A stretch of 64,000 bases of DNA from Sporopachydermia quercuum (taxonomy: Eukaryota). Where the stretch lies: assembly GCA_001599295.1 (NCBI GenBank), contig BCGN01000008.1:248001-312000 (forward strand), written 5' to 3'. Of the stretch, positions 1 through 64,000 are shown piece by piece; positions within the stretch are counted from its first letter, which is position 1, and every line of letters begins with the position of its first letter. Below the pieces are notes generated by a model. That model made no database searches. It saw only the letters and a program-made list of their open reading frames with translations, and was not told the DNA's origin. The position numbers were made by a program, and so were the translations under genes.

Positions 1-1383
1 AGAGACAAAAGGAGAAGCGGCTGGTAGATTTAGATTGAGTCTCAACCCTGTACCGTTGTCAATTCCTTCAACCATCGATTTGGAATGTCCTGACTTCCCA
101 TTATTGAAATCAAGGCACTCATTTTTAGTAGTAGGAGAAAACAAAGAGTAATCAGATGTATCAGGTGCTGAAGAGTACATATCAGGTGACACAGCCGAAA
201 TAGTATGGCTATGGCCTCTGCGAGTTTGATTATTGAATCTAGTAGTTCCCGGCGTGATAACACTTGGAGTGAAAGAACACGTTCTTAATACAGCAGGTAC
301 GTATAGAGGAGTCTTTGGAGTTTGCAGTTGTTTAGGGGGTGACCGAGGAGGACTGGTATTGCTACTGTTATATTTAGAAGTTGTTGATTCCCTTTCGTTT
401 TGATCTTTGTCAACTTTAGGTACTTTTGAAAAATCAGTGAAACTGTTGTTTCTATAGTCGTCATCTTTCTGATGCTCACTTTCTTCCTCTGTTGGCGATA
501 ATAAGTTTTTGAAATCAAGGCGAGCTGGCTGACAACTAAGAGATCTTGTTGACAGGTTTGATTTTACCGATGAAAAAGAACCATTAGTGCTTGTTCGTTT
601 AAGCCTTCTTAATGATGTTGCAGAACTGTTATTGAAATCAAGTGTTGATTTACTCTTTCTGTTGGAAACCCCATTGGTTGTCGAATCACCATTCAAATTA
701 CCACGACTATTTTCGTCGTTTTTATTTGAATCTAATTTCCTCTCAAAAGAGCTCTTAGCACCAATCGGAACATTATCGTCGCTAGGTCCAAATAGAGTGA
801 CCGACAATTTTACTGTAGTGGGAACCTCAGTCAACGTGGAGCTTGAAGTTGCCATACTTCTCTTGTTACTATAAAATAAAGACTTTTGTTTCTCGTTTCG
901 TTTGTTTTGTTCGTATTGAGGAATATCATTAGGGAACAGCTGTTTCCTGCGCTGTTGTGAAGTCTGATTAAGTTCATTACCTTGAGCTGATTTATTCAAT
1001 TCACTTGCCTTTGATGCAACGTGTGAAAGACAAGAAGGTCTCTTCTCGGTTTGCTTCACTTTTGATGGGTCGATCTCTTTCTTTGAAAATGAAATAGTGA
1101 GTGATCTTTCTGACTCAGAAGGGACAAGTTTTTCGTTCACTTTAATTGAAGAATCTTGCGACTTCTCTGATCCCGAGGAACTTCGACTTGATATTAGATT
1201 TGTGCTTGAATTTGAGCCTTCTGAATCATATGCCAATAAAGATGTTGAAGTTATGTGTGATGAAGGGGAACTTGGCTCAGCGAGCGATTTTTCATCCGGT
1301 TTGTTCATAGCATGACAATCGTTTAATTTATTGATAGAACTGCTTGTTTGGTTCTCAGGAAACATTGACTCTGGTTTCTCCAT
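1..1383 (-). CDS. PIB2: Pib2-like TORC1 activator, N-terminal part; ORF runs off the left edge (FYVE domain expected outside the window)
   Basis: Long Ser-rich minus-strand frame from ATG at 1383 (MEKPESMFPENQ...), missing from the ORF track because it has no stop in the window. It contains TPKTPLYVPAVLRT, matching the Pib2 helical E motif (P-A-V-L-R). Confidence 0.65.
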   Translation of the reverse strand, partial: MEKPESMFPENQTSSSINKLNDCHAMNKPDEKSLAEPSSPSSHITSTSLLAYDSEGSNSSTNLISSRSSSGSEKSQDSSIKVNEKLVPSESERSLTISFSKKEIDPSKVKQTEKRPSCLSHVASKASELNKSAQGNELNQTSQQRRKQLFPNDIPQYEQNKRNEKQKSLFYSNKRSMATSSSTLTEVPTTVKLSVTLFGPSDDNVPIGAKSSFERKLDSNKNDENSRGNLNGDSTTNGVSNRKSKSTLDFNNSSATSLRRLKRTSTNGSFSSVKSNLSTRSLSCQPARLDFKNLLSPTEEESEHQKDDDYRNNSFTDFSKVPKVDKDQNERESTTSKYNSSNTSPPRSPPKQLQTPKTPLYVPAVLRTCSFTPSVITPGTTRFNNQTRRGHSHTISAVSPDMYSSAPDTSDYSLFSPTTKNECLDFNNGKSGHSKSMVEGIDNGTGLRLNLNLPAASPFVS

Positions 1384-4300
1384 ATTGCTTGGATTATAGG
1401 CACATTTTGATCTTCTTCTCACCTAAAAGAATTTCTGTTACTAAGGTTGTCGATTGTTTCGTTGATATCTAACACTCTTGCCTTTCATTCAGTTCAATCC
1501 ACCATCTACTTAATTTTAAGTGAATTTATTGTATTTAGAAAGTTCTTACTCAAATCACCTTTTCCTTTGAAATTTAATACTAATAAATCCTTGAATCTAT
1601 CCATACTCTCTCTGTACAGTGAGCCTGGCGAGTTAGTCATTTCACTACGAATGTAAATCATTGTCCTATAAAGTAACTTGCTCAGTCAGGCAAATGAGAG
1701 GTGTATGAATGATACAACCAAGATCTGTCTTGCCTACACTGAATTTATCAAGGCTATTACAAAAAGGGAGCCAATGATTAATTAGTGTATTTGTCATGTG
1801 AACTTAAAATATAGTTTTGAAAATCTGAGCTAAAATTGCTAGAAGAAGAATAAAAGTGAAACTTTATTCGAGATGGCTGTAGGGAAGGTATCCTATCTTT
1901 GGTATATAGATTTAAGGACCAGGAAATTTGATAATGAGTTCTTCCTGAATAACAATTTGATCAAAATAAATGTGCACTAAGTTTGATGGTGCAGTCAATC
2001 GTTTTCACAAATATTAGGAAGCTGATTCACTGCAATGGTGTTTCATCTTATGACATCTTTGTTCTTCCTGATAGAGGTCCTGCGAGAAGGCAATTAAACT
2101 TCGAGTATGATAACAAAATTTTAGGTTCATACTAAACTCAGGCTAAACTCAGGTCTCCATGTCCAGATTTTTCTTGGAGCTATCCATGAATATTATTCAT
2201 TCATTCACATGAGACAGGAGTAGAGAGAGAATCAAGAAAAGAATGAGAAAAAGGAAGGAAGAGCTGACCTTGAAATAAATTATGTCATAGGAAATGAAGA
2301 GCGAGATAGATTCAGAGAGTTGAGGGAAATAAAATGCTTGGTAAGGGAGATTTTGTGGTTTCTGAATAGTAACTTCAGGATCAGTTCTTTAAGGTTGAGA
2401 AAGGAAGGGATTGAAAGCATCCTATTTATTGATTGAATTGAGGGTGAATCCGTGGAAAATGAGTAATGAAGTATAAGAGCTATCAACAGTGGATCTTGTT
2501 TAACTTTGCATGTTTTGTCGAACAACATCAGAGATGACCAACCATCAAAATTGATTGATTATATATGATGTTAATGTTTGACTCTAGTGTATCATTTCAA
2601 ATTGCATTATTAACTTTGAATTGATGATTCAATGTTACTTGTAAAATTACCCAAGACTTTCACAAACCATTTAATATATACTCACACTCAATCACTTGAG
2701 ATTGTTATAGTTGTGTTTCAGAGAAAAAAAGAGAAGTTATTTCATAAGTTAGGGAGGTACCATTTTCTTTGGTTTAACTAGTATAGGTTGACCAACTCAG
2801 GACTATTGTCTATTTCAAATAAATCTAAACTCTTATGGCTTGACCTCCACAGTTTGGTAAAACTTCCAGCTGGCTATTAAGAACGCCAGTCATGTCTCGT
2901 AAACGTCGTAACTACCTCTACATTATTTTTATTTGATCTATTCATTTTATGGAATAAAAATATATGAAGTTTAATGCTTGCAAATAATCAGAGAGTTGAT
3001 CCCGATAAGAGCCGATATGTCGGTAAATGTTTGACATTGATAGCTAGTTTCACACGTAGAGACCTTCAGAGTCATACATTTTATATCCGTTATTCAGACA
3101 ATTGATGTGATATTACGACTCAAAACTCAATCATAGTGTCATTATATAAAACTCAGTAGCCTTCACAATAGCCTCGGTGATTAATTCGTTCTTTCTTCTA
3201 GACCACTTTTGCACTTTTGCTCAATTCACCCTTTAACAGTTGCTGATCTCATAGATTCTCTGAGCTGGACTTATTAGTAGTGAACTTTTAATCTGATGAT
3301 CTGCATGATTGTAGGGCTTAAGAAAGACAATTCTCTAAACAGAATAAGCTCATGCATTCATCTAACTTAAAAATCTTCGCATTTATGGCATTGTCATGTG
3401 ATTAACAGTTGAAATGGTAAAGGAAGTTGATAATCACTGACTATATAGGTATATAGATATACACTATTCTTATAATGTGAATGGGGTATATGTTCTGTAT
3501 GAATACAACTTGGACTGTCGTTACTTTTGCTGAACTGAGTATTCCATAGAAAGACTCAGTTACTCAACTTTATCCGTTTACGTAGTAGTCATCTTGAGCA
3601 TTTGAGGAACTTTATTATTTGATAAGAAATCCAAGAAACCCTTTACAAATATTTTACCTCCTGAAAGCATTTCTTTTCCAATGTACTATCTAACTAACAT
3701 TCATGGAGAATTTAATTGTAAAACATTCTTGAATCTTGAAATTCGGATAGGATAATTAAATGGTACCTGCGTCCATCGAAAGATCAGAATATTGGCATCA
3801 TATGTTTTGATGATTACAAGACATGGTAGAACATATTTGAATGATACTAATTCGGACGAAATACCGGGACCATTCATGATGGTTTCATGCGTCTTGCATG
3901 GCCTATCAACAATAACAATTTGGAAAATCCCGTTTGTCTCAGCATTCTGAAGTCAGTTGAGAACTCATCCCAAGTTTGAAAGTATGTCCCATATGTAAAT
4001 TGATTTCAAGACTTAGAAGTGATAAACACTACAGTAATTCGATTGTTGAGTTTCCAGATAGCAATCACATGAAGTGTTGATTATCATGGTAATAATGCGG
4101 CATTACATCCAATTGATGCATGAGACACAATCTGAACGATCTGATTCAGTTATATTACTTTGACTATTCCAATGCAATGTTACCAGCTTTTCAATGACAA
4201 GAAGTTATGTGAATTTTAACATGTGCAGATCAACTACTAGTAAATAATCCAAACAACAATGAGCTGGCCACAAACATATAATTATATATACATCAGCTAT

Positions 4301-4445
4301 ACTCTAATTCTTAAGAATAAACTATTCTTCCTTCTTATTTATTATACAGCATAGGTATGTACAAAGGGAAAAAAGCAGGCAAGCGAATAAAGATTTAGAG
4401 TAAAAGACGGAGGGACAAAAAAGTGGGAACGGCAACAGGCAACAA

Positions 4446-4539
4446 GCCCGCGTAGCGTAATGGTTAACGCGTCAGACTTCTAACGAAGCCTCTTTGGAAT
4501 GCAATCTGAAGATTGTGGGTTCGACTCCCACCGTGGGTG
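4446..4539 (+). tRNA. tRNA-Arg(UCU) with 21-nt intron (4483-4503)
   Basis: Acceptor stem GCCCGCG/CGTGGGT, anticodon stem TCAGA/TCTGA with TCT at 4479-4481, T-loop GGTTCGACTCC, and a downstream T6 Pol III terminator. Very similar to yeast tRNA-Arg(UCU). Confidence 0.95.
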
Positions 4540-5988
4540 CTAAGTTTTTTAAACATATGTTTTTTCCAGCAAATGACCCTTCAAGTATAAGTAATGATTA
4601 AATTAAAAAGAGGTATCGTCATTTCTGCTTTAGTCTTCGATTTTTTTCTTGCAATAAGAGATATAGAATGTATCGCAACATGCTGGTATTATAAAAGGAT
4701 CAGCAGGGCATATAGTTCGATTGAGGTGTCATTTATAACGATCCTTCTCCTGAGTATTATTCAGTGGTTTGTACATCAATCATACAAAAGTGCAATACTG
4801 CACTCTTTAATATCGAAGTTCCAGATAGTAAAGTATCATTTTGAAGTGTTGAACTACTGTACCGGAATATCACCACGAAAGGAAGGCTATGACCGACATA
4901 TATGGTGTCATCGAAAGAATCCGCGATCTATTAATCAATCCTGTTACCAATGCTCCAAATAATTTAATAATACATTCAATGCCCATTGCTTACATGAATT
5001 CTGCGGTATCAAACTATTAGCTGGTAAGAGCTAGTAAACTGGTATCAACTTGTCGCAATATAAAGAAACGCAATGAATCAAAGAACAACAAACACGGGTA
5101 TGAATCCCATGAGGGGAGTTATTCAATCATTCCTTACTCTTAAACAAATTCTTCTATCCTATTTCAACCTCTTAACACTCAATCAACTACCAGTATTATT
5201 TTGGATTCCACAATATGCAAAGAACCATTCAATTGCTACGTTGAAAGTAACTGCCAGATGTAAGGCTAAAAGTGGATGCGTTGTTATTCCACTGACTTGT
5301 GTTTGTAATGTCCACGGAAGGGAGATGAGAAAAGTTGCAATCTCTGTTCCGTCCATTTTTACGTACACCGCAATTGTCCCTTAGTTATTTGTTTTGTTGG
5401 TACATCTAACTATGAAGACAATGTAATAACAATTGAATAAAATAGTCCTAATTAGTAGTCTGAAAATATTTCCGTTTGCCCATCATTAATCCGGTAAATA
5501 TCTTCAGTAAATTCTCACTCATGAATGAAGAAATAGTCAGTTTTTCTTCCTCAAAAGAGCAATTCTTATTGGACATCTACTCTTCTATTCATTGCATGTT
5601 CATGCATCATACTTACATATCAAAACTAGTAGTTATCACATAATCTAAAACGAATTTTACACCTCATTCATTATCCTGAAGTTGTACTAGAAGCAATCGC
5701 ATTTGTTCAATGCAAGAAAGATAATTCACCAAAGTTTTACTTCCTGCGATTTGATGCTTTCATTATAAGTTTACTCTTTTTTGATTTCAAGACTGAATCT
5801 ATCATTAGTGGGAAGTTGTACATAATTTTAAAGATATTTGCTTTCACTCTTTTTTTTAGAAGCGCGTTTGATTGGGGTTCATCAAGTAGAAGGATCAATT
5901 GACAATATAGGTGGACACATTGCAGAAAGAGGTCGACATCATTTGGGAAAAGAAAAAGTTACTCATACTCCTGTATTAGAACATAAAG

Positions 5989-6721
5989 ATGCAGTTAAGG
6001 ATTTTTTCAAATATTTTGGCCGTGTTGGCGGTGTTTGCTTTACTGCAAAATTCAGTCGAAGGTCGCAGTGATACACCTATTACCACTCTTCTGGGACCTA
6101 TGGAAGAGCAATGTTACTACATGGATATCACCCCTGCAAATCAACATGAAAGCATTATTTTCTTCTTTTCAGTGCTTTCAGGTGGAAATTTCGATATTAA
6201 CTTCTCTGTACGAGACCCCAGAGGAAATGTCATCACTGAAGGTGAAAAGTACAAGCATGGTGATTACTTGTTGAAATCAAGAGGCCTTGGTGAATATTCT
6301 TTCTGTTTCGATAACTCTATCTCATCTGTCACAAGTAAGGTAATTGAATTCGGTATTCATTTGGAATCAGCTGAGTTGAATGATGTAGATGAAGTTGATA
6401 GCAAACTTGCATCAACACAAAATTCCATTTCTAAGATAAATGAGAAGATAACCTCCATTACAAATACTTTGAGATACTTAAAAGCAAGAGAATATAGAAA
6501 TATGAGTACTGTTGAAAGTACTGGATCAAGAGTTTTTGCTTTTTCCATTGTGGCCATCTTGATAATGGTTAGTATCAGTTACTTGCAAGTAACTTTGGTT
6601 AGGATACTTTTTGAAGGTTGTAAGTATTTACCATTGAAAGAAAACTGGTTGGTAGCTTAGGACGATTTCGATCGAAGACTTTTACTAATAACTTATTCTA
6701 GCCCGGAAAACTGCTGTTTAG
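5989..6721 (+). CDS. ERP2: p24/GOLD family ER-Golgi cargo receptor, Erp2/Erp4-like; exons 5989-6619 and 6702-6721 (216 aa)
   Basis: Signal peptide, GOLD domain (GGNFDINFSV..GEYSFCFDN), YLKAREYRNMSTVEST motif and a TM segment. Intron GTAAGT(6620)..TACTAAT..TAG(6701) gives the p24-type tail FEGSRKTAV*. Confidence 0.85.
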
Positions 6722-9129
6722 ACAGGTTGATTCTCCTCAATATTGAATATTATCGATAATACATCTTTCAACTCTTATAACTCAGCTGAACCTATTTGTG
6801 TGATCTGGTATAGATACATTTCATCAATATTTCCACTGGTTTTCTCTAAACGAGTCCTTGGATATCACTTGATGAAAGTAATCATATGCGCCATATTGAT
6901 TGGGATCAAGTCAAAACTGTCAGCTTTTGAGAATAAGCTTAAGACATAACTATAGTAAATGTATGAAGAATAGATCTGATAAATAGACTAGAAGCATCAA
7001 GCGCCCGCGGAAAGGATGAGTATCTATTTGGCTTCCGTTTGCTTTGGTAGTATGTTTTGTAAATCCACTAGAGATATCAAGAAGGTTGTAGCTCTCAAGA
7101 TGTATTTCTACTTTGGTTTCACAAGTGAATTACTAGACGGCAGGTATTTGTCTTTGTTCATTTATAAATAAAAAGCAACAGCACGATAATACATCATAAG
7201 AAATTCAATTACGAAAGTAATCAATCAAATCAACGGGTTCATTGATTGATACTGCCATTTATTTGTAACAAAAATCACGCACTTGACTTCTGTATGTCTC
7301 CAGCCAAGATTTTGCAAAGTAAAACTTTCCTTTTCAAACTCCACTCTACTTAGATACTACCTACCACATCATTTTCATCTATTTATGTAAAGTCATTCGA
7401 ACCTTTTTTACGTTTTATCAGTTATCTATGAAAGTTTCTTTACCTGGGGACTTCTTAGTTATTACTATATCTCAACGATTCTAAACGGTTCTTTACTAGT
7501 ACTTTGAAAATTAAAGTATACTTTATCAATTGACTCTGAAAACAGTAGATAGTCTTCTGAGACTGTTGACGCAATTCAATAGAAGCCAGATGAAAAAGGA
7601 ATTCATATCTGCCGAGCCATGCATGATATGCCAATGCTTACCTCTTCTTGCTGCCTTCCTATTTTCAACTATTTTCTTTCTTGGTATACTATACACAATA
7701 CACTCTAAAATGCATTTAATTCAGATGCAATTCAAGATGCCATAGTTAAACGTTATTCAAACCCATATGTTCTCAACAATAGGGAGCTTAGATGGTGGCT
7801 CATTATAGTATGACATCCAATCCAAATGCCAGCCTTCTAGAGTCTCATTTCCAAGTATAGAATTTGAGAGTAAAGGAATGATCATCATAAGGGTGCGCGC
7901 ACAATGTGAACTACCTCAGACTGTGCATGTTAACACATACCTCTCTAATTAACCTCCAATGAAAAATTGATATATAACATCTAAAAACCGAACTTTTATA
8001 TAATGTATAAAACATTTCACATCTTCTGCTTTTCATCCTGCCATAGTTCTATCACAGATATTGCGTAAATGAAACATTTTCACTTCTTAACAAAGTTCTG
8101 TCTGGCACATTCATCAAATTACGAAAAAATTACTGTCGTGTACCAACGGTCAAACTTAATCAAAAACGCGAACGATTTTTGAATATCACCACCATTTTCA
8201 CCCTTAGACCCCCTTGATTACTTATTTCTCTTCCTTCATCTAAATCCATCGCTAGAAATTAAAGTTCAACTCAACTCTCAAGTAGAGGTAACAATTTTGA
8301 TCTTTCTCTGATATACTCTAGACCCCAATCTGTTGCGCTCTCGACGCACTCTAGACTCATCTCCACCAAAGATCTCGCAACTCTCACCCACCTCTCTATT
8401 TTTTTTATCCCCTTACAAAGAAAAAGTCTCTCTTGGCTTGCTATCAACAGGCAGTGTAAATATGCTAAGTGACGTTCCAAGTAAAAAGATCGAATTTAAG
8501 TTCACTACGACAATTTTTGTTCTTACTTTGGCTTGCCAGGTTTTTCCTTTCATTCTTTTTGTCACTACATTCATTTCTTGACATGGTTGAACGAGACAAA
8601 AAATTTAAAGGACAGCAATAAAAGTGGAAGTAACGTCTTTAAGGATTTTTCATTCTTATTCTCATTAAGATAATCCCCAAATCGTTGTTAATTTTATAGA
8701 GAATCCTCAGAGTTGTTGATAGATATCAAGACAAGCAAAATCACAGATCAGCAAACCAACAATCAAAAGAACAAATAGTTGTTCGATGTGGTTGGACTAT
8801 TCTCAAATTATTTCGCATTTCCATTCGTTAGATTAATTCAAACAACTGAAAGGCACATTCTTGAGAGGACGAAATTGAATCAGAATAGTTAAATTCAGGG
8901 GTTTTAGAAGAAACACCAGAATATTGTCATATCGTACACTTGTAATTACAAGTAGGTAACAACGCAAGTTATTTGTTGGTAGTAGCCAAATAAAACGCCA
9001 ATATATGAACATTTCTGACCGCTATCGTTTTAGAAGAAAAACAAAAACAGTCAAATAAATAGCTCATTTCAAGTCATTCACCTCAAACTATACATTTTCA
9101 GCCATCTACAGAACACATACACATACACT

Positions 9130-11433
9130 ATGAACCGACTACCTTTAATAGCACTGTTGGTGCTTATTATGTCGCCATTCGGTTATGCTCGAAAGGTTTT
9201 ACAAGCATCATCATTAGTAACATGCATGGAAGATTCTCAACTAGTTGCCACCTACTTCGAAGTAGCTTTTTATCCTGATGATGGATCAGTTCATTATGAT
9301 ATTGCTGGTACATCAAAAATTGAAGAATATGCAAATGCTGAAATAACAGTGTATGCTTATGGCTTTGATATCATTAAGGAAACAATCTCCTTATGTTCAT
9401 TGGGATTAAAGCAGTTTTGCCCCGTTTTCCCTGGTGATATTGAAGTTTCCTCTGTTCAATACGTCGACGCAGATATCATTCACAATGTCCCAAACATTGC
9501 TTATTATGTCCCTGATATTGATACATTAGCCAGAATCATTGTCAAGGATTTGAATGGTACTCAATTAGCTTGTATTCAAGCAGAATTTACTAATGGAAAG
9601 ACCGTTAATAATGTTGGTGTTAAGTGGGCTACTGCTATTATTGCAGGTCTTGGTTTATTAGTATCAGCTATTATGTCTACCATGGGTAATTCTGTTACTG
9701 CTTCACATATTGCTGCCAACGCTGCTTCTTTATTCTTATACTTCCAATCGGTTGTGATCGTTGGTATGGAAGCTGTTACTCGAGTTCCTCCTATCGCTTC
9801 TTCTTGGTGTGCTAACCTTGCTTGGTCAATGGGTTTAATTAAAGTAGATTTCATGCAAGATATCTTCAGATGGTACGTTCAAGCTACTGGAGGAACACCT
9901 ACTCAGCTTTTCAAAGACAAAAGTGTCAGTGTTCTAGTTCAGAGAAGCTATGATATTACAAAAGTCCAAGCCAGAAATCTAGTTAGATTCCTTGCTGATA
10001 AAGGTACCAAACTCTTGAGACGTAATGCATTGGATCTTAGTGATAATGACTCGCTTATTGTTTTCAGAGGTATCAAGAGAATTGGTTTCCAACAGAATAT
10101 TGAAACTTCTAGTATTGTTCTAACTGGGTTTACATTCTTTTTGTTAATCACATTGCTGATTGCTTTTATAGTTTTACTAATCAAAGGTCTGATTGTCCTG
10201 TTTACCAAGTTCAACTGGATTTCTCCTGTTCGATTCCTTTACTTCAGAAACAACTGGAAACATATAATGAAAGGTTCCATTTTGAGAATTGTTCTAATTG
10301 GGGTTACTCAATTAACAATTCTGTCATTATTTGAATTCACCCAAAGAGACTCTCCTGCTGTGATTGTATTGGCAGTATTATTCTTGATCTCATCGTTAGG
10401 TGCTATTGCTTGGGCTGCTTATAAGAGTATTACTTATGCTATGAAATCTATCGACATTTACAAGAATCCTGCTTACATTCTCTATTCAGATTCAAATGTT
10501 TTAGACAAGTATGGATTCTTCTATACTCAATTCAACTCCAAGAAATACTTCTTTGGTGGAATCCTTATTGTTTATATTTTTGCTAAGAGTTGCTTTATTG
10601 GTTTAGCTCAATCAAGTGGTAAAACTCAAGGATTAGCAATTTTTCTTATTGAGTTGATGTATTTAATTGCTGTGTGTCATTACAAGCCATATCTTGACAG
10701 CAGAACAAATATCTTGAATATTATCATTGGTGTTGTCATGACTGTGAATGCTTTTTTATTTTTATTCTTCTCTGATTTATTTGGCCAACCTGAATCAGTC
10801 AGTTCTATTATGGGTTGGGTCTTCTTTATTCTCAACGCTGCATTTTCGCTTATCCTTTTGGTTATGCTTATTGTATACTGTTGTTTGGCGCTTCTATCAA
10901 AGAATCCTGATGCACGCTTCGTTCCTCCAAAGGATGACCGTGTTTCTTTCCAACCCAATAGTGATGTGAAACAAGCTGCTCAAGAAGAATTACTCGCTCT
11001 TGGTACAACAGCAAAATCTCACCAAGGTGGTTGGTCTGATGAGATTTATACATCCTCCGACTCATCATTAGGATCCAATAGATTATCAAACGAAAAAGAA
11101 TCATTTACAGCTAAAGTTGCCCGAAAGCTTTCATTAAGAAAAAAGCAAAGAGGAGTGACAAAACTTGAAGATGATTACGAATTAGAACCCCAAAGATCTG
11201 ATAATGACCGTTCGATATTTGATGATCAAGATAACGAAGACGAATACATAGATGACGAAGATAGGACGAAAAGAGCTTCCACTGCCACTCGAATAATACA
11301 AAGCTATCAAAACAGAGAACTAAACGGTTTACCATATGATGATTCTGTCCAAGATTTCGTCAATGTTCCTGATATTATTAGTAGTCATCAGCATCTGAGG
11401 ACAGAGTCTGAAGAGTACCTAAGACCAAAATAG
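9130..11433 (+). CDS. FLC1: FLC/TRP-like ER membrane transporter (flavin carrier family, FLC1/FLC3-like)
   Basis: 767-aa ORF with TRP_N/ML-like N-terminus (LVTCMEDSQL, YYVPDID, GVKWATA) and multiple TM helices. Neighbours RPL1/PCL as FLC1 and FLC3 do in S. cerevisiae. Confidence 0.88.
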   Translation: MNRLPLIALLVLIMSPFGYARKVLQASSLVTCMEDSQLVATYFEVAFYPDDGSVHYDIAGTSKIEEYANAEITVYAYGFDIIKETISLCSLGLKQFCPVFPGDIEVSSVQYVDADIIHNVPNIAYYVPDIDTLARIIVKDLNGTQLACIQAEFTNGKTVNNVGVKWATAIIAGLGLLVSAIMSTMGNSVTASHIAANAASLFLYFQSVVIVGMEAVTRVPPIASSWCANLAWSMGLIKVDFMQDIFRWYVQATGGTPTQLFKDKSVSVLVQRSYDITKVQARNLVRFLADKGTKLLRRNALDLSDNDSLIVFRGIKRIGFQQNIETSSIVLTGFTFFLLITLLIAFIVLLIKGLIVLFTKFNWISPVRFLYFRNNWKHIMKGSILRIVLIGVTQLTILSLFEFTQRDSPAVIVLAVLFLISSLGAIAWAAYKSITYAMKSIDIYKNPAYILYSDSNVLDKYGFFYTQFNSKKYFFGGILIVYIFAKSCFIGLAQSSGKTQGLAIFLIELMYLIAVCHYKPYLDSRTNILNIIIGVVMTVNAFLFLFFSDLFGQPESVSSIMGWVFFILNAAFSLILLVMLIVYCCLALLSKNPDARFVPPKDDRVSFQPNSDVKQAAQEELLALGTTAKSHQGGWSDEIYTSSDSSLGSNRLSNEKESFTAKVARKLSLRKKQRGVTKLEDDYELEPQRSDNDRSIFDDQDNEDEYIDDEDRTKRASTATRIIQSYQNRELNGLPYDDSVQDFVNVPDIISSHQHLRTESEEYLRPK

Positions 11434-12037
11434 GTTGTATGATTGATTTCAAAGGGTACCAGATATTGTTGGTAACATCTTCTTCACTTTATGGACATAT
11501 TTGTGGACTGTTACTGGTATTATACTTGATTCATTTTATTCTATTCTTATCGGTACCTGCTGAGGGAAGGTTTATTTCTTTATATTGTCTTTATATATAT
11601 GTGGGTGTATGATTTCCTGTGGTGTGTGTAATATTAGGTCTTGTGATTCCCTCAACAAACATGTTTTGTTCGAAAACTTTTGATGTTTATTCCTTCTTTT
11701 ATCACTTTTATTTTTTGGTCATTATGTTTTCTAGGGGTATTTAGAATTAACGGCATTTTAAAAACAAACTGCATATGTAAATACTTTAGTTGTAGCTGTA
11801 CATTTAGTATTCGCGAAGGGCAATTTGGTTTAGCGTATTCATGTATGAAGAGAAGCCGCAGTGTTACAGACTTCGGGCAAAGGTAAAAAGCTATTGGTAT
11901 ATTGAAATGGTTCAACTAGAGCATAGCATGGACCCAACATCGACAATATAAGCAAAGGAATTTGGTGAAAAGAGTATCAGCCTTTTTAGAAGCGTGGTAT
12001 TGAAACGCAATAATGTCAAACAGCAGGTATAAGATAA

Positions 12038-13381
12038 TCATTCATGGAAATTGATCACATCCTCGTCATTTTCATCGTCCCATTTTCCTTCTCCTTCCCT
12101 TTCCTCTATGCCATCATTACTTTCATTGTCATAGCTGTCTTCCCATTCTTCATGTTCAGCATCAAATGCACGCCAGGTTCGTCTCAAGTCATACAAGAAA
12201 TGACGGAATCTATCTGTAGGTAATACTCCTGCTGCATATATGAATTTAGTATGCAGAGAATCGGAAATAATGGGCGAATCTGCTAATGCAAATGCACTTT
12301 TCCGGGTCTCTTCAACCTGTTGTCCCCCATTTTGCTCCCAAGGAAGATATTTTGCATTTATGCTGAGAAATCGATGGATCAAGTTACTTGTGCTTGTTAC
12401 TAATTGGTTTGTCAAAGTTAGTTCCTGCTGTGAGTAGGTATAATCTTCATTAACATCAATATCAGCAGCCCAATCAAAACCAGTAGGAAATTCAGGCTGT
12501 AAAACTGAATTGAAACCTGGAATTCCAAACTGCGGATTTAATATATCAGGGGTATAAAGATATGGTATCGCTTGAATTATTGTAGTTAACATATGCTTTC
12601 TAATAACAAACTGTTTAGAAATATCATCAGCTAGTAGGGGTATCAAAGGTCTAGATGATGTTGGATCACAAGTGGCATTATTTAGTAATAAAAGATTGCT
12701 TAGGTCTGGATTTGATTCGTCAGTTGGACGAAAAAGAGTTGAGTCACTGACCCTGCAATCAAATATTCCACCGACAAATGAATAAGGAATGTATATAGCC
12801 ATTTCTCGCGATGCATATTTCTTTCTTCTAGCCAGCTTATAGCATTTAAAACCAGAGTTTGTTAGTTGGGTATCATTATCACTGTTATTATTATATCTAC
12901 TGATATTGTTCTCATTGGTTGCACCGCTGATCTGAACTTTTCTCCCAAATGATAAATGCTGAACACTTGATATGGCACCTTTAGTTATTCTATTGAAAAA
13001 CGATATAGATTCATTAGTCCGTTTATCTTCAGTATAACTATCCATGAAAACATTAAGTCCGCTTTTTCGTTTGTTCATAGTCTTCATACAATACACTTTA
13101 CTCCAATCAATATCAACGTTTCTATCGACTGGTTCAACTTGTTCATAGTCAACTTCACCGTTTGAGCAATGACTCAATGACATCATATGCATTACTGGCA
13201 ACCTCCAGTCTTTCAAACTGTATTGACGATACAGCCTGAATCCTGTATACGGTAACCAACCATTACCAAGAATATCGCAGTATTTATGTTCCTTTTTATA
13301 CCAAGCGCTTTCTACCGTTGATATGTTGATGATTGCGTTGATTAGTGTAATCAGTGCAATCCACAAAGATAACGTGTACAT
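12038..13381 (-). CDS. Secreted Cys-containing protein, YGL138C/Spo77-like (probable spore-wall/sporulation protein)
   Basis: 447-aa ORF with signal peptide and acidic tail. Motifs YCDILGNGWLP, IDWSKVYC and NSGFKCYKLARRKK..YIPYSFVGGIFDCRVS resemble Spo77/YGL138C as I remember them. Convergent with FLC, like FLC3-YGL138C. Confidence 0.6.
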   Translation of the reverse strand: MYTLSLWIALITLINAIINISTVESAWYKKEHKYCDILGNGWLPYTGFRLYRQYSLKDWRLPVMHMMSLSHCSNGEVDYEQVEPVDRNVDIDWSKVYCMKTMNKRKSGLNVFMDSYTEDKRTNESISFFNRITKGAISSVQHLSFGRKVQISGATNENNISRYNNNSDNDTQLTNSGFKCYKLARRKKYASREMAIYIPYSFVGGIFDCRVSDSTLFRPTDESNPDLSNLLLLNNATCDPTSSRPLIPLLADDISKQFVIRKHMLTTIIQAIPYLYTPDILNPQFGIPGFNSVLQPEFPTGFDWAADIDVNEDYTYSQQELTLTNQLVTSTSNLIHRFLSINAKYLPWEQNGGQQVEETRKSAFALADSPIISDSLHTKFIYAAGVLPTDRFRHFLYDLRRTWRAFDAEHEEWEDSYDNESNDGIEEREGEGKWDDENDEDVINFHE

Positions 13382-14376
13382 TCTGACCCATTGACTAAGT
13401 GTTTTAGAGTACTAGAATGACTTAACTTCAAAAGCTCAAATTATCGTCCTTAAACTAGTTGTCTTGATAGTATTTATTTTCTAACCAACCACTCCTGAAA
13501 ATCAGAATTGCAAAACCATAAGACAATAGGAAGAAGAGAAAACTGTTGATAAGACATTAATTTCACAAATCTGATAAGAAAGATAAACATGATTGCAAAC
13601 TATCTTCAGAGGTGCCCCTTTGTAGAAATTTCGGAGAGCATGAGATATTTATGATGAAGGAAATAAAGTATATGAATGTTTGATTAATGATGACTGTTAT
13701 GCAAAAAAGGAAAGTAAATCGTTAAACAATAGTTAGTATTTTGAGTTGTTTTTAGTTATTATCGTATGTAACATTTTATTTCTTCTGTTTAGAGGGTTGA
13801 TAATTGTTCAGATGTATAAGTAATACAATGTTTGATGACAAACTGAGAAATCCTATGGGTGAAAATATACTCTATAGTTTCCGGATCAGAACACTTCGGA
13901 AATAATAAGCATCACTCAGTCAGTTGGGCTTGTTCTCATCTTTTTTATAAATTTTTATAATATATATCACTGTTTATTATCAATAATTATTGAAATATAT
14001 TAGAATAGCTATCAGAAGAGTATCTTTCAATTTATTTTAAAAATTTTAATTGCCTGAGAACTTTGACAGTGCAATGAATAGTTACCTAATTTCAGCAACG
14101 GTCTATCTCTACCATTCTCCAGTATAACTAAAGTTTACAACGATCATTCTTAATAGTACAGTTGCGAGACGTCCAGTTATTGACAATAACGCCCCTTCAG
14201 TATGTATTATTAATCAGTTGTCAGGCCCTTTGTTATGAAAATACTATAAAATGCTAGAGTACCTATCCATCCACAGCAGAATACATGAACCTCCTTTTCT
14301 ATTCATATAAATCATTGAACATCTTAGACTCTATATCAATGAATCGTTCCCGGTGGTAAAATCGTCATATACAGTC

Positions 14377-14430
14377 ATAATAATAATAATAATAATAATA
14401 ATAATATCAATAATATCAATAATATCAATA
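14377..14430. repeat. (ATA)n microsatellite followed by (TCAATAATA) units
   Basis: Directly visible tandem repeat. Confidence 0.9.
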
Positions 14431-14858
14431 CCAAACCCAGTTGGTAGATAAGATAATTAAATAAATAATAGTAGTAAATGGCAAACAGAAAGCTCATAGA
14501 TAAGCTACTAGTTGATGTAGTTAAAACAGTTGAAAAATAGAAAAATTAAACATGAATAATAAAAAAGTTGTAATAGTTGAAATCAGATAATACACCGTAG
14601 CCCATTCCATTCCTAGGTTTTGTTGTTTGTCTCTTTTTGTCCCTTTTTGTTCTCTTCTTGATTTCTTTCCTCGTTTCCCTTTCACATCATCATTCCCGGT
14701 AACCAACCAATCATTGTTCTTTTCATTATTTAAGTGCATTGATTTTTACGAGTTATCACATCCCCTGTTGTATGAACCAAGAAGCAACACCTTATCTTCC
14801 CCAAACTGTCCAGATGTTGTCAGAACCCATGCTCATATACAACACAATCCTCATCTTT

Positions 14859-16334
14859 TTAATCATCCTCACTTTGAATAAGCCCAACATCAATCATCGT
14901 CATGGTATTGAGATTCAATTGTACCATATTTCTCAATGTATCAGAAAGTATCTTCTTATCGACTTTTAATTCAAAATCGATCATGAATAGAAAAGATATC
15001 TCCAATCGATATAAATCACTTATTGTTACTCCTGCAACTTTAGCATAGTACTTCTGCTTGTGATTTACATCTTCTATAAGCTTGCACGATATCCGGAGAG
15101 CGACCAGAACAAGCCTATGTACATTGTATGCTGTTAATGGAATGTACTTCTTCTCTAAGCATAACTCTCTGATTAAATAGAATGAAGCCAGATAAACACT
15201 TGTTGAAAATGAACAGTACTTATGCAGTCTTTCCATATAATCTTCTAGAGACATGTCTGGGATCTCTTTCAGCCAGAACCTTTTCGTCAATGCAAATCTT
15301 TGCCTTTCACTTTCTGACAAAGCTGTAAGATCGATTTCTAATGGATGCAATCCAGTCACAGCTTTTGATAAATCTTCAGCATCCTTCAGTGTACCAGAAG
15401 TAACACCTGTAGCTGAGAAGATGAAAGGTGACGATTTCCTCCTTACTGATGAACCCATTGGTGATGTTTGTGGTAATATTGAATCTGTTGATATGTTAGA
15501 TATGTTAGACATGTCGCTGTCAGTGATAAGAGCTTCATCTTCAGGTATATAACCATCATCGGTCGACCGGGACACTGACTGCGAAGTACTTCCAGATTTG
15601 ATAACAGGATAATTTGAATTGGAAGATTGTTTGTTCTGTGGAAGTAAGCTTGACGATATGGCGTCGTTTTGGACATCACTACTGTATCCATCAATGCTTT
15701 CCTCGCTTTCGCTTCTTTGACCTTGTTCTTCGTTATTCTCTTGAAACCTAACAGTAGTGGGATTCCTATCTCTTCTTGTATGAACTGGACTTGTTATGCA
15801 TGACGTGACCGTAGAGTCTGACCCTCTGCGTCTTTGCTTCCCTTGCGGCGTATCTACATCGTATACTTTACTCTCATCCTCATAATCATCACTATTCATA
15901 TGCTTCTGGCCATGTGTCACGTAATTATGTGCTACACCATTACTTTCTCCATTAATGAACCCGTTATTCGAAGTAGATTCTAGTCCTGATATATCTGTGC
16001 CTGAACTGCTAACAGAGCCTGTGCTTCCATTGTTTGCTTCGTACTTTAATGCAATATCATCTTCAAGACTCGACAAGCTTTGTGAAGAGTATGTTTTATA
16101 CGACAGCAAATTCCTCAGTGATTTGATAAGGATTTTAGCGGCATCATTAGGATCTATCAGATCTATATCAGGTAAATGGTCAAGTTTCAATGCCATCAAA
16201 TTTTCTATTCGTTTATATTTATTTGTATCGTCCTTGGAAATAGTATTGCCATCACTTCCAGTATCTGATTTCTCAGTTGTCCTCCAACTTTCTTTGCTAT
16301 TATCATGATCTTCTGATACTGAATCGGACGACAT
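14859..16334 (-). CDS. PCL8: Pho85 cyclin, Pcl8/Pcl10-like
   Basis: C-terminal Pho80-type cyclin box (SLEDYMERLHKYC..NVHRLVLVALRISCKLIED..AKVAGV..LEISFLFMIDFEL). Lies downstream of RPL1 on the same strand, as PCL8 and PCL10 do. Confidence 0.75.
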   Translation of the reverse strand: MSSDSVSEDHDNSKESWRTTEKSDTGSDGNTISKDDTNKYKRIENLMALKLDHLPDIDLIDPNDAAKILIKSLRNLLSYKTYSSQSLSSLEDDIALKYEANNGSTGSVSSSGTDISGLESTSNNGFINGESNGVAHNYVTHGQKHMNSDDYEDESKVYDVDTPQGKQRRRGSDSTVTSCITSPVHTRRDRNPTTVRFQENNEEQGQRSESEESIDGYSSDVQNDAISSSLLPQNKQSSNSNYPVIKSGSTSQSVSRSTDDGYIPEDEALITDSDMSNISNISTDSILPQTSPMGSSVRRKSSPFIFSATGVTSGTLKDAEDLSKAVTGLHPLEIDLTALSESERQRFALTKRFWLKEIPDMSLEDYMERLHKYCSFSTSVYLASFYLIRELCLEKKYIPLTAYNVHRLVLVALRISCKLIEDVNHKQKYYAKVAGVTISDLYRLEISFLFMIDFELKVDKKILSDTLRNMVQLNLNTMTMIDVGLIQSEDD

Positions 16335-17910
16335 TTCTTCTTCATGCTCACACTGAAATAACGTAAGTCAAAGTTGTAATTATGAAGTCTACTTGTGCCA
16401 GTGATAGTTAGAATGTCAACTGTTGTTCCTCAGATCAATCTCTATGGTCGTTGCCAATAGTATGTTGTATGTTGGGGTTACAACCTTTTATAAACAAATA
16501 AAGTCCTCCTTTCAATCTTCTTTCTGTAGATTTAATATTTAATCAAATAAAATATTCTCAATATCTAGTAGTTATTCTTAGCGATATATGTGTATTATAT
16601 AATTATGTTGAGACCTATGTTGATATCATGACATAATACTTTTTGTGTTACCTAAAATGTGGAGTAATTGCCTTGGTAAACCTATTTGCATCACCAAATA
16701 AAGAGGTTGCTACTACTGATAATCGAGCTTTGATCCAATCTGAATAGTACTTGCGAAAAGACGCCAATCAAAGGAAAATATGGTTTTTATTTCGACAACT
16801 ATTTCAAACCGTTCTCAAATGTTTCATAGAGGCAGAAGAAAAAAATTACCACCAAACTACTGATCAAGCCCTTAAAACACACCACAAGATAAAAGCGCAA
16901 CACATACATCATAACAATACAATACAAACAATAGAAGACTGCGCAGGGCCGGTTTATAGTGGTATATAAGGTTTGAGTCAGAACGTTAAGGATGCATGTT
17001 AGTGGCAGTACTGCATTGAGTTTAATTCTGTATTAGGAAGGTGGTGATGCTGAAAATCTTACAATGTCAAAAAAGGCTAAATGTATGGATGGTTAAGAAG
17101 AAGGAAGGAAAGAAGAGAATGGAACATCCGTGATTGGGAGGATTGGTGATTGGAAAAGAGAAAATGTGCTACTCTATGGTTAATGTTTTGAGAGAAAAGG
17201 AGAGTAAAGCCAAGGCAATTAATTGAACTGTTGGGCAAAGTGTGCCTCAAAGATCATCGGGAATCATGTGTATTATGTAATCCAAAGAGTAAGAGTGTAG
17301 CACTAGCTGTACTCTGCGTCTCTTCAGACGTAGGATGGGATTTGTTTCACATGAATATCAAGTGGGGTTGGAAGTATATTGATAGAAGATCAAACAATCA
17401 GAATAGTTTAGATAGAGTTACATGGTAATGGAAAGGCAAATGAGAGAGTTATTTACATACAACTAAGTTTTTCCTACGTAGTGAATAATTCGCGATATCA
17501 AATGAACTGAAGTAGAACTAACAAGTATATATATAGAACTTCAAAGAATAGACGGGCACATAGATTCCCCATCATTTATGAACGAATGACTACATATGCA
17601 AATCTCAACTGTCAGTCAGCTCTGCCTTTTATAGCTCACAATTGTAAATAAGATCTGCCGATTCAAAGGGTACACATAATTCTGTAAAATTAATTAGTCG
17701 GTGACTTCCCCCTATCATAATTACCTATATTTATTATTATCTGAAAAGTAGAAACGCTGGGTGCCGAATGTAATAAGCATATACAAGAGTATTAAGGTCA
17801 ATAGATAAAACGTATCAGGTAATAAAGGGAAATTGAAATATTACAATTCTAACCTAGTGTTTTAATCATTAACAAGTATTAATTTTTTATTTTATACAAA
17901 TGCATAATAC

Positions 17911-18561
17911 TTAGTAGATTCTGAAAGGAGGACCCATGGTGGACTTGATGACCAAGGATCCAACGTTTTGCCAGTGCTTCTTCAACAAAGAAACCAAAAA
18001 GTTGGAAGCCATCATGATTTGGTTGACAAGAATGTCTTCTTCCATTTCAACGTTACCAACGGCAACGGCCAAACATAAAACCTTCTTCAACTGGAACTTA
18101 ATGGTGGACTTGACTTCGCTGACCTTTTGGTAAAGATCATCGTTGTGAGAAACGGGAGTAGGGAACTTACCGGCCTTGGAAAGTTGAGGACCCAAAAGAC
18201 GAGGAACTTGCTTAATCAAGTTTTCGGAAGCAATAAAAGCGTTGTACTTCTTGGCCAACTTCTTGATTAATTTTTTGTTCTTGTTGAGCTTCTTGAGGTC
18301 GTCAACGGACATGGCATCAACACCTAAGGACTTAGCTCTGTCGACATCGAAAGCATCACCAAAAATACAGATGGTCATGTTAGGTCTGGGAACTTGAGGT
18401 AACTTCAAGGTACCGGAGAAACGCTTATCTCTTTGAGGATCATAGTTCTTCAAACCAACTTGGAGTTCAACAGTTTCCAAGAAATTTCTCTTCTTCTTTT
18501 CGGAGGCCTCCAAAAGCTCTCTGACATTGGCTCTAACACCCGAGTTAGTAATCTTAGACAT
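17911..18561 (-). CDS. RPL1: 60S ribosomal protein L1 (uL1/L10a)
   Basis: 216 aa, with the near-invariant [27 protein letters not shown] motif and strong codon bias. Confidence 0.98.
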
Positions 18562-19167
18562 TCTTATTGATTATTAGTTGATTGTATTCGTCTCCCAAGC
18601 GATTCTCGTTGGTGGTCCTAATAGGCTGATTCGACGACGATGGTTCATGTAAATTCATTCAATCCTCATAATCAACACTTGATACACTGACTATAATAAG
18701 AGGAATGTACTACTACGAGTTTTCTTTTATTTTTCATCCCTCATTGTAAAAAAGTTTGTTACAAGGAATAGGATTACTAAAAACGGAAAAGCAATTCTTC
18801 AAAAATAAAAATAGGGTGTTACCAAATATGTCTTGTAAAAGTCATTATATCACGTGTAAATATTACCCTCTTACTTTTCACATGATAATTAAACCCTATT
18901 GCGTTTTCGAGATTAGAACTTCCCATCTCTTCTTCTATTATCATTATTGATGGACAACAAAAACCGACTGTTTTGGTAGTAACGATAGGGTTACAATGGG
19001 GTACATGGAGATATCAAGAATGATATAAAACTAAATATAAATAACTGCATAAAAATTAGTTCTACAATCCATATATATCAATATGCCTATACTACTCTAT
19101 AGCAAGAGGGTGCAAATCAGACAAGAGATTGTTCGTTGACCATACTGCTCTTACTATAAGCATTTAA

Positions 19168-21264
19168 TCAAACACTTGAAACAATCTCATTGGCGTGACG
19201 TAAAACTTCTACCATCTTCTGGCATTCTTTCCGTCGTTGTACTGTAATCTCACTTTCAGCAGCAAGTTCGTTAATGGTATCCGTTTTATACATGGTTTCC
19301 AGTAATTGCTTTTGGATTTTATCTTTAGAGTAAGAAATTAATTTCAGCATGATAGCTTTGGGAATAGAATCGGCAACAGTTCGTTGAACAATGTTGAAGT
19401 ATGATTGAATAAGTAATTTAATTATCTCCGTTTCCATCTGTTCACGCTCCGACATATTACCTGCAGCCTTCAAAACAGATGGAGGAGCTTCCATTGCAGC
19501 AAGTCTCTTCTTTGATTTGGATGAAAAGAAATTTGAAAATACACCGCCAGATGATCCAGAATCGTCAGGTGTGTTCACTGGTTGAACAGTTTGTTTTCCT
19601 GTCTTTGGATCAACAATTATTTTTGTTGGATGTAGTTTCTCTTGGACAATGGCCATTGCTTGAGAACCCTTTAGTAAGTCGGGGTGAGCTGTGTTGATGT
19701 AGCAGGATTCCATTGTGATGATATCTGTAACAAGCGCATTAGTTGGCTTCAAACATTCCCGTAAGAAAGATGTCACTGATGTTGCCAATGCATCTCTTAG
19801 AGCTGGATATCTATTGTATTTAGGTTTCTTGATTATTTGATAAAGAATTCTAGTTAACTCATCAAATATCATATTGACACATCTTAAAGAAGGATCCTCA
19901 AACCTTTTGATTTGCTTTTTAACCAGAGTCTCAAACGCTTGTGTTCCAACAAATAAAGAAGGTGTAGCACCACTAGAATTATACATAATAGTCCTTATAT
20001 CAGTTTCTTTGATTTCGTCAAAAGGATCCAGAGCGTTGACACCATTTCTATAGATTTCATGGAATACAAAACTAATTCTAGCACCACCTATGAGTTCACT
20101 GGATGACAAATCAGAACCCTCACCATCAAGAATACTTCTGTATTCATTAGCAAATTCGGTAATTATATTCAATACAACACTTGAAGGCGTTCCTAATGCC
20201 TCAGGCCCTAATGCTTGTAATTCAGCATTATACTTAGCTAGCGTAGTTTCTATCTTCATTTTTATGTCTGGCAATGTTTGTTTGATGTGATGCAATAAAA
20301 TATTGTTAAGCTTCTTTGCTAAAAATGGTGTACCACAGTAATGAGCTTTGGCCCTGTATGCAGGATGAGATTCGAAAAACTTCCGTTCATCTGCCAAAGC
20401 TTGAGTGATGGATTTCTTGTTTTCTATATCTTTCTGTCCCCGATTGATAACAGGCACATATCCATATCTTAGAGGAATGACTCTTCCTGCTAAGATATCA
20501 ATAACGTCTGTGCCTTGATCCATCAAATCAATTTTGGTTAACACACCGATAGTCCTGTTTCCTTCAGGATCAACTTCACGAGCCAATTTCAATCCATCTG
20601 AATTTGCCAAATCCTGATTAGCAGCATTAACTGCAAGTATTATTGCATTAGGTCTTGAGATATACTTCAATACCATTTCCTTGATCTGTTTCTCAATGTC
20701 CTTCGGTTGATCACCAACGGGCACCTTTGTTAAACCAGGCAAATCAACGAGTGTCAAAGTTAAAACATGAGGGGAGTAAACTCTCAAATTTATAGGTGCT
20801 GGGGAAATACCAGCATTTTTACCCGTTTTACTTTCAGTTTCCTTAACAATCTCCTGTCTAATTTGCTCAAAATCATAAAACTTCTGACCAGGCAAATGTA
20901 AGAACTCACCCCATTCTTCTTTGTTATTCTCGTCAAATCTTTCTTTTTCCTTTTGATTGGAATCACCATTAAGATCTAACGATAGTAAATCTTTATTCAA
21001 ATCATTTGCATCTGTAGTTCCATTGCTTTTCTCATGATCAGTTCTTCTTGTGATCAACTGTAACACTAATGGTCTTCTAGTAACAATACCACTTCCTCGA
21101 GGTAAAAAGTCTCTACCAACTATGTTCTCCAGAACTGACGATTTGCCGCTTGACTGTGATCCCACGACTGTTATTTGGGGCAAATCAATAGGGTTTGATC
21201 CAGCTCCGAGTGATGCTAAAGCATCCTGGAGCTTATTAACTGTGCTGATAAGATGTTGATCCAT
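19168..21264 (-). CDS. VPS1: Dynamin-like GTPase Vps1 (698 aa; true start [14 protein letters not shown])
   Basis: [10 protein letters not shown]-loop, DLPG, TKID, middle domain and GED ending [17 protein letters not shown]. The ORF-track start at 21333 is a non-ATG extension. Confidence 0.95.
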
Positions 21265-24200
21265 CGTTGCAATATCGGTAGGTGCACTTATTGACAGTAA
21301 TGCAAAGAGTTCTAGTTTCAAATAAATTGTCAAATGAGTCTATACTAGTGATCAATACAATTGAACAGTGGTACCTTAGATTCCAATTCCCCCTGCTTTG
21401 TGGTTGGAATTACAAGGATAAAGTACTTACTAAAGAATAAAAGAATCGATTTTCAGTGTCAACAGATCACAAAATAAACTTTAGTCTGTTCCAATAAAGT
21501 GCAAGTTTCAAGGCTAGATCAATTGATCCTTCACCCTGGCTTGACTCAGTGAAACTGTGTTTGAATCACTGTAGTTGATGTGTCAGATCCGATAAAGGTA
21601 CGTAATAGCTGTATAGCAGTTGAGATGCCATCCTATCATATATATATATTTATATATACGAATGATTGGGTGTACATTGAAGCAAGACTTCATGTTGTTT
21701 GATGCCAAATACTGCATATCAATGCACTAATAGCAATATCTTGCATGTTGGCAAGTAAATAATACTCTAATGTTACTAGAAGTAAATGTTACTAGATTAT
21801 AACAAACCGAACTGGTAGAGTTATAATAACAGATGGTAATCTTCATCGCGGAAAAAAAATCGTTTATTACATGTTTGATGACAGTAGGGACGCTTGTTTC
21901 ATTATCGACCACAATTAAATCGTGACTATAATACACGCGAATTATCATTTCTGGAGTAAACAGGATTTGGCTCAAAAGCTCAAAAGACTCAATTGAATGA
22001 AACTTCAGTGAAACTACATGTGATTTAAGTTAATTTTTTAGTGAAAATAATGTAATTGAGTTCAGAGTACGCATGCAGAACGAACCTTAAGGAAAATTAT
22101 ACATGATTCTTGCATATCATTGTCCAAGAATACAAACTTATTTGCACTATAAACTTTGAGAAAATTCAGGTAATAACCCAGCTATTAGCATGAGATACAT
22201 TGTGTCTACAAGTTCTATCCAATACCAACAAATCCGTACAAGCATTATGATATTGGAAGAAAGCCATTAATTCTTATACCATTCATTTATTAGGCCAATT
22301 ACCTCGATTTCCCATTTTCAAGGCGCATTAGAATGCAGTAAACTATATAGGTTCTGAACTCCATTCCTGGTAACTCAGAACTCAAAAAGCGTGTCGGTCT
22401 CGTCTCGTTGACAATGGTAACGAACATACGCAATAAACGTAATGAAAATCAATTGTCGGTATTTTCTTAATTACGTTATCGACGAAGTTATGAGTGTGAA
22501 TGTTCTGAAATATTTGTATATCTGTTAGTGAAATTATTTGTATCAAATAATTAAAAGCTTGTTTGAATAATAGAGCGGTGGAACTAAAGCACAATTGAAA
22601 CTCAAAACGCGAAACTATAAATTATCACCAACAAAAAATGAGAAAATTCCAATAATTTGCGAAATGAGTGAAAATTGAAAACAGACCCCGTTCATATGCA
22701 TTTCAAAGTCTATCACTATTGACTTGAGATTCTCTGATCAACTTAAGAGAAGTACTAGTGCTATTTCGTGATGCAGATTTATTGAAAGTTTCTACGTATG
22801 GGTAGATGTACTTTGAAGATGAATGGAACCATATACCAGCCATTTAACCTTTTTGCCAATCATTATCTAACAACAACTTTCAAATATCAAATTGTAGCTC
22901 TCTCTGGATACTTCTTAAACGTGAATATTATCTCTCTTTTAAGGTGTGGATATCTCGGTAATTATATCTCTCAATGGTACTTATTTGAGAGATATAAAGC
23001 TCTCCAACCCAGACTTTCAAATAGGTATACTGAATTCCTACATATAGTCAACAACCGTGGTATCATTAAACTACGATAAGGCGAAAATCAAAATATCAAA
23101 GTAACTTGCAAGTTTTGAACGGCTCTGATGTAGTATATTGTTCAGAAACAGAAAAGTGAAAAATACTATCAAAATGTGAACGTGCATCGAATGGAATATA
23201 AGGTTAGGCTCATCCATTGTCGTTTAATTATTACTTCTTTAATCATATTCTAATTATGACCTGAAGTGAGCAAAAAGTATAGTTACACAGGAAAATACTT
23301 ATAATCCAATAATGAATCCAATGGCGAACTATTGAGAATAACTAATCATAGCTCATATCAAACAGGTTAGTTAATGATTAATGAGAAGATGTTCTCATGA
23401 GTAACCATTTCTGTTTGGATATTCAGTATCATGTCATAATGCAGTAAGACTAGATAGGAATTAGGGATTCAATAAAAACGCAAAAGCTCTCCTTTGACGA
23501 TAAAGAGCTTTCATCTTCCTAATAACTAACTTACCTACAAATATTGTAAACCAAAAAGCTCGACGAACAGGGTATATTGATTGAGCGTTCAAAGATTGAA
23601 TTAACTCTTGAGAAAAAATAAGAGAGAATATAATAAAATCATACATGTACTTAATCAGACATACTACATAGTTGTAGGCGAGTCACATTTCCCGATCCTG
23701 CGACTTTGTTTAGCTTGATAAAAAAGGTGCAGTCAAATTAGACTCAACGTCCAATGTACTTCCAATGTATTGAAGTGCCGATCTAATTTTCAACGAGCAA
23801 AGATTAGTCGAGCTTGAGTTTTGAACTCCGAAAGAAATTTGAAGAAAAAAAAAGAATGGGAACCGTTGTTCTTCTCTTCAAGATAATAGCATAAATCCGC
23901 AAAAGAAAAACTCAAATAGACTTGGACAATAAGGATTAAACTCTTGTCAGTTTTGAGAACATGTAGTAATATAAGGTTTACTTGCATAAAAAGGATACAA
24001 TAGGGAGCTAACCTCAGGGAAAGCCTGAAACTCTTTCAAATGTTTCGTTGATCGATTTCCAAGACTAGCTAAAATAAAAAACTACAACAGTATGATACGC
24101 CTGGGTCCAAGCCAAACGTTAATTATTTTTTGATAGATGAAAGCTGAACTAGTACTTGGATCTTCATATGAAGAGAGCGCTCCATCCCTTTCACCATGAG

Positions 24201-25403
24201 TATGAAACTTCCAATTTAATTAATTCTATCGCACCCCCGAAGTGATAAACTCCTAAGTCTCTACAATAGGTTATGCTCTTTATCTAAAAAAGTAATTTGG
24301 CTTTAATTCTCAAAACAATTTTGAGGGACTCAATACAAATACAATCACCAATTATTAATATTTCTTTCCCAAGAGAGAATATATTATAAAGATTAATGGA
24401 GCCAACAGTATCAGCAGGGTACGGTAGATTATTTTTCACCCAAATGTTCCAATTTCACAGAAATTATGTCGATAAGGAGAAAAGAGTAACGCACTTTAAT
24501 TATTTCTTCCTCAACTTTATTTCAAATCCAGGCGTATTTCAGCCTTTATGATCCAACTATAAACCTCGAGACATTTGAAGCCATCAATTAGTACAGTGGA
24601 ATTGTATTTCTAGCTAGACTTTTCAACCTCCTATAGCTTTGAACTTTAAGAAAATTACTCATCGAGCATTTATAGTTGGACGAAGCACCTAATGTCTGAA
24701 ATCATTAATACGATTTCCTTTTACAGATAATTAGTACACTAAATCGACCTAAGAAGATTAAAATGCCAAACTCGCATTAGAATTGCATCAACAAACCAAA
24801 ACTAAGTCAACTACTAGTTCATTAGTCGATAGTAATTTAGTTTTTGTTCCGTTAATTCATTGAGTCAAGATAGACTATCTATCTCCATAGTGATTTATTG
24901 CAGTGGACTAGAGTCAAAGAAGAAAAAGAAAAAAAAAGTATTGACCGATATCCTTTCGAAACTGTTCATTATGAAGGAATGAATGATTTTAAGTCTAAGC
25001 TTAGAATAAATCGGGAATGTACATGAAATTGTTATTCATTAGTTCTGTACAAATTGATGATTAGGATTATTATCCACTATCCATAACTATCGAATGGCAG
25101 AAAATGAATTTATACGATCAAGGGACAAAATTCGTTGACCTGAGATCAGAGGGGTCAAAGACTAGAAATATATTGGAAAACAGTAAGTAACTTCACAATC
25201 ACTAACGTTCTCTTAGAATACTGATAATCTCTATATGTATATCATAAAAATTCTACATTATATTGTTCCCATACCAGACGAAAACTTAACTATGAAAATA
25301 AAAACAGTCATAAAAGGCCATTAAAGTGAATCAATCAATGATTCTAATTAAGCCAGCATTCGAAGGAAGACATGTATTTTTTAGTTTAAATGTTGTAGTA
25401 TGA

Positions 25404-26225
25404 TTACAGCAACTTTCTTCTACTTCCACCAACTAATGGCAACACATTGTCACGATATTCACCAGCCCAATTTCCGGGCGGATTGTATGAGCATACAACA
25501 TAATCATTCCAATAGGTACCACAGTATTTAATGCCGCAACCAAGAGTAGTGGTACCTTTCCAAACAACTTGGGTAAAATGGCCAGTCTTCTCAGAAAAAC
25601 CAGGATTGTTGTAGTCGTATACAGAAATTTCAGCGTACCAAGCATCAACTGCACTAACTGGGGAATAACCTAGAGCTAAGTTTTCACCATATTCACCATT
25701 AGAATGAGTTAATATACCAGAACAATCGTATTGATCAGCAAAAGCTTGAGCGTATTCAGCAACAGTAGCGTCCCATTTCAGGGCAGAAACACCGTGTAAA
25801 GCTCTAAATTTATTGTGTTCATCTAGAACTGATTGCTCAAAATCATTTAATTCCACTGGATTTGATACTGATGTTGTGGTCACTGGCGCTTGGGTTGATG
25901 TTGTGGTTACTGGTGCTTGGGTTGATGTGGTGATGACTGGTGCTGATGTCGTCGTTGGCGCGACATTTGTTGTTGTGGGTTTCGTAACTGAAGTGGTTGT
26001 TGGTTTGACATTCGATGTAGTTGTTGCACTAGGTCTTGGAATAAAAACTGTACTTCTAACTGTTGTCCATCTTGTGATAGTTTCGGTTACCCACACTGTG
26101 TGTGTTTCCCAAACAACATGTGTATTAATATTGGTAACAGTAGCAGTAACAACTGCAGCTTCGGCTTCAGCGACAATAGTTGCCAATGTCGCGACACCTG
26201 CTAGCAATGTACTTGAAAACTTCAT
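25404..26225 (-). CDS. PRY1: Secreted CAP/SCP (PR-1-like) sterol-binding protein, Pry family
   Basis: Signal peptide, Thr-rich linker and CAP domain (HNKFRALH, GENLA, GHFTQVVWK, VVCSYNPPGN). Confidence 0.9.
   Translation of the reverse strand: MKFSSTLLAGVATLATIVAEAEAAVVTATVTNINTHVVWETHTVWVTETITRWTTVRSTVFIPRPSATTTSNVKPTTTSVTKPTTTNVAPTTTSAPVITTSTQAPVTTTSTQAPVTTTSVSNPVELNDFEQSVLDEHNKFRALHGVSALKWDATVAEYAQAFADQYDCSGILTHSNGEYGENLALGYSPVSAVDAWYAEISVYDYNNPGFSEKTGHFTQVVWKGTTTLGCGIKYCGTYWNDYVVCSYNPPGNWAGEYRDNVLPLVGGSRRKLL
25870..25944. repeat. 27-bp coding tandem repeat (about 2.8 copies; APVTTTSTQ) in the PRY linker
   Basis: GATGTTGTGGTYACTGGYGCTTGGGTT units at 25870, 25897 and, partially, 25924. 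Confidence 0.85.
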
Positions 26226-29200
26226 TTTTCTTTGTGAAGTATTTGTGATTGGCAGACTAAGATGTTTGTTCTGTTATCTTAGTTTAAAGTGTGTAATAAT
26301 TGTTGCTCGCTTTTGATCAGTTAGTGATCTTATTGTTATATTCAATGAATTGCTTGATTGAGTAATAATGCAGAATGGAAAACAAAATCAAATATAAAAC
26401 TAATCTGAATCCAATCTGTGGAAATTGGGGAACGTCTCATATATTTATATTATTTGGGTAATGATTTTACAATTAAATTCCTTTCCTTCGTCAAATATTA
26501 TAAATGTTTACAGTTTTCTAAATAATTCTCATCTCCTTAATAGGTATGTGATGATGATAGACCACAGCCTACCGTAAACAGACTAATACATATACATCAG
26601 TATAAACTCGCATGCCAGCCTCAAGTCTCTTACGGGAACCCATTTGTGAGATACTAGAAGTTTATTTCTTGTAGTTAAACTTAACTGGTGGTGTGGTTTG
26701 AGGTTCACCTGAGCATTTTGACAGAATGGGATCTAATTGGGAGCACAACCTTAATATCTCTCTCACGGCTAAGGTTTGAGTCTGAATTTATCCTGTTACA
26801 GAATTTTTGAACATCATTTGAGAACAACCTAACTTTATTCGAATAAACTTTCAAAACCCTTATAGTTAAAGTTGTACATATTTAAAGTTACCTTTATGAG
26901 TACTTTTAAACTTAATGACAACTTTATTTTTAAGGTTTCTGCCCCAGCCTGCTAAAAGCTTGGTGCGTCGATTAAGGTTTATTATTATGTTTTAGTAAGG
27001 AATTTTTAGTTTCCAATTTAAAATGGCTTTCGCATTCTCTATGTCATACAGCGAAATAGGAACCCTGAGACAGCTGACGTGTGAACAGTCGAAGGCTCAG
27101 TTCTAAAGCTACTTTGGTTGAGGATATGCAAACTGCCAGAACCGGGTTTTGAATCAAGTGGTTACGGTGTCTCTACGGAGTCATCGTATATTAAACTTTC
27201 ATAATAGTAAGTTGAAAAGGCCTCATTGTGGCATTACGAGACATATCAAAGCTTTGATGACGATTAGTTATTAACATCTTTTCTCATTCCTAGGAGCTAC
27301 TGGAAGAGGCGCTTGGTGCATGGCATTTGTATTATTGGGCTTCTTACTTCAAGCTTAGTTATGATATATTGAAATCAACCATTCGACATGCTTGAAGGAC
27401 TATAGCGAATTATTGATTAAAACTGTTCAATTACTCTATCAAGTAATGTGGTTTAATAGATACTATGGTAAAATCTAATACAAGAATTAAATAAATAGTG
27501 GTATAACAAAGTGATCAAACGGATAGTTTGATGATGCAATGTGCCAACTGTTTTTCTGAATCGACTAATGTTGAGGCGCGGGATAACTTAATATTTGAAA
27601 AAACTTCAGAAGTAGATAATAAATTGTCACCATTGATAGAAAAAACCATTTCATTCTCTTGTTACAAAATTACTAGAGACTGTTGAAAGGTAACACCAAT
27701 AAAGAACAAAGAATTAATGATTCCCGGTGCCTTTCACTCTAAAGAAGGTTGACAAAAAAATATGCTACGTTCTTATTCTCCACCTTTCTAAAGTCTTCCA
27801 TGATCTGTTGATTGACCTTTATAATTATATAGATGACAACCTTCTTAAGATCTTTTCTATTTCTATATTGGGTGTCAATAATACTCCAACGTTATATTCC
27901 ATTGTGTTTTTACCTTCTGAACCGGACCGAAAAGATTATAATCCTTCTACATTAACTATTTAAATATATCCGGAAGAAAAAATTTCTTAAAAATAAAGTT
28001 GATGCACAAACCAATAGTTTACTCTTTTTTCATATAGATTTAAGGTTAATCTCAATTTTTATCAAACCATCTGATTTCAAACCTTAGCAAGGAGATTTAG
28101 TGAGACTAACGTAAGATTCAAGTATGGATGGTAGACCAACCAGGATCCTTCATTAAAGGCTGGATTTGCTTTCAGAAAATGTTCATTGCTCTTTTTACTG
28201 GCTGCTGTGAATACTTTGGATAGAGAAGAAGCCAGTAAAGCAACTGAAGTATGCTTAAATGTGAAATGAACCAATTTTGAAAAGTAATTTATATCTTACA
28301 ATGCTCGGAGATTTCTTATTACATATGTATGCGAATTTTTCTTTGTAAATGCGTATTAATATATGAAATTTGTTCTCTCTGGAATTACCTGAACAAGAAA
28401 ATAGTCATAGTTGCAATTATAACTCGGTTGATTAAATATGGTTATACCACGAAACCTCCGGGCTGTCTACCTTTTCACCAACAAGGATTTACTAGGTAGA
28501 AAGTAATCACTCAGTCGGGAATCAGATTTACTTGAGGATTCGTAATTTCGTAGACTTCGGCTTAACTCATGCGTAATTCCAGATTGAGTAATAATAGTCA
28601 TATTAAAACTTTAAGCAGGCTCGCATAATAAAATAGAATTATATAGCCCCAATGGAGCATATTAGAGTCATAATAACTAAGAACTGAAATATAAGCTCAC
28701 AGGTGCCTGATTTAGGCAGTAATCTCGTCCAAGTTAATGCATTAGCATAATTAAGCTTTATGATCCTTTGACAAAATAACAATTTCAAGAACCAGTTTTA
28801 TGCTATTGTCACATGCGAAAACAAATATATAAGCGAAAAAGATTGAAACTTATTCTTTTCTTTGAATATTATGTAAAAAAATACTTGGTCAAGTCCCCAT
28901 TTGAAATGCCAGGCCGAGAAATAATACTAATGACTTCTTTCGAAGTCGTATGTTGAAATCTCTTCGATAATACGGCGCCTTGGAATCAATTCATTCAAAG
29001 TCGAGTTATCGTAAAGGAACTTTGATAACCGTTGCAATTTTGATGATATTTGCTCTGAAAGAAGGATTCAGCAAAATGAGGTCTCATTAATGATAGTACG
29101 GCTAGTTTACCGTTTTATTTGTATATTCCGAAGTAGTGTGTTTGCATTCTGTTAGCTCTTCAGGGTTGACATGAAACTTTAAGCAAGAAGGATTTTCGGT

Positions 29201-32200
29201 TGAAACCTACTCTCAGCTTTTTTTTTTTACAATAAAGGTTATTTTTCCAATGGGCAAAATAACCGGCAAGAGTATGTATTTCGTAAACATGTTTACTTAC
29301 AGAAAATTTCTTTGGAAATATATCTCACAATGCCGTTCGGCTACTTCATATCATATGTTCAGTGGTTACTGAGCCTCTCATTTGTTTTCTTCTTTAAATA
29401 TTTTTCAAGTATATTGCTAATAATATTTTGAGGACCTTTGAAAAAATTTCCAAATTTTCAAGCACACATCGAGAGCAACTAAAGTGTTAAGAGTTCGGTA
29501 GATGACAGCATTAGGCACTTGATTGATCGATATTCCTCAAACTTTCAATTCTTTAACGTATTTGTCTTAATAATAAATTAATTTGCATAAACCTCTCAAT
29601 TATTAGTTATTCGAACTTTTGACAAAACTAAAATATATTTTATTTCGAGCTTGAATTTCTGACTGGGAAGTAGATGTCTCCTCAGAGGAATTGGTACCAC
29701 CAATCCAGAACTTAACTCAATCGACACCTTTTATTATTGTCAAACCCAGAAGAAGAACCTGGTATGATCGGATCAGATTTTTTGAACTTGCCATATCATT
29801 CGCATAAGCTATACAGGTCAGGAATGTTTAGAATGAAAGCAGATATAACTATTAATTTTCGCTGCAGAATGTTGTCTAACGTAGATTGGTTTTCGGTTGG
29901 AGCATGCTATAATCGTATCGACTCTGATAAAGAATTCATTAAAGAATTCCTATAAAATACCTGAAGTGTTCCCATACGCTTTTTTCTTGACATCTTTATT
30001 TGGAACCTTTCAAACAAGTCCTCATATCATCTTTATCCCTATGATGAGGATCGCTCAGTAAAAAGCCCAATTTTGAATGTCAACTACTTAGCTCAAACCT
30101 AAAATCTCGTAAACCCAAAATTAAGCGAAGAAGTTACAGGTCTTTAGCTTGAGTCGTTACAAATGAATTGACGCCCTCTGACATACCAAACGAGCGTGCC
30201 AAAACAAGTCAACGGCAGTTGGTATATCTAACTAATGAAAACTCAAAGGTTTGATTTTGATTCTATTTAATTCATCTCTTGATTACCACTTCTTTGAAAT
30301 TGGAACTGCTGAACACGAAAAGAACGATACATGTCACTACCCACTTGGAATCCGATGTCTGAGAATAACTATGCTTTGACATTTCACAACCTGCACACAG
30401 TTCTCACTGTACAAAGCTTTATTTGAAAATTGGACACATCTGTATTGTAAGTACCAATCATCGTCAAATGTTACTATAAATCAAAAAGCTTAACGATGAA
30501 AATTGTTCAACATTTCGTTTCCAAGATTATTGGTAAATAGCATGTCCCTCATCTATGCGCAAACACCACACAAAACCAAATTGCTTTCGGCCTTTCTTGT
30601 CATAATTGGCAGAAAAGGAATTAAGTTTTTGATAATAATACTATAGTGTGGTCTCATTATCCACTAATGTCCTTACTATTATTATTGTTATTATCCGAGG
30701 TATTTCTCTACCAAATTTATTTGAAAACCTGTTTCAAGCTCCTCGAAGTTTAAATAAACCTTAGATCCAAATTCGTATACTCACCAACTCAGTAGTTCCC
30801 AATGGGGACTTTCACATATAGTGACAGCTTCCAAAGATGGTCTTCAGAAACTGATTTGTCAGTTGGGTGGCCGTAACCTTATTTAGTCTTTCCTAATTTG
30901 AAATCTCACAGACCTCTGTGCCATCACCCAACTCGAATTCTAAATTAGGGATCTAACCTAGAATGCGACTAACTAATGGGTCATGTCATCGCTTCAAAAA
31001 AGGTCTTCGAAGAAGTTGATGGAATAATATAATAGATTTATTTATTCTATTGTGATACATCATTATGATTTATCGCGATAAATGTTTTCTTGATCGGGGA
31101 TTGTACTGTATGAGAGAGATCATAGACTGGAAACCGAAGGCTATCCCGTTATTTACATTCCAGATAGTAAAGAGTGAACCCTGCAAATTTGAATTAATGG
31201 TCTACGTAAATCTTACATCAAATTGTTTGAGCACCAGATCAGGTTGACTTGCGCTTTTCTCTTAATATTAAGCAAGCCTTAGATACCAAAAAGCTTGCTC
31301 TCAATTTCTCAAAAGCTTACTACTCGCTTCTCGACGGCCAATCTCTTAGAATATTACCTCTTTTCCCCGCACAAGTGTTTTACCCTTCACCTTTTGGTAA
31401 AGAGTGCCCAGGTTCCACTACGGAGTTGAGTAATCAATTCGTATAAAATGTCGATTCCGGAAGAAGAATTTAAGTTATAGTTTAGAAGTCTATCATCAGT
31501 GGTACTACCGAAAATATAAGCACATATGTAAGACATAAAATTTGACACATGAATTAATTATGTATAACTAAAGAGTACTTTCATACTCGTAAAGGCTGTA
31601 TTAGGTCAATGCTGAAATACATTTAGTTATAGTGCATTCGCTTAATTTATGGCAGTGCCAATAGACCCTCCTCATCATAGAAGAACAATTACTGGGAAGA
31701 CCATAAAAATATTTATTTAAAAGCTTAGATCTGCAAATTATTTTTATACTTTTCCCTTAGTACTGAAAGATTGCATAGTATAGTCACACCTAATTCGTTA
31801 TTCCCTATTTATGGATTCGACTACTTTTAAAGTAGGTGTTCATTAACCTTTGAAATTGCATACATATTCAGCTTAATATGAAATTGTTTTTCGGTTCAAC
31901 AATAAACCACAGCATCTAGATATACGATACTTATAAGCTCCATCAAAACTCTAATCCTACTTCTCCGGCTATTTAACAAATTTTTGTTGCCTTAAACATA
32001 TTTGAATCCAAAGTTCCCTAGTTCCTACCATAGATGAAGTTTGTAGTCGATTCCTACTTTTTATGGTAAAACTACTAGTTGAAGTTAAACTCTTATTTCT
32101 CGTTTAACAACACTCAAAAGGCATATTTCAGCTTTGATAATTAGGGAGGATGATCCAACATGAAACTAGATCTCTTCTGAGGAAGTATGAAACCTACAAA

Positions 32201-34006
32201 CTACCAAAGAGGTAGCAGTAAAAGCCAATCAAGATAAGAAGTAACAGAAAAGGAAACCGCATCTGACAGTAACATATCCGTAAATGTTTTAGGACTTAAG
32301 TTTGACTAATACATTGTCAATACACATACTTTATTTATTAATTCTAATTAAACTACCTTAGTGAATGAAACTGATCTTAGAAGAGAAGTATTTGGGTAAA
32401 TATTGTTACTAAATTGTAGGAGAGTGAGAACCCTGAAAGTACATTTACCTCGTATGGTAGGCTAGAGAAAAAGCATAATTCTGAGCCTGGTCAGATCTTT
32501 CCTGTAACTAATAGAAGCACGGTATATAATACGAGTAAATGTTTGATCAAATGAAAGTAAAAGATCTCTAAATGGTTCCAATTCTCGATATAGAGACCAG
32601 TTTAGAGGGAGAACAACTTTGTTCGATATCCATATTCTAGCTTGATGCCTGAATTTCTTACCTTATCAAACTCCCATAGATATCATATTCATAGTAATTA
32701 TCAAAACTAAATTAGTAGCACCCTGAATATTATCTAACAACCATTTACTCAGTTTCCTCGTCTAAATGAGATACATCCACATATAGCTACTCCACATCTT
32801 GGCGACAGATTGATGTCATATAATTAAGGTTATATTGAGATCTCGACTCAGGAGCTGTCAAAAAAAAAAGCTTAAACTAGTCTCAAAGCTTAAGGTTTTA
32901 CTCACCAAACACTTTCCCGATAAGACAATAGCATTTTTTAGCTAGCTCTTTAATTAACTTTATGTACTTTATGTATCCTTTCTTCACAGACTAGCGAGCC
33001 ATCATATGAATTCAATCAACCTGTTTCATCTCATGTAATGTCCCCTCACTTATCAGTAAGATCTTACTAACTTAATATGGATATGGCTAGATCTTGGACA
33101 ATCAAATCAGTTGTTCCAAGAGCTCAATTATCAGGAAAAGAGATACCTGGGTGGTCAATATTATGGACTAAGCGATGCTTCTTGAACCAAAAAAGTAATG
33201 AGATTACGTTATTAGCCTTACCTATCTTGAGAACAAATATGCATCGTGAAATAAGTCTGTAGCTATTTGATCTACGGAAACCAATCGCTGCCTTATGGGC
33301 CTTGATGACATGAGCTTATAGATTCTGTTTCCTACATGGCATAGCATAGTATTTGCTAAGACCGTAGAAAACCAGGAACCTTCAGATGGTAACTACTGAT
33401 TAATTTGTTTAACGTCAGTTAGTTAAAAAGAGAAATCAGCCTTATGCGAGCCATTCTGTAGGTGGTACTAGCTAGTGTCATAATGGAATGTCATTACTTG
33501 GATTAACATTGGTTGGCATAATGAACTCTGACGAAGAACTTGAACAAAGACATATTTCGCTATATACTTGGGTTGCATTATTGTAGATGATTGCCAAGTA
33601 TAATCCAATCACTTGGAGTAATGTTATAAGAATCTTTTTATTCGTAAACTTGGGAATTATCTAACAGAGTAAATAACTCACCACTTGATATGTCAATTGA
33701 TAGAACTTCCGTCACTCCTTCTGTTCTTTGGCATTTGTAGCCTGCATGCATACATACTCTTCTCAAAGCTATGTCATTTCGACAAAAGAAAACAACAAGC
33801 AAAACCTAACTCTTGCATACAAATCTGCTGCTCATTTTGAGATTTTAATAATGGTTTCTAATGTAAAGAAGATATTCAACTCCTTTCCAACATCATGCCC
33901 TAACACCGATGTAATCTTTCCCCTATCTCTCATCTGCCATACGAGAACGGAGATCTTCTGTAGCGCCCCGTGTCCATTAATCTTTTGCAATGGACAAATC
34001 TCAATC

Positions 34007-34094
34007 CTTATCGTCCACTAGATACTCAATTGTCCAGATAGCTGTTCACCTTATCGGTAGTTTGTTGTTTGTAACCAATTATTGATGCTTATCG
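34007..34094. promoter_or_regulatory. Cluster of three GATA-factor sites (CTTATCG) upstream of LAP3
   Basis: CTTATC at 34007, 34050 and 34088, 220-300 bp before the ATG. GATAAG is the Gln3/Gat1 element. Confidence 0.5.
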
Positions 34095-34308
34095 CATCAT
34101 CTGGCATCTTTGCTTCCTGCTTCTCAAATCTGTACCCTTAGTGTTGGGGTTGATGGTTATAATTGATACTTTATGATTAACCAGGTAGAAAACCACTGAC
34201 TACTGATCTTTTCGAAATATATGTATATATATCGTTAAAATTTTCCACCGATCGATTGATTGTGTAGCTTGCTAAGTTAGGAGTAATAATAGTACATAGT
34301 TTGTTAAC

Positions 34309-35802
34309 ATGGGCAACAATACCAGCGTTTCCGCTAAACAGCAAGAGATATGTTCCTCTTCCGTTGCTGTTGAGGAGCTTACCTCTACCTTAGAAAAGTA
34401 TTTGACCTTTTCTGAGAAGCAAAGATTAGAACATGGTAGAAAGACATTGAAAGAACTCTCCAACCCCATTTCGACAGATTCTGTATCCAAATGGTCGAAG
34501 GAACTACTCTCCAACCCTAAGAATAGACTAGCCATTTCTGCCATTTCCAATAATGAAATCACAAGCATAATTGGTCAAAGAAATGTCATTAACAATGATT
34601 CTGTCCATGTATTCAATAACATTGTTAAAAATGAAGGAGCCCCTATTACCAATCAGAAACAGTCAGGAAGATGTTGGCTGTTTGCGTCAACCAACTGCTT
34701 CAGGATTTCCATCCAAAACAATTATAACGTTGCCGAGTTTCAATTCAGTCAAGCTTACTTGTTTTTCAATGATAAATTGGAAAAATGTAATTTCTTCCTG
34801 AACAATGTGCTTGAAACTTCTGATTTGGACCTCGATTCAAGATTTGTTCAATCTATTCTTGCAGACCCTGCATCCGATGGAGGCCAATGGGATATGGTGG
34901 TTAACTTAGTAGAAAAGTATGGGCTGGTCCCACAAGTAATTTACCCAGACTCATTCAATGCTTCAAACTCGGGTCGAGTTGATTATATTATTGTCAATAA
35001 GCTTAGAGAATGGGCATTGTTATTGAGAAAGTTGAAGAATGAAGAAGGATATCCAAATGATGAATTGTTAGCTGTCAAGTCAGAGATGATTAAAGAGGTT
35101 TACAATATTCTGTCTATTGCGTTTGGTGTTCCACCCAAACCCGATGAAGAATTCACATGGGAGTTTATTGATAACAAGGGTAAAGCTATTTCTTTAACTT
35201 CAACTCCTATTGAATTTTATAAGAAGGTTGCAGATTTAGATGCTACGAAGTATTTCAGTTTGATCAATGATCCTAGACATAATTATGATCACCTTTACAC
35301 TGTTGACCGATTGGGAAACATTGTTGGTGGACGCCCTATTAAGTATGTTAATGTTGAGACTGGAGTTTTGAAACAAACTATCATTAAAATGATTCAAAAC
35401 AATGAACCAGTATTCTTTGGTTCTGACGTTGGTAAATTCGAAAACACCCAATCAGGTATCATGGATATTAATGCTTGGAATTATGAACTTGCCTTCAATA
35501 CCAGTCTTGGAATGAATAAGAAACAACGAATTGAAACTGGAGCTTCTGCAATGACCCATGCAATGGTCATTACTGCTGTCCATGTGGTTGATGGAAAACC
35601 AGTTAAATATAAAGTAATGAACTCTTGGGGTGAAGATGTCGGTGATCATGGTTATTTTATCATGACAGACGCTTGGTTTGACGAGTATGTCTTCGAAATT
35701 GTTACATCACCAAGCTATGTTGATAAGTCGATCATCGATATTTTGAATGGTGATGATATTACGGTTCTACCAATCTGGGATCCGATGGGATCTTTAGCCT
35801 AA
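34309..35802 (+). CDS. LAP3: Bleomycin hydrolase / cysteine aminopeptidase (peptidase C1B)
   Basis: NQKQSGRCWLFA (catalytic Cys), AMTHAM (His), NSWG (Asn) and C-terminus WDPMGSLA. Confidence 0.96.
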   Translation: MGNNTSVSAKQQEICSSSVAVEELTSTLEKYLTFSEKQRLEHGRKTLKELSNPISTDSVSKWSKELLSNPKNRLAISAISNNEITSIIGQRNVINNDSVHVFNNIVKNEGAPITNQKQSGRCWLFASTNCFRISIQNNYNVAEFQFSQAYLFFNDKLEKCNFFLNNVLETSDLDLDSRFVQSILADPASDGGQWDMVVNLVEKYGLVPQVIYPDSFNASNSGRVDYIIVNKLREWALLLRKLKNEEGYPNDELLAVKSEMIKEVYNILSIAFGVPPKPDEEFTWEFIDNKGKAISLTSTPIEFYKKVADLDATKYFSLINDPRHNYDHLYTVDRLGNIVGGRPIKYVNVETGVLKQTIIKMIQNNEPVFFGSDVGKFENTQSGIMDINAWNYELAFNTSLGMNKKQRIETGASAMTHAMVITAVHVVDGKPVKYKVMNSWGEDVGDHGYFIMTDAWFDEYVFEIVTSPSYVDKSIIDILNGDDITVLPIWDPMGSLA

Positions 35803-35984
35803 ATACATCTCTTGGAATCAACTATAAGACAAAATTCAACTCTTCTCTTTTGGGTCAAAAGGTCTGTCGATTTCTTACGGAACCATTTTTTTCTTCCTTT
35901 CCTCTTTATTTGTATAACCTTATAATTGAACTTGTAACATCTTTAAATATATACTCTACACTCGAGCTGACTGTGAATGAACAA

Positions 35985-36962
35985 CTAAGTACCGGTTGTA
36001 GGATCCTTCTTCTTTTTTGGTTTTTCTTCAGCTTGTTCAACTATAACATCTGTTAATCCTTTCTCTTCTAACAATTGATTGATCAACTCTTCAACCTCAT
36101 CACCAACATCTCCTTGAATCACAATTTCTTCTTTCTTTTCTACATTCTTTGTCACACTTGCACCAGTAGCAAATTTACCAGCGTATTGCTTAGCCAGCTT
36201 CTTCAATTCAACTCCAGTCACTTCCAGACCTGAAATTGAAATTATTTTCTTCCTTTTTGTACGTTCGACTCTCTTGATAACGATTTTTGCCTTTTTCTGT
36301 TTCTGAGACTCCCTAGCATCAACCCTCTCTGCTTTCGCTTGTTGTTTCTGCAAAGATTTTTCAATTTTTTCTTGTTTTGATGTTAAGGTCAAATTAGCAG
36401 TAGCATTAGCAATGGCTTCTGTTGATGGGAAAAAATGAGAGTTAGTAATTGTATGACTCTTTTTTCTGATTCTGTTTCTATAACAATAAGCAAATACGTT
36501 AGCTTTACTCTCATATTCAAAACACTTACCTTCAGAGTATAGTTTATCGAATAGTTTAGGGTAATTTTCTTGTAACCAAGCTTTACATCTTTTGAACGAT
36601 TTAGTACTGAATTCGCAATACTATTTTAATAGATCAGTTAGAAAACTTGAAAATCGGGTTTATTGTCAAACTTCTGGTTAACACCGAGTTCTTCTCCTCA
36701 TCTAAGCTTCCACGAACTCCAACATCCCTTAACACTTACTTCCGGAGGAAATGTGCAAACGCCACAATATAAAATTTCCTTTGCAGGAATCTAGTCAAAA
36801 ATGTTAATCAAATTGTCAAATATTTTATGTACTGAGAATCATAATTCGTCAAGATAGCAATAGAGGATTAGACTATACCTAACAAGGCTTCATCGTTATC
36901 TGAACACAAATATTCATCAAGCCAGTTAGTGAACTTACTGTAAGGGTTTCTATGTCAGCCAT
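35985..36962 (-). CDS. TMA22: Translation machinery-associated protein 22 (DENR); exons 36962-36939, 36790-36740, 36620-36530, 36418-35985 (199 aa)
   Basis: Spliced product MADIETLT-IPAKEILYCGVCTFPPE-YCEF..RCKAWL.. plus SUI1 domain (KFATGASVTK, EIVIQGDV). Three GTAAGT..AG introns keep the frame. Confidence 0.92.
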
Positions 36963-37599
36963 TATGAATAAGAGTTTGAGTATCCTTTATAACTCTCTTT
37001 AAAACTAGAGATTCAAATAAGGAGATTGTTTATATCTTAAACATACACTCTAAACGTGAACTAAAATGACTGCCTTCTATAGCAGCTACTATGATGCTCT
37101 TTGGTTTCAACTTCACAATATGTTGACATTGAACAGCAAAATATATTCTATCATGTAAATAAACTTTTAACGATTACGTGATCTTAAAAGGATAATAGGA
37201 TCTACGTTGACTATGTGAGATTCTAGAAGACATTCTATTAGTGATGCAAAAGGCCAAAATATAGGTCTCTAGAAAATAGACTATAAACAAAAAGAAATAG
37301 CAAAATGGAAGCACGTGTGGAAGGGCTATTTCGTTCTGTCCCATCAAACGAGAGACTCAAAGGGATTGTTATGATATAATGTGTAATGAAGAGAACATCG
37401 GAAAAGATCGTTCAAGGATCATTTCCGAAATAACTGCTGATATTATTCCCGAAACACTTTTGCATATTTCAAAAAGTTTTACTATTGGATAGGAGGTATA
37501 CAACTGGTATTGGATTGATTTGATCTAATGAATTGTAAGCAATAAATCACATAACAAGAGAATATATATAAGGGTGAACTATATTTCATACTCAACAAA

Positions 37600-38503
37600 A
37601 TGGTAAGTTACGTGATTGTTATAAAATAAAGAAGATCTCTTTGAGGACCTCTTTCTATAAACTTATTCTAACTAAATGAACACAGTCACGACTAGAAATA
37701 TATTCACCAGAAGGTTTACGGGCAGGTAAGAAATCTTGTTTATTTTAATGTTTTATTAGGCAGACCTTCAATATTTCTAACGGGGAATGGTTTGTTTTAT
37801 AGATGGACGAAGGTGGAATGAGCTCAGGCAATTCAACTGCAAACTGAATACCCACTCAATGGTGTCAGATGGATCAGCATACCTAGAACAAGGTAACACC
37901 AAAGTGATATGTACGGTAATAGGGCCAGCAGAGCCAAAGCAAAGACTGAATTCATTACTTGAAGAGGCAAAACTGTCAGTGGACTTGAAGGTCAGTTCTT
38001 TCAGCACAATTGAGAGAAGAAAACGGCTAAGGAACGATAGAAGAATACAAGAGATGGCACTTGCGATTCGCAATGCATTCAAACAGAATCTGATGCTGAA
38101 ATTGTATCCTCGATCACAAATTAGCATTAGTCTAAATGTTTTAAGTTATGATGGTGGATTGCTGTCTTCTTGTATCAATGCCTGTACTCTAGCTCTGATT
38201 GATGCCGGTATACCCATGTATGACTACTTATCTTCAGTGACTGTTGGCTTATATGACAATAAAACACCGCTTTTAGATTTGAATACTTTGGAAGAAAATG
38301 ATTTGTCTTTTCTTTCCATGGGCATCGTTGGAAAGACTGATAAAATCAATGTTCTGCTAGTGGAAAACCGTGTACCTTTGGATAAACTGGACCTATTATT
38401 GGAAAACGGTGTATCTGCATGCCACCTAATAAAGGAGATGATGGACGAAGAAATAAGGAAGCACGGAAAGGCAAGGTTAGAGAAAAAATCAAATATCTTA
38501 TAA
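37600..38503 (+). CDS. SKI6: Exosome core subunit Rrp41/Ski6; exons 37600-37602 (ATG only), 37686-37725, 37803-38503 (247 aa)
   Basis: Spliced N-terminus MSRLEIYSPEGLRADGRRWNELR and RNase PH fold motifs (DGSAYLEQGNTKV, ALIDAGIPMYDY). Confidence 0.95.
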
Positions 38504-39406
38504 TTGTTTTATGTAATCAATAGAAGAATAATTTATCCTTTTATCACCATCAATATCTGGGAATGAAGATCAGCACTCCCAAATACTCTATCATAGCATT
38601 GCATACGATTGTCTCATCTTATTGCAACTGCCACCCTCAACTAAATTCCATAATTAATGAAAGTAGAACCTAATTCTTGTTAATGATTTGTGTTATAACG
38701 ATCACCCTTCCAATCTTTCTGTCATTAAAAAATATGATTTTTCCATAATCTATATTCGAGATATTACTAGAGTATCCTGATTACTTAATCATTAAATGGT
38801 ATATCTCCCCGCGTTACCTGGCTACGTGTTTGTGGGACAATAACGCAATCTTAAGTTGGAGTTGGAGTATCAATAGCGCTACACAAAAAATCCCCCTCCC
38901 ATACATCACATCGATACAATGAATGCCAAGCGGACTTCAGTCACATAAATAAGATATCGCTAACAAAATTGATATAGATTGGTTTTGTTAATAGATGTTG
39001 CTTATTGTTGAAGTTGCAAAGGAGCTGATATATTGCTTGATTTGTATAAGTAATTAAGAGATCAAATTGCGCCAACTACTATCCGTCGATTGTCAGAGAG
39101 TTTGACAGGTACTATATATTTGATAGTTGACTATTTCTTATTTATAGAAAGGATTACTTGCTGTCAAGAAACAGATAAAACTGACATAATAGCTAGTACT
39201 ACGAACCAAGAAAGCGCCCATAAAGCGAAGGTTGCAAACATTAAGTGTGACTGATTTAGAGCAATCACTTTGGATCCACCACAACTGTCAATCAAGACTG
39301 AAAGCCAAAAGCTACATTTGTCGTCATTTGACCGGTCCAAAAAAAACACATTCAAATCCGTGTAAATTAGGACAACGATTAGACTCAAGCCAATAACGTA
39401 CACAAG

Positions 39407-41829
39407 ATGTCAGAGTATGTGATATGGTTGATAGTACTATAGGATTCATTTGAGCTATATGCATGGTATGACTAACATTTTCATTGACAGGTCGAACGTT
39501 CAAAGAAAGAAGTCTCGAAGGTGGGCAGACACTCAGTTGAACAAATATGATGATTAGTATGTATTTAAATATCGATGGGAGTTCTAAGAAATCTCGAAAC
39601 TACTGATTTTGACCGACTGAAACTAACGATTTCTCAAGCGACACCGATGATTCGTACGACGATGACGACTATGAAAGTGGAGGTGATGATGATGAACAAA
39701 CTAAGCCTGGTGTCCCTCCACCATTGCCAGAAATTCCATTAGAACATCGAAATCAAAAACAGAGTACTGAAGAAGAAAAAGGAGAGCGAGAAAGACCTGA
39801 AGACGATGCAAATGATAGCTACAGTCAAGATTTTATTGGAAGTTATGCACGTACAGATTCTGACGAGGAAGAAGCCGGGAAAATAACAATAGAAGATAAA
39901 ATCCACAAAATTTCCAAAGATTTGCAACAAATAGATATCAGTACTGGAAATACTGAAGGTAGCAGTAATGAAGACAAAATGACGACCCATGATGGTGACA
40001 TTAGTCAACAGGACTCAATTCATGATCCAAACGAATATGATCAGGTGAATAATTGGGTTCATGAGTATGTAGAAGCCTATGATGAACCCAAAGATGAGAC
40101 ACTATATAACGCAAGCTTGAAGGATAATATACAAGCATCTGTTGCTGCTCAACAAAATGCTTCACATGGTGAACATCAAAGTGAAGAGCATGAAACTCAT
40201 GCCTCTGAGGTCAGAGGATCAAGTATTGATGAGATCACTGATAGAAACTATACATTTACATCCCACAAGAGCGAATCGTCAGGATCTTTATCGACAGCAA
40301 GTTCAAGAGAATGGGATGATGACTTACCGACTAATGCAGATTCAAGCTCAAATATTGGCTTTGAAACTCATCAGACCGAACCAGGACACGATGAATCAAA
40401 CATCTACTCAGACGTATACTATCAATCTGAACCTCAAGGGCAAGATACCTATCATACTGAAACTACGCATACTGATGGGATGCCTCCACATACTTTTGAC
40501 CACAATGGTGATAGTCAGTTACGTGAAGCTCTTGATAATGATGATTCAAGAGGATCTGGCTTAAAAAGTACTTTATACAGTAACCAAGGAACTGATGGTA
40601 GATCATACTCGTATTTGGAAAACCATGATATAGAATCAACTGATGAAGAAGACAATCAGGTACATAATGAGCTAGGCCGCAGTGATACATGGAAACCAAT
40701 GCCTGAGACTCCGGCCATTGATAAACAGTTTAAAGGATTTTCAGAATTTGCACCAGTAGCGGAAGAAGAAGATAGCGAAGATAGTGAAAAGCAGTCTTTT
40801 GAAAAACCACTCGTTGAAGGTTCTAAAAAGATTTATAGATCTCCTATATTGGAGGAAGTGGATTCTGGTGAAGAAGAGCAGCATCGTGACTACCCCACCA
40901 CAGAAGAAACTAAGGCCAAGGCAGCATTCAAATCGGACTACTCTTCTGATATGGGATCTTTTGACAACGATATTGATGGGAGTTTAGAACGAAGTGACAC
41001 TTGGAGGCCAATGCCTGAAACGCCTGCAGTGGAAACACAGTTGAATAGGTTTACAGATTTTGACTCTATTAAAGAAGAAGAAGAAGAAGAAGAAAAAAAA
41101 AAAGTAGAGAATGAAACTAAGGAACAAAACAATTCTTTTTTTGACGCACAAACTCAACAGAAAGGAGGTAAACCATCTAATATTGATCGAATGGATGATG
41201 ATTCATCAGACAATGGAGGACATGATTGGTCTTATCGGTCACAAGATTCAAATTCAGAAGCGTTCCATACAAAACCGGAAGTCAGAATATCGGAACCTGA
41301 ACACTCAGATGGCGATGAACAACCCAAAGATGCGAACAACGAGAAAACCTCAACTGAGATCGACGGAGAAGGTAGCTCTTCCTTCCCATCTGGAGCAGGA
41401 ATTCTATCTTCTTCAAGCCCAACTTCAGGCAATACTCTCAACATTAAGAGAGGTATCTCTAATTCTTCTAAAATTCAACTATCTAGAACGAAAAGCCAAA
41501 GGAAGCCAGTTTACTCCGTTGAGAAGATAATGGAAATGACATCGAACGAACGAAGGCTAAAGGCATACAGGGAGGCTCGAGCTCAGGAGGCTGCATATGA
41601 CACAGGACTTACCGACTGGTTAGTAGAAGCCTTAAACCAAGGGTCAATTGTTTCAAATGTCACTACAGGCAAGATAACAACTGAAGCATATCAGCACGCT
41701 AGTGAGATTAATCGTCACCGTTCCAATAATATCACTAGCAGATTGTTATCTGGACGAGAAAGTGTCGATCGAGTGAAATCTCAGGCAAAGAAAGGCTTCC
41801 ATTTATTCAGAAAGAAGAATAAGACTTAG
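39407..41829 (+). CDS. FYV8: Fyv8-like acidic, disordered protein; exons 39407-39414, 39491-39556, 39639-41829 (754 aa)
   Basis: Spliced N-terminus MSESNVQRKKSRRWADTQ..YDD resembles Fyv8 (RKKSxRW). C-terminal RLKAYREARAQEAAYDTGLTDWL motif. Adjacent to SKI6 as in S. cerevisiae. Confidence 0.75.
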
Positions 41830-41953
41830 CAGAATAGATTTGTTGGGCTTTGATTGTTTAATAGATGATCTTCGTCAACTGGAATGAGGAGGTTTAAATG
41901 TATAGGAATCAAAAGCTTATGGAATACAGTGCAAAAAAAGAAAAAGAAGTTAA

Positions 41954-41998
41954 AGGTTGAGCAGGTCGAGCAGGTTAAGTAGGTTGATTGGGTTGAGT
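41954..41998. repeat. Degenerate 9-bp tandem repeat (AGGTTGAGY x5) downstream of FYV8
   Basis: aggttgagc aggtcgagc aggttaagt aggttgatt gggttgagt. Confidence 0.7.
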
Positions 41999-42406
41999 AT
42001 AGTATAATGGTTTTCTTGAATTCAAAGCAGATTGTCTTAGTCTTTTGTTTCCTTATAAATATTGTAGTTTTCCCTTTGAGCTCTGGTTTACTGTGTGATT
42101 TATGAATCGTCATCAATCCAGTCTCTCAATGACTTACACGTGAACTAGACTGTAAAGGGGAATCCTGAAGATTGCCATGCTCTTTGCTCGTTTGCATCGT
42201 TTAACATTTCATTGTGTATAATGCGATAGGTGCTTCTATCCAAGTATACTAACAACGATACTATCTTCACAATTGTTTATTCTTTCAAATGAATAAACAA
42301 TAAAAAATGAATTAAAATTTATAAATAGAAATTAAATAGTTACTAACGACATGTACTGTATAGGGTGAAAAGTCTTTGAACTATAGTCTAAAAGAGAGAA
42401 TTAGCG

Positions 42407-43741
42407 ATGGGTGATAAAAGCGAAAGCAGTCCTGTTAATGCTGAGGCTCAGGAATCATCGAGACCTAAGAAACTAGATGATCGCCAACAAGATGTCCCAA
42501 GTATATTGCGGTATCTCCAGTCGTTTTCTCGGCTCCAAGCCGCATTGCTCGGGTCAATTATTCTTCATTTAGTATTATTTTTGTTTGGAATGTATCAAGA
42601 TGCTTATATGCAAGTGAAATTCACTGATATTGATTATTACGTGTTCACTGATGCTACTAAATATGTTGTAGAAGGTGGCTCCCCATATCAGCGAGATACT
42701 TATAGATATACTCCACTTTTGGCGTGGATTTTGGCACCAATCTTTTATTTGGATTGGTTTGAGTTTGGCAAAGCTCTCTTTTGCATTGGTGATATTCTAA
42801 CTGGTGTTTTCATTGTTAGAATTCTTGAAAGCAAGAGATTCTTCAGTTTGTCACACGAGAAAGCAACCTTGTACTCTTTGCTCTGGTTATTAAATCCAAT
42901 GGTAGCTACTATAAGTGTAAGGGGCAGCTCAGAAGGTCTTTTGGGATTTTTCATTACCTTCTTTCTCTATCTATTTACTCAAGATCAAGTAGTACTTGCT
43001 GGTCTTATGGTTGGATTCTGTGCCCATTTCAAGATATTCCCAGTAATTTATATACCCACAGTTATCATGGCCCTCGCCAATTCAAAACCTTTGGTCAGCT
43101 CAGAGATTTCATTAAGCAGAATTATCAACCACAAGAGTATTGCTTTTGGCGTATCAGCTGTTGCTTCTTTTTTGGCTTGCGGACTCTCAATGGAAAAGCT
43201 ATACGGAGAAGAATTCATGCGACACACATATCTTTATCATCTTTCCAGAACTGACCATCGACATAACTTTTCACTATACAATATTTATCTCTACTTCAAT
43301 AGTAGAAACACTATTAAGGACCATCTTTCAGAAATAACTACAATTTTTCAAGATCCAGCTAGATGGGCATTCATTCCGCAGTTGGGAATTTCTGGTATAC
43401 TACTTCCATTGAAGTTTGGAAGTGAAAAACCACTACAAACAATGTTTGTTCAAACATTTGTCTTTGTTGTATTTAATAAAGTATGTACCAGCCAGTATTT
43501 TATATGGTATATGAATTTCCTTCCTTTGTATTTACCGACATCACAGTTGGTCAATAGAAAGAAGACTACTGGCATAATAGGACTATTGCTATGGATTCTA
43601 GGACAGGCCTTATGGCTGAAATATGCATATGAGTTAGAGTTCTTGGGCCTCAATACTTTTTCAAAATTGTATGTTGCCTCAACACTATTCTTCATCATTA
43701 ACGTCTGGTTGGTGGGACTGTTTATTGATGATTTGAAATGA
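42407..43741 (+). CDS. GPI14: GPI mannosyltransferase I catalytic subunit (PIG-M)
   Basis: VKFTDIDYYVFTDA, SPYQRDTYRYTPLLAW, RTDHRHNFS and FNKVCTSQYFIWY motifs. Confidence 0.95.
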   Translation: MGDKSESSPVNAEAQESSRPKKLDDRQQDVPSILRYLQSFSRLQAALLGSIILHLVLFLFGMYQDAYMQVKFTDIDYYVFTDATKYVVEGGSPYQRDTYRYTPLLAWILAPIFYLDWFEFGKALFCIGDILTGVFIVRILESKRFFSLSHEKATLYSLLWLLNPMVATISVRGSSEGLLGFFITFFLYLFTQDQVVLAGLMVGFCAHFKIFPVIYIPTVIMALANSKPLVSSEISLSRIINHKSIAFGVSAVASFLACGLSMEKLYGEEFMRHTYLYHLSRTDHRHNFSLYNIYLYFNSRNTIKDHLSEITTIFQDPARWAFIPQLGISGILLPLKFGSEKPLQTMFVQTFVFVVFNKVCTSQYFIWYMNFLPLYLPTSQLVNRKKTTGIIGLLLWILGQALWLKYAYELEFLGLNTFSKLYVASTLFFIINVWLVGLFIDDLK

Positions 43742-43813
43742 TTTTATTGAAAGAATTGAGGAGGCTGTTGCTTATAGCGGACGTACATTTTCTTTTGATT
43801 TTGGTTCACTCGC

Positions 43814-45075
43814 TTACTTCACTCTGCTTGATGCATTCTTGATGGATAAAAAGGCATTCCACAAAACACCTACAGATGATGAAAACGGGACCTGAAACCT
43901 TTTTGGCATTACCAAAAAGTTGAAAAACTGAACGGCAGGCCAGAGAGTGTAATTAGCCACCAAAGTTGGTAAATACGCTGTCGTCAATTTATACTTGACT
44001 GCATCTCTATTGCCTCCCTCTAGTATAACAGCGGAGTAGATGAAAAATGTCGCTAATGCTAGTAAATTGTTAGTATTAGTAGTACTATTAGTGTCACAAG
44101 TTTGATCCTTCTTTTTTTTCTTCTTTTATCAACATACAAATAGGAGAGAAACAGAGCTGGTCTGTCAAAACACGTTCAATGGTTGCAATAACTATATTCT
44201 TCTCATCCTCATAAAATTTGTTGAGAATTGAATACCATGGTACTTGAATGAAAGCCATCATGAACCCTATTACGTTTGTTAGATTAAAACAAATCACTCT
44301 GATAATGACATTAAAACTCTTCGTAGTCCGACTACTCTAAAACTTTACTTGAACATACCCCAAACCATAAATCCTGCAAATCTACTCAGATTGAAAGTTG
44401 GTAAATTGTTCTTCCTTCTTCTTGCAATAACATTCTCATCTTCCACTTCTGACATAGCATCATGATCAATGATGGATACATCATCACCGAAATCCATCAG
44501 TGCTTCGTCAGCTAAGTTCGATGGATCCAGACGAATAAAACTTTGCCGCCTTACTGGTTCTTCTAGATCAACACTGTATCTTTCTTTTACCAGTCTTGTC
44601 AATGTCTGTGCCAATGTATCTGCTAATCCAAAAAGTAAAATATTGCTGACAATTACTGTCACTAGTCTGTTACTATGGTATAAATCGTCAAACAAAAATG
44701 ACAACCGCGTAAGAAAACTTGCTTGTGTGATCATAATTGTTAGATTTAGTAATGGAATATGAAGTATTGTAAAATTGAGGAAAAAATGACCGATGCTTTT
44801 GAAGAATGATTTAATTTTGGTAACTATATTTTCAATATTAGTCTCAGCAAACAAAATACAGAATTAGTTTATGAAATTCTTCTCAACCATTACAGCAAAA
44901 AACTCCACATACCGAACCAAAAATCAACATGCGCTTGTGCATCTTGATGCACTTCAATTTCGGACTCATCTATAGAATCAAATGTAAAATTAGCTCCATC
45001 TTCAGTATCAACAACTGGTCTCTGAATCCTTTCGGATTCCGGTGATAGAACGTCTTCACCTGATAAAGATGGCAT
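43814..45075 (-). CDS. Mpv17/PMP22 family membrane protein, YOR292C-like; exons 45075-44913, 44823-44359, 44266-44138, 44058-43814 (333 aa)
   Basis: LFGLADTLAQ, ERVLTDQLCFSP and ANYTLWPAVQFFNF..FQVPFSSSVGVLWNAFLS motifs. Three GTATGT..TAG introns keep the frame. Divergent from RPS10, like YOR292C-RPS10A. Confidence 0.88.
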
Positions 45076-45875
45076 AATATTTGTGTTTCTTGCAAGGCAG
45101 TCAATTTTAATAGTCAACGCAGCACTTTTATAATATGTCCACCTTTTTATCCTGAGGTGACTTTGTGAGACAAGAATAGAACTAACGCAATCATGTCTTG
45201 CAATTGACACAGCAAGTCTCTCTCAAGGATTTTGCCTTCTTCTTCTGCAGGATAAGCGGTTGTCCATATATATTAGAAAAGCTAATCTCCGTTGTCATAC
45301 AATCCTAAAATTCCTGCATGATATTAATATTCTTCAATTCATAATTTGTAATATCTGAGAGTTTTATTCACCAGCTTATGGAAAGAAAATGATGTCGCCT
45401 CTACCCCCTTATCAAAAGCATAAATCATGATGATGCTTATAATAGGAACCTTGTAAATAAAGATAAAACACTTCTTTTTGATAGTGTGATCATTTCGAAA
45501 AGCTGTATAAATACACGTGCTTATCACATGCAGAAAGTTTGGCGTTTTTTAAGAAGTAAGTTGAATTCTGCGTACTTTTGGTCACGCTTTTTTTTCATTT
45601 AATGGGTTTCTCAAATTAATGTATGAAGAAAGTTTCACTATGGATGTAGTAGGAAAGCCAGGATGACGCAGAGAATGGAACTCACACTGACGCTGACTCT
45701 CACTCAGGAAAGTATGCACTCTCAGGTTAGTAATTTAGTATTCACTTGATAATATACCACATACAAGGACTAGGTACAGAGAACTTTCTTGTTGTTCATA
45801 TGATATATTTCGATTACCTTAGTTTTGTATCCGACAAGAACATAAGATAGAAGAGCCAAGATCAAACAGTTCAGT

Positions 45876-46614
45876 ATGCTTATTCCCAAAGAAGACAGAA
45901 AGAAGATTCACGAATACCTCTTCCAAGGTATGTTTAGCTTGAGAATGGTTTGAAACTTGAACGACCATCGGAGCAAGTGCTATTGAATCAAGGATATAGG
46001 TAGTATATCAACCAGTCCAACAGGTTAATCAAAGACGAAAGAGATGGAACTGATTAACAGATTGCTATACAATTGACAACATGTTGAAATGAGCCAGTGG
46101 AGGATCAGATTAACCAACGAGATGGTGATTGGGTTATATTTGATGTGATGATCCTGAGTAGGAAGATAATTTTCTATGTAACAGCAAACAGAGGATTGAT
46201 GGGATTCAATAACAGGCTCGACTATTTTGATTATGGAAATGGTTATTTCGGTGTTCAGAGTTATCTAGTTGTAGAATACTAACTTTTCTTTCTAGAGGGT
46301 GTTCTCGTCGCCAAGAAGGACTACAACCAACCTAAGCACGAAGAAATTGACACCAAGAACTTATATGTATGTAAATTTTATGAATTTCTAGTACTTAGTG
46401 ATCAGCTTGTCTAACGTTTCTATAGGTTATCAAGGCACTTCAATCTTTGACCTCCAAGGGATATGTTAAGACTCAATTTTCTTGGCAATATTATTACTAC
46501 ACCTTGACAGACGAAGGTGTTGACTATCTCAGAGAATGGTTACACGTCCCTGAAGGAGTTGTCCCTGCTACCAGATTAAGAAAGGCCGCTAACCCAAGAG
46601 CTGAAAGAGCTTAA
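45876..46614 (+). CDS. RPS10: 40S ribosomal protein S10 (eS10); exons 45876-45927, 46296-46366, 46426-46614 (103 aa)
   Basis: MLIPKEDRKKIHEYLFQEGVLVAKKDYNQPKHEEIDTKNLYVIKALQSLTSKGYVKTQFSWQYYYYTLT. Absent from the ORF track because of two introns. Confidence 0.97.
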
Positions 46615-46983
46615 GAGTGATGTGAGCTAATTTACTATCACAAAAATCATGTATTAATAAATACAGAACATTCAAATATTAACATCGTCACGTTTGAGGC
46701 GTAGATTCGGAACGAACTCCAACATCCCCGATCGTTGTCGCATTATCACAGCCGTGCTAATACTAGTTCTTATAAATTCCTAAACAGAGATACGATTTCT
46801 CGCTGCCAGCTATTCTTCCGAAAAACGTATGCTTTTGAAAGGACATGTATTATACGGAACTGCTAATATTTCTATCTCTCATTATCGTCAAATCACACGT
46901 TTTTGATTCTTTAACGCTTCGATTCTGAATACCGCTTTTTGATTCTGAGTTCCAGTTCATATTGATAATCTTTCATTTTCAAG

Positions 46984-47256
46984 GTATGTGAAGTTGCTCC
47001 AATTTCATTGTTGAGCTAGAATTATTATCTAGTACTGATGAAATAGAGCTTGAATCCATCTTCCCATTAATCTCGTAAAAGAAATGAATAATCATCACTC
47101 ACAATTCCAACTTAACTTCTCCTAATAGATAGTTAATTTTCTTCATTTCACCGTCTAGACTTTTCAAATCGTAGCATACCTGCATCTCGTACATGAGTTT
47201 TGCCTACTAGCTACCGTTCCTGACTTACTAACTTACTTTTTCTTTTTTGATTCCAG
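46984..47256 (+). ncRNA. Orphan spliceosomal intron in an apparently non-coding transcript; candidate box C/D snoRNA (about 47030-47230)
   Basis: GTATGT donor at 46984, TACTAAC at 47226, pyrimidine tract and CAGCAG acceptor. No ORF crosses the junction. TGATGA at 47036 and CTGA at 47220. Confidence 0.4.
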
Positions 47257-47753
47257 CAGCATGAGAAAATGTATATTACCCCAGTTACTCTACCTCCCTA
47301 ATTCAATAAACTTAGATATTAAATCTTTATCACTTGCTTATTCTATCCATTTATAGGTCTATATTGTGTTCGAGGCCTCTATTTATATAAGTTCAAATCT
47401 CATCTCACGTAAGCATATTACTGTGGTCTATTGTTAAATTTGATAATTACATGTACCATGCAGCTATTGAATTAGGCATTCAAATTGTATTATTTCGTTA
47501 TCAACTGCTAGCAGACAATTGTGAGAGGAATAACAACAATTAGATAGTTGATGGTCAAATGCAGGACAGTCGATCGAGGATAAAAATCAACAGCCATAAA
47601 TTTGAGGAAGAATTGTTTGACGATAAGTCTTGATTCTGATCATAACGCAGCATTATTGATTGAAGATAGATAGGATTGTGCAAATATACGCCTTTCACGA
47701 CAAGGGATAAATAGAAACCGGATATTTAACCAAAGAAGAATTTTGTAGCGACA

Positions 47754-49266
47754 ATGGATGATTTAAAGGTACGTAGAATATGGTTTCATTGTTGTTTGGT
47801 GAAATTTCAATATAGCTGAGACATGGTGTCAAACCTTTTGAATATGATTCTAATGAGATTTGAATAGCCTTCTCCTACTCCTTATGAGATGTATTTGTCA
47901 AATGGAGGTCATCCACAACCGTTAGCGAATCAATATTCCCCGGGTGGAACTCATAATGGCATTATACGCTCACAGCGGACAGGAGGGAGCTCTAATAGTG
48001 GTTCCCAACAATATAATTATGGTGCCCAGCAACCGCAGCCAAGTAATCGACAGTACCAACAACCTCAACCCCAAAATCAACCACAACCACAACCACAACC
48101 TCTAGCTCAAGTTCAACCTCAGTTTCAAGCGCAAATGCAAGATCAACCACAGTCAAGCAGCATACAGTATCAACCGCAACCAGTACAAGCACAGATGCAA
48201 TATGCTCAACCAACCAATCGGCAGTATCAGCAATCACAGCCAAATTTAAAACCACAAGGCAGTAGAACAAGTTCCCTCGGGCGATCACCAACGGGAGCAC
48301 CAGCTAATATCGGCAATCATATAGTGAACAATCCAACGGGTGGTAACCAGGGATGGCCTCAACAAAGCAGCCAGCGACAGGCATCTGGATATCAACAGCA
48401 GCCACAGCAGCACCAACAACAATCTCAATCAAACGTTACATATGGCGGACATACGCCATCTCCAGTTCAGTCCTCACAAGTGAGTAGACGAGGTGCAGGA
48501 GAAGGTACTGCTATTGATTATCGCCAATTGTTTATGAGAGCTGACAGCAATTGTAAGTCTTACTTTCTTTTAAGATATCCTTTAATACATTATTGAAAGC
48601 TGTGTTAACTAACAATTATTTATAGCATCTGGAAGATTATCCGAACTTGAACTCTCGAGAGCGTTAAAGAACAATGATCATTCAAGTTTCAGTGTGACTT
48701 GCGTCCGATTGATGATTAGGTATGTACTTTGCCTAGCAACGATATATTCGCGTATACTTGGGGTTTCTTTTTGTTTGGTGACAGTTGAAGAGCTGTTAAA
48801 CTAACTGAGTATTTTGTAGACTATTTGATGTTGATGGCAATGGAAGTATAGGTTACAATGAATTTGGTAAGTGGCAAAACTGATAGATGAATCAGCAAAT
48901 TCAATATCTATATGTACTAACTATTCAACCTTTTCAGTGAAACTAGTAGATTATATCGAAGGAATGAGATCCACTTTTGATGGTGCGGACAGTGATGGAA
49001 GTGGCACTATATCATACAAAGAATTTAGTACTGCTCTCAAACTATTCGGCTATCGAATCTCAGAAAATACCACCAGGCATATGTTCAATCTTTTTGCTAT
49101 ATGTGATCAACGTGGTGAGAAAGTATTACGATTCGATGGTTTTGTTGAATGTCTTGTGATGCTCATGAGGGGCGTGAGTAATTTCAAGAAGTACGATCAT
49201 AACCTCAATGGCTTTGCTACAATTCCGTTTGAAGATTTTATAAGAATCATACTGGAATATCGCTAA
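47754..49266 (+). CDS. PEF1: Penta-EF-hand protein (peflin/Pef1) with Q/P-rich N-terminus; exons 47754-47768, 47868-48552, 48626-48719, 48820-48866, 48938-49266 (389 aa)
   Basis: EF-hands LFMRADSNSSGRLSELEL, LFDVDGNGSIGYNEF and FDGADSDGSGTISYKEF. Four GT-AG introns join the two ORF-track fragments in frame. Confidence 0.88.
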
Positions 49267-49586
49267 TTATCACTTGCTCCTCTTTGCTTTCTCAATTCAA
49301 TTTTGTGAATTATAATTATAATATCAATGGCATTTCTTCTATCCCTTACGAAGACTTTATAAGAGTCACACTGGAATATCATTAATCATTAGTTGTTCAT
49401 CTCTTTTTTTTTTCAATCTCATTTTGCCTTTGTTTATTAATATTCAGTTTTTTATTTTTTTATTTTTTTTTATTGTTCTTTTTGAGAAGACGAAGACAAA
49501 TCTGTTTGAAAATATGTTTGATTTTGTTCAAAAGAAAAAGAATTAGCACTTAATCGTATCTATTCTATGTAATAATATTACAATCC

Positions 49587-49742
49587 TACTACTATAATAC
49601 TACTATAATACTACTATATATATTATTAAATAATGTTACCAACACTCACTTTCCATTGAAGACTTACTATACACTATTCTATATCTATATCTATATCTAA
49701 ATCTGTATCTGTATCTGTATCTGTATCTGTATCTATATCTAT
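49587..49742. repeat. Simple-repeat tract: (TACTACTATAA)x3 and (TATCTA/TATCTG)n
   Basis: Visible tandem units at 49587-49618 and 49679-49742. Confidence 0.85.
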
Positions 49743-50200
49743 AGTTATAGCTCTATATATAGTTATAGGGGGATATCAGCCCGTTTCTTTAATAGCTATA
49801 ATCATGCTGTAGAGGTAATAATATCCTATCCTGAAAGTGAAAGATAATTTGCTGTACAACATTTTGTTCTCAAGTGTCCCCAACAATTTATTATTTGCAT
49901 GTGAACATAAAAACAATAACACCCCAACGCAGAATCAGAATTGTTTGTATCACTTAACTTTCCAGAGAACACAAGAAAGACGGCATTAATTCCTTATTTC
50001 AATTTTTTTTTGATTAATTTGTAGTTACTTTATTGGTTCTCGCTATTAACTATTTATTAGCAAATTGCTTTGTTCTCAGTAGAAACTAAATAATTGATCT
50101 TGATGATTAATGGATTTTCATTCTTCACTGAAATTTGAATTGATCAGACTAGCTCAAGTCATTGAAATTGTATCGATTGAGTATATCATTGTAGTTCTTG

Positions 50201-51935
50201 ATGGCTTCCAATCGTATTGAGGTTGATATGGGTAAACCAACTCAAGAAATGAGTCTAGACAAGACATTATCAGAAGAACAGCAAACTTCTGAGGAGTCAG
50301 GCAATTCTGCTCCAATTTCTGAGAAGTCTTCGACATCCAGTAGTATTGGGAGTCATGATCCTCATGATCACTCTGACCAACAGAAGACCAAGTTACAATT
50401 AGCTCAGGTGCAAGAATTGATGGAATTGGGTTTTGGAAGACATTGTGTTAGTTCGTACGATGAGAACATTAGTGGCAAGAAGATCGGCGCAATCGGTGTT
50501 AGCAAATTACCTGAACAACGGTGAGATGAAGACCCTTGCTTGAGAACCTCATCATCCTACCAGGATCGCTGACTGATATTCTGTGTTGGCAGTGTATACT
50601 AACTACGCGGTTGTAGAGAGAAACTAGCTAGACGTAGTGGGGCCTCGTTTACCATGATGGTAGTTGGTGAATCAGGACTAGGTAAATATACCCAAGTTGA
50701 AATGAATTCATGATAGAAGCCCTAAAGAATTATTATGAAATCATATGAACTCCTTTTATCGCGCAGGGTGTTGATATTTTGTTTACTAACCATTCATCAC
50801 AATAGGAAAAACAACATTTGTCAATACCTTATTTAATTATGAAGTATTGAAGCCGAGACAAGATGACGAATTAAATGACTACGCTGCCACTGAAACCACA
50901 AATAGAGAACCAACGACAACTATCAATGTTCATAAGTATGAGTTTGAAGAGGAAGGGTTCAAATTAAGATTCAATGCTATTGATACCCCAGGATTTGGAG
51001 ATGCCATTGATAACAACTTCTCTTGGTGCACTATAGTAAATTTTATCGACGCCAATCATAGACGATATATGTTACAAGAAGAACAACCTGATAGAAAAAA
51101 CTTAACTGATACCAGAGTTCATGTTTGTATTTATTTCTTAAGACCTCATGGAGAAATAGTGAGCTCTCTTGATATCAAAGCAATGAAAGAGTTGTGCACA
51201 AGAGTGAATTTAATACCAGTAATAGCAAAAGCTGACTCATTAACCAAGAAAAAGCTCAAAGATTTCAAAAGAACTGTTAGAGACATAATAAAGATTAATG
51301 ACATCAAAGTTAGTGAACCGTTATTAAACGACTGTGTACCATCTCACGTCTCTGAATTGATGCCATTTGCTCTTATTGGATCAACTGAGTTTCAAACATT
51401 GACAAAAAATAATACCAAAATAAAAGTCAGAGGTCGTAGGTATAAATGGGGTGTGGCAGAAGTTGATAATGAAGATCACTGTGATTTCAAGCTCTTGAAA
51501 AATATTCTCATGGGCCGAAATATGATGGATTTGATTGATAACACCGAAACGGTATTATATGAAAACTTTCGTAGAGCCACAATGTCTTATCGTCTGAAAA
51601 AGGCCAAAGAAGCAGAAGAAACATCTGATTCCAAAGATCAAGATTATAGTAATGATAACAGTAGTAGTATTCTCGATTTGAAAAGGATTTCAAAGTACGG
51701 ATTGAAGTTTTTGGAGTCAAGTATTCCTGAGAATGATCCTGTATACGAATCAAAAGCTTGCCAATTAAAGGCCAGGTTTTCAGAAATCATCAATGCCCAG
51801 GAACAACAATTCATTAGATGGAAGAACGCACTTCTAATGAAACAGAACGAATTGAATAAGGATATTGAAACAATTCATAACAGTATATCTCTAATAGAAC
51901 ATCAAAACAAAGTCCTGGAAGGAATGATTGCCTGA
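50201..51935 (+). CDS. SPR3: Sporulation-specific septin Spr3-like; exons 50201-50520, 50617-50681, 50806-51935 (504 aa)
   Basis: Spliced IGVSKLPEQREKLARRSGASFTMMVVGESGLGKTTFVNTLF, then DTPGFG, AKAD, GRRYKWG and a C-terminal coiled coil. Follows PEF1 as in S. cerevisiae. Confidence 0.85.
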
Positions 51936-52305
51936 ACAGTGCTAGGAAATTGCATTCATTAAAAGGGTTGATATATAATTGGCTAGTTAATCAACATAAA
52001 AAGAACATGCTAATAGAACAATATAATTTCGATTTACTCTGCTTGAGACCAATGATGTTTCAATTTTGATGTTATCGAGTAAATACAAATTGAATCAGAA
52101 TAGTTGATTGCACCTGCTTAGTTTTTTTTTATTTACAATCAACTACGGAAAAAAACTTTTGATTATTAAGATGACAGCTTATTATGATGTATAGTACAGG
52201 ACACATGTCTAAATCTATAGAATGCTGCCAAATGATGCACAGAGATAAAGACAGATTTGGCAAACCATTGTTATGAATAATGAAAGATACTTTTCTGTTC
52301 TGTTT

Positions 52306-53964
52306 CTACCGATAAGATTTAGTATTCAAAACATGAGAAAGAGGATAATTGTTGATGACATGATTCTGCCTACTTGAAATACCCATTGCTGCAAGATCTT
52401 GTTCTATCTCATCGTGACTTGCTGGCCTGATATCTGGAGCAGCAGGAAAACCTGCAGTATTCTTGATCCCTACTTCAATTGATATCTCCTGATTCAACAT
52501 TGACCTTTGTTCCAGTTGTCGACCTTTATCGTCAGATACCCAGAATCCGTATTCAGGGACCAAAGAGTCCATTGCCCTTCGTTCTCTATTAACTTTATAC
52601 CACTCTTGAGTCGTATCATGCAACAAACAGCTCCTAACATCGCACTGGTCTTTGAGAAACTGTTGGTGAATCTGTGATCTTTGAGCCTTAGTCTGGTTTT
52701 CTATACATTGCATTGTATATCTTTTACTTTGTACAGCAATTCTTACCCGCTCTTCACGATGTTTATCAATCTGCTCGTAAAGAGGAAGAAGATCAGGATG
52801 TGTTCCATCAACACACATCTTCATTTCAGCTTCAAGTTTTCTCATTCTATCTTCGTATAAAACATCCCTCAATTTAGCAAACTCAATTTCTACTTGTGTC
52901 AAAGCTTCCAGAGCTTCTTTACGCACTTGTTGATGCTTTTCTCCTTCAAACTTCTTCAACGATGTCGTTTCGTCATCATCTTCGTTGTCAGAAAACTCTT
53001 TTTCCTCTTCATTGACAGAATTATCATTATCTCTTACCCTATCTTGATCGATATAAAGATCACCCAGTGCTTCAGCTTGCGTCGTACTGTTACTATCTTC
53101 AAAGTTATCATGTGTATCTTTTTCTTCATCATCTTTGTCTTTATTAGTATCATCTATAGAAGGCTTATGTTGCTCATTAGATATTTTATCTTCTGAAACG
53201 TCTTTATCTATATCTGCGATGACTTTGACTTCGGATTTGGGCTTTTCGTCGCGAATTGGAGACTTATCAGCACCATTATTTGACGCGATGATCCCTTCTT
53301 TAGTGGTCGCTTTCTTAGAAGACTCTTCTTTTGTAGAATCCGCGATCTGACCTATACTTTCAGCAGATGGCTTTTTGTCACAAGATTGGTTTCTTTCACT
53401 ATCGGCATAGTCTTTAGCATCGTCCACATCCTCCTTCTTGGTGGTCAGATTATCAGTAGATGGCTTATCAGGATTAGCTCCTTCACTTGAAATTGATTCA
53501 ACTTTACGACGTTTTTTCTCATCTCCAGAAATGGCTTGATGGTTTTCATCGTTTTCTTCATCAGAAGTAGCACGCCTCTTCTTAGAGTATAATTTATCTG
53601 TTTCAGCCACATCAACTGAATTTGAAGAATCCGCAGTAATAGAAGTCTTATCTGGTTCATCATCATTGGGCTCTAGAGTAACATCACCATCAATATCACC
53701 ATTATTTGTGACATCTTCATCAGAAGGAGGTTCCGAGACTTCTTTCAGTCTTTCGAGCTCAGTAATATCAGGCATTTCAATTCTTTCAGTTTCAGCTTCA
53801 GATTCTAACTCGCTTAATTCAGACGACATTGAATCCTCTAATAGGTTATTATGCTGTGGTAACGGTGATTCCTTTGACTTTTCTCTATCATCCAATTGTT
53901 TATTAGGGGATTGCGGAGAGAAATCTAGCTCTGATAATGGTGAGGTTGGTCTATCCACGTCCAT
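52306..53964 (-). CDS. DEP1: Rpd3L histone deacetylase complex subunit Dep1 (Sds3-like domain)
   Basis: SSELSELESEAETER motif, acidic linker and Sds3-like domain (EIEFAKLRDVLY..DGTHP..WYKVNRERR..GFPAAP). Confidence 0.85.
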   Translation of the reverse strand: MDVDRPTSPLSELDFSPQSPNKQLDDREKSKESPLPQHNNLLEDSMSSELSELESEAETERIEMPDITELERLKEVSEPPSDEDVTNNGDIDGDVTLEPNDDEPDKTSITADSSNSVDVAETDKLYSKKRRATSDEENDENHQAISGDEKKRRKVESISSEGANPDKPSTDNLTTKKEDVDDAKDYADSERNQSCDKKPSAESIGQIADSTKEESSKKATTKEGIIASNNGADKSPIRDEKPKSEVKVIADIDKDVSEDKISNEQHKPSIDDTNKDKDDEEKDTHDNFEDSNSTTQAEALGDLYIDQDRVRDNDNSVNEEEKEFSDNEDDDETTSLKKFEGEKHQQVRKEALEALTQVEIEFAKLRDVLYEDRMRKLEAEMKMCVDGTHPDLLPLYEQIDKHREERVRIAVQSKRYTMQCIENQTKAQRSQIHQQFLKDQCDVRSCLLHDTTQEWYKVNRERRAMDSLVPEYGFWVSDDKGRQLEQRSMLNQEISIEVGIKNTAGFPAAPDIRPASHDEIEQDLAAMGISSRQNHVINNYPLSHVLNTKSYR

Positions 53965-54724
53965 ACTAGATATAGACGAGGAGAGAAAATATCTGTGAGT
54001 TAAATGGACTTACTATAGGAAAAATGATCAAGAGTGTATATAACAAACAAAATTGAACAGTAAATTCAATCAGAATCGAAATTATCGCAAACTATTGGAG
54101 ATTTGACTACTGTTCGATATTTGCGGAATGGCAGTTCGTTGGAATATATCCCAAATAGTCTCCATGAAACCGGAGAACGCAGATATTGTCCAAATAACTA
54201 TCAAAGAACTTGCTAGCTACCTTTTGAGTGTAAATCTCTAGTATCAAATAATTAATGATACACCAATCTCCGAGATTTTATGACCAATTAAAGCAAGAAG
54301 ATAGTCAGTTTTGCTTTATCGCTTTTCATTAAAAAGAAACTAAGATAGTAGGAAGTCCAGTCGATAGTCACAACATGTATGATAAGCCAATATTAACCCT
54401 TTGTGATAGCATAACTATGCATGCTACAATACTACTGTCTTTTCTATAATATGAAATAGTATCAGTAATTTCCACCGACAGTCTAGTAATAGCTTTCAAA
54501 TAGGATAGTTTCATCATGACATAGCGCATTCGCAAATCTCTACTTCAGTTCAGAACTCCTAATAGAGAGAAATTGAGATAGACACAGAAAGATGATGGAT
54601 ATTTGCAGGGTAACTGCCTGTCATAAACGGATTAAGATAGACACTGTCATGTGAGAAAGGAGGGGTTACAAGAGATGATAAAACATTTCTGCCCAATAGT
54701 GAGATATGGGACATGGAAAGAAAT

Positions 54725-54732
54725 TCACGTGA
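54725..54732. promoter_or_regulatory. Palindromic E-box TCACGTGA (Cbf1-type) in the DEP1/NOP12 divergent promoter
   Basis: Exact motif about 260 bp upstream of the NOP12 ATG. Confidence 0.5.
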
Positions 54733-54985
54733 TCAGATATATTCCGTTATTCTGGGAAGAGAATAGAATAAAGTTAGTAAGTAAAGTAAATTTTTTTCTT
54801 TCTATGGGAGTATCTTGTTAGTAATCTAGAAATAAAGAAGTGAGAATAATGGATTTATAACAAGAGAAGTTGTATCTTTCGGTTAGTTTTTAATTTTGTT
54901 GACTTAGTTCTGGTTAAGCTAATAAAGCGTACATATTTTAAGTGGATGTTGTGTGCAGCCTCTTGCGACAATCAGAATAATCATA

Positions 54986-56443
54986 ATGGGGTCCTCTACT
55001 AAACAAAAGAAGCAAAATGGAAAGGGAGAGGGTGCGAAAGGGAATATCGTGAAGAGCAAAGATGAGAGTAAATCATTTGCACCTATAGATGAATCATTAG
55101 CTTTATTGTTGAGTTCTAGTGGGTCAATTGCACCAATTGTGAAAAGGAGAACCGTTTTACCTAAACCTGTAGAAGCAAATGAGAAGGAAGGAACAGAGGC
55201 TGAAAAGTTTCCTGATGATTTTGACAATCCAATGGATGTAGATAGAGAAGCAGCAGAAGAAAAAGAAGAAGGTGATGAATTGGAAATCAAAGAAGATATT
55301 CTAGACACATTGGAAACGACTGAAGAGTATGAAGAGTTAAAGCAAAGGACCAAGAAGAAAAAGAGCAAAGATGAAGAAGATGATTTGGAGAACAAATATA
55401 TTCAAAATATTATTAATTCTTCTGACAAGGATTCAGCTAAACCAGCAAATAAATCAACTAAAAATAGTGATACAAGAACGGACAAAGAAGAAGAACAAGA
55501 AGTTGACGGATTTGAGAAATATCAACATGAGTCGGTGACCAAAGCTGATTCTGAGCTTGAAAAAGCAGATAGGACTTTATTTATTGGTAATGTCACAGCA
55601 GATGTTATTAAAAGTAAGAAAATGGATAAGAAACTATTATCGCTTTTTAGTAAGTACGGAAAAATTGAGTCACACAGATACAGATCAATTGCTTTTGCTA
55701 CTTTAAAACCAAGAAAGGCGTCTTTCATTACTAAAGACCTGCATCCTGAAAGAAGTACTGTCAACGCATATATTGTAATGGAATCAAATGACTCAATGAG
55801 GAAGTGTTTGGAACTAAATGGTACAGTTTTTGAAGGACATCATTTAAGGGTAGATTCAGTTACTCATCCTGCCAAACATGATACTAAGAGATCAGTATTT
55901 GTTGGTAATCTTAATTTTGAAGGTGAAGATGAAGAATTATGGACTTTTTTTGAACCTTGTGGTGAAATAGAATATGTGAGAGTTATTCGTGATACTAAAA
56001 CAAATGTCGGTAAAGGATTTGCATATGTTCAGTTCAAAGATATTAATGGAGTTTCCAAAGCTCTGTTAATGAATGGTAAGAAACTATCAGGGAAAGGACG
56101 TGAAGCTCGTGTCACTCGATGTAAAAATATGAGTAAACATTCTGCAAGTAAAAGCATTGGCAAAAAGAGAACAGCGGGAAACGTTTTAGAAAGATTGAAT
56201 CAAGAAGAAAGAACTAAAATTGGCAAGTCACGAAAAGTTTTATCAAAAGCAGACAGAAGAAACCTTCAAAAGTCTTTAACTATGGAAGGTCAAAGAGCAA
56301 AAGTTGGTGCTAAATTAGAAGGTGTGAATATTGGTAAGAAAAGGCAGAAGAATAAAGTAAAGAAACCAAGAATCAGAGAAAGAAGTACCTTATTTAAGAG
56401 TCAGCAAATGCTACAACATTCTAATGAAAAAATTAAAAAATAA
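54986..56443 (+). CDS. NOP12: Nucleolar RNA-binding protein Nop12 (two RRMs; 485 aa)
   Basis: ELEKADRTLFIGNV, RYRSIAF, HHLRVDSVTHPAKHDTKRSVFVGNL and KGFAYVQF motifs. First ATG at 54986 (MGSSTKQKK). Confidence 0.92.
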   Translation: MGSSTKQKKQNGKGEGAKGNIVKSKDESKSFAPIDESLALLLSSSGSIAPIVKRRTVLPKPVEANEKEGTEAEKFPDDFDNPMDVDREAAEEKEEGDELEIKEDILDTLETTEEYEELKQRTKKKKSKDEEDDLENKYIQNIINSSDKDSAKPANKSTKNSDTRTDKEEEQEVDGFEKYQHESVTKADSELEKADRTLFIGNVTADVIKSKKMDKKLLSLFSKYGKIESHRYRSIAFATLKPRKASFITKDLHPERSTVNAYIVMESNDSMRKCLELNGTVFEGHHLRVDSVTHPAKHDTKRSVFVGNLNFEGEDEELWTFFEPCGEIEYVRVIRDTKTNVGKGFAYVQFKDINGVSKALLMNGKKLSGKGREARVTRCKNMSKHSASKSIGKKRTAGNVLERLNQEERTKIGKSRKVLSKADRRNLQKSLTMEGQRAKVGAKLEGVNIGKKRQKNKVKKPRIRERSTLFKSQQMLQHSNEKIKK

Positions 56444-59271
56444 GCTTAATCAGCAGTAATGTTTATAGTATTAGGTCAATAAAGCTTTTGTTATATTTCA
56501 TTTAGCAATTTATTATTAGGTTGCATAGTAAGTTCGCAAAGTAGAAAAAGCATCCCTTGTTTCTTTTAATCTGGAATGTTGGTAGAGCAGGACCTTATGT
56601 TCAGAGTCTACAAGAAACGAATATAAACCAAAACTTTTGGAAGGAGAAGAAAATGAATCAAAGTTAACTGGCGTTTGGAGTTGATTTACCTCAACCAATT
56701 TGTAAGAACATTTGGATTGGCAAGTCCAACTGAACACAGGTTTCCTAGGTCAACTTTCACGAACAAAAAAGAATGAAAGAAACAAACCTAATATTCTTTT
56801 TCTTAATGTTCGGTATGTCTGACTTTGGTTTTCATCAAATAGCCTTCTGCCTGACCTAAATTTCAAATAGTTATGATTTCTGGATTTCTGTCAATCTCAT
56901 CCATTAATGCTAAACCTCAGTTTTGTGATGATGCTTTGATACGGCAAACTTTCATTTGAACAAATTTCTATGCAAAAGAGAGCTTGCCATTTGATTCTTG
57001 GCTTACAGCCTTGAATAGGCGCTTGATATTTAATCCAACACTTGATCATTGTATGATTTTTATCATATTGGAAGTGAAATAAATTTACTCAATCAAAGTT
57101 CATTGAGGTAATAAGCTTCGTAAGCTGGCTAAAACTTAATTAAAATTTGACATTTCAGTTACCATATTGGATGTTACTCTTCAATTACTCAACTTTATTA
57201 TTCAGATGATATGGTCATTCAGTAGTTTGTAAGTAAATGTGTGGAAAGAGAGAAACTAATATATGAAATAAAAGAATAGTAAATAAGTATTATTTAGAAT
57301 TTACCAGTTTTGCTCCCGCGATTTAAGTAGCAAAGCGAAGATTGCCCTCAGGGTATAAAATTTTTAAGTTATCTCAGGAGCACTTTAGCAACTAATTACA
57401 TAAAATTTTGAGGAGTTTCATGCTTAATTATTCTTATTGTTTTTCAGTTTGTTACCGTTCAATTAATATTGGAGCTTTATATCGTGCTAATTTCCTTCAG
57501 TGATTTAATCAGGTAGTGTAGGGTGGAAATGATAACCAAACTTCAGTATCATATAATTCAGCTTAGATAATCAAACCACCTGTTTTGGAGGATTTGCCGC
57601 GTTGAGGAATCAGGAATAGCCGTCTATCGTTAAACAGGTGATACACATATTTGGCTTGCAACAAGCGAATATTAACACCATGGTACGCAGGCTTGTCTTG
57701 AAAGAAAAAAGTTCAAACGTAGCTGTTTCAGTGGATTCACATATGCTAAATCTCATATCTCCTTAATCTAATTTGCTCGATTTCAAACTTGTAGTCAGTT
57801 GTTGAGAAAACTGAACAGTCTGTATATAACTACCAGTGCAATAGTAGATATGGATGACTCCTTAGGTTTCTATTTCTAGTGTATAGGTATTTCTATGAGT
57901 GAGGGCTTTTGTTCTTCATTCCAAAATAGTCAATAAAATCAAAGATACCAATAGTTTCAATATCCAAACTATACATTATTTTTTTATTTAGAGACAGTTA
58001 AAGTAGAAGATTTCAAAGTAGGTATGTCACATTCAATGAGGGAAATGTCAATAAGCTCTGCTAGTTGCTCTTTGAATGGTATGTGTGAGTTTCTATTCGG
58101 ATATGAGCCAATTGAAGGTTATGATGATGATGGAAAAATGTTGTTTGCAATAGGATTTACTCAAATATGATAATTAAATTCAAAGAATAAAGTACATATA
58201 ATAGATAAGCAGGTCAATAAGTAATGTTGTGTCATTTTAGCCGATGTAATTGTTCTTAAATGGTGAGTTTTGTAGGTATGGTAATTTTTTTTTGATTGTT
58301 ACATAGAAAAGGGCGACCATTCCGAAAGTTGGGCCACGATGCCCCAATTGTTTCTGATTCTTCAACTTGCAAGTATCAATTGAAGTTGAAAACTGTCGCT
58401 TTATCCTGATGAAAATCTTGCTTTACTATCGAGTAAACCAACGAACAACATGCTGTGGTAACGACATAATAGAAATAAATAAATGTAGAAGTTGAATTCA
58501 AATCATATCGTATTAGCTTATGACTTGAGAGAGATAATTTCTTAAATTTTACATTTCCGATGCGAGTATATTTTGGCCTTCTTTGGCTTTTGATTCGTTT
58601 ACTTGAATTGAGGGTTTAACTTAACGATGACCAATCAAGTTCACTTCAAATTAATCGTCTAATCGACTAATTATTTCTTCCATTCAAAAGAAGTTATAGT
58701 TCACTTTTTTGGGATGTTTTATTAATATCGAAAGCGCTCTTGTTTTTGGTTGTTTCATTGCAATCAAATAATTGAACCTTGCAACTTAAGATCAATTATA
58801 TACTATTTGAATATGAAGATTGTATTTAATGAAATCACAAATTTCAGCTCATTAACTAGCAACAGTTTATTCATTTTTCCGCTACCCGAGTAACTCATAA
58901 CGAAAAACAATAAATCGGTGCCCTATATTCGAAATAAGGTAACTAAAATCTCTGCAATACAAAGACCTTAATGAATATATTCTTTTACTGATATATAATA
59001 ATTGCATCCATTGAAAACTCCTACAATATTTTCTGAGGGATCTCATAACTTATAGTTCAAACCATCATTATCATGCATTAAATTGAACTTTCGCAGTTAG
59101 AACTATTGCGTTAAGCTGCGAGGAAATTGACCTAAAATTGTTTATCCCCGGATTCTACAACACTGAATAGTTTGAAAGTTTTCTTTCACTTTGACTTCGA
59201 GAAGCGTTGATCGTTAGTCTAGAAAGGAACATTTACACTGTTAAGAAGTTAGCCATGAAACTAATTTTCAC

Positions 59272-59354
59272 TTAGTTTTAGTTTTAGTTTTCAGTTTTAT
59301 TTTTAATTTTTAATTTTTAGTTTTAATTTTAGTTTCCAATTTTCAATTTCTAGT
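59272..59354. repeat. Degenerate T-rich 6-7-mer tandem array (TTTTAG/TTTTTAA)
   Basis: ttagttttagttttagttttcagttttatttttaatttttaatttttag... Confidence 0.75.
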
Positions 59355-62300
59355 TACTTATTATTCTAATCTGATCATTATTGGTTCCCGTAGTCTAGAA
59401 TGTACTTATTTTTCGTTCAATTCAGATGTAGCAGCATCAACTGGAAAAGAAAAAAATACCTTAGCATAACGGACAGCGCGAACCAGTTTGATCGATTGAT
59501 CGGGACGAAGAGCATAGTTTGAAGGGTTAAGAACCACATGTTGGAACCGCTACAATAATAAGAGAATTAATAGATGTGGGACAATTTATCTAAGATCTGC
59601 TTTATTGGACAGCGTATACTCAAGAAAAATTGTTGATTTAAATTACCCGTATAACTTAATAACATATCGTTAGAGTTATACAACGATTACATGATTGTGC
59701 AGATAACTGCATTGAAGTTTATATAGTATGCTTATAATATTGTTAAATGGTTTACATAGAGAAAAGTCAGTTTTCTGGCTCAGTAAAACGTGTTGTATAC
59801 AATAAAAAAATAAAGGAAGAATAGGGTCCAGAAGTAGCTTTCTGTCGTGTTTTGATTCATTTGATTTCAAGACATCTACTACTAATGGCTTAGCAACAGG
59901 TTTACTGATTATTGGCGATAATTCAGAGAAAGAAGGTACAACGTTCAGATATAGAAGATCGTTATCCTTTTCAGCTCTTGCTAAATTATCTTTGATTTAC
60001 ATGAAGCAACCTGGAGGAGCTATTATGGTAAAAATCAAAATGCGAGTTCACGATAATAAGTGAGCTACAAGAACTTAATTCATTGAAGTTTACGAGGATA
60101 GCACTTGATAATCTGAATGACTAGAAGAATGAAGTTTAACACAAACAAGAAAAGTAAATATTAGTATACTTGGACAACTACAGACGAGAGAAACTGGAAT
60201 TGCGCTTCTTGAAGAAGAACTCTAAAAAAGGGTTACATCCAGGTAAAGAAGGGTCTATCATTGCTGCTTGTCACTGTAACATTACAGTATAAGACTTTAT
60301 GATATGAGGTTAATAGCCTCGTCTCCTTCATACTCATTTTTCTTTGAGAGACTAAGCCTCTACTAACGGTCTAAACCTGTTGCAGTCTATTGTTTACCCA
60401 AAATAGAAATGAAAAGGGAAAACTGAGGTACTTTTAGAACCAATCAAGCCACTAATTCGACGGTGAGATTTCCAGAATAGTTTCACCTAAGCAAACAGGG
60501 ATTGAACATGTTTACATTTACAAAAGCGTGAGTATTGAGAATTAGAGTAGATCAAATTGGACACAGTTACCATGAACTGATCCTGTGAAACAAGCAAAAA
60601 ATATACAAAACTTCAATCTTTGTGTCATCTTTTTCTTTTGCTCTCAGGTTGGTATTATTGAATACCTACTAAAAAATTTAACTTCCATATTCACCCACAA
60701 TGTCGCAACAGCTTTTTGAGCCATCGAACGAAGACCTTTCGAATCCCTTCATAAAGTCTAACAACTGGTGCTTAATAATATTCCGGTTTTACTTTCGCTT
60801 TGAAAAAATCTTCAAATCAAACTGAGAAGAGACTCTTTAAAGTCGAAGAATTTTACCTAGATTATGTAAAGGTTATTTATTGACATCGAATAAGCCCCAA
60901 AAAGAACTTTTAGAAATGAAATATCTTTCAATATGGTGATTGTCACACATAGAAAAAAGCAACGTCTAATGTATTGGTACCTGTGACGTCATATGCATAT
61001 ATTCAATTTTTAAAGTTGGCTTATTTTGTTTTGCTCGGAACTATTCATTGTCTCAACTATTTGCTGAATGGGTGATTGAAAATCTTGAGATACATACTTC
61101 TGAAGTAAACAACCTATTCTTTTTAATTCACTATGAACGGCGCTAAAATTACGAGAAAACGGCACGGAAAGGAAGTAATGCCAAACAGTTGCTCTAGCTT
61201 TCCGGTTCTACGGCACAGACAAATCCCACTCAAGGAAAGTCTAAAAGTTCAAAATACCTTTGGGAAAAGAATAATGCATTATATCAGTGATGAACAAGTA
61301 GCTGTTTAACCCACAGCGTTTGTTTGATGGCGTCCACCTTTGGAAAAAGTATCAATGAAAATGTCTATCTAGCCAAGACAGTCAGTTAATATATTTCATT
61401 GAAAGTAGAAAAGAAAAGAGCTCAACAAGATCAACTTAGCCTTGTTCTAAAGGCTTGTTCGTGCGAGATTTTGGGCGATTGATTGAATCAAGTTATAACA
61501 GATTTATTTCTCGCTGTCTAGTTTCACTTTAACAATTTAAATGACGAAATAGTTACTTGATTTCGAACTTAAAATCTTATTTGACTAGTTAATCTAATAA
61601 GAGCTTTTTAGTGAATGAAACATAGTAACATATAACTCTCTCTTGAAACGAAGAATACTCACTCAAAAAATCAAGTTACTCCAACTGATAATTTGAAAAT
61701 GAAAGATCTCTCGAATTGATAAGATAAAGTGGACAAATCTCAAGATTGAACCAGCGTGAGTTAAATTGTCGTTTTAGTCGTGTTGTATCTATCTCCATCA
61801 GCTACATCTCGGCCGTAATATGCATTAAATCAAGATGAGAAATAGAAGAACTTTTGTTAGTGAGAATTTCCGCGTAAGGACTCCGTATACGGAATCTTAA
61901 TCTTGCATACGTGAAATTCCTCTTAAAAATCATTTAAAGTTTCCGAATATCGTACCCGAGGAATCTTACTCGGCCTAGTGTTAGTGATTGATGAGTATTA
62001 ATTAGTAGCGAAGAAAACGATGACATTATAATTCACAATCTCACTCGAAATGAATATATAATACAATGTATAGATATATATGATAGATAGAAATCGAAAT
62101 CTATAGAATTTACACTATTGAAGGTCGTTTGAAACAAGATGAGTTTCATTCGGCCCAGATCATATCGTAGCATTGAGAGATACTTCAGCTCCAATAAGTT
62201 AGCTATATCCATCAAGATCTTTCACTTTTAGATAAGCAATGTAAATCTAACATATCCCAAATTCTTGAGTATTTCAACCAATCAATGTGTTTCTTAACAA

Positions 62301-63455
62301 TATTATTATGAGGGATGATTAAGAGATGATGTTTCTCAATCGCTATAACCATCAATGATAAGATAAATCGGCAAAGTTCAGTATACGTGAATTCGATGAG
62401 CACAATAAGCTCAAGAGTACCTTCGTTTCTTCACTTGACAACCTTTGTGAATCTCTACGGTTTACTACCAGAATAACTATTTCTGTCAACTTACGTAGCT
62501 AAGCATGGAATTCAAGAGTTAGGATTCGCACAAACCCCATCATTGATTATTACAAGAAATAACTTGAAGTCGTTCCACTTTAAACTCCCGTCTCTACCCT
62601 GACTCTCATAGACACTACTAGTCGAGTTGATTCATTACTACCGGACAGAATCACGTACTCATCAAGTCTCCTATGTTCTTTCTTTCTTCTCTTCCATTGT
62701 GTTCATTCACTACGATGCCTCATTTATCGCTTGCATACTCTCAACACGTTGAAGAAGATAATGCGCTTTACGCTTCTGTATATACTTAAGATTTACAATA
62801 GTTTTATCTGTAACATTTGCAATACAGTTTTAGTTCTTTATTAAGTTTTGAACTTATATTCAAGCTTAACCTAATATTAAGGTCTCGTTCCGGTATACCA
62901 CAAAAAATCAAACCTTCACTACCTATCCTTATCAATCTGGTTAAGCTAAGGTACAGTTTTTTCAATATCTTTATTTTACTAACTTTAATTTAAGTTTGAA
63001 TTCTAACGGACGGTGAAGGAAACCCTGTTTATATCAATATGCGAGTTGAATATTCTACTTTCTACATCTCTTATAAACCACCGCTTCTACTATTTACTAC
63101 TTGGGGCATATATATCTTGGATTATCGGGATATCAACGAAGCAAGTGAATTATCAAATGAAAAATAGAAAGTTATAGTTGAAAATTTCGCTGTGAGAAAT
63201 GCTATAAAAAGAAATTAATATCCAAATAAAGTGAAAAAATATCTGACTGAATTGGGTAACTTTATAGATTTCTTATAATCTTTCATCCTGATTCTCAACA
63301 CTATAGTGAACTATCAGCAATACCTAACAGCAAATCGTACTCTCTCATCCCATACCTAGGTGGATTTATCATAGTCAGGCTGCGCTATACTGTACTGTAC
63401 AGCTGATAAATATCAAAATCAATTGTCAGATATATTGTCACAAGTTCTTCTCATC

Positions 63456-64000
63456 ATGTCGTCAACAGATCAGAAACCTATACCTGTTGATGTAGAGAAA
63501 ACTCTCTACGTAACCAGTGAGAACTCACTAAGTAATTCAGTTTCAAACTCAACACTAGAAAATGATTTTCTCGCTGCTGAAAATGTTGATTTGGTTGATT
63601 TAAATCATAAGGATAAAGTATTATCTGCCAAAATGTACCTAGTGAATAACGCTCTTGATGAGATTGGATTTACCTGGTATCACTTCAAAATCTTCTGTTT
63701 ATCAGGTATGGGATACGCTGTGGATTCTCAGTTAACAATGTTACAGAGTTTTACTTTAACAGCGGTGAAAAATGAATTTGGGGTTGCGTTTCCAGTATCC
63801 GGTATTATGTTATACTCAGGCTTATTAGTTGGTGCATTACTATGGGGTTTCAGTGCTGATATAATTGGTAGAAAGTTTGCATTTAATACTTCATTAATAT
63901 TTTCTGCTGTATTTGGTTTGATAGTTGGTGGTATGCCAAATTATGCTGGTTATTGTGTTATGGTTTTCTTGACTTCTGCCGGTTCCGGTGGTAATTTGGT
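63456..64000 (+). CDS. MFS transporter (sugar-porter/SV2-like), N-terminal part; runs off the right edge
   Basis: Open frame MSSTDQKP..SAKMYLVNNALDEIGFTWYHFKIFCLSGMGYAVD..GALLWGFSADIIGRKFAFN..GGNL, including MFS motif A. Confidence 0.88.
   Translation, partial: MSSTDQKPIPVDVEKTLYVTSENSLSNSVSNSTLENDFLAAENVDLVDLNHKDKVLSAKMYLVNNALDEIGFTWYHFKIFCLSGMGYAVDSQLTMLQSFTLTAVKNEFGVAFPVSGIMLYSGLLVGALLWGFSADIIGRKFAFNTSLIFSAVFGLIVGGMPNYAGYCVMVFLTSAGSGGNL

Follow-up and report, generated by a model that had tools for sequence, protein, structure and literature searches.

Architecture of the RPS10-PEF1 interval

The window, that is the whole stretch of DNA analysed here, comprises 64,000 nt of Sporopachydermia quercuum contig BCGN01000008.1 (assembly GCA_001599295.1; positions 248,001-312,000, forward strand), and within this AT-rich yeast sequence a candidate intron is placed between RPS10 (eS10) and a PEF1-like gene of the penta-EF-hand type. 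An earlier note on this DNA had named both flanking genes, and the domains detected by Pfam, S10_plectin upstream and EF-hands downstream, bear out the two assignments (Table 1). The predicted PEF1 protein opens with MDDL, as it does in locus L004, one of three loci with the same gene order that are compared below. The spacer between the two genes measures 1139 nt, or 866 nt once the 273-nt candidate intron is subtracted. From the 19 coding introns counted in the earlier note, the sizes of the six that interrupt RPS10 and PEF1 were checked and are listed in Table 1.

Table 1. Features of the RPS10-PEF1 interval (window positions; motif and intron assignments by sequence reading)
Feature	Position	Strand	Remarks
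RPS10 (eS10), upstream neighbour	45876..46614	+	sequence reading; Pfam S10_plectin E 6e-24 on exon 3
RPS10 exons	45876-45927, 46296-46366, 46426-46614 (incl. stop)	+	
RPS10 introns	45928-46295, 46367-46425	+	368 and 59 nt
TATA-like element TTATAAAT	46770-46777	+	possible promoter of an orphan transcript
Putative exon 1	46778..46983	+	two short ATG ORFs (46829, 46845)
Putative spliceosomal intron	46984-47256	+	273 nt
Donor GTATGT	46984-46989	+	exon side reads AAG
Box C/D-like span of the earlier note	47030..47232	+	TAGTA 47030-34, C, TGATGA 47036-41 ... CTGA 47220-23, CT, TACTA 47226-30
Branch site TACTAAC	47226-47232	+	
Pyrimidine tract	47233-47253	+	C/T at 18/21 positions (86%)
Acceptor CAG	47254-47256	+	alternative CAG 47257-47259
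Putative exon 2	47257..47400	+	ATG 47261 ORF, CCCTAA 47296, AATAAA 47305, TATATA 47384; poly(A) predicted from motifs
PEF1-like penta-EF-hand gene, downstream neighbour	47754..49266	+	start ATG 47754; EF-hand Pfam E 3e-9; tblastn to L001, L002, L004
PEF1 introns	47769-47867, 48553-48625, 48720-48819, 48867-48937	+	99, 73, 100 and 71 nt

Splice signals of the candidate intron and their chance rate

Reading of the sequence recovers every motif of the earlier note at the position given there and upholds the intron length of 273 nt. Donor, branch site and acceptor all match the strictest consensus: the donor conforms to GTAWGT, and a YAG follows the branch site within 10-50 nt downstream. The same strict signals are used by RPS10 intron 1, the window's other long intron. 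The branch adenosine of the candidate lies 25 nt from its acceptor, and a short branch-to-acceptor distance is a feature linked to intron stability. Further upstream, the TATA-like TTATAAAT is preceded by a patch of ~50% G+C (46680-46769).

The chance rate of these signals was estimated with a strict pattern, defined as GTATGT, TACTAAC and YAG in that order within 45-400 nt, and with dinucleotide-preserving shuffles as the null. When the spacer was shuffled 5000 times, the pattern appeared in 19 of the shuffles, a rate of 0.4% that applies to this spacer and strand and takes no account of the AAG exon end, the 86% pyrimidine tract or the orientation common to both neighbours. Across the whole window and both strands, six strict matches were observed against 0.4 expected, and the single motifs are found at about chance level (GTATGT 44 times against 44.5 in shuffles; TACTAAC 19 times against 14). 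One of the six matches is RPS10 intron 1, another pairs PEF1's intron 3 donor with the branch site belonging to intron 4, and two more share one common branch site in a minus-strand gene at 44059-45075, which leaves as orphans the candidate itself and a minus-strand match at 45764-45693. The latter, with GTATGT at 45764, TACTAAC at 45732, no pyrimidine tract and AGs straight after the branch site, may represent either chance or a leader intron; since it lacks the tract and is perhaps fortuitous, false positives of the strict pattern do occur. This second orphan falls inside the divergent promoter region of RPS10; the start codon of the minus-strand gene (ATG 45075) is ~620 nt away, with the match on its upstream side.

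These figures bear directly on the reading in which there is no intron at all, and in which chance motifs in RPS10 terminator and PEF1 promoter DNA are never, or only incidentally, spliced. The near-chance frequency of GTATGT and TACTAAC taken singly, the ~0.4 strict matches expected per window and the chance-like appearance of the second orphan (45764-45693, minus strand) are all compatible with such a view, as is the lack of conservation in L001, L002 and L004, and the recurrence of the 10-mer CTACCGTTCC (47211) upstream of the L001 PEF1 gene (10742) would fit a promoter element. Against this, the full signal set arises by chance at only 0.4% for the spacer and strand, even before exon end, pyrimidine tract and orientation are considered, and we regard the absence of an intron as unlikely on balance. 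Sequence 46984-47256 is, in our estimation, probably a genuinely used intron, and the rarity of the strict signal set, together with the lack of a reading frame across the junction, makes an intron in an untranslated RNA likely.

Coding capacity and predicted transcript ends

The ORF list and sequence reading both agree with the previous claim that no ATG-initiated frame spans the junction (46983/47257). Indeed, the only frame open across it begins after a TGA near 46946 and contains no ATG, and between stop codons no frame of the 1139-nt spacer is longer than 65 aa. Putative exon 1 holds just two ATG-initiated ORFs (46829, 25 aa; 46845, 27 aa), both of which stop upstream of the donor, and the 31-codon ORF described after the acceptor is present at 47261-47356. 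When the 14 small ORFs of the spacer were compared with 80 fungal loci, obtained by scanning metagenome contigs with RPS10 exon 3 (identity at most 80%), no credible relative was found; the best match (tblastn, E 0.013) is out of frame and antisense to RPS10. As for transcript ends, AATAAA is found exactly twice in the spacer, at 46656 after the RPS10 stop and at 47305, 49 nt past the acceptor, and the acceptor is separated from the PEF1 ATG by a stretch that contains six ATGs. In this respect, and on sequence grounds alone, there is support for the proposal of an orphan, non-coding plus-strand intron that has a TATA-like element ahead of it and an AATAAA 49 nt past its acceptor.

Two other origins for the spacer sequence were considered and set aside. 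The antisense match at E 0.013 and a likeness of GATTC..GAATACC to exon 1 had prompted a reading of the region as an RPS10 pseudogene or relic intron; it was rejected because the gene scores 78 against the spacer, with 73.8 +/- 10.6 for shuffles, and because the tblastn frames are not in register with that of the coding sequence. A repeat or introner reading was likewise abandoned, as a self-search of 46700-47420 against the window yielded only a 17-mer.

We tentatively favour a model in which 46984-47256 would be a real intron within a separate plus-strand transcript, short and untranslated, and would harbour no snoRNA. A start site past the TATA-like element (46770) would open exon 1, which would end at 46983; after removal of the intron, exon 2, beginning at 47257, would be polyadenylated beyond AATAAA 47305 and TATATA 47384. 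The product would be a spliced RNA of ~200-350 nt with no meaningful ORF; the TGATGA, the CTGA and the 5-bp complement inside the intron would be coincidental. A role can be proposed only speculatively, in the form of upstream non-coding transcription towards the PEF1 promoter that might affect it. The model draws on the strict signals with their AAG exon end and pyrimidine-rich tract, on their rarity in shuffles and on the missing coding frame, and it is also consistent with the AATAAA and TATATA past the acceptor, the six ATGs that precede PEF1 and the TATA-like elements nearer to that gene. Speaking against it are the lack of a syntenic counterpart and the existence of a second orphan strict match that may be due to chance, and in AT-rich DNA little weight attaches to poly(A) and TATA motifs.

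Alternatively, a real intron could reside in a long PEF1 5' leader that starts after the TATA at 46770 and runs to ATG 47754. The candidate is co-oriented with PEF1 and immediately precedes it, no other gene intervening, PEF1 carries four coding introns here and none in the relatives, and in the fission yeast data described in PMC4138321 intronic snoRNAs are mostly located in UTRs or non-coding genes, which by implication contain many introns. Moreover, the 3' end of PEF1 intron 3 has a look-alike just ahead of the ATG, at 47725-47748 (75% over 24 nt), which hints at a further leader intron, although the sole candidate donor for it is GTAAGC at 47409 and its branch site, TTTAAC, is weak. Such a leader would, however, retain ~497 nt with six upstream ATGs after the acceptor and would enclose both AATAAA 47305 and TATATA 47384; TATA-like elements are available closer to the ATG (47384, ~47706), and the PEF1 TATA of the relatives lies at most ~110 nt from the start codon. 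We consider the leader a rather doubtful alternative, on a par with the absence of an intron. It is motif arguments only that tell the two intron-containing readings apart, and these would slightly favour a transcript of its own.

The box C/D-like span

The earlier note had gone further and proposed that a dedicated non-coding host releases a box C/D-type RNA of ~190-200 nt (47030-47232) from the intron. The span from TGATGA to CTGA is 188 nt and is framed by a 5-bp complement, a combination that shuffles produce 0.42 times per window; the 5' end of the RNA would lie 46 nt from the donor, within the 41-60 nt given for Neurospora intronic snoRNAs in PMC2780460, and the hosts described there and in PMC3596301 show fungal snoRNAs to be common within the introns of non-coding genes with short, ORF-less exons. 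The geometry of the candidate is nevertheless poor. Box C reads cUGAUGA (47035-41), with a C where RUGAUGA has a purine, the TAGTA/TACTA stem is set off from the boxes by unpaired bases, one at its 5' side and two at its 3' side, and sequence reading of the rest of the intron found no further CTGA as a D' box. The 3' arm of the stem (47226-47230) is itself part of the branch site, so that the 5-bp complement exists because the branch site reads TACTA; with box D located a mere 2 nt from the branch site as well, an assembled RNP would mask it and compete with splicing; position reportedly matters in yeast.

Similar patterns are moreover found elsewhere in the window. A search for TGATGA and CTGA 60-250 nt apart with an outer stem of at least 5 bp, its criteria fitted after the fact, retrieved three patterns against 0.42 in shuffles (both strands), and two of the three, equally good, fall within a minus-strand coding ORF (52306-53964). 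Real sequence thus yields C/D-like patterns even where it is coding, and the presence of one in an intron is unremarkable.

Neither family searches nor folding single out the intron. Rfam 15 returned no plus-strand match at E<=10 for 45800-47800 or for the intron alone, with minus-strand noise at E 1-8, and at the gathering threshold the whole window gave only a tRNA. The intron had also been described as containing a structured RNA; its fold energies fall within those of shuffles (z-scores of -0.84 for the intron, -0.44 for a 216-nt C/D span and -0.07 for the minus strand), its G+C content is not raised, and the hairpin GTAGC 47171-47175 / GCTAC 47210-47214 appears in minimum free energy folds without being special. 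With respect to the H/ACA class, there was no Rfam match, and inspection by eye found the folds to lack both an H box (ANANNA) following the 5' hairpin (47002-47046) and an ACA behind a 3' hairpin.

Taken with the rRNA and syntenic comparisons reported below, the C/D-like constellation at 47030-47232 is most likely a product of chance. The claim of a ~190-nt C/D snoRNA is not supported, in view of the missing Rfam family, conserved rRNA complement and syntenic counterpart, the poor geometry and the look-alikes in coding DNA, and we judge a snoRNA host at this locus very unlikely. Still more improbable would be a lineage-specific C/D-like RNA of ~200 nt with no known family or rRNA methylation target, released from a single-intron host and closed by a stem taken from the branch site: since that stem would make RNP assembly and branch recognition mutually exclusive, each transcript could give either the spliced host RNA or the small RNA.

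Complementarity to ribosomal RNA

Candidate guide sequences were compared with an rDNA set assembled by an ITS1 primer scan of prokaryote assemblies, which contains 57 eukaryote-type rDNA loci among the matches listed (137 kb). Ten of these listed loci include the SSU 515 site, 13 the LSU NL4 site and two the sarcin-ricin loop; six look fungal by their ITS1-F site. The set holds little yeast rDNA and covers the 3' LSU thinly (2 loci). The 24 nt before box D pair best over 13 bp with 2 G-U, in one of the 57 listed loci, against 10-15 bp for shuffled guides. Exact complements of any one 10-mer from 47030-47232 are confined to fewer than three of the 57 listed rDNA loci. The stretch ahead of box D, where a guide element of at least 10 nt would be expected, has in these listed loci no conserved partner. 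A positive-control snoRNA was sought in 7 further likely fungal loci and none was found, the 80 fungal RPS10 loci yielded no rDNA, and primer scans of viral contigs produced one odd partial SSU (L081) and one 103-nt LSU start (L083). In passing, the ITS1 primer site, which marks the 18S 3' end, was present in at least 57 contigs (L085-L141) of assemblies labelled bacterial or archaeal, and many of these contigs are short and resemble eukaryotic rDNA contamination.

Comparison with syntenic yeasts

A PEF1 homologue follows RPS10 on the same strand in 3 of the 80 fungal loci, namely L001, L002 and L004, and the persistence of this arrangement indicates that the gene order is old. The spacers of these three loci measure ~690, ~923 and ~669 nt, respectively. 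None of them contains the strict intron pattern, the single relaxed match, a weak one, being confined to L002; none aligns to the window spacer better than shuffles do, whether strictly or with gaps tolerated, and none gave an Rfam match.

The coding genes differ in intron content as well. In L001, L002 and L004, PEF1 is a single ORF of 371-423 aa devoid of all four introns seen in the window, and RPS10 has two introns in the window against one, one and none in the syntenic yeasts, L002 being the locus without any and RPS10 intron 2 being absent from all three. Introns are far more numerous in the window lineage than in the syntenic yeasts. Because the latter are intron-poor and lack the PEF1 introns altogether, the missing orphan intron says little; the absent counterparts would argue weakly against the intron and a little more strongly against a conserved RNA of long standing at this position. 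The length of the window spacer without its 273 nt falls within the range of the relatives, which fits either a lineage-specific intron gain or no intron.

Short identities between the window and L001 were also recorded. The two have four blocks of 10 nt or more in common, three in collinear order, which 36 of 1500 shuffles match as well; among them is a 19-mer, uninterrupted in L001 (10441-10459) but split in the window into 46830-46841 and 46991-47000 (37 of 4000 shuffles), the split being ~150 nt and ending at the 5' splice site. Once three comparisons are corrected for, these collinear identities are not significant. The decamer CTACCGTTCC, at window positions 47211-47220 just before the supposed box D, is identical to L001 10742-10751 in the upstream region of PEF1.

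Relation to known systems

In the hosts described in PMC3596301 and PMC2780460, fungal snoRNAs are common in introns of ORF-poor non-coding transcripts, and host introns of this kind have been accepted there on canonical signals alone. PMC4138321 places most intronic snoRNAs of fission yeast in UTR or non-coding introns, and a count given in PMC8609340 for S. cerevisiae is only eight intronic snoRNAs. The candidate resembles the UHG-like hosts of non-Saccharomyces fungi, as described for the snR72-78, snR57-55-61 and snR41-70-51 clusters, in its short, ORF-poor exons, canonical splice signals and Pol II-type upstream elements. It differs in that the hosts described carry a conserved, recognisable snoRNA per intron and usually several introns, whereas the candidate has one intron and no recognisable snoRNA. 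The architecture is therefore host-like, but the defining feature of a snoRNA host fails.

Other comparisons lead in the same direction. The candidate shares with 5'-UTR introns of yeast coding genes a co-oriented upstream position, a strong consensus and considerable length, and departs from them in the ~497 nt, six ATGs and AATAAA that separate it from the downstream start codon. The long budding-yeast C/D snoRNAs snR190, snR4 and snR45 are ~170-190 nt in size. Like them, the C/D-like span is long and has UGAUGA and CUGA near its ends; unlike them, it has an imperfect k-turn, no plus-strand Rfam family, no conserved rRNA complement in the listed loci, and an overlap with the branch site. A last parallel concerns the linear introns that remain stable after excision in S. 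cerevisiae (bioRxiv 10.1101/426049), to which the candidate is akin as an intron that might matter as RNA. Introns of that class reside in coding genes and have no defining sequence. We conclude that 46984-47256 is most likely a plain intron of an untranslated region or of a non-coding RNA.

If the intron is real, it would add one unannotated pair of untranslated exons, belonging either to a small non-coding gene or to a PEF1 leader, to an intron-rich budding-yeast lineage, and its absence from three intron-poor yeasts with the same gene order would make it a minor entry in the record of how introns are gained and lost. No long-standing question is opened by it, and a new long C/D RNA is unsupported by the tests run. 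For annotation, pairs of TGATGA and CTGA with a short flanking complement belong to the background of AT-rich yeast DNA, coding sequence included, and should not be read as snoRNAs where guide or conservation is lacking.

Other features of the window and of related loci

The 17-mer of the self-search is an exact repeat (46712-46728 and 36712-36728; E 0.011), its copies 10,000 nt apart. The first sits in the G+C-rich patch upstream of the TATA-like element and the second in a multi-intron minus-strand gene, and TCCAAACATCC, which is similar to the repeat, is present in the upstream region of L001 PEF1. The repeat could be a common cis element or a chance occurrence.

Upstream of RPS10 and on the opposite strand, Rfam identifies nuclear RNase P RNA in L001 (8077-8369, minus strand, 87 bits) and L004 (5449-5756, minus strand, 83 bits). 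The window gave no RNase P match at the gathering threshold, and a search of 45050-45880, which covers the 800-nt ORF-free stretch upstream of RPS10 (45076-45875), gave only noise at E<=10. The tRNA detected in the window occupies 4446-4540 on the plus strand (61.6 bits in Rfam, ~94 nt); it probably contains an intron, its anticodon was left unnamed by ARAGORN, and no additional tRNA or pseudo-tRNA was found near the G+C-rich patch. Among the other fungal loci, L005 carries an Afu_309-type sRNA (13483-13755, plus strand, 122 bits) 3.3 kb downstream of RPS10, and L031 a U5 snRNA gene (13375-13488, minus strand).

The RPS10 reading frame of the window ends early and is devoid of the arginine/glycine-rich tail present in L001, L002 and L004. 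PEF1 is duplicated in tandem over its final coding portion and 3' end (49180-49290 against 49299-49409, 73% identity over 111 nt), such that a decayed second copy of the PEF1 C-terminal end sits after the PEF1 stop codon.
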